Origin: Mobula birostris
Taxonomy: Eukaryota
DNA length: 64,000 nucleotides
Assembly: GCF_030028105.1 (NCBI RefSeq)
Contig: NC_092380.1
Location: forward strand, 94,183,530-94,247,529
Direction: 5' to 3'
The first letter of the stretch is position 1; the number at the start of each line of letters is the position of its first letter. Of this stretch, positions 1 through 64,000 are shown in pieces. A program made the position numbers and the translations under genes. The notes beneath the pieces are model-generated. The model was not told where the DNA came from and made no database searches. It saw nothing but the letters and a program-made list of their open reading frames with translations.

Positions 1-1840
1 TGATCATAGAATGATACATCGAGGAAGGAGGTAGATGGGATTGTTCAGGGAGCACCTTTAGACTAAATGGGTTGAACAAACTCTTTCCAAGTTTGTAACA
101 AATTCAAAAAATAAAAGTCTACAAACTGCTGAACCAGACTTATTGATAGTATAACTGATTTTATGTTACATATTACTCTAGATAATGCATCCACCTGAGA
201 ATAATTTGGCTGGAAAGTCTGTGCTTTGACTCAGCAGGTTCTACATAGGAAGATAATGCTATTTTCACGCTAAAGAAACTCTCAGTTTTAAATAATGCAA
301 CAAATATAGACATGACTTTCAATAATATATGGCTAAATCATTTAATTTTATTTGGAAACAGATACTTTTGTGTTCTTAGTATACTAATGGGAATATTTTA
401 AATCTATTGGTTGGAGAAAATTACGAAGTATCACAAATGCTCTTTAAAGGGTAAATATATTGATGTCACTTTATGGTCACATGTTGAACACACTAACAAT
501 GTTCAGTATGTCATTAAATCAAGAGCAGACTGCCAGCTCTTTACATCGCAGACTGGAAGGTTTAATGGAATGGAGGAAACCACAACTACTTGTTGTTAGA
601 AAAGGTGGGCTGCTTGATTGCTATGCGAATCAAAACTCCGATTGAGAAAACATTGCTTGTTGAATCTGGTATTATATCTGACATCTTCATTTTCAAGCAA
701 AGGAAGAGCTCATGATCCTGGTTGTAAGTGTCTAAAAAGGATTTAAGTATGCTTGAAAAGATTGGGCAGTAGATTTATCATTCACAGCTGAAAGAATTTA
801 TTACCAGCCAAGAAGGATTTCATTGTCTCAGCCTCTCCCCACTGCCTGAAGCAGGGAGCGAAGGACCTGTAAACCATTTGTGGAGTGTCCATTACATTCA
901 GTTCGCCAGAAGTGTTCAATGGAAATGTATGAAATAAACAGTGGCAGGCTTGCAAATAAAGCTATGCCTTTTGATAAGGTCTTGGAAAATTGTAGGAATA
1001 AGTTTAACTTGCGTGATTGCAACGTTGTGTCCAAGTGCTTAATAAATCAATAAGCAAATTGAATTTAAGCATTTCATCCTCCAAAGAGTTGATCTGCTTT
1101 CACTAAAATTAATTTTGTACTGCATCAAACTATATTGGACAGCAACAACATCTGTAGTGTTCTACCTGTGATTTTACAACCACCAACCACAATCTGTACA
1201 GGATGGACTGTGGTATCAGCAAATGCTTCATAGCACCAACCAACCTGCTCATCATTTTGCTCCTCCAATCAGTATAATAACATTTTTTCCTGGATGGATA
1301 GGAAAACAAAAACTAAACACAAGGAAGGAAAGACCAAGTAATATTTACTTGCTGTGTATTTTAAATGTCAAGTTGCCATTAAGCAATAAGAACATTGTAA
1401 TTCAATCATGCACAGTACATGCCGTACCACACAAACTAAAGCATTAAATGATTGAAATAATCACTATTTAATGGTGCTTTAGAATAACAGGAAGCTTTGG
1501 GAAACATGCTTGGGGTCACTACTATTGACTTGTTATTATCTTGTGGTAATTCTCACAAACTGCCAAAGATAAAGAAGTGTTATTCATCTTTTAACAGAGT
1601 TGGTACTAACTTGATGACAGTCAAGGAATGCATTGCTTCTTAGTGGGAAAACAAAACAATTCTCCTATTGAAGGCTATCCCTTTTCAAAGCTTCTATTAT
1701 AAATGTTGCCATAATCTGGCTTTCATCTTTAACAATTTCCCTGACTAGCTGCTAAAATATCACTAAAACCCCAGTATAATGGTTAGTAATTTAACGAAGT
1801 TATGATACTTAAACTTAACAGAGCAAGGCACGTACAATAC

Positions 1841-1941
1841 CTAAAGGGCATGCGGATGTTCATTCTTTCTGCATATTTACATATTGTTTCCCAAGGTGCG
1901 TGGAGTTTCACAAACATTATGTCACTATTTGTGATGGATTG
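1841..1941 (-). CDS. ANO3: Anoctamin-3 coding exon (exon 6 equivalent), phase 0-2, 101 bp
   Basis: Acceptor TTTCTGTTTCTTTGTAACCACAG|CAA; donor TTTAG|GTATTG. Encodes [33 protein letters not shown](R), a conserved anoctamin motif. Absent from the ORF track. Confidence 0.95.
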
Positions 1942-2837
1942 CTGTGGTTACAAAGAAACAGAAATAGGAAGTAAGTGGCTTTCAAAATACTTTCACATCA
2001 ATATCAATACAAATTCAGGGAGAGTGTATTACGCGGCTCTACAAATTCAAATCAGTGGTCAAAAGCTTAATATGTAATAAAAGATATTCCTTCATATACA
2101 GGGCATCAAAATTTATAATATCATCCCATACTTAAAATTCAATTAGGTCTTCACCTCATCGTCAAATGTTTCCAAAGGTCATTTTCTTTAGGCAGCAAGA
2201 CTAATGAATCACAGGAACCACACAGCAAATCTAAATTGATTTTGAAGGCACCAACAAATGGCACAGATGGCAAAGTAAGGATACTTGAGGATTTTATTGT
2301 AACATTCACAAATAAACAATAGCTTAAATAGGAATCATCAGGCTGAAGGTTAGAAATCCACATCAGCATGTATAATGGTGCCATTACTTTTTACTGCACT
2401 TTCCAGTTCCAGCAAAGTGACAATGCATCTACAGAAACAAAATTCTCTTTTGCGCTCTTGTGTAAATTTCAAGTATGTTAATTCCACTGATGGACAAGGA
2501 ATCCTCCACAAAAAGGGTAATCACTAGCTTGTTACTCTAAACCTTGCTCAATTCTCTCCATTACCTTATAAATTATCACTGCTGACATTAAACACAAAAT
2601 ACTCTGCAGATGCTGGGGTCAAAGCAACACTGCTGACATTAAGTGCCCACCCAAGTGATCTACAGGATTTCCAGAAAGGAATGTTGCTTGATTCTGTCAT
2701 AGTGCAGGCAAATTCTCTGTCACTTTCATAAAAATAGGGAACAAGAGCACAAGTGGGTCATTTTGTCACAGGCATGTTGGGTCAACGGTTTCTTTCTATG
2801 CTGTATGATGTAATGATACTCAATTAGCATTTTTTCA

Positions 2838-3032
2838 TGTGAGGGAGGGGTTGGGGAGGTTTGGGGTTTGCGAGTTTTTGTTCCTTTTTCTTTTTCTGTG
2901 GGGAGAGGATTGATGTCTTTCTTTCAACTACTTCGATGGTTTTCTGTATTTTCTGGCTGTCTGGAGAAGACAAATCTCAGAGTTGTATTCTGCATTCATA
3001 CTTTGATAATAAAATGAACCTTTGAACCTTTT
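2838..3032 (+). mobile_element. 3' fragment related to the ~800-bp non-coding retroposon family
   Basis: Ends in AATAAAATGAACCTTTGAACCTTT, like the tail at 35711-35736. Confidence 0.5.
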
Positions 3033-3163
3033 TTAAATGATGGATTCAAAGTTACCCTGAACTTGAAGATGACCATGCGTTTGGATGGCAGAATTTTTCT
3101 TAAGTGTAAACCTCCTGTTTAAGATATTCATGAGTTTATTAAGAACTGGATTCTCACCCATGG

Positions 3164-3580
3164 AACACACATAAAAATTGCTGGTGAACACAACAGGCCA
3201 GGCAGCATCTATAGGAAGAGGTACAGTCAACATTTCAAACCGAGACCCTTCATCAGGACTAACTGAAAGAAGAGCTAGTAAGAGATTTGAAAGTGGGAGG
3301 GGGAGATCCGAAATGATAGGAGAAGACAGGAGAGGGAGGGATGGAGCCAAGAGTTGGACAGTTGATTGACAAAAGGGATACGAGAGGATCATGAGACAGG
3401 AGGCTTAGGGAGAAAGACAAGGGGAAGGGGAAGCCCAAAGGATGGGCAAAGGGTATAGTGAGAGGGACAGAGGGAAAAAAAGGAGAGAGTGAAAAAGAAA
3501 GTGTGTATATAAATAAATAAATAACGGGTGGGGTACGAGGGGGAGGTGGGGCATTAGCGGAAGTTTGAGAAGTCAATGCA
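3164..3580 (-). mobile_element. Penelope-like element 3' end / pseudo-LTR
   Basis: Highly similar to 63032-63453; decayed hammerhead at 3225-3260 (CTGATGA...GAAAT). Confidence 0.8.
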
Positions 3581-4949
3581 CCCATGGATGTATTTTGGAG
3601 TCGGCATATGTATTTTGCCATTACTCAGTTAGCTAACCACCTATTCCATTCCGTGTTCACTTCCTCACTATAACCTCCAGTGTAATTAAACAGAAGTGAG
3701 AGGCGATGGTCAGTGGTCAATGCTGGTATTGATGCCTCTTATTCTGGATCTCAGTGCCACAGGAAGTTTAATGATGAAACTCAATCATCAAGGTCATTAG
3801 AATCAGCCATATATTTCCATCCACTATCACTCCTATGGGAAGCACACACTGTTGCACAGTACATCTTACACCTCATATATTCACCCACAGTAGTACTCCA
3901 CACTACGGGAGCATCTGAACTGAATGAAAGAAAACACTTCTGGTGGGGCAGTAGAAAGGAAGAACCACACTATTGGAAGGGCTGTGCTGCAGAAATGCCG
4001 AACGGTCAGAGGAGTAGTGTGGAGAGAACACTGCATCATCAGAGTCATTATTGTGAGAGTGCTGCACTATTAGAGAGCAGTGTTGAAGGAGCAACTCAAC
4101 TGGTCAATATTAAGAAAGGATTGAACTGGGAGATGGGAAGTGCTGATGGAGAAACCTGAAATATTGGAACACAGAATACAGAACTGTACAACACATGAAT
4201 AGGCCATTTTGGCCCAGCATGCTGAGCAAAACCAATCAAATTAATGATGAAATTGACAACTAAACCAATACTTCCTGCCTACACGATCTCCATACCTTTA
4301 TATGCTCCAATGCCCAAAGTCCATACTAAATCTGATTCTTTCTCCACAAATACTGCTTGACTATCTAATCATTTCCCATATTCTCTCTTTTTACTTCAGA
4401 GATGTTTGCAAAATAAGGAGGTTCCTATGGAATTTACATTCTCCAAAATACAGCTGCTGCAGACCTTGGAATAAGTCAGTTATCTTCTAATCCATCACAA
4501 TCTTCAAAATACACGTCCTGGAGGGGAAATGGGCAATAACAATACCATTGTTTCCCTCAGAACTGGTGAGTCTCTCTCTACTTGGGGATGGTTATTTCTA
4601 CATGAGTAGGCCTGGAACAAATCAGCCATGATCATACTAAGGAGTGATATATTCCTGCTTCTATTTTTTTTATGTTATGCATGCAACTTGTTATTTGTGC
4701 ATGAATGACATGGTTGGAGATTCATTACATCCAACTGATTTTGATCTTTGCTATGACTGGTGAAAATTTTGATATTTTTACCAGCTACAACAAAAGATTT
4801 TATTCCAGAATCTGCCCAGATAATCATTCTTGATGGAATGAACCTTTCACTTTCCAAAGGCAGTAGAGATCAACTGGGAGAGAAAAGTAAAGTAGTCCAT
4901 GTTGAACTGTTCTTCAGCCTAGTCCATCAACTTGCAACTGGACCATAGT

Positions 4950-5190
4950 ACTGCATACCCCTCCAATCCATGAGCGTATCCAAATTTCTCTTAAATATTG
5001 CGATCAAATCCACATCTACCACTTCTGCTCTCAACTTGTTCCACATTTGCATCACACTCAGAGTGAATATTAAATATTTCATCCTTAAATATTTCACCTT
5101 TCACCCCTAGCCTATGACCTCTTGTTCTAGTTTCACCCAACCTCAATGGAAAAAGCCTATTTGCATTTATTCTATCTATACGTCTCATCA
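4950..5190 (-). mobile_element. CR1-like LINE 3' ORF2 fragment
   Basis: ORF ...LFPLRLGETRTRGHRL..., the CR1 C-terminal TRGH motif. Confidence 0.7.
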
Positions 5191-5562
5191 ATTTGAAAAT
5201 AGAACTTATTACTAAGTCAGTGGAGCTTTACAATAATTAAAATGCCAGAAATAAATAAAAAAAATGTAAAAACATAAATTCCATGAATAATGCAGATCCA
5301 TTTGGTCCAGTTTCAAACTTCTGGCTGCAGGTCCAGTTTGGGTAGATGATTTCTTATAGAAATCAAATTATTTTGTAGCACAACACGATGCACTTTTATT
5401 ACAATTTTCATTCCTCTTTCTCCTCTTTCCAATTGCATTACTTCCTGCTGCTGCTTCATCCAAGTGTGAGATCACAAATCCAGGATAAAGCATCCTGCCA
5501 GACCACTCTTCATAGTAACCAAACCTAATCCCTCTGTGCGTTTTGCATGTATAGATGATTGC

Positions 5563-5576
5563 GCACACGCACGCGT

Positions 5577-5612
<36 letters not shown>
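5563..5612 (+). repeat. (CA)n microsatellite
   Basis: Direct CA run preceded by CG/CA mixed units. Confidence 0.95.
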
Positions 5613-5615
<3 letters not shown>

Positions 5616-5629
5616 GTAGAAGTGTCATT

Positions 5630-6035
5630 CTGGTGAATAGAGTTGGATTTAGGGTCCAGAGGAAGTTCTCAAGAATGACCCTGGGAATGAAAGGGTTAAC
5701 ATATAAGGAGCGTTTGTTTGCCCTGGGTCTGTATTTATTGCAGTTTTGAAGAATTGGGGGGGGGGGGGGGGGAGGAAGAATCTCATCAAATACTGAATGG
5801 CCTACACAGAGTGGATGTTTCCTATAGTTGGTAGTCAAGGACCAAATGGCACAGCCTCAGAGTAGAAGCACATTCCTTTAGAAAAGAGATGAGGAAGAAT
5901 TTCTTTAGCCAGGGAGTGGTGAACCTGTGGAATTCATTGCCATAGGGTGCTGTGGAGGCGAAGTTATTCAGTCTATTTAATGCAGAGGTTGATAAGTTCT
6001 TGATTAGTAAGGGCACCAAAGGATAGAGCGAGAGA
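5630..6035 (+). mobile_element. CR1-like LINE 3' fragment (contains a poly-G run at ~5756-5772)
   Basis: RVQRKFSRM..GMKGLTYKERL..LGLY motif; FFSQGVVNLWNSLP. Confidence 0.8.
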
Positions 6036-6299
6036 TTGCGGAGGGAGTTGGAGACTGTTGCTTGTGGAGTTGAAGACTGTTGCTTGTGGAGTTGATGCAC
6101 CAGTTTTAAAGGGTGATCAGGCCCTGTCGGGGATTGTCTGCAGAGCCGGAGACCATGGAATGACAAGGAGCCAGCCCGTGTGGAGTTTACATGCCAATTT
6201 TAAAGAACGAGTAAGGCCTGTTGGGACTTGTCGAAAGAGTGGTAATTTTGTTGCATTATCAGGGGCCAGAAAAAGAAGTTAAGACTTAAGGGAAGCAAT

Positions 6300-7565
6300 C
6301 ATCGTGGAAGCGGCTATTGTTGGAATGGGCCAGGGTTAGAGTGGGAGGCTTTGGCTCAATAGTCTTTGGTGAGAGTCATATGGAATCATTTATTCGACTG
6401 CAGAGCTTAAGCTTGAGATGTTAAAGCCAAAGGTATAAAAACTGCAGACAGTATGGTAGTGAGGGCAATGGAATACTACTCCTGTAAGATGTGGGATTGC
6501 AGTGTACTTAATGTTCTCCCTGATGACTACATCAGTGGGATGTGCACCCAACTTTAGCTCCTGGCCTGCAAAGTCAAGGATCCGAAGCTTGGGCTGAAGT
6601 TACTTTGGGCCATCCAGAAGGCTGATAACCTTCATAGATGATACTTTTACTGAGGTGGTTACTTCTAGAGAAGAAGTTTCAAACAGTAGATGGGTGACTA
6701 CTGAAAGAAGTAAGGGGAGAAAGCAGTCAGCACATGGTTTCCCTGATACCTCTTTGGATACTGATGGCAGAGATGACCTGTCAGAGCACAACAGCAGCAG
6801 TTGCACTATGGTTGGGTCTGAGGCACAGCAGTGAAGGGCTGAGCGATAAAGGAGACTCAATCGTGAGGTAGATAGCCAGGACATTCTGTGGCCACAAAAG
6901 AAACGTCAGGATGATGTGTTGCCTTCCAGGTCCTAGGGTCCAGGATGTCTCAGAGTGGCTGCAGAAAATTCTCAAGAGGGACGGTGAGCAGCCAGAGTTC
7001 ATGGTGCACATAGGAACCAAGAAAGGGGGGAGAGGTTCTGCACAATGAGTACACAAATTTAGAGAAGAAGCTCCAAGGTAGGAATCTCTGGATTACTTAG
7101 CAGGGCATTTGATAAGGTACTACATGCAAGGCGTATTGAGAAAGTAAGGGGACATGGGATCCAAGGGGACTTTGCTTTGTTGATGCAGAACTGGCTTGCC
7201 CACAGAAGGCAAAGAGTGGTTGTAGATGGCTCATATTCTGTGTGGAGATTGGTTACCAGTGGTGTGCCTCAGGGATCTGTTCTGGGACCCCTATCTTTGT
7301 GATTTTTATAAATGACCTGGATGAGGAAGTGAAGGGATGGGTTAGTAAATTTGCTGATGACACAAAGGTTGGGGGTGTTGTGGATAGTGTGGAGGGCTGT
7401 CAGAGGCTACAGCGGGACATTGGTAGGATGCAAAACTGTGCTGAGAAGTAGCAGATGAAGTTCAACCCAGGTAAGTGTGGGGTCGTTCTTTTTGGTAGGT
7501 CAAGTGTTATGGCAGAATATAATATTAATGGTAAGACTCTTGGCAGTGTGGAGGATCAGAAGGAT
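6300..7565 (+). mobile_element. Decayed CR1-like LINE pieces (ORF1 zinc-finger/esterase region then RT)
   Basis: CCLPG.RVQDVSE.LQ.IL (SGNH-esterase-like ORF1); FVIFINDLDEEVKGWVSKFADDTKVGG (RT). Confidence 0.8.
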
Positions 7566-9915
7566 CTTGCTTCCTCAGCACTACCTACCTCTCCACCCAT
7601 CTTCATATCATCTCCAAACTTTGCCATAAAGCAATCAATTCCATTATCCAAATCAATGAGAAACAATGTAAAAAGTAGTGGTCCCAATACTGACCCCTGA
7701 GGAACACCACTAAACACTATCAGCAAACAAGAAAAGGCACCCTTTATTCCCACTCACGGCCTCCTGCCTGTCAGCTATTCCTCTATCCATGCCAGTATCT
7801 TTCCTGTAACACCACAGGATTTTATCTTGTTAAGCAGCCTCACATGTGGCACCTTATCAAGTGCCTTCTGAAAATCCAAGTAAATTCTACTTACTACCTC
7901 TCCTTTGTCCACCCTGCTTGTTACTTCCTCAAAGAACTCTAACAGATTTGTCAGACAAGATCTCCCTTTACAGAAACCATGCTGACAATTGACCTATTTT
8001 ATCATTAGCCTCCGAGTACCCCAAAACCTCATCCTTAATAATGGACTCCAACACTTTCCTAACCACTGAGGTTAAGCTAATTGGTCTATAATTTCCTTTC
8101 TTTTGCCTTCCTCCCTTCTTAAAGAGTGGAGTGACATTTGCAATCCTCCAGTCGTCCAGGATAGTGCCAGAATCAAGTGATTCTTTGAAAGATCATGACC
8201 AATGCATCCATTATCTCTTCAGCGACCTCTTTCAGCACTATTGGCTCGTCTGCCCTCATATTTCATCTTTTCCCTTCTTATAGTTTTTTTGGTTGCCTTT
8301 TGTTGGATTTTAAAAGCTTTCCTACCACCAACATCCCACTCACTTTTGCTACCTTATATCCCCTTTCTTTGGCATTTATGCAGTTCCTAACTTCCATTGT
8401 CAGCCACAGTTGCCTCGTCATCATCGTCAGGTTGCATCTGGAGTTTCCAGTTGGCGGACGATTTCCCTCCACGCCACTCTGTCCCGACACTTGTCCACAG
8501 CATCCCTAATCATGTCCAGCTTGGTCCAATCCTTGATGTTATCCAGCCACGCTGTTCTTTGCCTTCCTCTTCCTTTCTTTCCCTCCACCTTTCCATATAG
8601 CAGGTCCAACAAGATGTTATCTCTCCGTGTAACGTGTCCACAATAAGCAACTTTTAACTTCATAATCTTCTCCAGCAATATTCATGGTCTATCAACTTCA
8701 GACTAGCTGCCTACTCCTGCTATTTGTGAACAACTTCTTCTGTGGGACATTATCTATCCTGCACCTTGTGAACTTTTCCCAGAAACTTCAGCCATCTCTG
8801 CTCTGCCGTCATCCCCGCCAATATCCTCCTCCAATCCACCTGTGCAAGCTCCTCTCTCATGCCTCTGTAACTCCCTTTATTCCATGGTGATACTGATACA
8901 TGCGACTTGTGCTTCCCCCTCTCAAACTGCAGTATGAATTCAATCATATTATAATCACTGCCTTCTAAGGGTTCCTTTACATTAAAATCCATAATAAGAT
9001 CTGGGTTATCACACAACACCCAATCTAAGATAGCCTTTCTCCGAGTACGCTCAGGCACAAACTGCTGTAAAAAGCCATCTGATAGGCATTCACCAAACTC
9101 CCTCTCTTGTGATCAGACACCAATCTGATTTTCCCAATCCCCTTGCATATTGAAGTTCCCCATTACAATTAAGCCATTACCCTTATTACATACATTTTCC
9201 AGCTCCCTTTGCAATTTCAAACTCTCAGCTTGGGTACTATTTGGAGGGCTGTATATGATTCCCATAATGTCTTTTTTTTTTACCCTTGCAATTTCTTAAT
9301 TCCACCTACAAAGATTCAACATTCTCTGACCTTATATCACCTCTTTCTAAAGATGTAATTCCATCTCTTACCAACAGAGCCACACCATCGCCTATGCCTT
9401 CCTCCCTGTTCCTTTGATGTTCAACTCCCAACTATGACATTCTTTCATCTATGACTCAGTGATGCTCACAACATCATATCAACCAATCTGTAATTGTGCC
9501 ACGAGTTTGTCTACTTTATTCTGAATGCTATGCATATTTAAATACAGCACCTTCAGTCCTGCATTCTTCACCTTTTGCATTTTGCCTCTGTGGTACAATT
9601 TAACTCCTTGCGCTGTCTGCATTTGTACCCAATCATTGGCTTGTCCTTCCTTATATTCATGTTACTTCCATCATCTAATTGTAAACCTGCTGGCTCACCC
9701 CCAGCTCTGTCATACTGGTTCCCATCACCCTGCCATATTAGTTTAAAACACTCCTAACAGACCTAGTAAACTTGCCTGCAAGAATATTGGTCCCCCTCAG
9801 ATTCAAATGCAACCCGTCCCCTTTGTACAGGTCACACCTGCCCCAGAAGAGGTCCCAATTTTCCAGAAATCTGAATCCCTGCCCCCTACCCCAATTCTTC
9901 AGCCACACATTTATC
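7566..9915 (-). mobile_element. CR1-like LINE (ORF1 end, endonuclease and RT remnants), interrupted by an RTE
   Basis: [13 protein letters not shown]...KFGDDMK; AILDWVLCD..EPL..SDYNMI; LYKGDGLHLN.RGT. Confidence 0.85.
8417..8703 (-). mobile_element. RTE-clade (BovB-like) LINE 3' end
   Basis: Open ORF GHVTRR..GKVEGKKGRGRQRTAWLDNIKDW..DRVAWR; (GAT)n-like tail; imperfect duplication AGTTGCCT/AGCTGCCT. Confidence 0.85.
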
Positions 9916-11125
9916 TGCCGAACGACGACCACAATTCCTTAAGTTTTAAGATAGCTATATATCAGGATAAAAATGGACCTTATGGGGAGTACTAAATTGG
10001 GCAATACAAATTAGGCAGGAACTCGGGAGAGTTAATTTGGGATAGCTGTTTTAATTTTGGAACAGCTAATTTGGAACAGCATGTCATCACCCAACATGTA
10101 GAAGGTGTTTAAAGACTAACTGCAAAAAGTACAGGGCAGGTATGTTCTAGTCAGAAGAAATGACAAGGATCGTTAGTTAAGAGTACCCTGGATATTGAGA
10201 GAGGTGTTAAGTTTAGTCAAGAAGGGAAAAGTATGTAAAGCTTAGGAAGCTAGAGTCAAACAGAGTCCTTGAAGATCGTAAAAAAGCCAGGAAGGAACTG
10301 GTGAAGGGAATTAGGAAAGCCAGAAGAGGCCATGAAAACTCCTTGGCAATTAGGATTAAGGAGAATCACAAGGCATTCAATACACACATCAAAAGTCAAG
10401 AGCAAGGCAATAACTAAGGAGAGGGAACAACCAGTCAATGATAAAGTTGGAAGCATTTGCTTGGTTTTATTAGGGAGAGCCAGCATGGCTTTGTGTGGGG
10501 CAAATTGTGATTCAGTTTTCTGACGAAGTGACAAGGGTGATTGATGAAGGGAGAATTGTGGATGCTGTCCACGGATCTTAGTAAGGTCTTTCACAAGGTC
10601 CCTCATGGGAGGCTCATCCAGAAAATTAAGATGCATGGGATCCATGGTGAATTAGCCATTTGGATTCAGAACTGGCTTGCCCATAGAAAACATATGGTAG
10701 TGGTCAATGGGACTCATTCTAGCTGGGGGTCTGTGATTGGTGGTGTTCTACAGGAATTTGTACTGGGACCTCTGCTGTTTGTGATGTATATAAATGACCT
10801 GGCTGAAAATAGGTTTGCAGTTGTTCAGATGATACAAAGGTTGGTGGTGTTGTGGATAGTGTAGAAGATTAGCAAACTGTATATAGATCATTTGCAAATA
10901 CGGGAGGAAAAATAGAAGGTGGAGTTTAACCTGGCCAAATGTGAAGTTTTGCACCTTGATAGATCAAATGTAAAACGACAGTACACTTAACAGTGTTGAT
11001 GAGCAAAGGGATCTTGGGGTCAAAGTTCATAGCTCTTTGAAAGTGGTTATGCAGTTTATATGGTGGTTAAGGCAGCAAATGGCATGCTTCCCTTAATTAG
11101 TTGAGGCATTGAATCCAAAAGTCAG

Positions 11126-11900
11126 AAAACCATTTGAGGGGGGGGAGGAAGAGCACCCCAGTCAGACGGACATAATGGCATCAGACCCAGGCAATGAACA
11201 AACGACAATGAGGAAGCAGTATGCATGTGGCAAAGTCTGCAAGAACGATCGCGGCTTGAAGATCCACCAAGCGAGGATGAAGTGTTTGGCGGGAGCAGGA
11301 GCAGCACAACGCGCAGGTGTCCAACCTGGTGAGACAGAGGAGGTGCCAGGCCCGGAGTCAACCCATAGTGCCTGGAACCTCCAACTGTTGCAAACTAATC
11401 CCTCGAACATCAAGTCTAACAGGAGGTGGATCTAATGGCCTGCAGCTAACATGACTTCATTGTGGAAGCAGCTTGATGAAGATGTTAACCAAATTCTGGA
11501 GGCAATGGCGAAGGGAGGGGTTGATAGGAAACTGCAAGCCATGACAACAATCATTGCCAGCTTCGCAGTTGAATGGTTCTCCCAGTGGCGGTTGGTTGTA
11601 GGGGATTCGCAGCCTGTTCCTTAGTTAGAGCCTTCAGCAATTTGGGCATCGAGGGAGAGAGGAAGAGGAGAGCCATCCGCAGTACCACCGATGCGGCAGA
11701 GAGGGCCTCAAGATGGCTGTGGCTCAAAAGAGGGGAGCCATGGAGTCATAAGTAGCTAGCCATCTGGACACAAGCTGGGGTCTGATCAGCCCTGGCTGGG
11801 TCACCTGGAGAAGGCTGTATGATGTTGAAAGACCCGAAACACCCGATGATTCCAGGAACATCACTGAAGATGTGTCCAGAAGCATCAGTCGAGGTATGTA
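11126..11900 (+). mobile_element. Internally deleted HERO-like (REL-endonuclease) non-LTR retrotransposon
   Basis: N-terminal zinc-finger CGKVCKNDRGLKIHQARMKC joined near 11579 directly to C-terminal PV.VGCRGF...AAERASRWLWLKR and the 3' UTR; no RT. Confidence 0.8.
11813..11876 (+). ncRNA. Candidate non-circularly permuted hammerhead ribozyme in HERO-like 3' UTR (subfamily 1)
   Basis: GGCTGT-A-TGATGTT ... GACCC-GAA-ACACCC ... AACATCA-CTGAAGA-TGTGTC. All core residues are present, stem I is 7/7 bp, stem III 5/6 bp, stem II irregular. Confidence 0.7.
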
Positions 11901-12824
11901 CCCAGCAACTTTATAAAGCACGAGTTAGGCTGCATCTGGAGTATTGCATACAGTTCTAGCCACCCCATTATAGGAAGCATGACAAGCCTTTGGAGAGGGT
12001 GTAGAAGAGGTTTACAAGGATTTTGCCTGGATTGGAATGAATGTGCTCGAACAAGAGGTTGGACAAACTTAGGTTGTTTTTTCTGGAGTGGCAGAGGCTG
12101 AGGTGAGATCTGATAGATATCTATAAGATTATGAGAGGCAGAGATAGGCAGTATCTTTTTCCCAGGGTTGAAATGTCTAATACCAGAGGGCATTCATTTA
12201 AGATGAGAGGAGGTAATGCCAAAAGAGATGTGAGGGACAAGTTTTTTTTCTGACACAGAGCGGTGAATGCCTGGAATGTGCTGCCTGAGATGGTGGTAGA
12301 TACATTAGCAAACTTTTAAGAGACAATTAGATAGACATATGAATGGAAAACAGAAGAACATTGTGTAGGCAGAAGGGATTAGTTTACTGAGCCATTTAGT
12401 TGGTTCAGCACAACACTGAAAGCTAGAGGGCCTGTTCCTGCGCTTACTGTTCTATGTTCTATATTATGGGGAGAAGACAGGAAAAAGGGTTGAGAGGGAT
12501 AATAAATCAACCATGATGGGATGCTGGAGTAGACTCTATGGGCCTAAAAGACTAACCTGGCTCCTATTTATTATGATTTTATGATATGTATCCTACCCAT
12601 CCTTTGAACCCTAATTTGTAATACTCCTGCTGTTCAGATAACAATTAGCTAATGTTTCATAGATCATCGAGTAAAAACAGGGCCTTCTTGATCTACTTGG
12701 CTCACTTAGTAGGTGCTTCAACCGCATGATCAATCCAAAGAGCTAATTCTAACTAGAAACTTCTGAAGACATCATAACCTTTGACATTAAACATGTATAT
12801 AAATAATCAAACTTTTGTTCTGAC

Positions 12825-12983
12825 CTCTCTTTCAAGTTGCAGTCCTTCTGCCCGCAGATTCTTTTCGAAGGTGCTTCTTTTCTCTACATGCATATCTGAT
12901 TTTTTGTAGACCAAAATATAGTCAATCCTTTTCTTTCCATCTTTGAAGAACAGACTGTCTTCCAGTACCAAGTGGCCTTTATG
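12825..12983 (-). CDS. ANO3: Anoctamin-3 coding exon (exon 5 equivalent; start of anoctamin dimerisation domain), phase 0-0, 159 bp
   Basis: Acceptor TTGTTTCCTTTGTCCAG|CAT; donor GAG|GTCAGA. Encodes [53 protein letters not shown] ([14 protein letters not shown] and [11 protein letters not shown] as in ANO3). Confidence 0.95.
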
Positions 12984-13262
12984 CTGGACAAAGGAAACAA
13001 GATTCCTACTGTCAAATAACACTAAGAACAATCAGAACTGACCACTGCAAACAGAAAGTCGAAGGCACATAAGCCCCTTGATAATCCACAAATGATATTT
13101 TTTCATCGTTACCAGTTGGAATAATTTTGCAATTAGCCAAGAAGCTTAAACATTGATGTGATAAAAAGCAGAGTAAGCTTAACATCTTTGACAGTATAGA
13201 GATGGATTTTACATTTTCTTATAATTCAAAGTTTAAGTTTAAATTTTAAAGCAACTAACTAC

Positions 13263-13690
13263 CAAGGTACTTAAATGCCACTATATACTACCCTGTGATT
13301 CACTTTCTTGAGGACATTTACAGTAGATTCAAAGAAACACAAAAGAATCAATGAAAAACCACACAAACAAAGATGGACAAACGACCAATGTGCAAAAGAT
13401 GACAAATGGTGGAAATAGAAAAAAGCAGCAACAATAAATAAGTAATAAATAATATTGGGAACGTGAGTTGTAGAGTCGTTGAAAGTGAGTGGGTCCATAG
13501 GTTGTGGAATCATTTCAATATTGGGGTGAGTAAAGTTATCACCACTGGTTCAGGAGCCTGAAGCTTGAGGATTAATAAGTGTTCCAGACTTTGTGGTGTG
13601 GGACCTGAGGCTCATGAACCTCCTTCATGATGGCAGCAGTGAGGAGAGAGCATGGCCTGGATGCTGAGGGTCCTTTATGATGGCTGAATT
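13263..13690 (-). mobile_element. Rex1/Babar-like LINE 3' end
   Basis: Shared 3' block (AAGAAAGTGAATCACAGGGTAGTATAT), also seen at ~29000-29445, 30130-30620, 44085-44350 and 61200-61405. Confidence 0.6.
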
Positions 13691-14659
13691 CTATCTAAAT
13701 ATACCAACAGGAAATAAGTGACTCCTACAGGACTGCCATATTTGTCAGGTGGTTGCTATCGTGTTATTCGTTGCATTTTATAACAATTACCTTTGATCTG
13801 CATTTTGCCTTCATAGGTCATCCAAATGAGAAAATCCATCAAACAAATTACCAAAGCAAAGATGAAAATTATTTAACCATGACCTAATTTATTTTACTCC
13901 AACCAGATTTATCTTTAAATCACCAAGTTGTAATGAACTGGAATGCACTGACTGAAAGGATGGTAGAGGCAGATTCAATTGCCATTTTGATAAGTACTTC
14001 ACTGGCAAACTGTGAGAAAAGAAAAGGGAAAGGGTATCACTCAGGCTTTTGCTTCAAAGAGTTGATACAAGCAAGATGGGATTCTTGCTGTGATTCTTTG
14101 TCTCGTCAGCTCGGAGCTACACATTCTGTGGGAATGTTAATTGGAATGACAGAACTGCTGCACTGGTAGCTGGCACAGACGTGTGAGTAGATCTCGTTCT
14201 CTGCAGAGTAAGAGTAAGCCTCTGTGACCTTTTGCTACTTAATTAAACAGAAGGCCATCTGCATCCATTCCGGCTGCAGAAGAGCAATCCCATCAATCCA
14301 ATCACCACATCATGCAAACCCCACATATTTCTCTGCAACCCTCTACAAGTCCATCAACTCCCCTTTGATTATTTTGTCATTTATCTTTTGTGGAGATACC
14401 ATAGGGTTGCCAAATAATCCAATTCATTTTTTAAAATTACTATAAACCTAAAAAATGTTCTCATTACCTAGCCACTGACTAACCACTTATGTAAAGGCAA
14501 ATCAGTCTCACAACTTAACACATTTTTCTCCCTCAGGCCCTTTAACTTTTTTGCTCATAAAATACATGAGCCTTGCTGCACCTTTCTATATTAACCATTC
14601 CATGGATGTTGTGAGGCTGGTACAGTTAACAGCATCACAGTCCCTTTAGAGCAGAAACG

Positions 14660-14900
14660 AGGAAGAATTTAATTAGCCAGAAGGTGGTGAATCTGTGGAA
14701 ATCATTGCTGCAGATAGCCGTGTAGGCCAATGATTGGGTATATTTAAAGCGAAGGTTGATAGATTTTGATTAATAAGGGTGTCAAAAAATACAGGGTGAA
14801 GACAGGAGAATGGGGTTTGGGGAGATAATAAAACAGCCATGATTGAATGGTAGAGCAGATTCAATGGGCCAAACGGCCTAATTCTTCTCCTATCTCTTAG
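14660..14900 (+). mobile_element. CR1-like 3' end
   Basis: Typical 3' UTR ...GGCCAAACGGCCTAATTCTTCTCCTATCTC. Confidence 0.7.
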
Positions 14901-15574
14901 GATCAACTGTTGGCTAATACTTAAGCTTACAGTTTTGGAAGGTATACTATCAAATCTACTCCCTCCTTATCCACACTGGTATACTGACAAGGTTTAACAA
15001 CAGAAGTACCTAAATTATTAGATAATAGCTGAGGGCACATGAGGTAGAGCTTAACATTCGCTAATTTTTTTTAATTATCGCCACTGCTATCATATGAGAT
15101 GCAACTGCAACTATAAGCTTCAGATAGCCTCAGCGATTCAAACAACAGCACACTGCATCTGCTCTTCCTTCCAGCTTTGTTCCAGAACAATTCTACCTTT
15201 GTTACGTGAGACCTCCCTCATCTACTGTTTCCTACGGAAATGGACACTTAACTTGTAACTGCCAAATGAAGCAGAAGATTTGGTCGGTGTCATTTTGAAA
15301 TCTCTTACAATTTTGTTTTTGAGTCACAGCGCATCAAATTTTCACCTTTGAACTACGTTTGGGAACCCAACCCAGTTATATTCAGGGCACAGGGATTTCA
15401 TTTCCTTAAATACATAACTGAGAACATGTACACATGAAAATGGCTAATTTCAGGTCCTCTCTGTGACATGTGAGAAATGTTAACTATTTGCCCACCACAG
15501 CAGAAAAATAAATGAGTGGTGCTCATCCACCAGCTCTTTAGTCAACAGAGCACACATTGCCCCAACTGAGGCAA

Positions 15575-17250
15575 GCAACCATTCCATCAAGAGTGTCCTG
15601 ACCAGCTGCATCACCGTCTGGTATGGGAATTACATCAGATCGCGACCCTGCAGTGGATAGTGATGACAGCTGAAAACATCATTGGGGCCTTTATCCACTC
15701 CCACCACCCCAGCCCCATTCAGGACATATATCAAAAGTGCTGTATATGTAGTGCCTCCAGCATTGTCAAAGACTCCTCCCGTCTTTCCACAATCAATTTA
15801 ACCTCCTGCCATCAAGGAGAAGGTACTGCAGCATAGGAACCAGAACTGTTAAGCTGGATAACAGCTTTTTCCCTCAGGCTGTTAGACTTCTTATTACCCT
15901 GCTGCCACCCAGCACACACTTACACCCTGTCTGAATGCCCTGCCACACCTCCCAACCCCAGTCCATAAGACAAGGCCACAGTCTCATCCTGCTCTGGTCA
16001 CTTTTCATCTTTTATATGATTATACGGCTGCTTGTTTTATTGTAATAGTGTCACTTCTGATTTTTTCTAAATTTAAACATGATATAGTTTGGGAAACCCA
16101 CTGAAATGTAGTAGGGGGTTGGTCTCTTTCCAATTCAATAAAATGGATCTTCTGGCCATTGGTGTAACAAATGCAATCATCCGAAGGGCTGAAGAGGATA
16201 AAGATCTATGTTCTGTCATTGGCAAACCAAAAATTGCTGTAACAGCTGTAAATTGCTGTAAATCAAAATGCAAAACTGTTGAAATAATAACAAAAATATC
16301 TTCCCAAAATTTTTCCAAGCGAGGGCAGGACCAGGACATATGAGACGAAGAAGCCACCCCAGAGTGACATCTCTCACAAATAGGATTTATATGGGAGTAA
16401 AAAACGAGCCAGTTTATCTTTGGACATGTGAGCCCTATGCACTACCTTAAATTGTATCAGCATATGTTTAGCACATATAGAGGAAGAGCTAACCTATTGA
16501 AAGATTTTTTTCCCATTTCTCTATAGGCAGGCGAAGTTGAAGTTCCCTTCCCCATTCATTTTTGATTTTATCAGATATACCTGGCTGTATTTTCATAATT
16601 GTATCATAAATAATTGCTATTAATCCCATCTGATAAGGATTTAAACCTAAAGTTTTGTCTACGATATCAGTAGAGTGTGAAATCGGAAACGTAGGCAACA
16701 TTGTATTTAAAAAGTTTCTTATTTGTAAATACCTAAAAAAAATGGGATCTGGGCAAGTTATATTTATTAGATAACTGTTCAAAAGACATGAAACAGTTAT
16801 TAAGAAATAAATCACGGAAACATGTTATACCCTTCATTTTCCATATCAAACAGACTTAATCCATAATCGAGGGTTGGAAAAACGATTGGATATAACAGAG
16901 CTTGATAATACGAATTTGTTCAAACCAAAAAATTTGATTGGAATTGAATGAAACTGGAACCATATTCGTAATGTATGTTTAATTATTGGATTAACCAATT
17001 GTTTATTCAATTTAGAAAATAGAAAGGGAAGTGAAGTTCCTAAAATAGAAACCAATGAAAACCCTTGTACAGAGTAGTAATAGTGTCAGTAACATTACAC
17101 TGTCTTATATAAACAGACAACTTGCACTTTATGTCAACCTGTCAATCTTGCAGCCTTGTCCCTCAGGGACTTGTGTTGATATTATTTTGTGACTAAATGT
17201 GCGGATCGTAACTATATGTGCTTGCGTGACTCAATGTACTGTGTTTCCAA
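15575..17250 (+). mobile_element. Rex1/Babar-like LINE 3' fragment, interrupted by an L1 piece
   Basis: IKSVLTSCITVWYGN and LLPSRRRY..RT..L.NSFFPQAVRLL motifs. Confidence 0.7.
16054..17076 (-). mobile_element. L1-clade ORF2 C-terminal fragment with 12-bp TSD
   Basis: FFRYLQIRNF and C..C...HM.WSCP.L..FW zinc knuckle; GTAATAGTGTCA at 16042-16053 and 17077-17088. Confidence 0.85.
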
Positions 17251-17955
17251 GCTTCAAGATTGTTCAATGTAATTTCCAGTACACTAGTGTAAAGGAGAAT
17301 AAAGGAATTGTTACACACACAAAATGCTAGAGGAACTCAGCAGGCCAGATAGCATCTATGGAAAAGAGTACAGTCGACATTTCTGCTTAAGATAACGAAC
17401 ACAATGATTACAAGAAGCACACAAATATAAATACACAAGATATACACAGCTAGATTTTATGTCCATAATGTGACGCTAAGCTCACGAGTATCTGTACAAA
17501 AACGTGACTGACAGGAAATGATAGAATAGTGGTGGCTGGGGGTGTGCAGGGTAGGATTAGTAGGTGGAGGTGTTGATCAGACTTACTGCTTGAGAAAGTA
17601 ATTATTTTTGAGTCTGGTGCAAGCCTTCTCCCTAATGGGAGTGGGACCAACAGTCCATGAGCGGGGTGGGTAACCTCCATGATGTTTTTTCTGACACCTT
17701 TCTATACTTTTTGCTCCTTGACCCAGAGGAATACTGTTTCTTTTCTCTATATACATGTGAATGGTTGAATGACAATAAACTTGAAGTTGAACTTGATTTG
17801 GAACTCTTCATTCATTTTTCCTGGCTGATATGCAACTACTTCACCTTGGAAGATAAATGTGAGTACCACATGACTGACAGATGATGGGAAATTGCACTGT
17901 CAGAGCTAAGTACCTAAGGCAAAGAATCATGTGTTGCCCATTAACCTATGACAAC

Positions 17956-18837
17956 TGTTATGAACCAGCAGCAACAGACCACGGACTCTGCTTTTAATAT
18001 TAAATGAATATATTTTCAATACCACCCCAAAATATAGACATTTGAACAGATTTAAACAGATTACTTCCCTAACAACAAAGAAAACGGAAACAGTTTACTG
18101 CCTCTTAGCTCACAAATTGTGGAGGTTTAGAAACAGTTCTTCCCACGTCTTAGGATGGCAACCCAGAAGGTTTCCAAAGCTACGGGAGCAGGTATAGGTG
18201 TCTGTAAGGAAGGGTTCTAAAATACACGTTAAATTGACAAAGAGGTCGATCACGGGAAAATTCCAGGGGACAAGTGATCGTCACCTTCACACTGCGACCA
18301 CACAGGGAAAGCAAAGCAACAGTCACAGAAGGTTCCAGATGTCGAGTAGACGTCACTTAAAAACTGGAGTCCATGTGGGAGCAACAAAGTAAAGCCTAAA
18401 TTCCAAAATCCATGTAAGGATATCTCAAGGCGACAGTCACGGAATATTCGTTAACACGAGTGGTCGCCACATAACACACCCGAATCCATTCTTGGATTAA
18501 CAACAAATGGTCGCCACAGAATACTCCAGAAATCCATGTATGGATCATACAAAGTGACAGTCATGTATCCAATATGCACTGTGTGCCATTAATTTTCATA
18601 ACCCCCTGGACATGGAGAAATATTAGGATCGCCTACTACTGTAGTGGACTCTTTAACTAACTCCATCCAGCACGCTCTCCCACTGGCAGCTCACAGTCCG
18701 TGCTCCAGCGTAGCTACTGAAATTTCCAGAAAACTCCTGATTTGAATCGAAGAACCCTTCCCGTTTGTTATATGACGTCATCCCCCACGCACTTAAATGA
18801 CGCTTACGTTTAATCAAAGCAACGGTAACATGTAACA
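17956..18837 (-). mobile_element. Solo LTR (882 bp)
   Basis: TGTTA...TAACA termini; 4-bp TSD CAAC (17952-17955, 18838-18841). On the minus strand, CRE+TATAA lies near the 5' end and ATTAAA near the 3' end. Confidence 0.8.
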
Positions 18838-18959
18838 CAACAAAACAGGAACATTTTATTCTTCAAATCAGAAGCAATGGACCATCCACAATTCCACAGT
18901 TTGCTTCATTGTTGGACCTCACGGCAGCTCATTGAAGGCCAAATCCTTTTTATACAAAA

Positions 18960-19590
18960 GCAGATTGAGTCAGTGGTGAGGAAGGCAAATGCTCTAATTT
19001 TGAGAGGACTAGAATATAAAAGCAAGGATATAATGTTGAGGTGCTATAAGGCATTGGTCAAACTGCACTTAGAGCACTGTGAGCAATTTCAGCTCCTTGT
19101 TTAAGAAAGAATACACTGACATTGGAGAGGGTCCAGAGGAGGTTCACAAGAATGAATCTAGGAATGGAACGGCTAATGTCTAAGGAGTGTTTGAGTCTCT
19201 GGCCCTGTACTTGCTGGAGTTTAGAAGAATGAGAAGGGATCTCACTGAAACCTATCGAATATTAAAAGGCCAAGATACAGCAGACTTGGAGAAGATGCTT
19301 CCTATAGTGGAGGTGTCAGGACCAGAGGCACAGAATCCAAATAGTAGGACACTTCTTTAGAACAGAGATGAGGAGCAATTTCATTAGTCAGAGGGTGGTG
19401 AATCTATGAAATTCATTGAAGCCAAGACATGTATTTGAAGTGGAGGTTGATAGTTTCTTGATTAGTAAGGCAACAAAGGGAGAAGGCAGATGAATGGGGT
19501 TGAGAAAGATAATAAATCAGCCATGATGGAATTGCAGAGCAGACATGATAGGTCAAATGGTCTAAGTTTTTTCCTACGTCTTATTGTCTT
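18960..19590 (+). mobile_element. CR1-like LINE 3' fragment
   Basis: VRKANA..RGLEYKSKDIMLR.YKALV..HLE.C.QF. Confidence 0.8.
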
Positions 19591-19689
19591 AAAATGGACC
19601 AGCCTTTCTCATTAATGTCTGCTCCTGCATTTGTAACCATTTTTGCATATGAGTGATACAACACGTGTGTGTGAGTGCACACAAGTGAT

Positions 19690-19940
19690 GAGGGTGGTGC
19701 ACACAGTACAGCTATTAGCTGCTCGCCCACAGTGCCAGAGCACCAAGTTCAATCTCATTGTGGGTGCTCCCTATGTTAAGCATGAATGGGGGTTTCCTCT
19801 ATTTGCTCCAATTTTCTCCCACATCACAGCGACATGTGGGACGGTAGGTTAGTTGGCCATAGTAAACTGTGGGAGAAATGGGGAAGTAATAAGAATGTGG
19901 AGAGATTTTTAAAGCAAGTAAGATTATTGTAGGATTAGTG
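19690..19940 (+). mobile_element. Decayed tRNA-derived V-SINE-like element (relatives on the minus strand near 44880-45120, 47410-47670 and 62700-62960)
   Basis: B-box-like GTTCAATC and V-domain-like GGGTTTCCTC...TGCTCC...TTCTCCCACA. Confidence 0.55.
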
Positions 19941-19941
19941 T

Positions 19942-20730
19942 AGATGGCACTAAACAGCGACTCCTTTGTTTGCATCTTTTGAAACAGCTCAATTTCCATC
20001 TTTAATATCTTTATTTTTCCCCTTTTAGGGTTTTTTTTGAGGACCCTGACCTGGAGTTACACGCTGACTTCAGTTCTTTGCAGGAATGGGACCCGTTCTC
20101 AGGGTTCCAGGACTGGCCGTTGTTTGGCATGCCAAAGGTTCGGCCTGAGAGTCCAGCTTGAACTGGGAAGCCCAACATTTCGGGGCTCTAGAGACAGGCG
20201 GATCGAGGGTCGGTGTCACGGCAGGAGATCCGTGTGTTGTCAGGGGAGTCCGGATATCAGCTGTGGGTGCGAAGACCCAGGATCTTAGAGACCTTCAGGC
20301 ACAGAGCTCGAAAAAAGGAACAGAACGGACTTAAAACATCATAAATCAATGAGTTGCTTATTATATTTCTCTGCTTGCTGGGAAAATGGAGACACCTTTT
20401 TCTCCCCTATTGGAGAGAGAGAGAGAGAGAATCTGCGGTATGTCGAATGCCGAGTGTAACGCCAAGCCTTTGGGGTAATTGCAAGTCTCTGTCATTGCTA
20501 TTGCTTTACTCACACTTGAGTGCTCGGTGACGGTGCTAATGCTTGCTTTTTTTTTTGCCCATGGGGGGGGGAAGGGGGATTGTTGCTCGCTGCTGCTTAT
20601 GTACGGGAGAGGATCTGGGGGGGCACTTTGAGGTTCTTCCATTTATCTGTCGTTCATTTTTTGGGGCACTTCTCTGTTTTCGGGGATGTTTGCAAAGGAA
20701 GAGCAATTCAGGATGTATATTGTATACATA
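19942..20730 (+). mobile_element. ~800-bp non-coding retroposon, copy 1 (3'-truncated)
   Basis: Collinear similarity to 34942-35736 and 45958-46791; starts AGATGGCAC. Confidence 0.75.
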
Positions 20731-22437
20731 ACATAGTATGATAATTGTGTGTATGTTGTGGTAAAGCAAGGGTTAAAGACAACATTCAGGTGAGGATGAC
20801 TGCAGTGGTGTGTAGTCAAACCCAGACAAGGGAAACCTTTGAAGTGAGACTGCCAGAGCCAAATTTGCTTACTGCAGTAGACAGGTGAGAAGGACTACAG
20901 CAGTGTGTAATCAATCAAGAAGAATACAGTTTCTCTTTACACAGTAAACGGTGCCAGAGACAAATGAGATAGGAATAATGGAAGGATGTGAAATACACCC
21001 AACATCTAAGGGACAATTGTTCTACCAACTTCAAAATATCGTCAGTTATCGGCTTGAAGTTTCAATTGACTTTTAACATCTCTATTGTGAATGGCTATTG
21101 ATCTTGCAAGTAAGGAATTCAAACATATATAATTTATCAAATGGTCAATATCCATAAATGATGAGCAAATTCTGTATAAAAATAGCAGTTATTTGTTCAG
21201 ACTTCAGAACAGTGTGGGTGACAGGGGCTATGCTGTTCTCCTTGTGCACAAGTAAATTAAATTATGTTTGAGTCGAAAGAGTAAGTGGATTCTGGGCCCC
21301 ATTATTTTAGTTATTTTATTTTATATTGGCAACGATAACTGTGTGCAACAGAGCATTACTCTACAAAGGAGAACCATCATACTGAAAAATCATGATGTAT
21401 CGATCCGTCAAAGGAAGTTAATAATGACTGAAGAGGCTGAGAAGTAGAATTTCTTACCTGTTGGTAGGCAGCTTCAATAGGCAGACCGTCTCTTAGCAAG
21501 AAAATCCAAACCCTGATCAACAGCTGGTTCACAATAATATATTTACATCAAGTGTACAAGCCAGTCATTTGTTCAATCACTTCTGCAAAGCTGTCTAGGC
21601 TTTGAGAATACAGTAGCTTAACTAAAAACTTTATTCACTCTACGTGAATGTTTGCTTATATGCTCCTTTTTGCTTTGAACACAATTATTTTGTTTTGCCA
21701 GAATGTCTCCTATGTGTCTGCACATGAGGCTCTTGGATTGAGATGGTCTTCAATCAGATAAACATGGGGGATGAAATAACCTCTGTTTAGTGTTTCTACA
21801 AGAGTACTAAACCAGGCATGCAGACGCTGTTATGCACATTTCTCATTCCAGACATATCATACTGCTGAGTAATGGGGCTTTTTCCCAATTTCCCAAGGGG
21901 CTACAGCTGAGTGACAGGAGCCAGAATACCAACGCAATTTTGAAATTCTATAACTATTTTTCAAAAACTCTTGAGCACAAACATTTTTTCTTTACTTTAC
22001 TTCATCCAGTTGATTCATAATGCAGCACTCTTTTGCGCATTTCCCAAGCAGCAGTAAACATCTAGTCATCAAAGAGGCAGCTAGCTGGTAGGTTTAATCA
22101 AAATTCCTCTCATCTTTGCTAGACTTTGAAAGGGCAAAGTACAAATCAATGAAGATTATGAAAGGCAGACAATGGAGCAACAAAAATAGAACACAAAAAC
22201 TAGTAATATGGTTGCAAAAGATGAAACAGTTGGAACAAGAAACAAATGGAATGCAAATTCGATAGACTTAATCAAGGACGAAAAATCTACTCATTCAAAA
22301 AAGTAAAAATATACATCAATATTCTTTGCTTGATTTAAGCTTATTACAGCAAAATCAGAAAGGAAGAGCAGTGTTGTTGCAGTTGGAATACCTACAGAAT
22401 TATGAAAAATATTATATGAATTTGCAGAAAATAATAC

Positions 22438-22565
22438 CTTCTGTTTGTCATTAGAAACTTCCAAATAATCTTGATTTGATGGGGTCTGGAGGAGAAAGAT
22501 ATGATCAGTCTGAGAATCATATGTTCTTTGTTCAGATTCTATTGTACTCCACTCTTTATCTTCAT
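22438..22565 (-). CDS. ANO3: Anoctamin-3 coding exon (exon 4 equivalent), phase 1-0, 128 bp
   Basis: Acceptor CTGTCCTCTTCCAG|AT; donor AAG|GTATTA. Open frame DEDKEWSTIESEQRTYDSQTDHIFLLQTPSNQDYLEVSNDKQK, resembling ANO3 KDKDY..ESEH.TYD. Phase fits the next exon. Confidence 0.8.
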
Positions 22566-22997
22566 CTGGAAGAGGACAGAAATAGTGCTTTCAATTAAGG
22601 TGTGGAGACAAACAAAATGGAACACATTTTACACACAGTTGCAAAACCAGAAATGAGCACAGGAATCTCTCTTGCTTGAGATCTGAAATTAATTCTTATT
22701 TTCTGGAATCTAAGTAAATGCTGCTTACTCTCCACATTTGTTGTTGATGGTTTGATTACATGGACTGTCATTAGCTTTGAGAGCACACATATTTTTTGTT
22801 ATGCAAATACTCCATCCTAATAAAACAATTGGCCAAAATACACATCACACTTACACACCATTGAGTATGAAAACATGCTTATAAATTGTAATGATTTCTG
22901 AGTGCTAGATATACTTACTCCATGACCTATTGAAAAATTAAAATATTCCCCTCAGCCAATTACCTGTGGCCAGTACAATCCACCCTCTTCAACTGCA

Positions 22998-23193
22998 ACA
23001 CACATAAAGGTTGCTGGTGAATGCAGCAGGCCAGGCAGCATTTCTAGGAAGAGGTACAGTCGACGCTTCGGGCCGAGACCCTTCGTCAGGACTAACTGAA
23101 AGAAGGGCTAGTAAGAGAATGCTGCGTTCACCAGCAACTTTTATGTGTTGCTTGAATTTCCAGCATCTGCAGATTTCCTCGTGTTTGCGTTTT
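22998..23193. mobile_element. Mini inverted Penelope-like insertion with TSD
   Basis: TCTTCAACTGCA at 22986-22997 and 23194-23205; two oppositely oriented PLE ends; decayed hammerhead at 23058-23093. Confidence 0.85.
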
Positions 23194-23231
23194 TCTTCAA
23201 CTGCAGCTTGCTACAAGACTAATCATTGATA

Positions 23232-23312
23232 CAGGGGTTCCCTACCTGGGGTATACTGACCCCCTTGTTTAATGGTATTAGTCCCGGGCATAAAAAAGCT
23301 TGGGAATTCCTA
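23232..23312 (+). mobile_element. ~80-bp hAT (Charlie/Buster-type) MITE
   Basis: Terminal repeats CAGGGGTTCCC / TTGGGAATTCCTA; degenerate 8-bp TSD CATTGATA/CACTGAAA. A related inverted copy lies at 61088-61167. Confidence 0.6.
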
Positions 23313-23899
23313 CACTGAAAGATCCACTATAGATTGTAGACATTCTTATGTTAAGCAAAAGTAGCTCTGAGGATGCTAGTAGTGTTGAAGGCTATCTCAA
23401 ATACATCACTCAGATGGAAATTTTCAATTTATGTTGGATTACTGTTGAAGAATTATTTGACAGTGTATTCACGTAATCATAACTAAGCCTTAAAGCACTG
23501 AATGTACCATGGCTCACAAAAGCTTTCATAATAAGTTGTGCAAAAGGAAGAGTCTTGAACTGCACCAGTCATAAATTTGCCTATTTGCAGACATTATCTA
23601 GGTTTTTTTTAATCATGATTACTCATTTAGGTGTAATGATCCTTTTAAATCAAATTAATTTGCAAACTATTCATTTTCATTAGGTTTCTAATTCAAAGTC
23701 TACACTGGATTGAACTATGAAGGAGCCAACATTAGGCATTAGGAGACAGCATTCTGAATATGCCACGTTTTGATCATTTCAATTCGTCAAACTGCAACAG
23801 AAACACTGATTTTACCTGTTGAGAATTTTCAGTTATTTCGTGTAACTCTCTCAATACTATATGTAATGACCAAGGTGAGTAATTTAAAGCAGAGATTAC

Positions 23900-24013
23900 C
23901 TAAGGGAACAATGCATTCAACAACAGATTCTTGTGGCCAAAGTCTGGAATGGGTCTGCTCCGAGGAACTGTAAACCATAGCGTTATCACCTGAACCAGAC
24001 TTTGGAGTCATAT
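23900..24013 (-). CDS. ANO3: Probable anoctamin-3 coding exon (exon 3 equivalent), phase 1-1, 114 bp
   Basis: Strong acceptor TTTTTCTTCTAATTTTGCAG|AT and donor TTAG|GTAATC. Open frame DMTPKSGSGDNAMVYSSSEQTHSRLWPQESVVECIVPL, with phases that join the flanking exons. Protein similarity is weak (variable N-terminus). Confidence 0.65.
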
Positions 24014-26204
24014 CTGCAAAATTAGAAGAAAAACAATCTGGTTCACAAACACAGAGAAAGAGCTGGAAAGCAGGTGGAAATTCATGAATCATTTTGGTTA
24101 AAGCGAAGAGCAAAAATGATGGAGACTCCTACTGAAAAAGCTTAAAACTAGAGATGTCAGGGAAAGCAAAATCCCAATTCCACAGGTACAGGATATATTC
24201 ACTTCTATAATCTAAATATACATTTGCAAGATTTAGGTGTCACTGAAAAGGCCAACATTTTTGCCCATCCCTAACAGCTCTTGAGAATGTGGTGAGGATT
24301 CACTATAGTAATTCTTCCAGTGAAGACATTTCTCCTGTGTTGTCCATTAGGGATCTCCAGAATTCATACCTATTATTGATGGAGGATTGGTAATATATTT
24401 CCAAGTCAGTATTTTATGTGTCTCATATCTCATGTGAAGCTCAAGAGACAGCACCTGTACCTTGTGTTTTACTGAACGGCTTAGTAAACTGGTGATTGCA
24501 CATTAAATTATTCAGAGCTATGGATTAAGAATTTGTCAGCTATGTTTCAAAACTTCATCCATGAGCTTATACCTGCAGAACTTCCCAACATCAGCACTAT
24601 CACTGCACAAAGTACAAGTACGAATTACAGGAATTGTGTTCCCCTGTGTCTGTGATAACTTTACAGGATATCATACTTAAACTGACAGCACCTTCAGAGA
24701 CAACTGTCCCTTAGGACACGAAAAGGTTCCTAAAAATTGAACGAGGTTAGAAACAGGTTTCAAAAATATTTTGAATACATCTCTATATAAAATGTCTCCA
24801 GAACAAATGACAAGGAATTCTTAGCCTGGCCTGCTGAGTTCCTCCAGCATTTTGTGTGTGTTACTCGGCAGATTTCCAGCATCTGCAGAATTTCTCTTGT
24901 TTGTGACGAGGAATTCTTACACTTTTTGATATGTACTTTTTGTCAAATTGGTCCTAGCTATGATTACATTATCAAAATAGCTATATTAATTAAAATGACA
25001 TGATTCAGTGATTGTTTAAACTAAATTTTAAAATAATAACTTCTTCATAGTCATGACTAAAACTAACAATTTTGGAGTTTTGTCATGGTTAATTTTGCTC
25101 TACTAATATCTTGAGAAATGAAATAGATTCAGGTTGACAATTTAACCACTGCATTTAAATGCAGCTAACAAATTTCACCTCAAAATTATATCATACTTCA
25201 AGCACTTCGAAAGCAAAGAACAGGAGTTTTATAATGCGACATATGTTAATATTACTTTCAATTAGAAAATTGTGAAGTCTTGTTATTAATATTCACATCA
25301 TGCACCATCTTGTATTGAATAAAATGCAATATGTGCTCCCAAAGCTGCTTACATAGCAGTCTGTCTAAACAGTTGAGCAGTCAACTTTAGGGAGGTATTA
25401 GGGATAATCATTGTTTAGAGGGGCCTGACACTCCAATCAAGGATCAGGACATGAGAAATTTAACAAGCAGCTTTCTGAAATTCTGGGCATTTATGTAAAA
25501 ACATGACTCAAAGCACCTCTGCTTAAATAATTTGAAGTTCAGAAAAAAAGAGGAAATTTTTTGAGTGGTGGACTCTTCGTGTAAGAGGAATAGAAAGTGT
25601 TGTTTGTGCCTGCATTATATTATTAACCTGGATGTTATTAAGCTGATGCTTGGTTACTTTCAATGAAATATTTATCATAGTTAATCCAAATTGTTATTAC
25701 ATCAAAAATAGATTTTAGTTGGCCAGTGTGGGGGTAAAACCAGTAACGTCAATGACTGTTCACTTAAGAAACCACATTATTTTCCTTTCAATTGATATCA
25801 ATAAACACCAAAACAACCAGAAACCTCTACAAAAATAATACAATGACCAGAATTTCAATATATTGGCAAATTACACTTACTACTTCTTCTGCAACCTTTC
25901 AAACTAACAAGTCAATATCGTGCATATAAAAAGGGAGGAAGATAAGGAGAGCTCATATGTATAATACATTCTGTTAGGATGCTTTCTTTCTTGATTGCAC
26001 ACAATCGTTCAGCTCCATCAATACTAATAATAAGATTCAAAATAAGCAAATAGAGTGTTGTCATTTGGCACTCAAAAATAAATATGTGATTGGGTGAACT
26101 TCCAAATTCACAGGAACATAACAACATATAGGAGGTATATAGGACCTTATATCTCCTAAAGGTCCTATAACAACCTTATAGGAGCAAGCTATTTCTTGCT
26201 CCTA

Positions 26205-26620
26205 TAAGAAATAGGAGCAGGAGTAGGCCATCTGGCCCATTGAGCCTGCTCTGCCATTCAATAAGATCACGGCTGATCTGACCATGGACTCATCTCCACC
26301 TATCTGCCTTTTCCCCATAACCCTTAATTCCACTACTATGCAAAAATCTATTCAAACTTGTCTTAAATATACTTATTGATGTAGCTTCCACTGCTTCATT
26401 GGGCAGAGAATTCCACAGATTCACCACTCTCTGGGAAAAGCAGTTGCTCCTCATCTCCATCCTAAACCTACTCCCCCGAGTCTTGAGGCTATGTCCCCTA
26501 GTTCTAGTCTCACCTACCAGTGGAAACAACTTTCATGCCTCTATCTTATCTATCCCTTTCATAACTTTATAATTTTCTATCAGGTCTCCTCTCATTCTTC
26601 TGAATTCCAGTGAATTCCAG
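26205..26620 (-). mobile_element. CR1-like LINE 3' end
   Basis: MFPLVGETRTRGHSLK..FSQRVVNLWNSLP. Confidence 0.85.
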
Positions 26621-27090
26621 TGGCTCCTCCAACCTGAGTCTAGCTTCATTGTGGCAGTACAGGAGGCTATGGACAGGTATGTCGGAATGGAAATAGGTAG
26701 TCAAAGTTAAATTGGGAGCCACTAAGAGATGTGGCCATGCACCATTGCTCCATCCACTGTAAAATCTCCAGTTGCCGCACATTCCAATTCGACTTCTTGT
26801 TCCCATTCTGACATGTCTCTCTCTAGCCTCCTCCAATGAGCCCATACTCAGAAGCAATACCTCATATTCCATCTGAGTAGCCTCCAAACAGATGGCATGA
26901 ACATCTCCTCTTCCTGGTGCCCCTCCATCTTCCCCTTCTTCAATAATCCACTGTCCTCTCCTATTAGATTCCTTCTTCTTCACCCTTTATCTCTTCTACC
27001 TATCACCTCCCAGTTTCTTGGTTTATTCCCCCCTCCCCACCCACCTGCTTTCCTCCTCAACTGGTTTCACCTATCACCTGACAGTTTGTA
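26620..27090 (+). mobile_element. Decayed, rearranged Penelope-like 3' region (resumes ~28102-28240)
   Basis: QYLIFHLSSLQTDGMNI GIY-YIG C-terminal remnant; pyrimidine-rich 3' UTR. Confidence 0.6.
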
Positions 27091-27093
27091 CTC

Positions 27094-28101
27094 AATAGAC
27101 AACAGACAATAGGTGCAGGAGTAGGCCATTCAGCCCTTCGAGCCAGCACCGCCATTCACTGTGATCATGGCTGATCATCCACAATCAGTATCCAGTTCCT
27201 GACTTATCTCCATAACCTTTGATTCAGCTATCTTTAAGAGCTCTATCCATCTCTTTCTTGAAAGCATCCAGAGACTTGGCCTCCACAGCCTTCCGGGACA
27301 GAGCATTCCATATATCCACCACTCTCTGGGTAAAAAAGTTTTTCCTCAACTCCGTTCTAAATGGCCTACCCCTTATTCTCAAACTGTGGCCTCTGGTTCT
27401 GGACTCACCCATCAGCAGGAACATGCTTCCTGCCTCCAGCGTGTCTAATCCCTTAATAATCTTATATGTTTCAATAAGATCCCCTCTCAGCCTTCTAAAT
27501 TCCAGAGTATATAAGCCCAGTCGCTCCAATCTTTCGACATATGACAGTCCCGACATCCCGGGAATTAACTCTGTGAACCTACGCTGCACTCCCTCAATAG
27601 CAAGAATGTCCTTCCTCAAATTTGGAGACCAAAACTGCACACAGTACTCCAGGTGTAGTCTCACCAGGGCCCTGTACAGCTGCAGAAGGACCTCTTTGCT
27701 CTTATACCCAATTCCCCTTGTTATGAAGGCCAGCATGCCATTAGCTTTCTTCACTGCCTGCTGTACTTGCATGCTTGCTTTCAGTGACTAATGTACAAGA
27801 ACACCTAAATCTCGTTGTGCTTCCCCTTTTCCTAACCTGACTCCATTTAGATAATAATCTGCCTTCCCGTTCTTACCACCAAAGTGGATAACCTCACATT
27901 TATCCACATTAAACTCCATCTGCCATGCATCTGCCCACTCACCCAGCCTGTCCAAGTCACCCTGCATTCTCATAACATCCTCCTCACATTTCACACTGCC
28001 ACACAGCTTTGTGTCATTGGCAAATTTGCTAATGTTACTTTTAATTCCCTCATCTAAATCATTAATATATATTCTAAACAGCTGCGGTCCCAGCACTGAA
28101 C
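27094..28101 (-). mobile_element. Young 5'-truncated CR1-like LINE
   Basis: Near-intact RT C-terminus (ORFs 27788-28096 and 27224-27772); tandem TCTATTG/TCTGTTG tail. Confidence 0.9.
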
Positions 28102-28335
28102 CTTTCCAAATCAGCTACTTATTCTGGCTTCTGCCCCTTTCATTTTATCCTGATAGTTACTTAGCCCAAAACTTTGTTTATTCCCCTCCATAGACACTGA
28201 CTGATCCACTGAATTCCTCCAGCTTGTTGTGCATGTTCTATAATCACCACATTAAATTAATGCTGAAGTATTTAATAGAAATTTCAAACCATGATTCATC
28301 TGTTGTAGCTCAGAATATTTAGTGGAAACACTGAC

Positions 28336-28524
28336 CGCTTTGAAAAGATAAATCTGTGGTACATGGTCCTGCGATTATTGCCTCCTTCTGACTGGATGCC
28401 TGCTGCAGCGAATGCTTGCTCAGATTGTTAGGAAGTGTTTGACTCTGAGCCAGACAAGGTAAGCTTCTTCGGGATGGCTTCAATGGCTGCTCTGTAATGA
28501 TCCCACTGATACTGCTGTTCATTC
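28336..28524 (-). CDS. ANO3: Anoctamin-3 coding exon (equivalent to mammalian exon 2), phase 1-1, 189 bp
   Basis: Acceptor TCTTTCTTTTCTAG|GA ATG; donor AGCG|GTCAGT. Encodes (G)MNSSISGIITEQPLKPSRRSLPCLAQS..., matching the ANO3-specific N-terminal motif LKPSRRSLPCLAQS. Confidence 0.92.
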
Positions 28525-28589
28525 CTAGAAAAGAAAGAGGATTGCAGATGCTTTAACCACTTTCATAACTGACTTTGTGTCTCAGTATA

Positions 28590-28990
28590 GAGACTCTGGC
28601 CACTTTATTAGGCACACCTGTACACTTCATTAATGCAAATATCTAATCAGCAAAGCATGTGACAGCAACTCGATGCACAAAAGCATGCAGACATCATCGA
28701 GACCAAACATCAGAAATGTGATGTAAGTGACACTGGCCATGGAATGATTGTTGGCTTGAGTAAGCAGCAGTATTGCGGGCAAGATCCCGTGAGGGGCAGT
28801 TTTGTGCATATAAATATCTTTTTAATGAGAGGAGTCAGGAGAGAATGGCCAGACTGGTTCAAGCTGAGAGGAAAACAACAGTAAGTCAATTAACCACATT
28901 TTACAGCAGTGGTGTGCAGGAGAGCTTCACTGAACGTACAACATCTGGAACTTTCAAGTGGATGAGCTAAAGCAACAGATGACTATGAAG
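28590..28990 (+). mobile_element. Tc1-like DNA transposon remnant
   Basis: TIR-like GGCCACTTTATTAGG..CACCTG; transposase HTH remnant RMARLVQA.RK.TVSQLTT.Y..G.Q.S.TERTT. Confidence 0.65.
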
Positions 28991-31834
28991 AAAAAGCACT
29001 TACTGCCACAAGAAAGTAGCATCAATAATCAAAGACCTCTGCCATTCAGGCCATATCCTCTTCTCACTACTACCATCAGGCGGGAGGTACAGAAGACTTA
29101 GGTCTCACACAAACGTGTTCAGGAACAGTTATTACCTGGCAACAAACACACTTCTGAACTGGCATGGAAAACTTCAATCACAACTACTCTGAACCGATTT
29201 TACGGCCGATAGACTCACTCTCAAGGACTCTTTACAGCTCATGCTGTTGGTCTTAATTTTAATCTGCACAGTTGATCTTTGTTTGCACTTTGGTTGTTTG
29301 TCAGCCTTTGTCCATTTATGCGTAGATTTATTGTAAATTTTATTCTATTTCTTTCTGCACTGTAAATGCCTGCAAGAAAATGAATCTCATGGTAGCATAT
29401 GGTAATATATATGTACTTTGATAATACATTTATTTTGAGCTTTTAATAAAATCTTTGGGAGAGATGAGATTAAAAAAAGTCCTATTGCTGTTCAAGCTAA
29501 ACATTTGCAACTGCGAATTCGTCTGCACCATTCAGTTCCATTATTTGGTACAAGTGAGCAAAGGTGAAATTTTCTCCTTTGATATCAGTATAAACCCTGT
29601 TCCAATTTGATTTGGCTAAAACAAAGAAACATAAGCTATCCACAAAATTTATCTGACTGGTCTATTTCTGCAAGAAATGTATCAAGTCAGATAACTCTTC
29701 ATGTAATATAAGGTCACCTGGGACTATCAAAGTAGACAGTAATAGTTGAAGGACAGGAACTTGGAGACACAAGGAACCATAGGTGTGGGAAACAAGATGC
29801 TGGAAGGTCAGGGCGTTTTGGTGGACAGGAATATTTCAGGTCAAGGCCCTTCACCTGCACTCTATAACACATCTCCTTGTACTTGAGATTCTCCATGTCC
29901 TAGACACTGTCCCACACTTTCTCTGTTGTTGAAAATGAACTTGTTTGTCACATTAAGAAAAAAACTGCTCAAGGTACTCAGCAGGCCAGGCAGCATCTGT
30001 GGAAGTTAAATGGACAGTCGACATTTGAAGTCTCTTCAGTCTCAATTCGAAATGTGGACTGTCTATTTCCCTCAACAGATGCTGGCTGACCTACCGAACT
30101 CGTCCTGCACCTTATTAGGAACGTGGACTGAATTCGGCCCAGTACATCATGGGTAAATCATTCACAACCATTGAGCACATCTATATGAAATGCTGTCATA
30201 GGAAAGCAGCAACCATCAACAGAGATCCTCACCATGCAGGTCATGCTCTTTTCTCACTGCTGCCATCAGATAGAAGGTGCAAGAGCCTCAGGACTCACAC
30301 CACCAGGTTCAGGAATGCTTACTACCCCTCAAACATCAGGCTCTTGAATAAAAGGAAATAACTACACTCACTTGTCCCATCATTGAAATGTTCCCACAAC
30401 CTTAAGGACGCTTTATCTCATTACCTCATGTTCTCATTATTTATTGCTATTTGTTTATATTTGCATTTGCACAGCTTATTGTTTTGCACACTGGTTGATC
30501 TTTCACTGATCCTGTTAGGGTTATCTTCTACAGACTTGCTGAGTCTGCTCACAGGAAAATGAATCTCAGGGTTTTATATGGTGATATATATGCACTTTGA
30601 TAATAAAAAAATACTTTACTGAATCAAAGCCAATCTGCTCCCTACAAATATTTTTTTTTAAATTTGTACTTACTCCAAGGGAGATTATATTAAAGCAAGA
30701 AAGATTATGAGCACCAACAGTCTAAAATACAACAGAATTGTCCATTAGCTGGTCATTGCACTGCATCAAGCAGAACAAAAAAGAAAGATAGAAGAAGGGA
30801 TTGTTTGTACAGGTTAAATATCTTTCTTACTTTTTTCAATTTTGCCTGAAATTATTTTAATGGGCTTGAGAAGCAATTTGTGGTGGGATTTTGCAGATTA
30901 GCTGATTAGAGGCAATATGGAGCACAGCAATAAAACACTTAACTCGATCCCCTTACAAAACAGACACTGGTTACACAAATGGATATTGTCTTTAGCTTTT
31001 TCACTGATTATGGTGCCTGAGCATGGTTTTGACCGCACCCAAGCTCTCTCCGATCTGAAGGTGCAGTAGGATTTAGTACTGCACTGATTTCTGAGCATTC
31101 AAAGAGGGCAGGATTTCAATATTTGTGGAACTGCTTTGCTAAGAATGAGTTAATTGCATTCAACAATTCCACTGAATTTAGCATACCAATTTCCAGTCCC
31201 TGCAGGGTGCGTGTTCTAAACTACTTGCCATCTGGAGTGTTACTTACATTATAGAAACCCAACCTGCAAATGAAAAAAAAAAGATCATGTTGTCCAAAAT
31301 AGGTAGGGCTCCTGACCGCCCTAAACTGGAGCCTGCCACGTTCGCAGAGATAATGGGGTTACAACAGTGCCAACGTAAGTTCTGAGACCAATTCCACCAT
31401 CTATTTTGAAGTCATTAATTTCACAGCCTGACAACAGATGGGCAAAAGAAGAAAAACAACATTTGACTTCTCGTATTCTTACATTATTATGATAATTAAA
31501 ATTATATTGTTAAATATAAAAACGGAGGGCTATGTAGGAGGGAAAGGTTAGATTGATCTTAGAGTAGGTTATAAGGTCAGCACAAAATTATGGGCTGAAG
31601 GGCCTGTATGGTGTTCTATGTTCAAAATGGAAGTACGTATTGAAATGCTTATCATTCTCTTACTAGCAAGATATTACTCAGTTTCTTGTATTATTCCCAG
31701 TGTGACATTATAGTCTCAAAGGCAACATTCATTCCCTAGTCACTCTTGTAATGAATCTCATGTAATCAGTTCTAAGTGCATTTTGGAGTCGTTTTGAACC
31801 TGTACACTCATACTAGAGATATTATTTAATTAGA

Positions 31835-32590
31835 AATATTTATAAACACACTGATTCCCACAGCTTTCTTGACTATATCTCTTCCCAACTACGTCCTGTA
31901 AAAATGCTATTCCCTTTTCTCAGATCCTTCATCTGCACCACATCTGTTTCCTAAAATGAAGCTTTCCTTTCCAGGATATCAGAGATGTCCTCCTTCTTCA
32001 AAGAATGAAGTTTCCCCTTCCTGAAACTTTGATGCTGCCCTCACCCAGATCTCCTTCACTTCCCGGATATTCGTGTTCACCCCATCTTCCTGCTGCCTTA
32101 ACAGGGATGGAGTTCCTCTTGTCCTCACCTACCACCTCATAAGTCTCTGTATTCAATACATCATCCTCTGAAACCTCTGCTATCTACCGCTAAACACATC
32201 TTTACTTCCCACCCCACCCACTCCCTGTTTTCAGCAGGGATCGCTCCGAGTGATCCTCTTGTCCATTTATCCCTCCCCACTAATCTCTCTCCTGACATAT
32301 GTACCTGCAAGTGAATGAAATGCTACACCTGCTCATTCACATCCTCCCTCACCTCAAGGTCCCACAAAATCCTTCCAGGTGAGGCAACACTTCGCCTATG
32401 AATCTGCTGGGGTCATCGATTGTGCTCTGGCAACGGCCCCCTTCCTTTCCAGTTGTAATGAAAGGGTCTTGACCTGAAATGTCGACTATTTATTCATTTT
32501 CATATTTGCTGCCTGACCTGCTGTGTCCTGCTAACATGTTTTATGTGTTGCTTTGGATTTCAAGCATTTGCAGAATCTCTTCCGTTTAAC
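31835..32590 (+). mobile_element. Decayed Penelope-like element (RT thumb/linker and 3' end)
   Basis: YKHTDSHS.LDY.SS...CKNAIPFSQ; PLVLTYH; degenerate hammerhead remnant near 32452-32490. Confidence 0.7.
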
Positions 32591-32607
32591 ATTTAAGTAA
32601 CATTTAC

Positions 32608-33565
32608 CAGAAGATGTTGGCTGCTTGGCATTGCTGCCTGCCACACTTCCAACAGTGCCCTTACATCATCAGCCAAGGACTACCATTCATTGATGTTTCA
32701 CCCCCTTAGCCCTGGTACACCTCCTGGTGGCAGAGCAGGGGCAGGGATGCCCCCCGCCTCTGCCATCCCCTGCGGCTTTCAATGGGCTTAGTCGGTCCCC
32801 AAAGTTCTGCCCTTCCTCCTCAGCCACAGCCAAAAGCTGCCCTTTCCTGCCTCTTCAGCTCCAATCACTATGTGGATTATCACAGAGTAACCTTGTCGTC
32901 AACGCGCTGATGAAGTCCCGTCATCCTTCCTCCACAGGGTAGATGATGGTCCTCCAACCAGCTTCCTTTCACTCAGCTGCCAGGTCTGAATACTTCAGCC
33001 TCTTCCACTCGTGGGCAGCCTCCACTCCTCCCTCCCGTGGGACAGTTAACTCAATGAGGAGGGCTGTCTTGGTGGTCATGGACCACAGTACTATGTCTGG
33101 GTGGAGAGATGTGCTGGTGATTTCCGTGGGGAACTGTAGCTGTCTGCCGAGATCTGCCCTCATGTTCCACTCCTTGCCTGTGGAGAGGCGTGCTGAAGGA
33201 GCTTTTGGGCGGGTGCATTCAGCGCTCTGACCAGCCTCTACAAATGGGATGAGTTGTCATCCTGCTGGGGAGAGGCAGCTTCTCACATCCCACCTGCAGG
33301 TCTCTAGGATCTCCACCAGCTTCTTTAGGAACTGGTCATGCCACCATCTTTAGTGCCCCCGGGACACCGCAGTCTTGCATCCTGCCAAGATGTGTTGGAG
33401 GTTGGCATTGGTGGTATCATACAGGGGGCAGCTACCCTCACTGCTGAATCGCTGGTAAGATCTCGGGGGGGGGGGGGAGGGCAAAGTATCATATGTTGCC
33501 CTAATGAGGAAGTTGAGTCTGGCATGTGGGACCTTCACAAGTCAGACCAGCTGAATGACCTGTTG
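32608..33565 (-). mobile_element. HERO-like element copy 1, 3' part (CCHC knuckle, REL endonuclease, 3' UTR)
   Basis: CPL....ANLQHILAGC; PDIVLWS..LIELTVP.E....A...K..KY. Confidence 0.85.
32660..32721 (-). ncRNA. Candidate non-circularly permuted hammerhead ribozyme in HERO-like 3' UTR (subfamily 2, copy 1)
   Basis: Minus strand GGTGT-A-CCAGGG-CTAA-GGGGGT-GAA-ACATC-(13 nt)-CCTTGG-CTGATGA. Core intact; the stem II partner is disrupted by a small deletion. Confidence 0.65.
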
Positions 33566-34940
33566 CCCGGATGTGGCCATCTCAGCCCTTCTAGTCCATG
33601 CCGAACTCCTACTCTCACCTAGTCCCACCGACCTGCACTCAGCCCATAACCCTCCATTCCTTTCCTGTCCATATAGCTGTCCAACTTAACTTCAAAATGA
33701 CATCATCGAACCTGCCTCAACCATTTCTGCTGGAAGCTCGTTCCACACAGCTACCATTCTCTGAGTAAAGAAGTTCCCCCTCATGTTACCCCTAAACTTT
33801 TGCCCTTTAACTCTCAACTCAAGTCCTCTTGTTTAAATCTCCTCCACTCTCAATGGAAAAAGCCTATCCATGTCAACTCTATCTATCCCCCTCATAATTT
33901 TAAACATCTCTATCAAGTCCCCCCTCAACCTTCTACGTTCCAAAGAATAAGGACCCAACTTGTTCAACCTTTCTCTGTAACTCAGGTAACATTCTAGTAA
34001 ATCTTCTCTGTACTCTCTTTATTTTGTTGACATCTTTCCTATAATTCAGTGACCAAAACTGTACACAATACTCCAAATTTGGCCTCACCAATGCCTTGTA
34101 CAATTTCAACATTACATCCCAACTCCTATACTCAATGCTCTGATTTATAAAGGCCAACATACCAAAAGATTTCTTCACCACCCTATCCACATGAGATTCC
34201 ACCTTCAGGGAACTATGCACCTATTATTCCTAGATCCCTCTGTTCTACTGCATTCTTCAATGCCCTGCCATTTACCATGTATGTCCTATTTTGATTAGTC
34301 CTACCAAAATGTAGCACCTCACATTTTTCAGCATTAAACTCCATCTGCCATCTTTCAGCCCACTCTTCTAACCAGCCTAAATCTCTCTGCAAGCTTTAAA
34401 AACCTACTTCATTATCCACAACTCCACCTATCTTAGTATCATCTGCATACTTACTCATCCAATTTACTACCCCATCATCCAGATCATTAATGGCAAATAA
34501 CACTGGACCCAGTACAGATCCCTGAGGCACACCACAAGTCACCGACCTCCAATCTGACAGTTATCCACCACCACTCTCTGGGGTCTCCCATTCAGCCACT
34601 GCTGAATCCATTTTACTACTTTAATATTAATACCTAACGATTGAACCTTCCTAACTGACCTTCCGTGTGGGACCTTGTCAAAGGCCTTACTGAAGTCCAT
34701 ATAGACAACATCCACCGCTTTACCCTCATCAACTTTCCTAGCAACCTCTTCAAAAAGTTCAATAAGATTTGTCAAACATGACCTTCCATGCACAAATCCA
34801 TGTTGACAGTTCCTAATCAGGCCCTGTCTATCCAGATAATTATATATACCATCCCTAAGAATACTTTCCATCAACTTACCCATCACTAACGTCAAATTCA
34901 CAGGCCGATAATTGCTAGGTTTACTCTTAGAACCCTTCTT
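33566..34940 (-). mobile_element. CR1-like LINE inserted in HERO copy 1
   Basis: NYRPV.LT...GK.ME..QHGF...RSCLTNL..MDFSKAFDKVPH. Confidence 0.9.
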
Positions 34941-34941
34941 A

Positions 34942-35736
34942 AAGACGGCGCTGAATGGCGACTCCTTTGCTTGCATTTTCAGAAACAGCTCTATTTCCAT
35001 CTTTAATATCTTTATTTTCCCCTTTCTGGGTTCTTTTGAAGACCCTGACCTGGAGTTACACACAGACTTTGGCTCTTTGCGGGAATGGGACCAGTTCTCG
35101 GGGTTTCAGGACTGGTTGTTATCCGACATGCCAAGGGTGCGGCCTGAGAGTCCGCTTGTATTTGGAAGCCTAAGATCTGGAGATGGGCTGGTATCACGGC
35201 AGGAGACTCGTGTGTCATCGGGAGGGCCAGAAAATCTTTTGCTGTGAGCCTGAAGGCCCAAGATTTTGGTGATTTTTCAGGCACAGAGCTTGTAAAAAGC
35301 GACAAAACAGGCTTTTAACATCGCAAACCAGCAGGTTGTTGTTATGTCTCCCTGCTCGCTGTGAAAATGGGGGACACCTCCCTCTCCCTTATTAGGGAGA
35401 GAGAGAACCTGTGTTTTGTCGAATGCTGGTTGAAATGCGAAGTCTTTTTGAGTTATAGCAGGTCTGTGTCTTTGCTACTGCCTAGTTCACGCTTGTGCTC
35501 GACGGTGGTGCTGATGCTTGCTTTTTTTTGCCGGTGGGGGGAAGGGGGATTGTTGCTCACTGCCACTTACACGCAGGAGGGGTGAGCATGGGGGGGACTT
35601 TGGGGTTCTGTCGTTTAACTGTCGTTCATTCTTTGGGGCACTTCTCTGTTTTCTGGATGTTTGCGAAGAAAAAGCATTTCAGGATGTATATTTGTATACA
35701 TTTCTCTGACATTAAATTGGACCTTTGAACCTTTGA
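34942..35736 (+). mobile_element. ~800-bp non-coding retroposon, copy 2 (complete)
   Basis: Starts AAGACGGCGC; ends ATTAAA..ACCTTTGAACCTTTGA. Confidence 0.8.
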
Positions 35737-35830
35737 TGGTGCCCTCCCAGGTTGTCCATCTTCCCTGATGGCCCTGTGCCATTGCCTTCACCCTGTGACA
35801 CTCCTGCTCTGTCCTTGTCACCTCCTCCAC
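35734..35830 (-). mobile_element. HERO-like copy 1, isolated middle piece
   Basis: VEEVTRTEQE..VKAMAQGHQGRWTTWEG; collinear with copy 2 (43090-43185). Confidence 0.8.
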
Positions 35831-35999
35831 CAGGAATTCTCAACCGGGGTTCCACAGAACCCGAGGAGTCCATGAGCAGCTGCAAGGGGTTCCATGAGAG
35901 ATTGTGATTTGAAAAAAAAACATTGTTTTATGAACCTCACGCAGCGCACAATGCTAGCGCTCCCAGCGGTGGGCAGTGACCGAGCAGCCCTGTTAGCGA

Positions 36000-36132
36000 C
36001 GCAAACATGAGGAGATCTGCAGATGCTGGAATTTTAAGCAACACATATAAAAGTTGCTGGTGAACGCAGCAGGTCAGGCAGCATCTCTAGGAAGAGGTAC
36101 AGTCGACGTTTTGGGCCAAGACCCTTCGTCAG
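36000..36132 (-). mobile_element. Short Penelope-like end inserted in the hAT element
   Basis: TSD CTGTTAGCGA at 35990-35999 and 36135-36144. Confidence 0.8.
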
Positions 36133-37666
36133 CTCTGTTAGCGATCTCATTAGCCGTCTCTCAGCCCAGTATGACAGTGCGCAGTAGGACCGTGTTCATT
36201 TTGGTTGAGTCCATTCTCAGTTTTAGGCAAGATGGAGGAAGCTGTGGATAATTGGTGAGCGCTGTATTGCACGGAGAGGAGGAAAAAAGTCTGATCAGGA
36301 GCGTAAAGTGTGTTTTCCGAGCATGTCTGACTTGCCCAACTTGGGCCATGACATCAGTCCTCCCTCCTGAATTACATCCAACTTTCCCATATGTGCCGGT
36401 GACTGACTTATGGGAGCGAACAAACTTTACCAGCGTAGTACAGAATTGGAGGAAAATTTTCATTCTAAAGAAGGAATTTTTACATGCCTCAACTCAACTG
36501 CTGGCCTGCCACTTTGCTGTTGTTGTAAACGTTGCAAAAGTTGGATTGTGTTGTTTATAAGTGTATTGTATTGTGATGTTTTTGTATTTTTGGTGGTTTT
36601 CTCATTTAGTTATTTATTAAGCCATTCTTTTCTACATTTTATTAACCCCTGTGTTTTACAGACATGTCTGACAGTCCAATGTGGTAATTTTTAAAGAGGA
36701 GATGTGAGATTGAAGAGGAGGTGTGAGACGGAAGAGGAGGATTCCAGCCCTAGGGCAATGGACAATTCCGATAAGGATAATAATTAAGAATTACAGTCTT
36801 CTCAGTCATTTCATTTCACTAGTACAACAATGAACAAAAAAAAAGCTACTTACCAATGAGTTGTACGTGGACTACTAATCCTAGTTGTCCTATTCCATTG
36901 TGCCTAGTTTACAACTTACAATAGCTCCAGCAAAATTGAAAACCCACTTAACTACAAATCACAGCGATATGACATGTAAAAGTGCCGATTATTTTAAATG
37001 GCTATTGGAATCTCAAAACAGAGTAAACCTCTTGTTAATAAAGTCACAGTCAGTAAAAGTGTGGGGAAGCAAGTTATTTAGTAGCAGAACTTATTACCCA
37101 GAAAAGGAAAAGTCACACAGTTGGTGAGAATCTAATAATGTCAGCATGTAAAATTATAGTGAGTAAAATGCGAGAACAAGATGCAGTATGAGATGTCAAA
37201 AAGGTTTCACTCTCAAACAGTACGATAAGTCAATGTACTGATGACATGTCACATGATGCTGAAAAGGTTTTGTGTGATAAACTGAAAAACAACAGCTTTT
37301 CTATCCAGGTTGATGAGTCAACAGATTCCACCAATAAATGTCATGGTACAGCATTTGTAAGATTTATAAATGATGGTGAAATTCAAGAAAACTTTTTCTG
37401 GTGCAAAGATCTGCCCGAAATAAGCAAAGGCCAAGATATATTTAATGTTTTGTCTCCATATCTGGAAAGAAAAGGTTTATCTTGGAGGGACTGCGTTGGC
37501 ATCTGAACAGATGGTGCCCCATCAATGGTTGGTTTCATGAGAGGCTTTCTTTCTCTTGTAAAAAAAAGAGACAATCCTTACAGTCACAACACACGGCTTT
37601 CTTCAGAGAGGTGCTGATGACAAAAACTCTTGGAGATGAAATTAAAGAAATGCTACAAAAATGGTT

Positions 37667-38113
37667 AACTTTATTAAACAAACACCAGTTCATTCGAGAA
37701 TGTTTAAAAAAAAACTGTGAAAACCTGTACAGAGAGCAAACCAATCTTCTGCAACGTACAGAAATCCGGTGGCTTATTAGAGGAAGAATTCTCAACGGGG
37801 TTTTTGAGCTGAAAGGGAAACTTTATTAAACAAAGACCAGTTCAGTCAAGAATAGTTAAATAACAAACTGTGCAAATAGCACACTAATCTTCTGCAACAT
37901 ACGGAAATCCAGTGGGTTAGCAGAAGAAGACTTCTCAACAGGTGTATCAGCTGAAAGCGGAACTTTATTAAACAATGACCAGTTCACTCGAGAATGTCTA
38001 AAAAACTTTGTGAAAACCTGTACAAAAAGCACACCAGTCTTCTGTGACATACGGAAATCCGGTGGCTTAGCAGAGGAAGAGTTCTCAACAGGGTGCTTGA
38101 GCTGAAAGGTGAA
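37667..38113 (+). repeat. Triplicated ~150-bp segment in the transposase gene
   Basis: Three diverged units, each starting AACTTTATTAAACAA and containing GAAATCC.GTGG and GCTGAAAG. Confidence 0.85.
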
Positions 38114-39404
38114 TTGCAGGAGTACTTTCAATAAAATAGTAGGCCGGCTTTTGCTGACTGCTTTGAAGATGAAGAATGGCTACAGAAACTAGCCTACTTA
38201 GCAGACTTTTTCATCATATGAACCGGTTGAACAAGTCTCTGCAAGGCCCTGGTGAAAATGTTTAGAATTCAAGTGACAAGATTCCTGGATTTAAAAGGAA
38301 ACCAAACCTTTGGAAAAATCATGAGTGAAAAAGAAATCTTGAAATGTTTCCACTGTTGCTTGGGGCTTGAGAGTGAGGAAGGATATCAGAAAGTCTTGAG
38401 TCTTATTGAAGACCACCTGGAAGAACTGCAGAACAAAACTGAACAATACTTTTCCTCCCTTTCAACACAAGTGTATGACTGGGTGAGGGACCCTTTCTCT
38501 GAATCTTCTGCTCAGCCTGAACACTTGACTTCGAGAGAAGAGGAAGAATTTTGTGAGCTGCAGTCTGATCATGCACTCAAGGTGAGAATTACTGACCTGT
38601 CCCTGGGCAATTTCTGGATTTCTGTGTAAGAAGAGTATCCTACCATTCACAGGAGATTAATGAACATTATGCTGCAGTTTTCATCTTCTTACTTGTGTGA
38701 GCAAGCTTTTTCTTGTTTAACAAGCATCAAGAGGAAGGATAGAAATCATCTCATTTCAATTGAAAGTGAAGTCAGTGTGTGCTTATCTTAAGTTCAACCC
38801 AGAATTGAGTATTTGTGCAGCAAAAAGAAAGCTCAGGTTTCACATGTTAGGCCTATATTTGAACCTGATCATGTCATTTAGCAAGAACATATTTTTTCAA
38901 AGTCTTGCATAAAATTGTGTCTTAGGCTATATTTTTATTCATATTGCTTTGGCTTCTGGTTTTTAGTTAACTTTACTGATCAACATTGTCAATAAATTTT
39001 CATGTTGTAAATAGGATTAATTAAAATCAATTTACAACCTTTAGTTAAGTTAAATCTACTGAGCCTACCTTTGGAAAAATTAAATCCCATTTTGGCTTAA
39101 GTGAGAAATTTACAATGTTTTGCCTGATGAGTTTTTAAATTTATGTATGTGAAAGAAAGAGATTAATTATTTCAAGAAAAGTAAACTTATATTAACTATC
39201 TGTTTTATTTCAATAAAAGTTGGCTAAAAATCATTCTCTGCTTAAAAAAGCATTGACAATTATTCCTGGATTATTATTTCTACAACTTACTGATCACTCT
39301 AACATGCTGTGATCTGTAGATAAATTAATATTTACGCAGGCATTCCCTGAGACCGGAAAATTATTTTAAGTGTTCCTCCAGAGCAAAAAAGTTGAGAAAG
39401 ACTG

Positions 39405-42095
39405 TTCTACACCACCATGGCTTTCCTCTCTTTCTTTGAGAACTTGGACCAGAAATACGAAGCCTTCCCGCAGACAAATCCTGCATGTCCAGCCTGGACA
39501 CTGCTGACGACCTCTTGGTGCTGCCAGCTGCTGATGGCCTGGTCTACTTTCAGCTTGAGCTCTCCACTTATGGCCGGTACGGACTAAGGCACTGGCGCTC
39601 CACATCAGCGGCTCAGTGGACTCCCTCAGCTCAATGACCAGTCGGGTTTTCTTCTGCTTGTACCCCAGGCTGGTGGACCTTAGTGGCAGCTGCAACATGT
39701 TCTTCCTGAAGAGGCCAGTGTCCGAGAGACCCAGCCATTTCAGGAGGTGGGAGTTGGCTATCCCATCCGTCCTACTGGCTGATGAGGGAATTTTACACAT
39801 TTTTAGGGGCCACCTTTGGTACAGTGTGAATTGTAGCACAACACTTTATACTTTCCAGGTAGTAGGCTCTGATCGATTCTGGCCAGGCTCTCTGCGAGCT
39901 GTTTCTGTGCTACTTTTCCCATCTGCCTGTCAGAGAGTTCTGCGGTGTACTACCTCCCAAGGCTTTGGATGGGCTGCCTGGCCAACCATGGGATTTCCTT
40001 GCCCCCTACACCAAAGGTGATGTTGTCACTTCAGACCCCTTTTCGAAGGGACAGGCTTTGCGACTTGGAGATGTTGATCTTCACCTTTGCCCATGTCATT
40101 AACTCATCCAGCCTCTTCAGCAGCCTTCTTGTGCATGCAACCATTTTAAGGATCTTTGTGACATCATCCTTGTAGCTTCTCAGCGGAGGAAGCCTCTGTC
40201 CTGACTGTAGCTTTATCCCTCCAACCACCTGTCTTGCTCCAATAAGGATGATCTCAGAGGTGGCTACAGACAGGATGGGAGAGATGGAACACCCCACTGC
40301 AATACCAACTTTGAACCTACTTTTGTGAAGTCTCTAAAAGAGAAGCCCATTTGGAGGTCACTGAGGTAAACAGAAACCCGGTCTCTAATGCAGTCAGGAA
40401 TGTAAAAGAACTCCATCGCAAAGTTGATGAGCTGGTGAGGCACAGATCCAAAGGCATTCACAATACCCAGCCACACAACATGTTGGTCACCTTTCTCACA
40501 GCTGGCTTGTTGGATCTGGTCCCACATCATTGATGTATGTTCCACATATCTCGGGAAGGCTAGAACTCCTGCCTTCTGGCAGCCGGGATCAATGTAGCCA
40601 TTGCCCATGAGGTAGCTGGTCATCCTCTCAACTATGACAGAGAAGATGATTTTCCCCTCGACATTCAGCAGTTCAATGCTCCTGCAGTTGATGAAACTGG
40701 TGTTCTGCTCTTTGGAGATGAAAACCACCACAGCTCTTTGCCGCTCTGGTTTTTCAAGGCAGTTCTCATTAGGTTCCCCAGGATCTTTCACACACCAGGC
40801 AGTTCTTATAGAGTTTGTAAGGAATTCCGTTCAGACCTGTCGCTGATGCTGACTTTGCCCTTTTGATGACTTCTCTGACTTCACTTAGCTTGGTGTCCAA
40901 TGAAACAGTTGGGCGAGCAGGATGTGGGACGTATCCTGGTGATCCAAGAGAAGAGAAGTTGTCCTTGCTGGATCACTGTACTGGCCCCGATGTACCGCTC
41001 CAACTCCTTTTTGGTGGCTTCTAGCTTCCCGTTCTTATAATCCTCCAACAGCTGATGGCATATTTGAAGGGATTCCTGAAGCAGCTGTCTCTCTCTCTCT
41101 CTCCCCCCTTCTTTCTCCTGCACTTACACATGCACTCTGCCCTTCACATCCTAGTCAACTTCTGCTTTAATTCGTTCCACTAGGACTTTAAGTCCACCTT
41201 CTCTTCCTGTGTTGCTTTCTTGCACTTCTTCCGCACTGGCGCCGACTTCATGCTAGCTGCTCTACGTCCTTCTCCCTTCTTCCTTTTCCTCCGAGAGCAG
41301 CGACATGTTGAGCTTGATGTGAACTTCACCAACTCTATTCCTATATGCCTCATAGAGGAAGTCTCCAAATGAGTTAAGCTTGCCTTCTGCTCGGCCGCGT
41401 AGCGCGTGTTCTAGGATCACGCTCGGGCCCAGTCTCTGCCACTCGGACACTTCATTCACCTTTGGCCCCTTGATCTTGTGCCTCATTCCTGGTTTACTTT
41501 GTGGTGTGGCTCCACAGATGGGGGGATGTCAGGTGTATTTGTGTGTTTACACATGGGGGGGGGGTGGTGTTTACCCTCCATTGTTAGGCCTTTCTTCCCT
41601 ATTAATATATCACCAACAGTAATGATGGGTCTTTTAGCCCTGTGGTTTACTTCCTGGCTTTGCGTTACTCTTGTCTGATCTGCCACAGCTGTGCAAGGTT
41701 GCTGTTGGCCTTGCTCACTGCACTTCATTCTCCCCTGATGGATTCATAGTCCCCTGTGTGTCATGTTCATCACGTTCTCCCATCCATGCCTGCATTTCCA
41801 AAGGATGTTTACCAAGTTGCCTGTATTAGATCTGGTCATTGCCACGCAATCCATCCTTTTGGGCCATTCTTTCATCCCGCCTCTCAGGGGGCCTTTGTGT
41901 TGTTTTCTCTTATTCATCTCTGTAGTCATTGATAGTGTCTCTGCCACAAGAAGCTCGCGGATAGGGTGACTAGCTGACAACTCCTAGTGCAGACTTTCCT
42001 GTAGTCATCCAGTTTTACCTGGACGTCCTCCAGTCTTCCCTGGACTTCAACTGACCTTTCACAGTAGTCAGTGGATACCCAGAAGTTTCAATGAG
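39405..42095 (-). mobile_element. HERO-like element copy 1, 5' part (5' UTR, N-terminus, RT)
   Basis: RSIELLNVEGKI.F...QKAG....EH...VVWL...NAFGSVPH; GCSISPIL; SYKDDVT. Confidence 0.88.
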
Positions 42096-42100
42096 ATCTA

Positions 42101-43230
42101 CAGGAGGATGTTTCCTGCTTGGCATTACTACCTGCCGCACTTCCAACAGTGCCCTTAGTTCAGCTGCAGGATCATCAACCAGGGACCACTATTCATTGAT
42201 GTTTCGCTCCCTTAGCCCTCGTACAACTCCTGGTGGTGGAGCAGTGGCAGGGACCCCCCATGCCATCCCCTGCGGCTTTCAGTGGGGTTAGTCGGTCACC
42301 AGATTTCTGTCCTTCCTCCTCAGCCACTGCCAGTAGCTGCCCTTTCTGCCTCTTCAGCCATCTATCTGATGGCCCTCCTGAGCTTCGCTCCAGTCACCAT
42401 GTGGATTATCACAGAGTATCCTCGTCGTCGACGCACCAAGATAGTGCTGGCATCCTTCCTCCACAGGGTAGATGATGGTCCTCCAACCAGCTTCCTTACA
42501 CTCAGCTGGCAAGTATGAGTACTTCAGCATCGTCTGCTTGTGGGCAGCCTCCACTCCTTCCTCCCATGAGATGGTTTACTCACTGAGCAGGACTGGCTTG
42601 GCAGCCATGGACCACAGTACTGTCTGGGTCGAGAGATGCGGTAGTAACTTCAGTTGGGAACTGTAGCTGCCTGCTGAGATCTGCCATCATATTCTACTCC
42701 ATACCTATGGAGAGGAGTCCTGAAGAAGCTCTTGGGCAGGTGTATTCAGCGCTCTTACCAGCCTCTACAAATATGATGTGTTGTCATCCCACGGGGGAAA
42801 GGCTGCTTCTGGCATCCCCCCTGCAGGTCTCAAGGATCTCCACCAGCTTCTTCCAGACTTGGTCATGCCACCACCTGTAGCACCCTTGGGATGGCACAGT
42901 CTTGCATTCTGCCAGGATGTGTTGGAGGTTGGCGTTGGTGGTATCACACAGGGGGCAGCTACCCTCACTGCCAAACCACAGATGAAGATCTCGGTGGCAG
43001 GGTAAGGTATCATATGTTGCCCTGATGAGGAAGCAGAGTCTGAAATGTGAGACCTTCCACGAGTCAGATCTGCTGAATGACCTGTTGATGGATGCCCTTC
43101 CAAATTTTCCATCTTCCCTGGTGGCCCTATGCCACTGTCGTCACCTTGTAGTACTGCTGTTCTGTTCTTGTCACCTTCTCCACTACCATGGCTGTCTGCT
43201 CTTTCTTTGAGGCCTTGGACCAGATACAAC
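42101..43230 (-). mobile_element. HERO-like element copy 2 (5'-truncated 3' portion), directly upstream of copy 1
   Basis: Collinear with 32608-33565 and 35734-35830; EAAH...KY..L.AEC.EAGW..YPVE.GC. Confidence 0.85.
42165..42227 (-). ncRNA. Decayed permuted hammerhead motif in HERO-like 3' UTR (subfamily 2, copy 2)
   Basis: Minus strand GTTGT-A-CGAGGG-CTAA-GGGAGC-GAA-ACATC-(13 nt)-CCCTGG-TTGATGA-TCCT. C3 is mutated to U. Confidence 0.55.
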
Positions 43231-44359
43231 GAGTGTTGAATATTTTATTTAACTTTGGGAGATTACCCTCTCAGTCATCTCCTCTCAAAGTTACTTATTA
43301 ATTTTTCCCTCCTAACTCAAGTCCTCTGCAGCTGAGGATAAGCCTCATATCCTGATTTGATTAAGTAGCCCAGACCTTACAGAAGAAAAGGTAGCCATTT
43401 GTCCCTAGATACTCTATTAGTAACTGGATGGGGCATAATTTACTCCCACACCATTCTATGTAACTGTACCATTCAGCATCTGGTTTGTTTTTCTGGTTGA
43501 TTGCTGCACTGCAGTTAAAAGACTTGTTACATGCAGAACCTAAAATCTCAGACAAGAGTTTTTTTCCCCAATTACATTGCATCACATTTATCCATATTCA
43601 ATTTCATCTGCATTGACCTATTTTAAGAATTCCAGTGCTGGCTCTTAGGATTAATCTTCCTTGATTTTCTAGCTCTCAAAATGAGCTATCCTTGGTTGCC
43701 AAAGGCATCTCAATTTGATAGCATCAGAAAAGTTGGCTAAGTTCCAGTTTTCAGGTGATAGGCTAGAACTGCACCTATCTTCTCCGTCGTATTAACTCAT
43801 CCATGCCATCAGATGAATCACTTTTCCACAGGCCCGTTTTATATTCAAAAGTTCATGACCACATTCAAACACTGCAAAGAGACAAATAACCACCAAAGAG
43901 CCACAGAAGATAATATTCTAAATGGCACCTTCTGATTAGATTTTAATCCATTTATATGAGCCACTTTGATTTCCATTTGAGTTCCAGATATAAATTACTG
44001 CATAGAAATGACTTCTTGGTGATGTTTTGATTTCAACCCCTGGAAACATATGCATTTTTCACCTGCTTATCTCCTCCACAACTAATGGACTCACTTTCAA
44101 GGACTCTTCATCTCAGGTTCTCAAAATTTATTGCTTATTTATTTATAATTATTATTGCTTCTTTTTCTAGTTGTACAGTTTGTTGTCTTCTGCCACTGGT
44201 TGAATATCCTAGTTAGTGCAGACTTTCATTGATTCTGCTATGTTATTATTCTGTAGACTTATTGAGTATGCCCACAAGATAGTGAATTTCAGGGTTGTAT
44301 ATGGTGACATATGTGTACTTCGATAATAAAATTTGCTTTAAATTTTGAACCTTCCTTTA

Positions 44360-44670
44360 ATGGCCCCATCCCACCCTTCCTCCCATAGCCTATTAACCTT
44401 TCGTACCCGATTCCTTCTTCTTCAGTCCTTTACCTTTTCTACCTATCATCTTCCAGCTTCTTAACTCATCCCCCCCCCCCTCCTGCACCCACCTGGCTTC
44501 ACCTATCATCTACCTGTATGTACTCCTTCTCCCCCCCACCTACTTATTCTGGCTTCTTCCTGCTTCCTTTCCAGTCTTGATGAAAGATCTTGGCCCGAAA
44601 CATCAACTGTTTATTCCTTTCCATAGACGCTGCCTGACCTGCTGAGCTCCTCCAGCATTTTGTGTGTAAA
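44360..44670 (+). mobile_element. Penelope-like 3' UTR
   Basis: TTGATGAAAGATCTTGGCCCGAAAC hammerhead remnant followed by GCTGCCTGACCTGCTGAG..CCAGCA. Confidence 0.65.
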
Positions 44671-45957
44671 TAGTTTTATTTCTTCTTTCCATGCTCAATT
44701 CCTGTATTGTTTCAGGTGATAATTTATGAGCCAGTTTTTGATTTTGTTTTACATATAAAAAGACAAGAAATGGAAGAAGTTGGTATTTTGGCCTATTGCA
44801 TCTGCTCTGCTACTCAATAAACCATCAAGAATATTCTTTAAAGAAATATATTATATTGTTACATGTACATCAAAAAATAGAAATATAAAGTGAAATCCAT
44901 CGTTTGCGTCAAATCAGATTGGTGAGCTAGGGTTTTCTATAAGTGTTGCCATGTTTCCAGCATTAACATAGCAGGCCCACAACTCACTAACCCTCACCGG
45001 AAATTTTTGGAATGTGGGAAGAAACTGAAGCACCTGGAGGAAACCCTGTGATCATGTACAAGCTTGTTTCAGACAGCAGTTGGAACTGAAATCTGATCAT
45101 TTATTGCTGGCGCCGCAAAGCTTCTCTCTATGTCATTCTACAGTGCTATTTCCCTGCACGGAACACAGATCTCTTCATTTCTTCAATATCAAAACATTCA
45201 CCATGCTTATAATAGAGCAAGTCATTTAGGCCAATTCATCCATGTCATTCTTTGGTGTTAAACCCATCATGCAGTACCTGGTCTACAGCCCTCTAATGAT
45301 CCAAATGCTCAACTAGATGTTGAGAACAACCAAGCTTTAGCCACAGATAACAGAGATACTGCAGATGCAGAGAATCTTGAGTAACTCATACAATATTCAT
45401 AAGATATTGTCCATTCCCCCCCCATAGATGCTGTCTGACTTAATTAGTTCCTCTAGCATTGTATGTGTTACTCAAGCTTCAACCACTCTCTCAGGCAATC
45501 TACTAAAGATACTTACCAACCTCTGTGTGAAGAAGATGCCCCTCAGTTCCACCCTAAACCACTTCTTTTTACCTTAAACATAAGCCCTCTAGTTTTATCT
45601 ATCTCTGACATGGGGAAAAGTTTTCTGCAGCCCATTCTCTCTATATCCCTCATAATTTTATATTCCTCAATCATATCGCCTCTTAGCACTCTCTGCTCCA
45701 TGGAGAACAAACTCAACTACTTCATTGTCTCCTCATAATTTGACTGCTCCATCTCAGGCAATCTTCTCTGAACCTTCTCAGCATTATCACCTGCTGCTTC
45801 TACATTTATCACCAGAATACCATGCGGCCCTCTGCCAAAATGTTTATAATTTCAGAGCATAAACTCTCCATTTCTGTATTGATGCTCCGATTACTGAAGG
45901 CCAATATCCTATTTAACTTGATAACCACACTGTCTATCTGACATAGGTGGAGACGGA

Positions 45958-46791
45958 GTCATGATGGCGCTAAATTGCGACTACTTCCCGTTCTTGTATG
46001 AAAACAGCTTAATTTCTACTTTTGATGTCTCTCCTTCTCCCTTTCAGGATGGATGGGGTTCTGCTGAAGACCCTGACCTGGAGATACGCTCAGACTTCAG
46101 TTCTCCGCGGTGATGGGACCCACTCCTGGGGGCTCATGACAGCCACTTTTCAATATCCCAAGGACGCACCCTACAAGACGAGAGAGCCTTTGCGGTTCCG
46201 AGGTTTCACTGCACTGTGGACGGGTTGATTCTAAGCCGGTGCATCACGGGAGAGAACGGAACATCAGGAACAGCAAATCAGCTGTTGGAGGCTGTGAACT
46301 CAGCGAGTTGTGCTCTCTCACTCTCGTCAGTGGCTGAGAGATGGTTGCCAATTCTCGAGTCACAGAACTGAGAAAAAAAGTGATGTGACAGACTTCTAAC
46401 ACCTTAAATCAGCGAGTTGTTTTGTTGTGTCTCCCCTCTTGCTGTGAAAGGGGAACCTCTCTGTCCCTTTATTAGGGAGAGAGAGCCTGTGGTACGTTGA
46501 ATTGTCGGGTGAACCATTAGTTTTTGTTGTACTGCAGATCACGGTCTTTATTGGGGGCCTTGCTATTGCTTGGTTGGTTGGTGGAGGATGCTGATGCTTT
46601 TTTGCTGTTGGGGTTGGGGAGGGTAGTTGTTTTGCTGCTGCTTGTGTGTGGGAGAGCTTTGGGGTTCTAACGTTTTAACTGTCATTCACTCTTTGGGACG
46701 CTCTTCTGTTTTTGTGGATGTGTGCAAAGTAAACGAATTTCAGGATGTATATTGTACACACTTCTCTGATATTAAATGGAACTATTGAACT
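45958..46791 (+). mobile_element. ~800-bp non-coding retroposon, copy 3 (divergent), inserted in a decayed minus-strand CR1 (~45480-47200)
   Basis: Starts ATGATGGCGC; shares the GAAGACCCTGACCTGGAG block; ends ATTAAATGGAACTATTGAAC. Confidence 0.7.
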
Positions 46792-47674
46792 GTCTGCATT
46801 TCCACTTTCAACGTACTCCAAGGTCCCTCTTTTCCTCATTAGTCACTTAGACCCTATGATCCATGGTGTATGCACTCAAAATGGAACACTTCTCATTTGT
46901 CTGGATTACATTCCATTTGCCATTTCTCAGCACATTTCATCAACACATCAATTATTCTCTGCAGCCTAAGACTATCTTCTTCACTATCAACAACTTGGCC
47001 AATCTTTGTGTCATCTGCAAATTTATTGATGGTGCCTCCCGAATCATATGTTTCAAACACCAAGGGTCTCATAATGTATCCTTGTGGAATGCCACTGATC
47101 ACAGGCATCCAACTGCAAAAACACCCCTCTACAATCTCACTCTGTTTTCTATTTTCAAGGTTGGACTCATAAGCCACTTGAGAGCCGATAAGTAGATCAA
47201 CAGAATGAAGACCATCATCCTCGACCTCGGGGGATAGCCACGACGACAATTTTCTATTGAATAGACAATTTTAGATCTCATTTCCCAATTTTCCCCAAAT
47301 CAACCAGCCTCCCCGTTGTGATCTTCGCAAAAGTACTAACATCCATGTAAGTCACTCCACCTCATCCATTCTCATTGTTACCTCTTCAAAGAATTCAACG
47401 ATTAAAGATAAAATTAGCTTTTCATCAAAACATACTGTGTCATTTGCATCAAGTCAAATCAGTGAGCATTGTGCTAGGCAACCTGCACTTGCAGTGCCAA
47501 CAGCGTAGCATGCCCGCAACTCATGAACTCAAACCACACAGCATTGTGGTGTGGGAAGAAACCAGAGCATCTGGAGGAAACACACAGGGTCACTCTTTAC
47601 AGGCTGCAGCAGGAATTGTACCTTAATCTGTGAAAGCAGGCACTGCAAAGCTATACGCTAACCACTACATAGCA

Positions 47675-48170
47675 CATAGAACAGTATAGCACAGGGACAG
47701 GCCCTTCACCCCACTGTGTTGTGTTGAACCAACAAAATTAGTAATCAAATAGTCAACTAAACTAACCCTTTCTGCCTATAAAACATCCAAGTCCTTCCAT
47801 TTCTCTCACATTCATGTGCCTATCTAAACATCTTTAACAATTCCTAATATATCTGCCTCTACCCCCATCCCAGGCATTGCATTCCAGTCACAAGCCATTC
47901 CCTGTGTAAAAACTTGCCCCTCACATCTCCTTTGAACTTACACCCTTTCACCTTATACGCATGCCCTCTGGTATTCGGCTTTTCAACTCTGAGAAAAAGA
48001 TACTGTCTGTATACTCTACCTATGCCTCTCATAATCTTATAAACCTCTGTCAGATCTCACCTTAGCTTCCAGTACTCCAAAGAAAACAACCCAAGTTTGT
48101 CCAACCTCTCATTATTGCACATGCCCTCTAATCCAGGCAGCATCCTCTTAACCCTCTTTTGCATCTTGTC
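47675..48170 (-). mobile_element. CR1-like 3' end
   Basis: Reverse complement of the CR1 3' region seen at 12000-12465. Confidence 0.7.
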
Positions 48171-49124
48171 CGCTACGCTACTATTCTACCCATTTTTCAA
48201 TCAATTGTACCTACCCTTGATGAAGCCCTGTCAGTTGTCTGTGCCTCTTCCTTAGAATTTTTCACATTATACTCCCCACCTCTGATTAATGTTCCAGGTC
48301 TGTAAATGCCAGATTTCTCCCCGTTGCCAACATAGCGTTTTTTTGCTTTATATGCATACAGCAATAAAGAGGCAAACCACACTCAAATGTGCAGTAGATT
48401 TTATGGCTATCTCACTTAAATTCACTTTTGCTTCCTGAAAAATATTTGTCATGAACCAGTGCAAACTGGCAAAGTTATAGACTACAATAGCACTTCTCAT
48501 TTTAACATATATTTCTTGGAAATACTTTTGAATGGTTAAATGGTGAAGTACATTGAGTGCAGTAGCATTTTGTGAGTTGCTTAGATTTCCAGCATCTGCA
48601 GGTTTTCTCTTGTGAGTGCAGTAGAATATGTGTTTCGTCACAGAAAATCAGCACTTTAATCAGACTCATCTGTCCACAATCATTAACTCTGTTAAATAGC
48701 TGAAAATAATTTAAAAAATTGTAGAAATGTTTGCCAATATGAAAGAATAAATGGTTTTGCTGGACTTGTTCCAGGTCTACACTGGTGTTGGTTCAGCAGG
48801 AAGAATTCTCAGTGTGACTACCCTAAAGTCTTCAGGTTCGCAACTCTTCATAAACTCTGAAAATGGATCAGCAGGCAGTAAGGGAGCACCACCATCTTCA
48901 GGCCACACCTCAATTTGACATGCAAATCAATCATCCGTGCTTCAACATCAGGGGGTCTAAGTTCTGGAATTCCCTTCCCAAAAGCACAATGGGTGTATCA
49001 TTACCAGAAAGACTGCAGGACTGCAGTGAGTCAAGATGAAAGCGCACCAGCACCTTCTCAAAGGCAATCAGGGACATGCCATACACTTTCCCCATGCTAG
49101 TGATGCATATATCAAGCACTTTTC

Positions 49125-49480
49125 CGAGGACCATCACTTTATCATGGTGGAGAGATCCTGAGAGCAATACCATCAGGAGCTTAGCTCCTGGTAGGGCCAC
49201 CCATGGCTGTAAGTTCAAGGGGGAGCTCTCAGACAAAGTGTGATCCAACCAAGAACTCAGCAGTGGAGCTGATGGAAGATGATGACGTATCACCATCGTA
49301 GTGAAGGCTGCAGAAAGCCCCAGTCAACTTGATTCCACGCCACTGGACTTTGATCCTGATCGGTCAAGGACCGTGCGGTGGCTCACATGTCAAACAAAGT
49401 AACACACAGACCTTCTCCATTAAGGGAATAACCCCTAAAGAGAACATCATACTCGACTCAAGTGATCACACTACTACAAC
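49125..49480 (+). mobile_element. RTE-related non-autonomous element (5'-UTR-like)
   Basis: Resembles the 5' ends of fish RTE (Expander/Rex3-type) elements as I recall them; short (CTA)n-like tail. Confidence 0.45.
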
Positions 49481-50259
49481 ATCAAGCAAAATGAGAAAAC
49501 TGTGGAAAATACAGGGCTATTGAAACAAAAACTTCATGCCATCATAAAAGTTGCCTTCCCAGGCAGCTAAATCTGATCAACCATTCTAGATATACACTTT
49601 CCCCCATCTCAATCAATTACCTGCATCCCTGCACTGCACTGTACACACTAAAACCACTTTTTATAATGTTGTTTGTTATGTACTGTATATTTGCACATTT
49701 TAGTCCATATCTGTCCTTTAAATTCTAATTTCAACTTTTATACAATTCTTTACTGTTTATAATTGTTGAATACTGTACTCTGATCAACACACCACAACAA
49801 ATTCCTAATACATGCAAAGAAAGTAAGTTCATCCTTACTTTCTAATGCCTCACAATTCCTGTCACTAGATTTGATTCTCACCTCTAGTGCCTTTTGTGTA
49901 CTGTGTGCAAGGTCTTCCTGTGATTGATTGGGTTACCCTGGCTTCTCCGCTTTCTCCCTGACCTCTAAAGTAGGCAGCATCACGCTCAGTTGTCTGTTTA
50001 TATCATAAGCTTCTCTTTATATAAATCACCTGATATGCACTTTTCAAACATAAAATCTGCAACATTAAATTCTGTTACCAGTTGACTTTACAGCACTTAA
50101 GTTTACAAATGGATCAATGAGACTAAAAGTGATCAATCTAATTAACTCATGGACCATATTATGGCTGGAAATTGCACTGTAATACTTCAGGCTCAGCAAA
50201 ATGTAATCAGCAAAAATATCTGCTATTGTGTGTGAATTTTAGTTTTCCTAATTAATTAA

Positions 50260-51607
50260 GGGTGGCGGGCTAGAGACACGTCTCAACCAAAGGAGGTGTA
50301 AGGTGCTCCTTCCCTCCTCTAGTCTGCAGGTCACCATTCAGCAAGGTATAGCACCTGCTTAGCTCCCTGACTGGGGTCACCTGAAGCCATGGGAACAGGT
50401 TATAGATGGTCATATGAGCGACTGGTGCATATGACAAGTCCTGGTTATGGGACCACTGACACTAGGCATACAACCTCTGAAGAGTACTGATAATGGCTGG
50501 AGTCACCTGTCTTGTAAAGACCATAAGACAAAGGAGCACCATTTGGCCCATCGAGTCTGCTCCACCATTCTATCATGAGCTGATCCAATCTCCCATTTAG
50601 TCCTACTCCCCCGCTTTCTCACCAAAACCTTTGATGCCCTGGCTACTCAGGTACCTATCAATCTCGCCCTTAAATACACCCAATGACTTGTCCTCCACTG
50701 CCGCCCGTGGCAACAAATTCCATAGATTCACCACCCTCTGGCTGAAAAATTTCTTCGCATCTCTGTTCTGAATGGGCGTCCTTCAATCCTTAGGTCATGC
50801 CCTCTCGTACTAGACTCCCCCACCACAGGAAACAACTTTGCCACATCCACTCTGTCCATGCCTTTCAACATTCGGAATGTTTCTATGAGGTCCCCCCTCA
50901 TTCTTCTAAACTCCAAGGAGTATTGTCCAAGAGCGGTCAAACGTTCCTCATATGTTAACCCTCTCATTCCTGGAATCATTCTAGTAAATCTTCCCTGAAC
51001 CTTCTCCAATATCAGCACATCCTTTCTTAAATAAGGAGCCCAAAACTGCACACAGTATTCCAAGTGATGTCTTACCAGTGCCTTATAGAGCCTCAACATC
51101 ACATCCCTGCTCCTATACTCTATTCCTCTAGAAGTGAATGCCAACATTGCATTCGCCTTCTTCACTACCAACTCAACCTGGAGGGTAACCTTAAGGGTAT
51201 CCTGCACGAGGACTCCCAAGTCCCATTGCATCTCAGAACTTTGAATTCTCTCCCCATTTAAATAATAGTCTGCCCATTTATTTCTTCTACCAAAGTGCAT
51301 AACCATATACTTTCCAACATTGTATTTCATTTGCCACTTCTTTGCCCAATCTCCCAATCTATCCAAGTCTCTGCAGACTCTCTGTTTCCTCAGCACTACC
51401 GGCCCCTCCACCTATCTTCGTATCATCAGCAAACTTAGCCACAAAGCCATCTATTCCATAATCCAAATCGTTGATGTACAAAGTAAAGACACTGGCCAGA
51501 AGAAGGCAATGGTAAACCACTTCTGTAGAAAAATTTACCAAGAACGATCATGGTCATTAGACCATAATTGTCGATGTCATACAACTCCACACATAATGAA
51601 TGAATGA
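50260..51607 (+). mobile_element. RTE-related SINE-like element split by a CR1
   Basis: GAAGAAGGCAATGGTAAACCACT block (BovA/RTE-like); (ATGA)n tail. Confidence 0.55.
50522..51482 (-). mobile_element. Young 5'-truncated CR1-like LINE with 8-bp TSD
   Basis: GTAAAGAC at 50514-50521 and 51483-51490; near-intact RT C-terminus (ORF 50728-51411). Confidence 0.9.
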
Positions 51608-52194
51608 GCTACTTCTAGCTTACCATAACTTCTGGTGATATTCTAGTATCGGGCACTGAATTTAATAAGATCCATTGCAAAAAAAGACCATAAGGCACAG
51701 AAGAAAAATTAGGCCTTTCAGCCCATCAAGTTAGCTCTACATAAAACTGATTAATTGTTCATGCACTGACTATGGTGAGTTACCATAAAATGTGAAAATT
51801 GTGCAGTAAACTTTGTTCAGAACACAAGAGATGTTAAAACAGCCTTCTGACAATTGCCTTACATTTTTCATTTTACTTGTCAATCTGAACCAGTGGCTTT
51901 ATTATGCTTATTAAATTCAGAGTAAGAATAAATTGAATTTCAGCGTTATTAAGCCATTGAAGATCATTCCACTTGTTGAATTCATATCAGTCCCTTATGG
52001 AGCAATTCCCAAGTCCTATTTCCTCACTCTTACCTCAAAGCTCCTCAAATTCATGGGTAGATATTTCTGCGGGCTCAGCATCTTGGTTTTTGTTTTTGGT
52101 TATTATTGTCACGCGTACCAAGATATAGTGAAAAGCTATATACAGATCAAAGCATTACACAATGCATTGAACTAAGTAAGGTAAAACAATAACA

Positions 52195-53405
52195 AGCAAC
52201 ACACATAAAATGCTGGAGGAACTCAGCAGGCCAGGCAGCATGTATGGAAAGAGTAAACGTTTCTTGCCGAGACCCTTCATCAGGGCTGGAGAAAAAAAGA
52301 TGAGGAGTCAGAATTAGAAGCTGGGTGGAGGGGAGGAAGAAAGACAAGGTGATAGGTGAAACCAGGAGTGGGGGAAGGGTGGACCAGAGCTAGGAAGTTG
52401 ATTGGGGAAAGCGATACAGGGCTGGAGAAGAGGCACTCTAATAGGAGAGGACGGAAGGCCATGGAAGAAGGAAAAAGGAGGAGGAGCACTAGAGGGAGCT
52501 GATGGGGAGGTAAGGAGACAAGGTGAGTGAGGGAAATTGGAATGGGGAATGGTGAAGGAAAGGGAGGATCTTTACTGGAAGTCTGAGAAATTGATGTTCA
52601 TGCCTTCAGGTTGGAAGCTACCCAGATGGAATATAAGGTGTTACTCCTCCAACCTGATTGTAGCCACATCACAACAATAGTGGAGGCCATAGACTGATGT
52701 GTCAGAATGGGATTGGAAAGTGGAATTAAAATGGGTGGGAGATCCCGCTTTTCCTGGAGGACGGAGTGTAGGTGTTTGGTGATGTGGTCTCCCGATCTAC
52801 ATAGGGTCTCACTAATATACAGGAGGCCACACCGGGAACACCAGATACAGTAGATGACCCCAACAGACTCACAGGTGAAGTGTTGCCTCACCCAGAAGGA
52901 CTGTTTGGGGTTCTGAATGGTAGTAAGGGAGGAGTTGTAGGGGCAGTTGTAGCACTTGTTCTGCTTGCAAGGGTAAGTGCTAGGAAGGAGATCAGTGGGG
53001 AACAACAAATGAACAAGGGACACACATCAAAGTTGCTGGTGAACGCAGCAGGCCAGGCAGCATCTCTAGGAAGAGGTACAGTTGACGTTTCAGGCCGAGA
53101 CCCTTCGTCAGGACTAACTGAAGGAAGAGTTAGTAAGAGATTGAAAGTGAGAGGGGGAGGGGAAGATCCAAAATGCATGGTGGTGGGATTCTGTTGGAGA
53201 ATGATGAAAGTTACGGAAAATTATGTGCTGGATGTGGAGGCTGGTGAGGTGGTAGGTGAGGACAAGAGGAAACCTATCTCTGGTAGGGTGGCGGGAGGAT
53301 GGGGTGAAGGCAGACATGCACAAAATGGATGAGATTTGGTTGAGGACAGCATTGATGGAAGAAGAGAAGCCCCTTTCTTTGAAGGAGGAGGACATCTCCT
53401 TCCAT
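52195..53405 (-). mobile_element. Penelope-like element (GIY-YIG endonuclease and 3' UTR) with a younger PLE end nested at ~53020-53172
   Basis: C...KC..CP...F.VRQHFTCES.GVIYCIWCSRCGLLYI.ET (GIY-YIG); PLVLTYH. Confidence 0.85.
53080..53115 (-). ncRNA. Minimal PLE hammerhead motif (core intact, one stem I mismatch)
   Basis: AGTC-CTGACGA-AGGGTCTCGGCCT-GAAAC-GTC-AACT. Confidence 0.65.
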
Positions 53406-53414
53406 TTTGTATAT

Positions 53415-54784
53415 GTTTGCCCTCACTCCATCCTTCTGCCACTCCATCAGGGAAAATCTGCATGAAGGACACCTGGGTACAGTCAAGATAAAGACTCTCA
53501 CCTGGAGCTACGTGTGGTAGCCAGGAATAGATAGACAGATTGAAGACTTGACCAAAAGCTCTTCAGCATTCTACAAAATGCATCCCCACAGGCACCATCA
53601 TGCCCACAGGAGTGGCTGAAATCACCATGACAAAGAGTACATCTTGACTTTTCTGGGCCATTCAAGGACTCCATGTCTCTGATTGCTGCAGATGCTCATT
53701 CAAAGTGGCCGGAGGTTATACCAATGAAGTTAACCACGTCAGAAAAGACTGTTTCCGTTCTGCGAACTATCTTCTCCAGAAATGGCTTACCAGAACAAAT
53801 TATGAATGACAATGGACCACAATACATATCAGAAGAGTTCAGACTATTCATTAAGGAAAATGACATCAAACATTTCAAGTCAGCTCCTCAGCATTCAGCA
53901 ATGAATAGGTTAGCTGAAAGGTTTGTCCAAACCTTTAAGAAGTCCATTAAAGCAATGGACAAGGAGGACATTGCTCTGCAGCACAAGGTGGACAACTTCT
54001 TTTTTGCGTATCAGAACTCTGTCATGTGATGACAGACCAAACTCCTGCATTGCTGTGCATGAGCAAGAATCTGAGATCCTGCATAGACCTCCTGAAAACA
54101 GGTCTACAGAGGAAAGTGCAGAATTTACAGTTTAGCCAGTTGCCAAGTAAATCAGCAGGGAGCTTTGAGGTTGGACAGGAAATCCTAGCACCTGAATGTT
54201 GAAAAGACAAGTGGACACCTGGTAGAATAGCTACAAGAACCAGACCACTGATGTATGCAGTGGATGTTGGAGTTCATACATGGAGACATCATATAGACCA
54301 GATAGTGGATGCTCAACTGAAGTACACACCTGAGTCGGCTGCATCCAACAAGACGGACACATTACAGTCACCGGACTTATCTCTCAGTGATGATTATGTC
54401 ACTACCAGCAACATGATACTGAAAACCGAGAAAGTTGTCTTTGACAAGACACCTGCCAAACCTGAAGCCAGTCCACAGGTCCAAAGGCACTATCCTGAAA
54501 GAAACACAGTACTATCCAAAAGACTGAATCTTTAGTATAGTACAGTCAGCTATGGCTTGTAAAAGGAAAATTGAATATTTTGTACATATACAGTTTTATG
54601 TTACACTAATCTAAAGGGGGAGGAATTGTAATGTATGAATCTACTTCTTTTAGTGCAATGACACCATACCACTACTTTTTGACTGATAACTTACCCATGC
54701 ACATTGATCTGTGTTCCTCTCTCTGCAAAGTGAATACACCAGCTAACCTCACTTCCATATGCATGCTTTTATTTAACTGATACA
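53415..54784 (+). mobile_element. Ty3/Gypsy LTR retrotransposon 3' fragment: integrase, PPT, 3' LTR
   Basis: DAHSKWPEV...GLPEQI..DNGPQ..S.EF...N.LAERFVQTFK; PPT AAAGGGGGAGGAA at 54613-54625; putative LTR TG..CA at 54627-54784. Confidence 0.85.
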
Positions 54785-56029
54785 TAGTTGTACAGACACA
54801 ACAGAACTAAATGTCAGACCCTGTACATTTGGATGGTCTTCTAATTCCACCTGCTTTACGTCATCCATGAAATTAGTTTTTATTCTTTTGCTTGTTTCTA
54901 AAATTACTGGGAATTTGACTACATCTATTATAACTGAAAGAGGAAAGAAATGGAAGATTTTGCTCGTCTGTTTGGAAAGTCCCAATAACAAACAGTGAAA
55001 CATTAAAAAGTTCATTTGCTATGGTTTGTTCTCATGCCTTGCTGTAAAGCTCTAAAACTAATATTCAATAAATAATAATTTCTAAAACGATTAACAACTT
55101 AATTAAAAAACTTTCCATGTTTCTCAAAATCTAAAACAATTTGTATACGTACTTTTGCAGGTTGTTGCGCTTGTACATAAACAGGAGGAGGTATGAGTGA
55201 AAAAATAATATTACCCCCTCTAACGTGAGATAAAAACAGAAAATGCTGGAAGTATTCAGCAGATAACTTGAACATCACATAAAAGCTTCTGTCAGAATCA
55301 AGTCTATTATTTTTAATAGATGGTCATATTGCCTGCACATTTTCTCTTCCATTCTCATTTAATATCAACACATCTTCTCTCTGCACAGATGCTGTCTGAC
55401 ATGATATAATTCCAGTGCTTTGCCTTTAAACTTGTCAAAGAAAAACTTGGCCATGAATACCACAAAAAAAATCGATGTAGAAATGATTTAAAGTTGACAG
55501 AAAATTGACTGAAGCCTGTCATTACAATTTTCTGAAGAAAAAAACAAAATAAATGTTCATAATAAACTTACAAAATTGATCAAGAGCCCTAGCTCTGCAG
55601 TGAAGGAAAGAATATTGCACCAAAGATAAAAAACATAGTCAACGTAGGGTTCCAATCTAAATGATGCTGATTTGCAGTCTCTGTCGAGGTCATGACTCAG
55701 ATTTAGTTATTTCTTAGGTTCATAAGGATGATTTTGGGAAAGAAAATTTAGTGTTTAGGGACAGGGATGTGTGTGAGTTAGAGGCCAGGCTGGAGTGTAG
55801 GCTTCGGCTTCATGTTTGAAGGCCAGCGATGTGGACATGTGATGAAGGACTCCCATGAACAGATGTCAGGCCAGCAAGCAATGTGGAAGGAGGCCAGTGA
55901 GGAAGATGGCTTATGGCTGACAGGGTCAGCGAGCCCTCACAGGTCTGTGGGGTCAGGATCAGAGGTTCATGCAGGCCGGGGCATAAAGGTCAGTGATCTG
56001 CTAGGTACGTGAGCACAGCAATAGTAAAT

Positions 56030-59000
56030 TTTAATTGTCCCTTTCAGGGCTAAAGACTTAATTGCTGTGGAGGATTTCTTCCTGTTGTGGGATAATGTAT
56101 TTCCTGACAAACTGACGCAATCTCCAGTCTATAGGGGAGTGGTCCCGTTCTGTCTTAATCTTCCCAAGTACCCACTTTTAATCACCTCTGTAATCTCCAG
56201 GACTGCTTGCCCAGGAGTGGAACACTGAACCTTGTTTCAGAAGCACCCCTATTTGTCTCAGCTGTTTGTCCTGTATACTTATTGTGAGGTTAGGTTTGAG
56301 GAGATCCAAGCAGGAGCACGAGGGAGGACCCAGGAAAAGCATAGCCGCTGAGTTGTTGGTGGTGGCGTGTGCTGCATTGCGAAATGCAAGGAGGAAGTTG
56401 GTGAGCTTCTGATTCAGTGTCAGTGTAGTGTGTCCTGCTGACATTGTTCATAATGCATTCTTTAGACTCTGGACAAAACTTTCTGCAAAGTCATTTGTAG
56501 CTGGGTGATACGGTGCAGATGTAATGTGTCACATTCCATTCATTTCCAGGAATGACTGAAACTGTTCCACAACAAAGTGTGGTCCATTCTCACTGACTAG
56601 GTGTTCTGGAACACCAATACTTGAGAGGAGATTTGTCAACACATCAACAGTGTGCAAAGCTGTAGTGGAGGCTATTGGGAACACTTCTGGCCACATTGCA
56701 GCTGCATCCACTACTACCAAGAGATTTGTGCCGACAAATGGTCTGGCAAAATCCACACGAATCCTCTGCCAGGGCAATATAGGCCATTGTCAGAGATGGA
56801 GAGGCACTGCTCTTGGTATCTTCTGGATGTGTTGGCATCCCGAACAGCACATAGCAAACCACTTGATCTGCTGGTCTAACCCAGGCCACCAGACAAAGCC
56901 TTGAGCCAACACTTCTGTTTTACCATATTAAATGACCAGCATGTAGCTTCTCCAACACTAGCTATCGGATCCCCACATAAGCTAACTCCCGTAAAAGGCA
57001 AGTTCATCCTGCTGCTGGTAAAATGAGAGAAATGGAATTTCCTGATGCACATTCCAGCCATTTTTGGTTGCCATGTAGATCTGAAACCGTGTGAAGTCTT
57101 TTCTGGTCTCCCTTTGGATCATCACTGCCGTAATAGGGAAACTTTCGATTTGCATTAGGGAGAAAGCATTAGTCAAGAGGTGTGTCTTTTTTTTGTAAAT
57201 TTTTTCTGGTATTTCTTTTTCCAAGGGTAAATGGGGCAATCCATCAGCATTTCAATGATTGGTTGTCCTCTTGAATTCAATCTGGTAATTGTGTCCTCCG
57301 AGAAACAGAGCCCATCTCTACATTCCTGCTGCTGCTCCTGCTCCTGCATTCCTGTTAGTGGAACACCCTTCTGTGGATTGGTAAAAGCGCTTTGTGAATG
57401 TTTATGGTGAGAAACATTTTGGACACTTCTTCCATCTCGATCTGTAGGTAGGCCTCACCAAGTCCTCTTTACTGAAGTGTTTCCCTCCAGATAGGTTGGC
57501 AAAGATATCCTCCATCTTGAGTGGAGGGTGTTGATCTACTTTCAGTACTGGGTTAATGATGGCCTAAAAATCACCATATATCAAGCCAGGCTCATTCTTC
57601 TTGGCTACTGGGACCATTGGCATCACCCTTGGGCTCTACTCAACCTTGGAAATAATTCCTTCAGCCTCCACATCATCTAGCTCTCAGGCAATTTTATCAC
57701 AGATGCTATAAGGAATTGGACAGACTTTGTAAAATCTGGGCATGGCATTTTAACACTATTTTACCCTTGATGTGTTTGAATTTTGCAATGCCATTATCGG
57801 ATATCTGCTGTGGCATCATCCAGTACTTCTGTCAATTCCTTTTCAGTTGACTCTATTGCATGGATGTGGCATGCAAATAGTGGATGGATCTCCAATCAAA
57901 TTGTAGCTGTTTCAGCCAATCACAGACCCACAATGCTGGCTCTCCTATTTTTACCACATACAAGCCCTAGCTGTCTTATTGGTTGTTGTATTTCACTGTT
58001 ACAAATGTCATTCCCACTGGAGTTATCTTTTCTCCAATATAAGTTCTAAGTTAGATATCTGGAAGCTTCAGTTCAGTATCTTTGAAATGCTATTCAAACT
58101 CATTTTAGGGAATGATGACACAGCAATGCCAGTGTCTAATTCCATTTTAATGAATTTTCTGTTCGCTTCTGGTGTAAGCCATGTTGCTTGTCTCTTGTTA
58201 GTTTTCACACTGTAAATCTCAAGGCTCCTCAGTCCTGAGTCACTCTCATCATTATCAGATTTTCATCAACAGCATGTAGATTGGTGCTCGTTTTGAAACT
58301 GCAAAATTTACTTTTTCACTTTCTCTCCCCTGTGCAATCCATTTAGTTTTCCTCTGCCTGACATGCTCTTTGTGTGTGTCCCATTTTGTTGCATTTTCTG
58401 CAAGTTTTGCCTTTAAGCCTGCATTGGCCTGATGTATATGAACCATTGCCACAATGGTAACATTATTTGCCTGGCAGGCTTTTGTTTAGATGTTGCAATT
58501 TTTTCACACTCTCTTTCATTCCTGACTGCAACTCAATTGCAACTCTGGCTGCTGTTTCCACTGATACAGCGATTTCAACTGCTCTTTTAAATGTGAGTTT
58601 TGTTTCAGTTAGAAACATTTTTGAATGTGTTCTTGTAAGTTCCCACAAACTAAACAATCTCTTAGTGCATCATTGAACCCAGCACTGAAATAACAATGCT
58701 CAGACAATTCTTTTCAAATCAGATATATACACTGAAATGGACGCTCCTTTCTTTTGATTGTGGTTATGAAACCTAAGGTGTTCAGCAATCAGGCTCCTTA
58801 AGGTTGTTACAGCTGGGGTTGGTAATGGAGACCAGCTCCCACTACCTATTAAATGTTCCCAATGGTAATCACCTCAAATAGCCTCTGACAACCAAGGCTC
58901 CTGGTCTTCATGAGCGCCTTAGCTACTAAGCCCAGTGGACCCATTTCCACTGACAGTAGGGGCAGAAGCCAGCTACTGGCACCTTAAAACTGGTTGCTTT

Positions 59001-59800
59001 GGGTAGATGGGGCTCATTAGCTGTGGTTGACAGCTTATCTAAGAGAAGGAATATTCTGATCTCAAGCCTCCGCTGCTTTGCGTCTATACCCAATCATGGG
59101 AAAGTCTTTGGGAGTAAACTCCAAGGGAAAAAATCCAGAGTTGGGAGTCCCTAAAGCAGTCCTACATTGAGTTCAATGCAGACTGGCAACTCCTGCAATG
59201 CTGCTGGTACCAAACTGTGTCAGTCTCTGTTTTTCTTTTGATTTCATCAGATGCATGGAGAGGAGGAGCTTGCTACATGGGGAACAGCTTGCTCTCAATA
59301 TCATACTACACAGGGTTGCATATCTAGACAACTAAGACGGAACATCCATTGCTGACCCTGACCAATGGTGGCCTCACTCACTCTACAATCAACAGTGGTT
59401 TTGGTTCTAAAAGTTCCTGCATTGTGTTCATGATATCAACAATCCTGATTTCCGTTAGTTTGTTGAAGCAATTAAACATCTAAGCAAACTTTATGCTTTT
59501 CCACCAATTACACTCAGCAACACTGGCATTCATTTCTTATTGGTCATGTCATTTGCTTAAAAAAACTGCTCAATTCATTCAATATACATCATCCAGTTAT
59601 CCGTTGTGCAATTAAATGTATCTATCTTTCTGATGTAGCCAGCTATTTGTGCATTTTATTATCACCCAGTATTTATTGTTTATGAACCCTTGAATTTCAT
59701 CTGTTTTCTGCCTTTTTTCTTTTTTTTAAAAAACTCAAACATCTCTTTCCTCTTCCAAAAAAACATTTGCTGCACTTATTTTATTGAACATCTCTCTCCC
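56030..59800 (-). mobile_element. Decayed Ty3/Gypsy internal region (gag-pol)
   Basis: PWQRI.VDFA.PF.G...LVVVDA...WPEV..GVPE.LVS.NGP; gag LTF.RAVEIA.S.E.A; many frameshifts. Confidence 0.85.
58792..59380 (+). mobile_element. ~590-bp non-coding insertion (RTE-related?) in Gypsy gag
   Basis: Interrupts gag; flanked by repeated CAATCA (58786-58791 and 59386-59391). Confidence 0.55.
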
Positions 59801-59809
59801 CTTTGAAGA

Positions 59810-60490
59810 GGTCACTCTGGGAGCACCAGATACAATAGATCACTTAGCTCCCAGTGTGGCCTCTTGTATGTCGGTGAGACCTGACATAGACTGCTTTGCC
59901 GAGCACCTATACTCCATCTGCCAGAAAATGTAGGATCTCCCAGTAGCCACCCAATTTAATTCCACTTCCCATTCCCATTCTGACATGTCCATTCATGGCC
60001 TCCTCTACTGCCATGATGAGGCCACACTCAAATTGGAGAAGCAACAGCTTATGTTCCAACTGGATAGCTTCCAAACTGAAGGCATGAACATCAATTTCTC
60101 GAACTTCCAGTAATGCCCCCCACCCCACTTCTCTATTCCCCATTCCTTTTTCCCTCTCTCACCTTATCTACTTGCCTGCCCACTGCCTCCCTCAAGTGCC
60201 TCTCCCCCATTTTCTTTCTTCCATGGCCTTCTGTCTTCTCCTATTATATTCCACCTTCTCCAGGTCTATATCTCTTTCACCAATCAACTTACCAGCTCTT
60301 TACTTCAGCCCTCCATTCCAATTTCACCTATCAACTTGTGTTTCTTCCTCTCCTCCCACAACCTTCCAACTTTCACTCCTCATCTTTTTTTCACTAGTCC
60401 TGCTTAAGGGTTTCGGTCCGAAACATCAACTGTACTATTTTTCATAGTTGCTGCCTAGCCTGCTAGGTTCCTCCAGCAGCTTGTGTGTGA
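59810..60490 (+). mobile_element. Penelope-like 3' fragment
   Basis: LLYVGET..., KLEKQQLMFQLDSFQTEGMNINFSNF* and 3' UTR with a degenerate hammerhead. Confidence 0.75.
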
Positions 60491-62995
60491 TGTTTAATCA
60501 AACAATTTATTTGCAATATTACTCAAATATTACTGAAATAGCAAACACACTACAGCTTTGGATCTGTTGTTGCTATTGTTGTCGTTGCTTGTATTGCAGC
60601 AAACATTGTGGGTATGCCATGTTGGTGCCAGAATGTGTGGGCTCTTGCAAGCTGCATCCAACACATGCTTGGGTTATGAGTTTGTGCTGGTTATTAACAC
60701 AGACGATGCGGGGAGGGGGAACACGGACTAAGACCATGAGAGGCCTGTGTCCGGCATGATGCAGATGATGCAGTTCACTGTATGTTTTGATGAACTTATG
60801 AAAAATAAATAGATCTGAAACTTACCATCAATCTGTGAGTACAACAGAGCAAGATCCACTTTCCCATATTAAGTTCCACTCACTTCAATGGAATCTTACA
60901 TCAGGTGAGCCCAACAATGGAGGACTGATGTCATCATGTTATTTACTGCTGGAGACCAAGGATGAACTTCTATCCCTGGAGTTGCTTAGGATATGATCAT
61001 CCAAGTGTTGGTGACACAGAGCTGATAAGTTAAACTGAGCAAGGAGAGATTTAACAAGACCTGAATGGAAACTTTCTCCATCTAGAGGAGGGTTTCTCAG
61101 CGTATTTTCTGCCACGTACTAATACTATTAAGTAAGGGGTCAGTGGTGCCCAGGTCAGGAACCCCTGATCGAGGAGGTGGTTCAAATATGGAATATTCTC
61201 GATACTTATTATTCAATTATTTATGACTATTTCCTCTTTTTCTCTCTCCTTTCATATTTGCACAATGTGCTGTCTTTTGCACATTGACTATTTGTCCGTC
61301 CTGTTCAGTGTGGTCTTTCACTGATTCTATTGGTTTTTTTGTATTTACTATGAATAGGGTTGTATATGGTGACAGATATGTACGCTGAAAATAAATTTAC
61401 TTAGAATATGGTACTGGATGAAGTGGTTGAGACAGGTTCACTGACAATCTTAAATGACAGTGGACAAACATGTTCTTGGCTTTTGAGCGATATGAGACAA
61501 ACAGGACTAGATTGGATAAGTGCCTTGGTTTTCTTGGCCCCATTGAGCTGAACAGCATGTCTCAATGCTGTATTACTGTCTGCTCATAAATATTTTACAT
61601 CCCGTATCGAGCACACAAACAGACCATTTGTAGGAAACGTGAACCATGCAATACTAACTTAATAACCTGCTTTAGTAATGCCAGTTCAGATATTGATATG
61701 TCAGACAAAAACTTTGACTGGATAGATTCACTGTCAATTAAATTCGTGATCATACTGCTATAAATAACTATTTTATTGGCTTCTTGTATGCACATTTGTC
61801 CTCCACTTCCTGTATTTCTCTGGGGTAGAAAAAAATACATGCTCTCATTATAAGTTTAATTCTTTTCTGTTTCCTCTGCTTCTAAAGTAGTCTATTTTCT
61901 CAAGGGAATAAGTAAAACTATTGTGATACCAACGACTTGTTGCTGCAGGTCGCACACAATACCCCAGCTTCAACTCAGGTTTGCCAGTAAATACTCTGGG
62001 TTATTTGCGAGAAGTGCAACTGACGAACAGTGGCCTTTAAGCCAAGAATAAATGAAGCCACATTTAAATTTCTGCATTGTAATTCATGCCCATTAGATGT
62101 TGATCATCTTCCATAACCAAATATCAGACTCTTCATAATCACACCTTATGTGTCTGCATCTACCCATAATGGGAGAAAATTTAAATAATTAGACAAACAG
62201 TACACCAGGTTGTAATCTTACAAGTGATTAAACAGATAAATCGTGATGTACAGCTCTCTGTAGTGTTCTCCAACTCTTCAGCATCATTAGGAGGACTAAG
62301 TGGAATTGAATTTCCTTCATTTAAACAAAAACAGAGCATAAACTCCTGCATTGACTGACTGGGTTCAGTGGGCTGTTGCTATGTTGTACGACCTATGAAC
62401 TTTGAGGCAAAGCTAAATCTCATGAACAGAAGGATTCACTCATGTTCATACAAATATACTCTTAAAAATGTTGGGTGAAAGGTACGCACTCCCAGGGGGC
62501 AGAAAGATTTTTCTCTGCAACGTTGAAATGAATGAAATTAAGTACAATGTATTGTGATAACAGAAATGAGGTGGAAGAACCTAGGCCAGGTCAAAAAGAC
62601 ACAACAGAGAGAAGGCACAAATAGAATACTCTCCAAGCAAAATATTGCAAAATCTGGGAATATGAAATAGAGAATATGGGAAAAATTCAGGTCGGATTTA
62701 CCTTACTTAGTAATACAATGCAGTAGACCCTTCCAGCTCTTCACCCAACGCCACCCTAGCAACCCCGACAAATCCTAACGTAATCTCAGATCAATTCACA
62801 ATGACCAATTAACCAACCCAGTATGTCTTTGGACAGTGGGGGAAAACCTGAGCACCCAGGGAAAATGCAGGCACTCCACAGGGAGAATGTACAGAGACAC
62901 CTTACTGAACTGAACTCTGGACTCTGGAATGGTTTGCACTAATCACTATGCTACTGTTGCACCCTAGTAGCACCAGTGAAACAAGAAAGAGAATT

Positions 62996-63909
62996 CAAAC
63001 AACAGGAATTCTGCAGATGCTGGAAATTCAAGCAACACACATCAAAGTTGCTGGTGAACGCAGCAGGCCAGGCAGCATCTCTAGGAAGAGGTACAGTCGA
63101 CGTTTCAGGCCGAGACCCTTCGTCAGGACTAACTGAAGGAAGAGTGAGTAAGGGAGTTGAAAGTGGGAGGGGGAGGGGGAGATCCAAAATGATAGGAGAA
63201 GACGGGAGAGGGAGGGATGGAGCCAAGAGCTGGACAGGTGATTGGCAAAAGGGGATACGAGGGGATCATGGGACAAGAGGTCCGGGAAGAAAGACGGGGG
63301 GGGGGGGACCCAGAGGGTGGGCAAGGGATATATTCAGAGGGACAGAGGGAGAAAAAGGAGAGTGAGAGAAAGAATGTGTGCATAAAAATAAGTAACAGAT
63401 GGGGTACGAGGGGGAGGTGGGGCCTTAGCGGAAGTTAGAGAAGTCGATGTTCAAATATTCCGTCTGGGTAGCCTCCAACCTGATGGCATGAACATCGACT
63501 TCTCTAACTTCCGCTAAGGCCCCACCTCCCCCTCGTACTCCATCTGTTACTTATTTTTATGCACACATTCTTTCTCTCACTCTCCTTTTTCTCCCTCTGT
63601 CCCTCTGAATATACCCCTTGCCCACCCTCTGGGTCCCCCCCCCTTGTCTTTCTTCCCGGACCTCCTGTCCCATGATCCTCTCGTATCCCCTTTTGCCTAT
63701 CACCTGTCCAGCTCTTGGCTCTATCCTTCCCCCTCCTGTCTTCTCCTATCATTTTGGATCTCCCCCTCCCCCTCCAACTTTCAAATCCCTTACTCACTCT
63801 TCCTTCAGTTAGTCCTGACAAAGGGTCTCGGCCTGAAACGTCGACTGCACCTCTTCCTAGAGATGCTGCCTGGCCTGCTGCGTTCACCAGCAACTTTGAT
63901 GTGTGTTGC
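62996..63909. mobile_element. Young Penelope-like insertion with inverted pseudo-LTR (palindrome)
   Basis: Arms 63032-63453 and 63489-63909 are near-identical inverted copies; 35-nt spacer from the ORF end (IFRLGSLQPDGMNIDFSNFR*); TSD AAGAAAGAGAATT at 62983-62995 and 63910-63922. Confidence 0.92.
63095..63130 (-). ncRNA. Minimal type I hammerhead ribozyme of a Penelope-like element (intact core)
   Basis: AGTC-CTGACGA-AGGGTCTCGGCCT-GAAAC-GTC^GACT. Stem I AGTC/GACT, short stem II, loopless palindromic stem III (ACGT), as known for PLE hammerheads. Confidence 0.8.
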
Positions 63910-64000
63910 AAGAAAGAGAATTAAAGTTTTACATTGTCCTGCCTAGACAGATGGTGCCCAACTTTTCTGAATACTTCTGTCATATTCCGAATACTCATGG

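Follow-up and report, generated by a model that had tools for sequence, protein, structure and literature searches.

What is the hammerhead-like motif in the 3′ UTRs of the HERO-like retrotransposons at this locus, and what might it do for the elements that carry it? The window, by which we mean the whole 64,000-nucleotide stretch of Mobula birostris DNA under analysis, holds elements of two lineages, called here S1 and S2. The S2 element comprised the following features:

32600–43240, minus strand: 1.3-unit S2 HERO-like insertion, a head-to-tail partial tandem, decayed and split by nested insertions (tblastn and repeat identity)
42096–43240, minus strand: 5′ terminal repeat, an ORF end and 3′ UTR running unbroken into the next unit's 5′ UTR
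39413–41492, minus strand: decayed, frameshifted ORF body (N-terminal region and reverse transcriptase), with 5′ UTR and body in the block 41492–39413 (tblastn)
35669–35839, minus strand: small ORF fragment between two nested insertions (tblastn)
33565–32600, minus strand: 3′ terminal repeat block, ORF end and 3′ UTR
32788–33565, minus strand: ORF end in the 3′ repeat, with CCHC knuckle and PD..D-type endonuclease motifs (translation, tblastn)
32790–32788, minus strand: stop codon TAA of this ORF end

A tblastn search with full-length relatives placed the ORF pieces in colinear order from 43240 down to 32912, which indicated one insertion, and its two terminal repeats were 80% identical over 1 kb. 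What a first-pass annotation had called a sister copy at 42 kb is thus the 5′ terminal repeat of this one insertion. No target-site duplication was evident by eye in this insertion or in 14 S1 insertions. The insertion lies sense to a host anoctamin gene on the same strand, as had been annotated; it may be intronic, and the gene may be ANO3:

about 12813–12950, minus strand: anoctamin exon (PF16178 match, PDB anoctamin matches)
about 1840–1992, minus strand: anoctamin exon

Elsewhere in the window, at 63027–63914, a repeat element forms a near-perfect palindrome of ~890 bp (arms 95–99%, 35-nt center), which accounts for spurious Rfam miRNA matches.

Each terminal repeat carried a copy of the ribozyme-like fold. 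The copy in the 3′ repeat sits 70–130 nt past the ORF stop codon on the minus strand, and the two copies were laid out as follows:

32666–32777, minus strand: ribozyme-like fold of the 3′ repeat (sequence, alignment, S2 column counts)
32777–32768, minus strand: P0 5′ strand, its partner strand deleted
32767–32737, minus strand: hairpin H
32736–32732/32704–32700, minus strand: stem II
32730–32725/32685–32680, minus strand: NC helix
32724–32722 and 32691–32687, minus strand: k-turn-like GGA and AAT-GA
32721–32717/32696–32692, minus strand: stem III, followed by A17 at 32716 and the predicted cut between 32716 and 32715
32715–32710/32678–32673, minus strand: stem I, with GAA at 32699–32697 and CTGATGA at 32672–32666
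32721–32710, 32699–32692 and 32678–32666, minus strand: the letters GGTGT-A-CCAGGG, GAAACATC and CCTTGG-CTGATGA, respectively
42162–42277, minus strand: ribozyme-like fold of the 5′ repeat (sequence, fold fit, S2 column counts)
42277–42268/42171–42162, minus strand: P0, with hairpin H at 42267–42243
42242–42238/42210–42206, minus strand: stem II (GCTCC/GGAGC), with the NC helix from 42236
42227–42223/42202–42198, minus strand: stem III, with the predicted cut between 42222 and 42221 and stem I from 42221
42178–42172, minus strand: core TTGATGA (C3U)

The letters first reported for both places were present on the minus strand, including TTGATGA at 42 kb. Judged by these letters, both copies are damaged and neither is likely to be active. 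In the 3′ repeat, a 12-nt deletion, also found in 3/30 S2 copies, takes out the P0 3′ strand, and the true stem II still pairs with three G-U pairs. The 5′ repeat has C3U plus single mismatches. The damaged copies folded no better than shuffles (z 1.09 and −0.01). The first reading was therefore correct in calling both copies damaged and in naming C3U, but its 'stem II deletion' is the 12-nt loss from P0.

The window's S1 copy lies on the opposite strand:

11139–11905, plus strand: S1 HERO-like copy with an internal deletion, unit positions 649 to 3310
11763–11880, plus strand: S1 copy of the fold
11763–11772/11871–11880, plus strand: P0, with H at 11773–11797 and stem II at 11798–11802/11831–11835
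11804 onward, plus strand: NC helix, then stem III 11813–11818, the predicted cut between 11819 and 11820, stem I from 11820, and CTGAAGA 11864–11870

Proteins of S1 and of a third lineage, S3, clustered with pufferfish BAC82598 and AAN12398 (100/100 support). We take BAC82598, BAC82599 and AAN12398 to be HERO/Zebulon non-LTR retrotransposons, and our use of the name HERO rests on the same assumption. The annotation had described S2 as a subfamily; in a tree without outgroup it instead formed a deep separate branch, sharing 37–39% amino acid identity with the pufferfish members of the S1 cluster. Open frames in S1 reach 1166 amino acids. Separately, S1 (L044, 76–1563, versus P0002) and a flatfish element shared 87% protein identity, and the S1 3′ UTR was near-identical to a metagenome contig (L169) that matches that element, which suggests a putative horizontal transfer between teleosts and the genome of Mobula birostris, a cartilaginous fish. 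No relatives occurred among the viral contigs searched.

To describe the fold beyond the window, we assembled 28 S2 copies (30 loci fetched, two near-duplicates dropped) and a set of relatives made up of the S1 and S3 loci plus 68 metagenome loci at 39–70% protein identity. Fifty-five anchors gave 54 fitted folds, of which eight poor fits were dropped, and the remaining 46 represented 25 families (<75% identity; mean 50%). Read 5′ to 3′, the elements of the fold are the P0 5′ strand, hairpin H, the stem II 5′ strand, the NC 5′ strand, a GGA-like segment, the stem III 3′ strand and NUH; then the stem I 5′ strand, a linker, the stem II 3′ strand, GAA, the stem III 5′ strand, a bulge, the NC 3′ strand, the stem I 3′ strand, CUGANGA and the P0 3′ strand. 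Paired cells over the 25 families numbered 147/150 for P0, 122/125 for H, 122/125 for stem II, 121/125 for stem III and 117/125 for stem I, and most helix columns held at least three pair types. Strand-swap controls averaged 0.46–0.74, and the observed pairing was unmatched in 2000 swaps. The NC helix was also fitted across families, its pair counts coming from S2 only.

The helix fit rewarded pairing, penalised linkers and required U16.1. Because such a fit is biased toward pairing and short linkers, we added a helix search that was blind to the core letters. Results showed that 17/88 regions scored above the shuffle maximum (22; n = 264), and 15 of these 17 placed CTGANGA, GAA, A-U and H at unconstrained positions; of the other two, one had G12A and one was mis-registered. 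Regions within the ORF never rose above the null. A strict descriptor matched the motif downstream of 36 of the 49 ORF ends that had 170 nt or more of following sequence, and nine more were recognized by eye, leaving two ends that stop short of the motif's place in relatives and two without the motif. Within S2, stem I was paired in 137/164 cells, stem III in 123/140 and NC in 148/167, and the commonest pairs were Watson-Crick in the five helices counted. The commonest S2 core letters were CTGATGA, GAAA and GTA (9.7% of letters departing from the column majority), so that the predicted stem I and III complementarity and core held in the S2 consensus; the core was intact in 6/28 copies by alignment, or in nine when three copies with the 12-nt deletion, which keep CTGATGA, are counted.

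Branches with long 3′ UTRs (L210, L222, L213) have the motif 450–720 nt past the ORF end, and loci L207 and L231 have apparent extra sequence at the four-way junction described below. Two other readings, a hairpin around CUGAA in S1 and a Box C/D interpretation of UGAUGA...CUGA, were each limited to one family and were set aside. The 5′ UTRs of diverged families open with a shared CCAGTGAC...GGAAAG-type repeated motif, seen at many loci about +100 to +135 past the cut; the CCAGTGAC...GGAAAG-type motif is a candidate promoter or priming signal.

We concluded that the six-helix fold in HERO-like 3′ UTRs is conserved and selected, and we hold this as nearly certain. S2 stem I does differ from that of S1 (11820–11863, plus strand) at 4/6 pairs in the same register, as first noted; the strongest evidence for selection, however, is the covariation over 25 families, which outweighs the in-window covariation advanced before. 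Chance resemblance in repeat-rich sequence, for which one might cite the CCC/GGG runs of S2 and the shuffle-like folding of the window copies, is a negligible prospect given the core-blind recovery, the placement of the motif downstream of ORF ends, the 25-family covariation, and the fact that 42/42 strict descriptor matches in the fetched loci lay on the element sense strand, 3′ of the ORF.

The first-pass model was a plain type-SGC hammerhead, in which stem II is made with the strand after CUGAUGA. In S2 this has some appeal, for CCCT pairs AGGG given three bulged bases before GAAA (81/93 cells). Over the 25 families, however, the same pairing reached 54/125 cells (64/125 with one base skipped), which falls within the strand-swap control (0.42), and its first pair formed in 1/25 families and in 0/23 S2 copies. 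That strand instead forms P0, a separate long helix, with an upstream partner (147/150), and stem II consists of the strand before GAAA and another upstream strand (122/125). We therefore regard the plain type-SGC model as very improbable. That is, the motif is hammerhead-like, in the non-circular S-G-C order and selected, as had been proposed, but stem II had been misplaced and three covarying helices (P0, hairpin H and NC) had been missed.

With the helices placed, the core could be compared with the hammerhead definition in PMC3088659. C3 was present in 24/25 families, U4, G5, A6, G8 and A9 in 25/25, and N7 was free (four letters). GAA (G12 A13 A14) occurred in 24/25 and A15.1-U16.1 in 25/25, the core-blind search having imposed no U16.1. 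Position 17 was C in nine families, U in eight, A in seven and G in one; the NUH triplets were GTC (9), GTT (8), GTA (4), ATA (3) and GTG (1). Pair 15.2-16.2 covaries, changing from C-G to U-A in three families, and G10.1-C11.1 was found in 22/25, the first P0 pair being variable. Fixed and free positions thus obey the hammerhead rules, including H17 and N7, and stems I, II and III adjoin the core with the R10.1-Y11.1 rule satisfied.

Pair 15.4-16.4 is mismatched in most S1 copies. At −5 relative to the predicted cut, which is 11815 in the window, 95 S1 copies read T75, C11, G8 and A1, unlinked to other markers; this was the top non-CpG variable position within 216 nt, and its partner +22 was also raised (10%). 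The equivalent pair was the weakest in S2 (20/28 paired). Misreading by the reverse transcriptase at a modified or distorted base could produce the −5 variability. Position −320 of S1 was A or G near 50:50, non-CpG and unlinked, and differed between repeats in 3/6 insertions; RNA editing of the template is possible there.

The fold departs from an ordinary hammerhead in how A9 continues. Rather than leading into stem II within the usual 0–2 nt, A9 runs into P0, and the stem II 5′ strand lies upstream. The path from A9 through P0, H and stem II to G12 makes a four-way junction, with zero linker nucleotides in 20/25 families, in which stem II would stack on the G12-A9 pair and P0 on H. An extra base at the A9-G10.1 step is reportedly tolerated in a viroid hammerhead, a result that De la Pena and Flores are said to have obtained in 2001. 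In a k-turn, two helices flank a 3-nt bulge that leads into tandem G-A/A-G pairs, and stem III is extended into the NC helix through a k-turn-like bend, by sequence pattern, in 16/25 families; the other 9/25 have different bulges at this place. Loci L175/L176, L193/L197, L217, L231 and L207 show a one-sided bulge there in place of the k-turn pattern. By our estimate, a 6-bp stem III together with 6–7 bp of NC helix may fall short of the outer ends of stems I and II.

These features can be set against the type-SGC class (HRIMA-1 and variants; PMC10085705), which has in common with the HERO fold the S-G-C order, pseudoknotted stems I and II, the full core, a short linker from I to II, and a helix bridging the far ends of I and II. 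Eckert et al. (2023) count six block orders, assume block C to be uninterrupted, and found none of the type-SGC class when it came to genomes from known organisms. The HERO fold differs in that the chain is opened between A9 and G10.1 by the four-way junction (P0 plus H), the k-turn-like bend connects the SGC 5′ end to its 3′ end, and the fold sits in an animal genome and in retrotransposons and is a predicted ribozyme. Read this way, the HERO fold permutes the type-SGC hammerhead circularly, opening it at a supposedly unbreakable step, and would be expected to work like it; its block C is split, however, and we therefore leave it outside the type-SGC class. A broken A9-G10.1 backbone had no precedent in the literature searched, where no report of such core wiring or of a HERO ribozyme was found (subscription journals, Repbase/Dfam notes and bioRxiv supplements lay outside its reach), and the motif was unmatched in Rfam for the window and eight relatives.

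Does the fold cut? We consider it probable that it self-cleaves after NUH. A fold that cuts nothing and instead docks the element's reverse transcriptase or a k-turn protein of the host, perhaps hammerhead-derived, would explain why an uncut site is present at the 3′ end of all copies and why there is little pile-up of ends at the cut. Nested folding, too, recovered P0, H, NC and III and missed I and II, and the A9-G10.1 link is broken. Yet covariation is as good in stems I and II as in the other helices, the four-way junction makes the helices compatible rather than conflicting, and the fixed and free positions match hammerhead rules exactly over 25 families, H17 and N7 included. The geometry, moreover, agrees with the type-SGC fold of PMC10085705 down to the helix bridging I and II. 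A docking site without cutting is on this evidence an unlikely account, and self-cleavage is the reading we carry forward.

How a cutting motif could serve the element was sought in the structure of the insertions. HERO-like elements lack a poly(A) tail. S1 copies terminate ~86 nt beyond the predicted cut, and many extend by a few bases into the 5′ UTR that follows; a search for S1 copies ending at the cut gave 0 matches. Copies with a 5′ UTR carry a stump of the preceding unit, and partial tandem arrays have reportedly been described for Zebulon. Second-lap copies read through the cut in 20/40 S1 and 8/13 S2 cases. The unit junction was intact in 31/35 scored, seamless and head to tail, and joints at the cut were likewise seamless. 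Repeats within an insertion had in common nine shared rare non-CpG substitutions, in 7/27 insertions, versus 0.92 expected (permutation P ~2e-5 for substitutions only, 0.037 with gap columns included); L239/L240, with many shared variants, were excluded from this count as a DNA-level duplication with repetitive flanks. The window repeats had six doubletons in common over 934 sites, versus 0.65/kb, a count in which the 42-kb copy doubled as alignment reference and which 0.5% of 398 other pairs matched. Gene conversion could lie behind some shared variants, but some are 1–5 nt from an unshared difference, which is evidence against long conversion tracts. Overall divergence was the same within as between insertions (62 concordant, against 57 expected under independence).

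S1 units with internal deletions, 0.84–1.0 kb in length, are common (L278, L279, L282, L285, L296, L113–L141, window 11139–11905); their breakpoints cluster at unit 557–733 and 3253–3418, each slightly different. Three deleted-unit arrays that start mid-unit (L141 among them) repeat their own deletion junction. These units are apparently retrozyme-like non-autonomous derivatives.

Our best explanation, which we favor by a slight margin, is that the hammerhead-core fold cuts read-through transcripts and that re-ligation probably closes the unit RNAs into circles, which reverse transcription then follows for more than one lap. Transcripts of partial-tandem copies would be cut by the 3′ UTR ribozyme into unit-length RNAs, these would be re-ligated into circles, and the circles would be copied round. 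Half of the fold precedes the cut, so two complete ribozymes exist only in copies with a 5′ overhang of ~60–70 nt above the cut, and rolling copying would rebuild this overhang every round. The window insertion has the anatomy of such an overhang-bearing partial tandem, with both of its ribozyme copies damaged. Seamless tandems, shared rare variants and repeated deletion junctions fit one template read more than once, as in the retrozyme model outlined in PMC4918200, where RNAs are cleaved and circularised and yield cDNAs of different lengths. On the separate parts of this scheme our judgment is evenly divided: cleavage with a circular or re-ligated template may or may not be the main route, and ligation or circularisation with internal priming, which we infer, has about the same chance.

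The repeats of an insertion do not always agree, however. The +68 G marker was confined to one repeat in 4/4 insertions, −200 C in 2/2 and −210 C in 2/2, and position −5 differed in 7/20; therefore a model of two laps around a single circle cannot account for all insertions. Linkage crosses the cut (−200 with +68, p ~1e-3), and no break in linkage was seen there. Some 5′ ends do fall at the cut (S1 second-lap copies L143, L298 and L095; S3 copy L297), and metagenome contig L164 begins at cut+1. Such ends are rare, with two true ends among 2067 anchor copies (<1%; ~32% detection) and 0/6 in a separate count, and hint weakly that cutting does occur. Small deletions close to the cut were set aside as evidence of cutting, being mostly microhomology and having no control. 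Separately, 5/40 alignments start at +52/+53, directly past CUGAAGA (L143, L141, L113, L124, L129, L135; L141 is an internal rearrangement), possibly a reverse-transcriptase stop at the four-way junction. Assembled RNA contigs from four runs (24 listed) cover the 3′ UTR and carry no end, strand or circle information.

The discordant markers, the linkage between −200 and +68 and the ends at the cut in L143, L298, L095 and L164 would all suit an R2-like scheme, in which an active hammerhead does no more than trim a linear read-through RNA at its 5′ end, protein holds the 3′ copy inactive, and tandems come from reverse-transcriptase jumps between RNAs or from tandem donors. Half of the second-lap copies, however, pass through the cut. 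Jumps by the R2 reverse transcriptase usually leave extra bases, unlike the seamless joints seen here at the cut and at the unit boundary, and arrays that start mid-unit repeat their own deletion junction. We judge 5′ trimming improbable as the whole account, at about the level given to docking, and retain cleavage with re-ligated templates.

Retrozymes likewise have hammerheads in terminal repeats or tandem units (Cervera et al. 2016, PMC4918200; animal retrozymes, bioRxiv 10.64898/2026.07.22.740005), and their size resembles that of the short deleted HERO units (0.84–1.0 kb). Their hammerheads are of type I or III, and they rely on LTR or Penelope-like elements. HERO-like elements instead encode their own reverse transcriptase and endonuclease and so fall outside the non-coding, non-autonomous definition of a retrozyme. 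Penelope-like elements are of the GIY-YIG kind, with mostly minimal type I hammerheads. The likeness is a partial tandem with the ribozyme in the repeat (the pseudo-LTRs), whereas a HERO-like element is a non-LTR element that has a restriction-like endonuclease and whose fold is complete as a monomer. With R2 there is in common the broad retrotransposon group and the freeing of element RNA from a longer transcript; its ribozyme is of another class (HDV-like), lies 5′ and sets the 5′ end, whereas most HERO-like copies read through the cut.

Tentatively, then, these may be autonomous non-LTR elements that replicate via circular RNA, with a hammerhead of a seventh natural topology (the type-SGC class opened between A9 and G10.1 by a perfect four-way junction and closed by a k-turn), rolling, internally primed reverse transcription that rebuilds the terminal repeat, and deleted, retrozyme-like circles of 0.8–1 kb as by-products; we rate this full picture as possible rather than probable. 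If true, natural hammerhead topologies would extend beyond the six block orders that Eckert et al. describe, to a kind that descriptor and Rfam searches miss, and a non-circular class would be present in thousands of vertebrate-genome copies and in relatives of fish and mussel elements. RNA engineering would gain a ribozyme that has an open port for insertions at A9 and possibly a protein-controlled bend. For the elements themselves, it would give a testable reason for partial tandems without poly(A) tails and would link autonomous non-LTR elements to retrozyme-style circular RNA.
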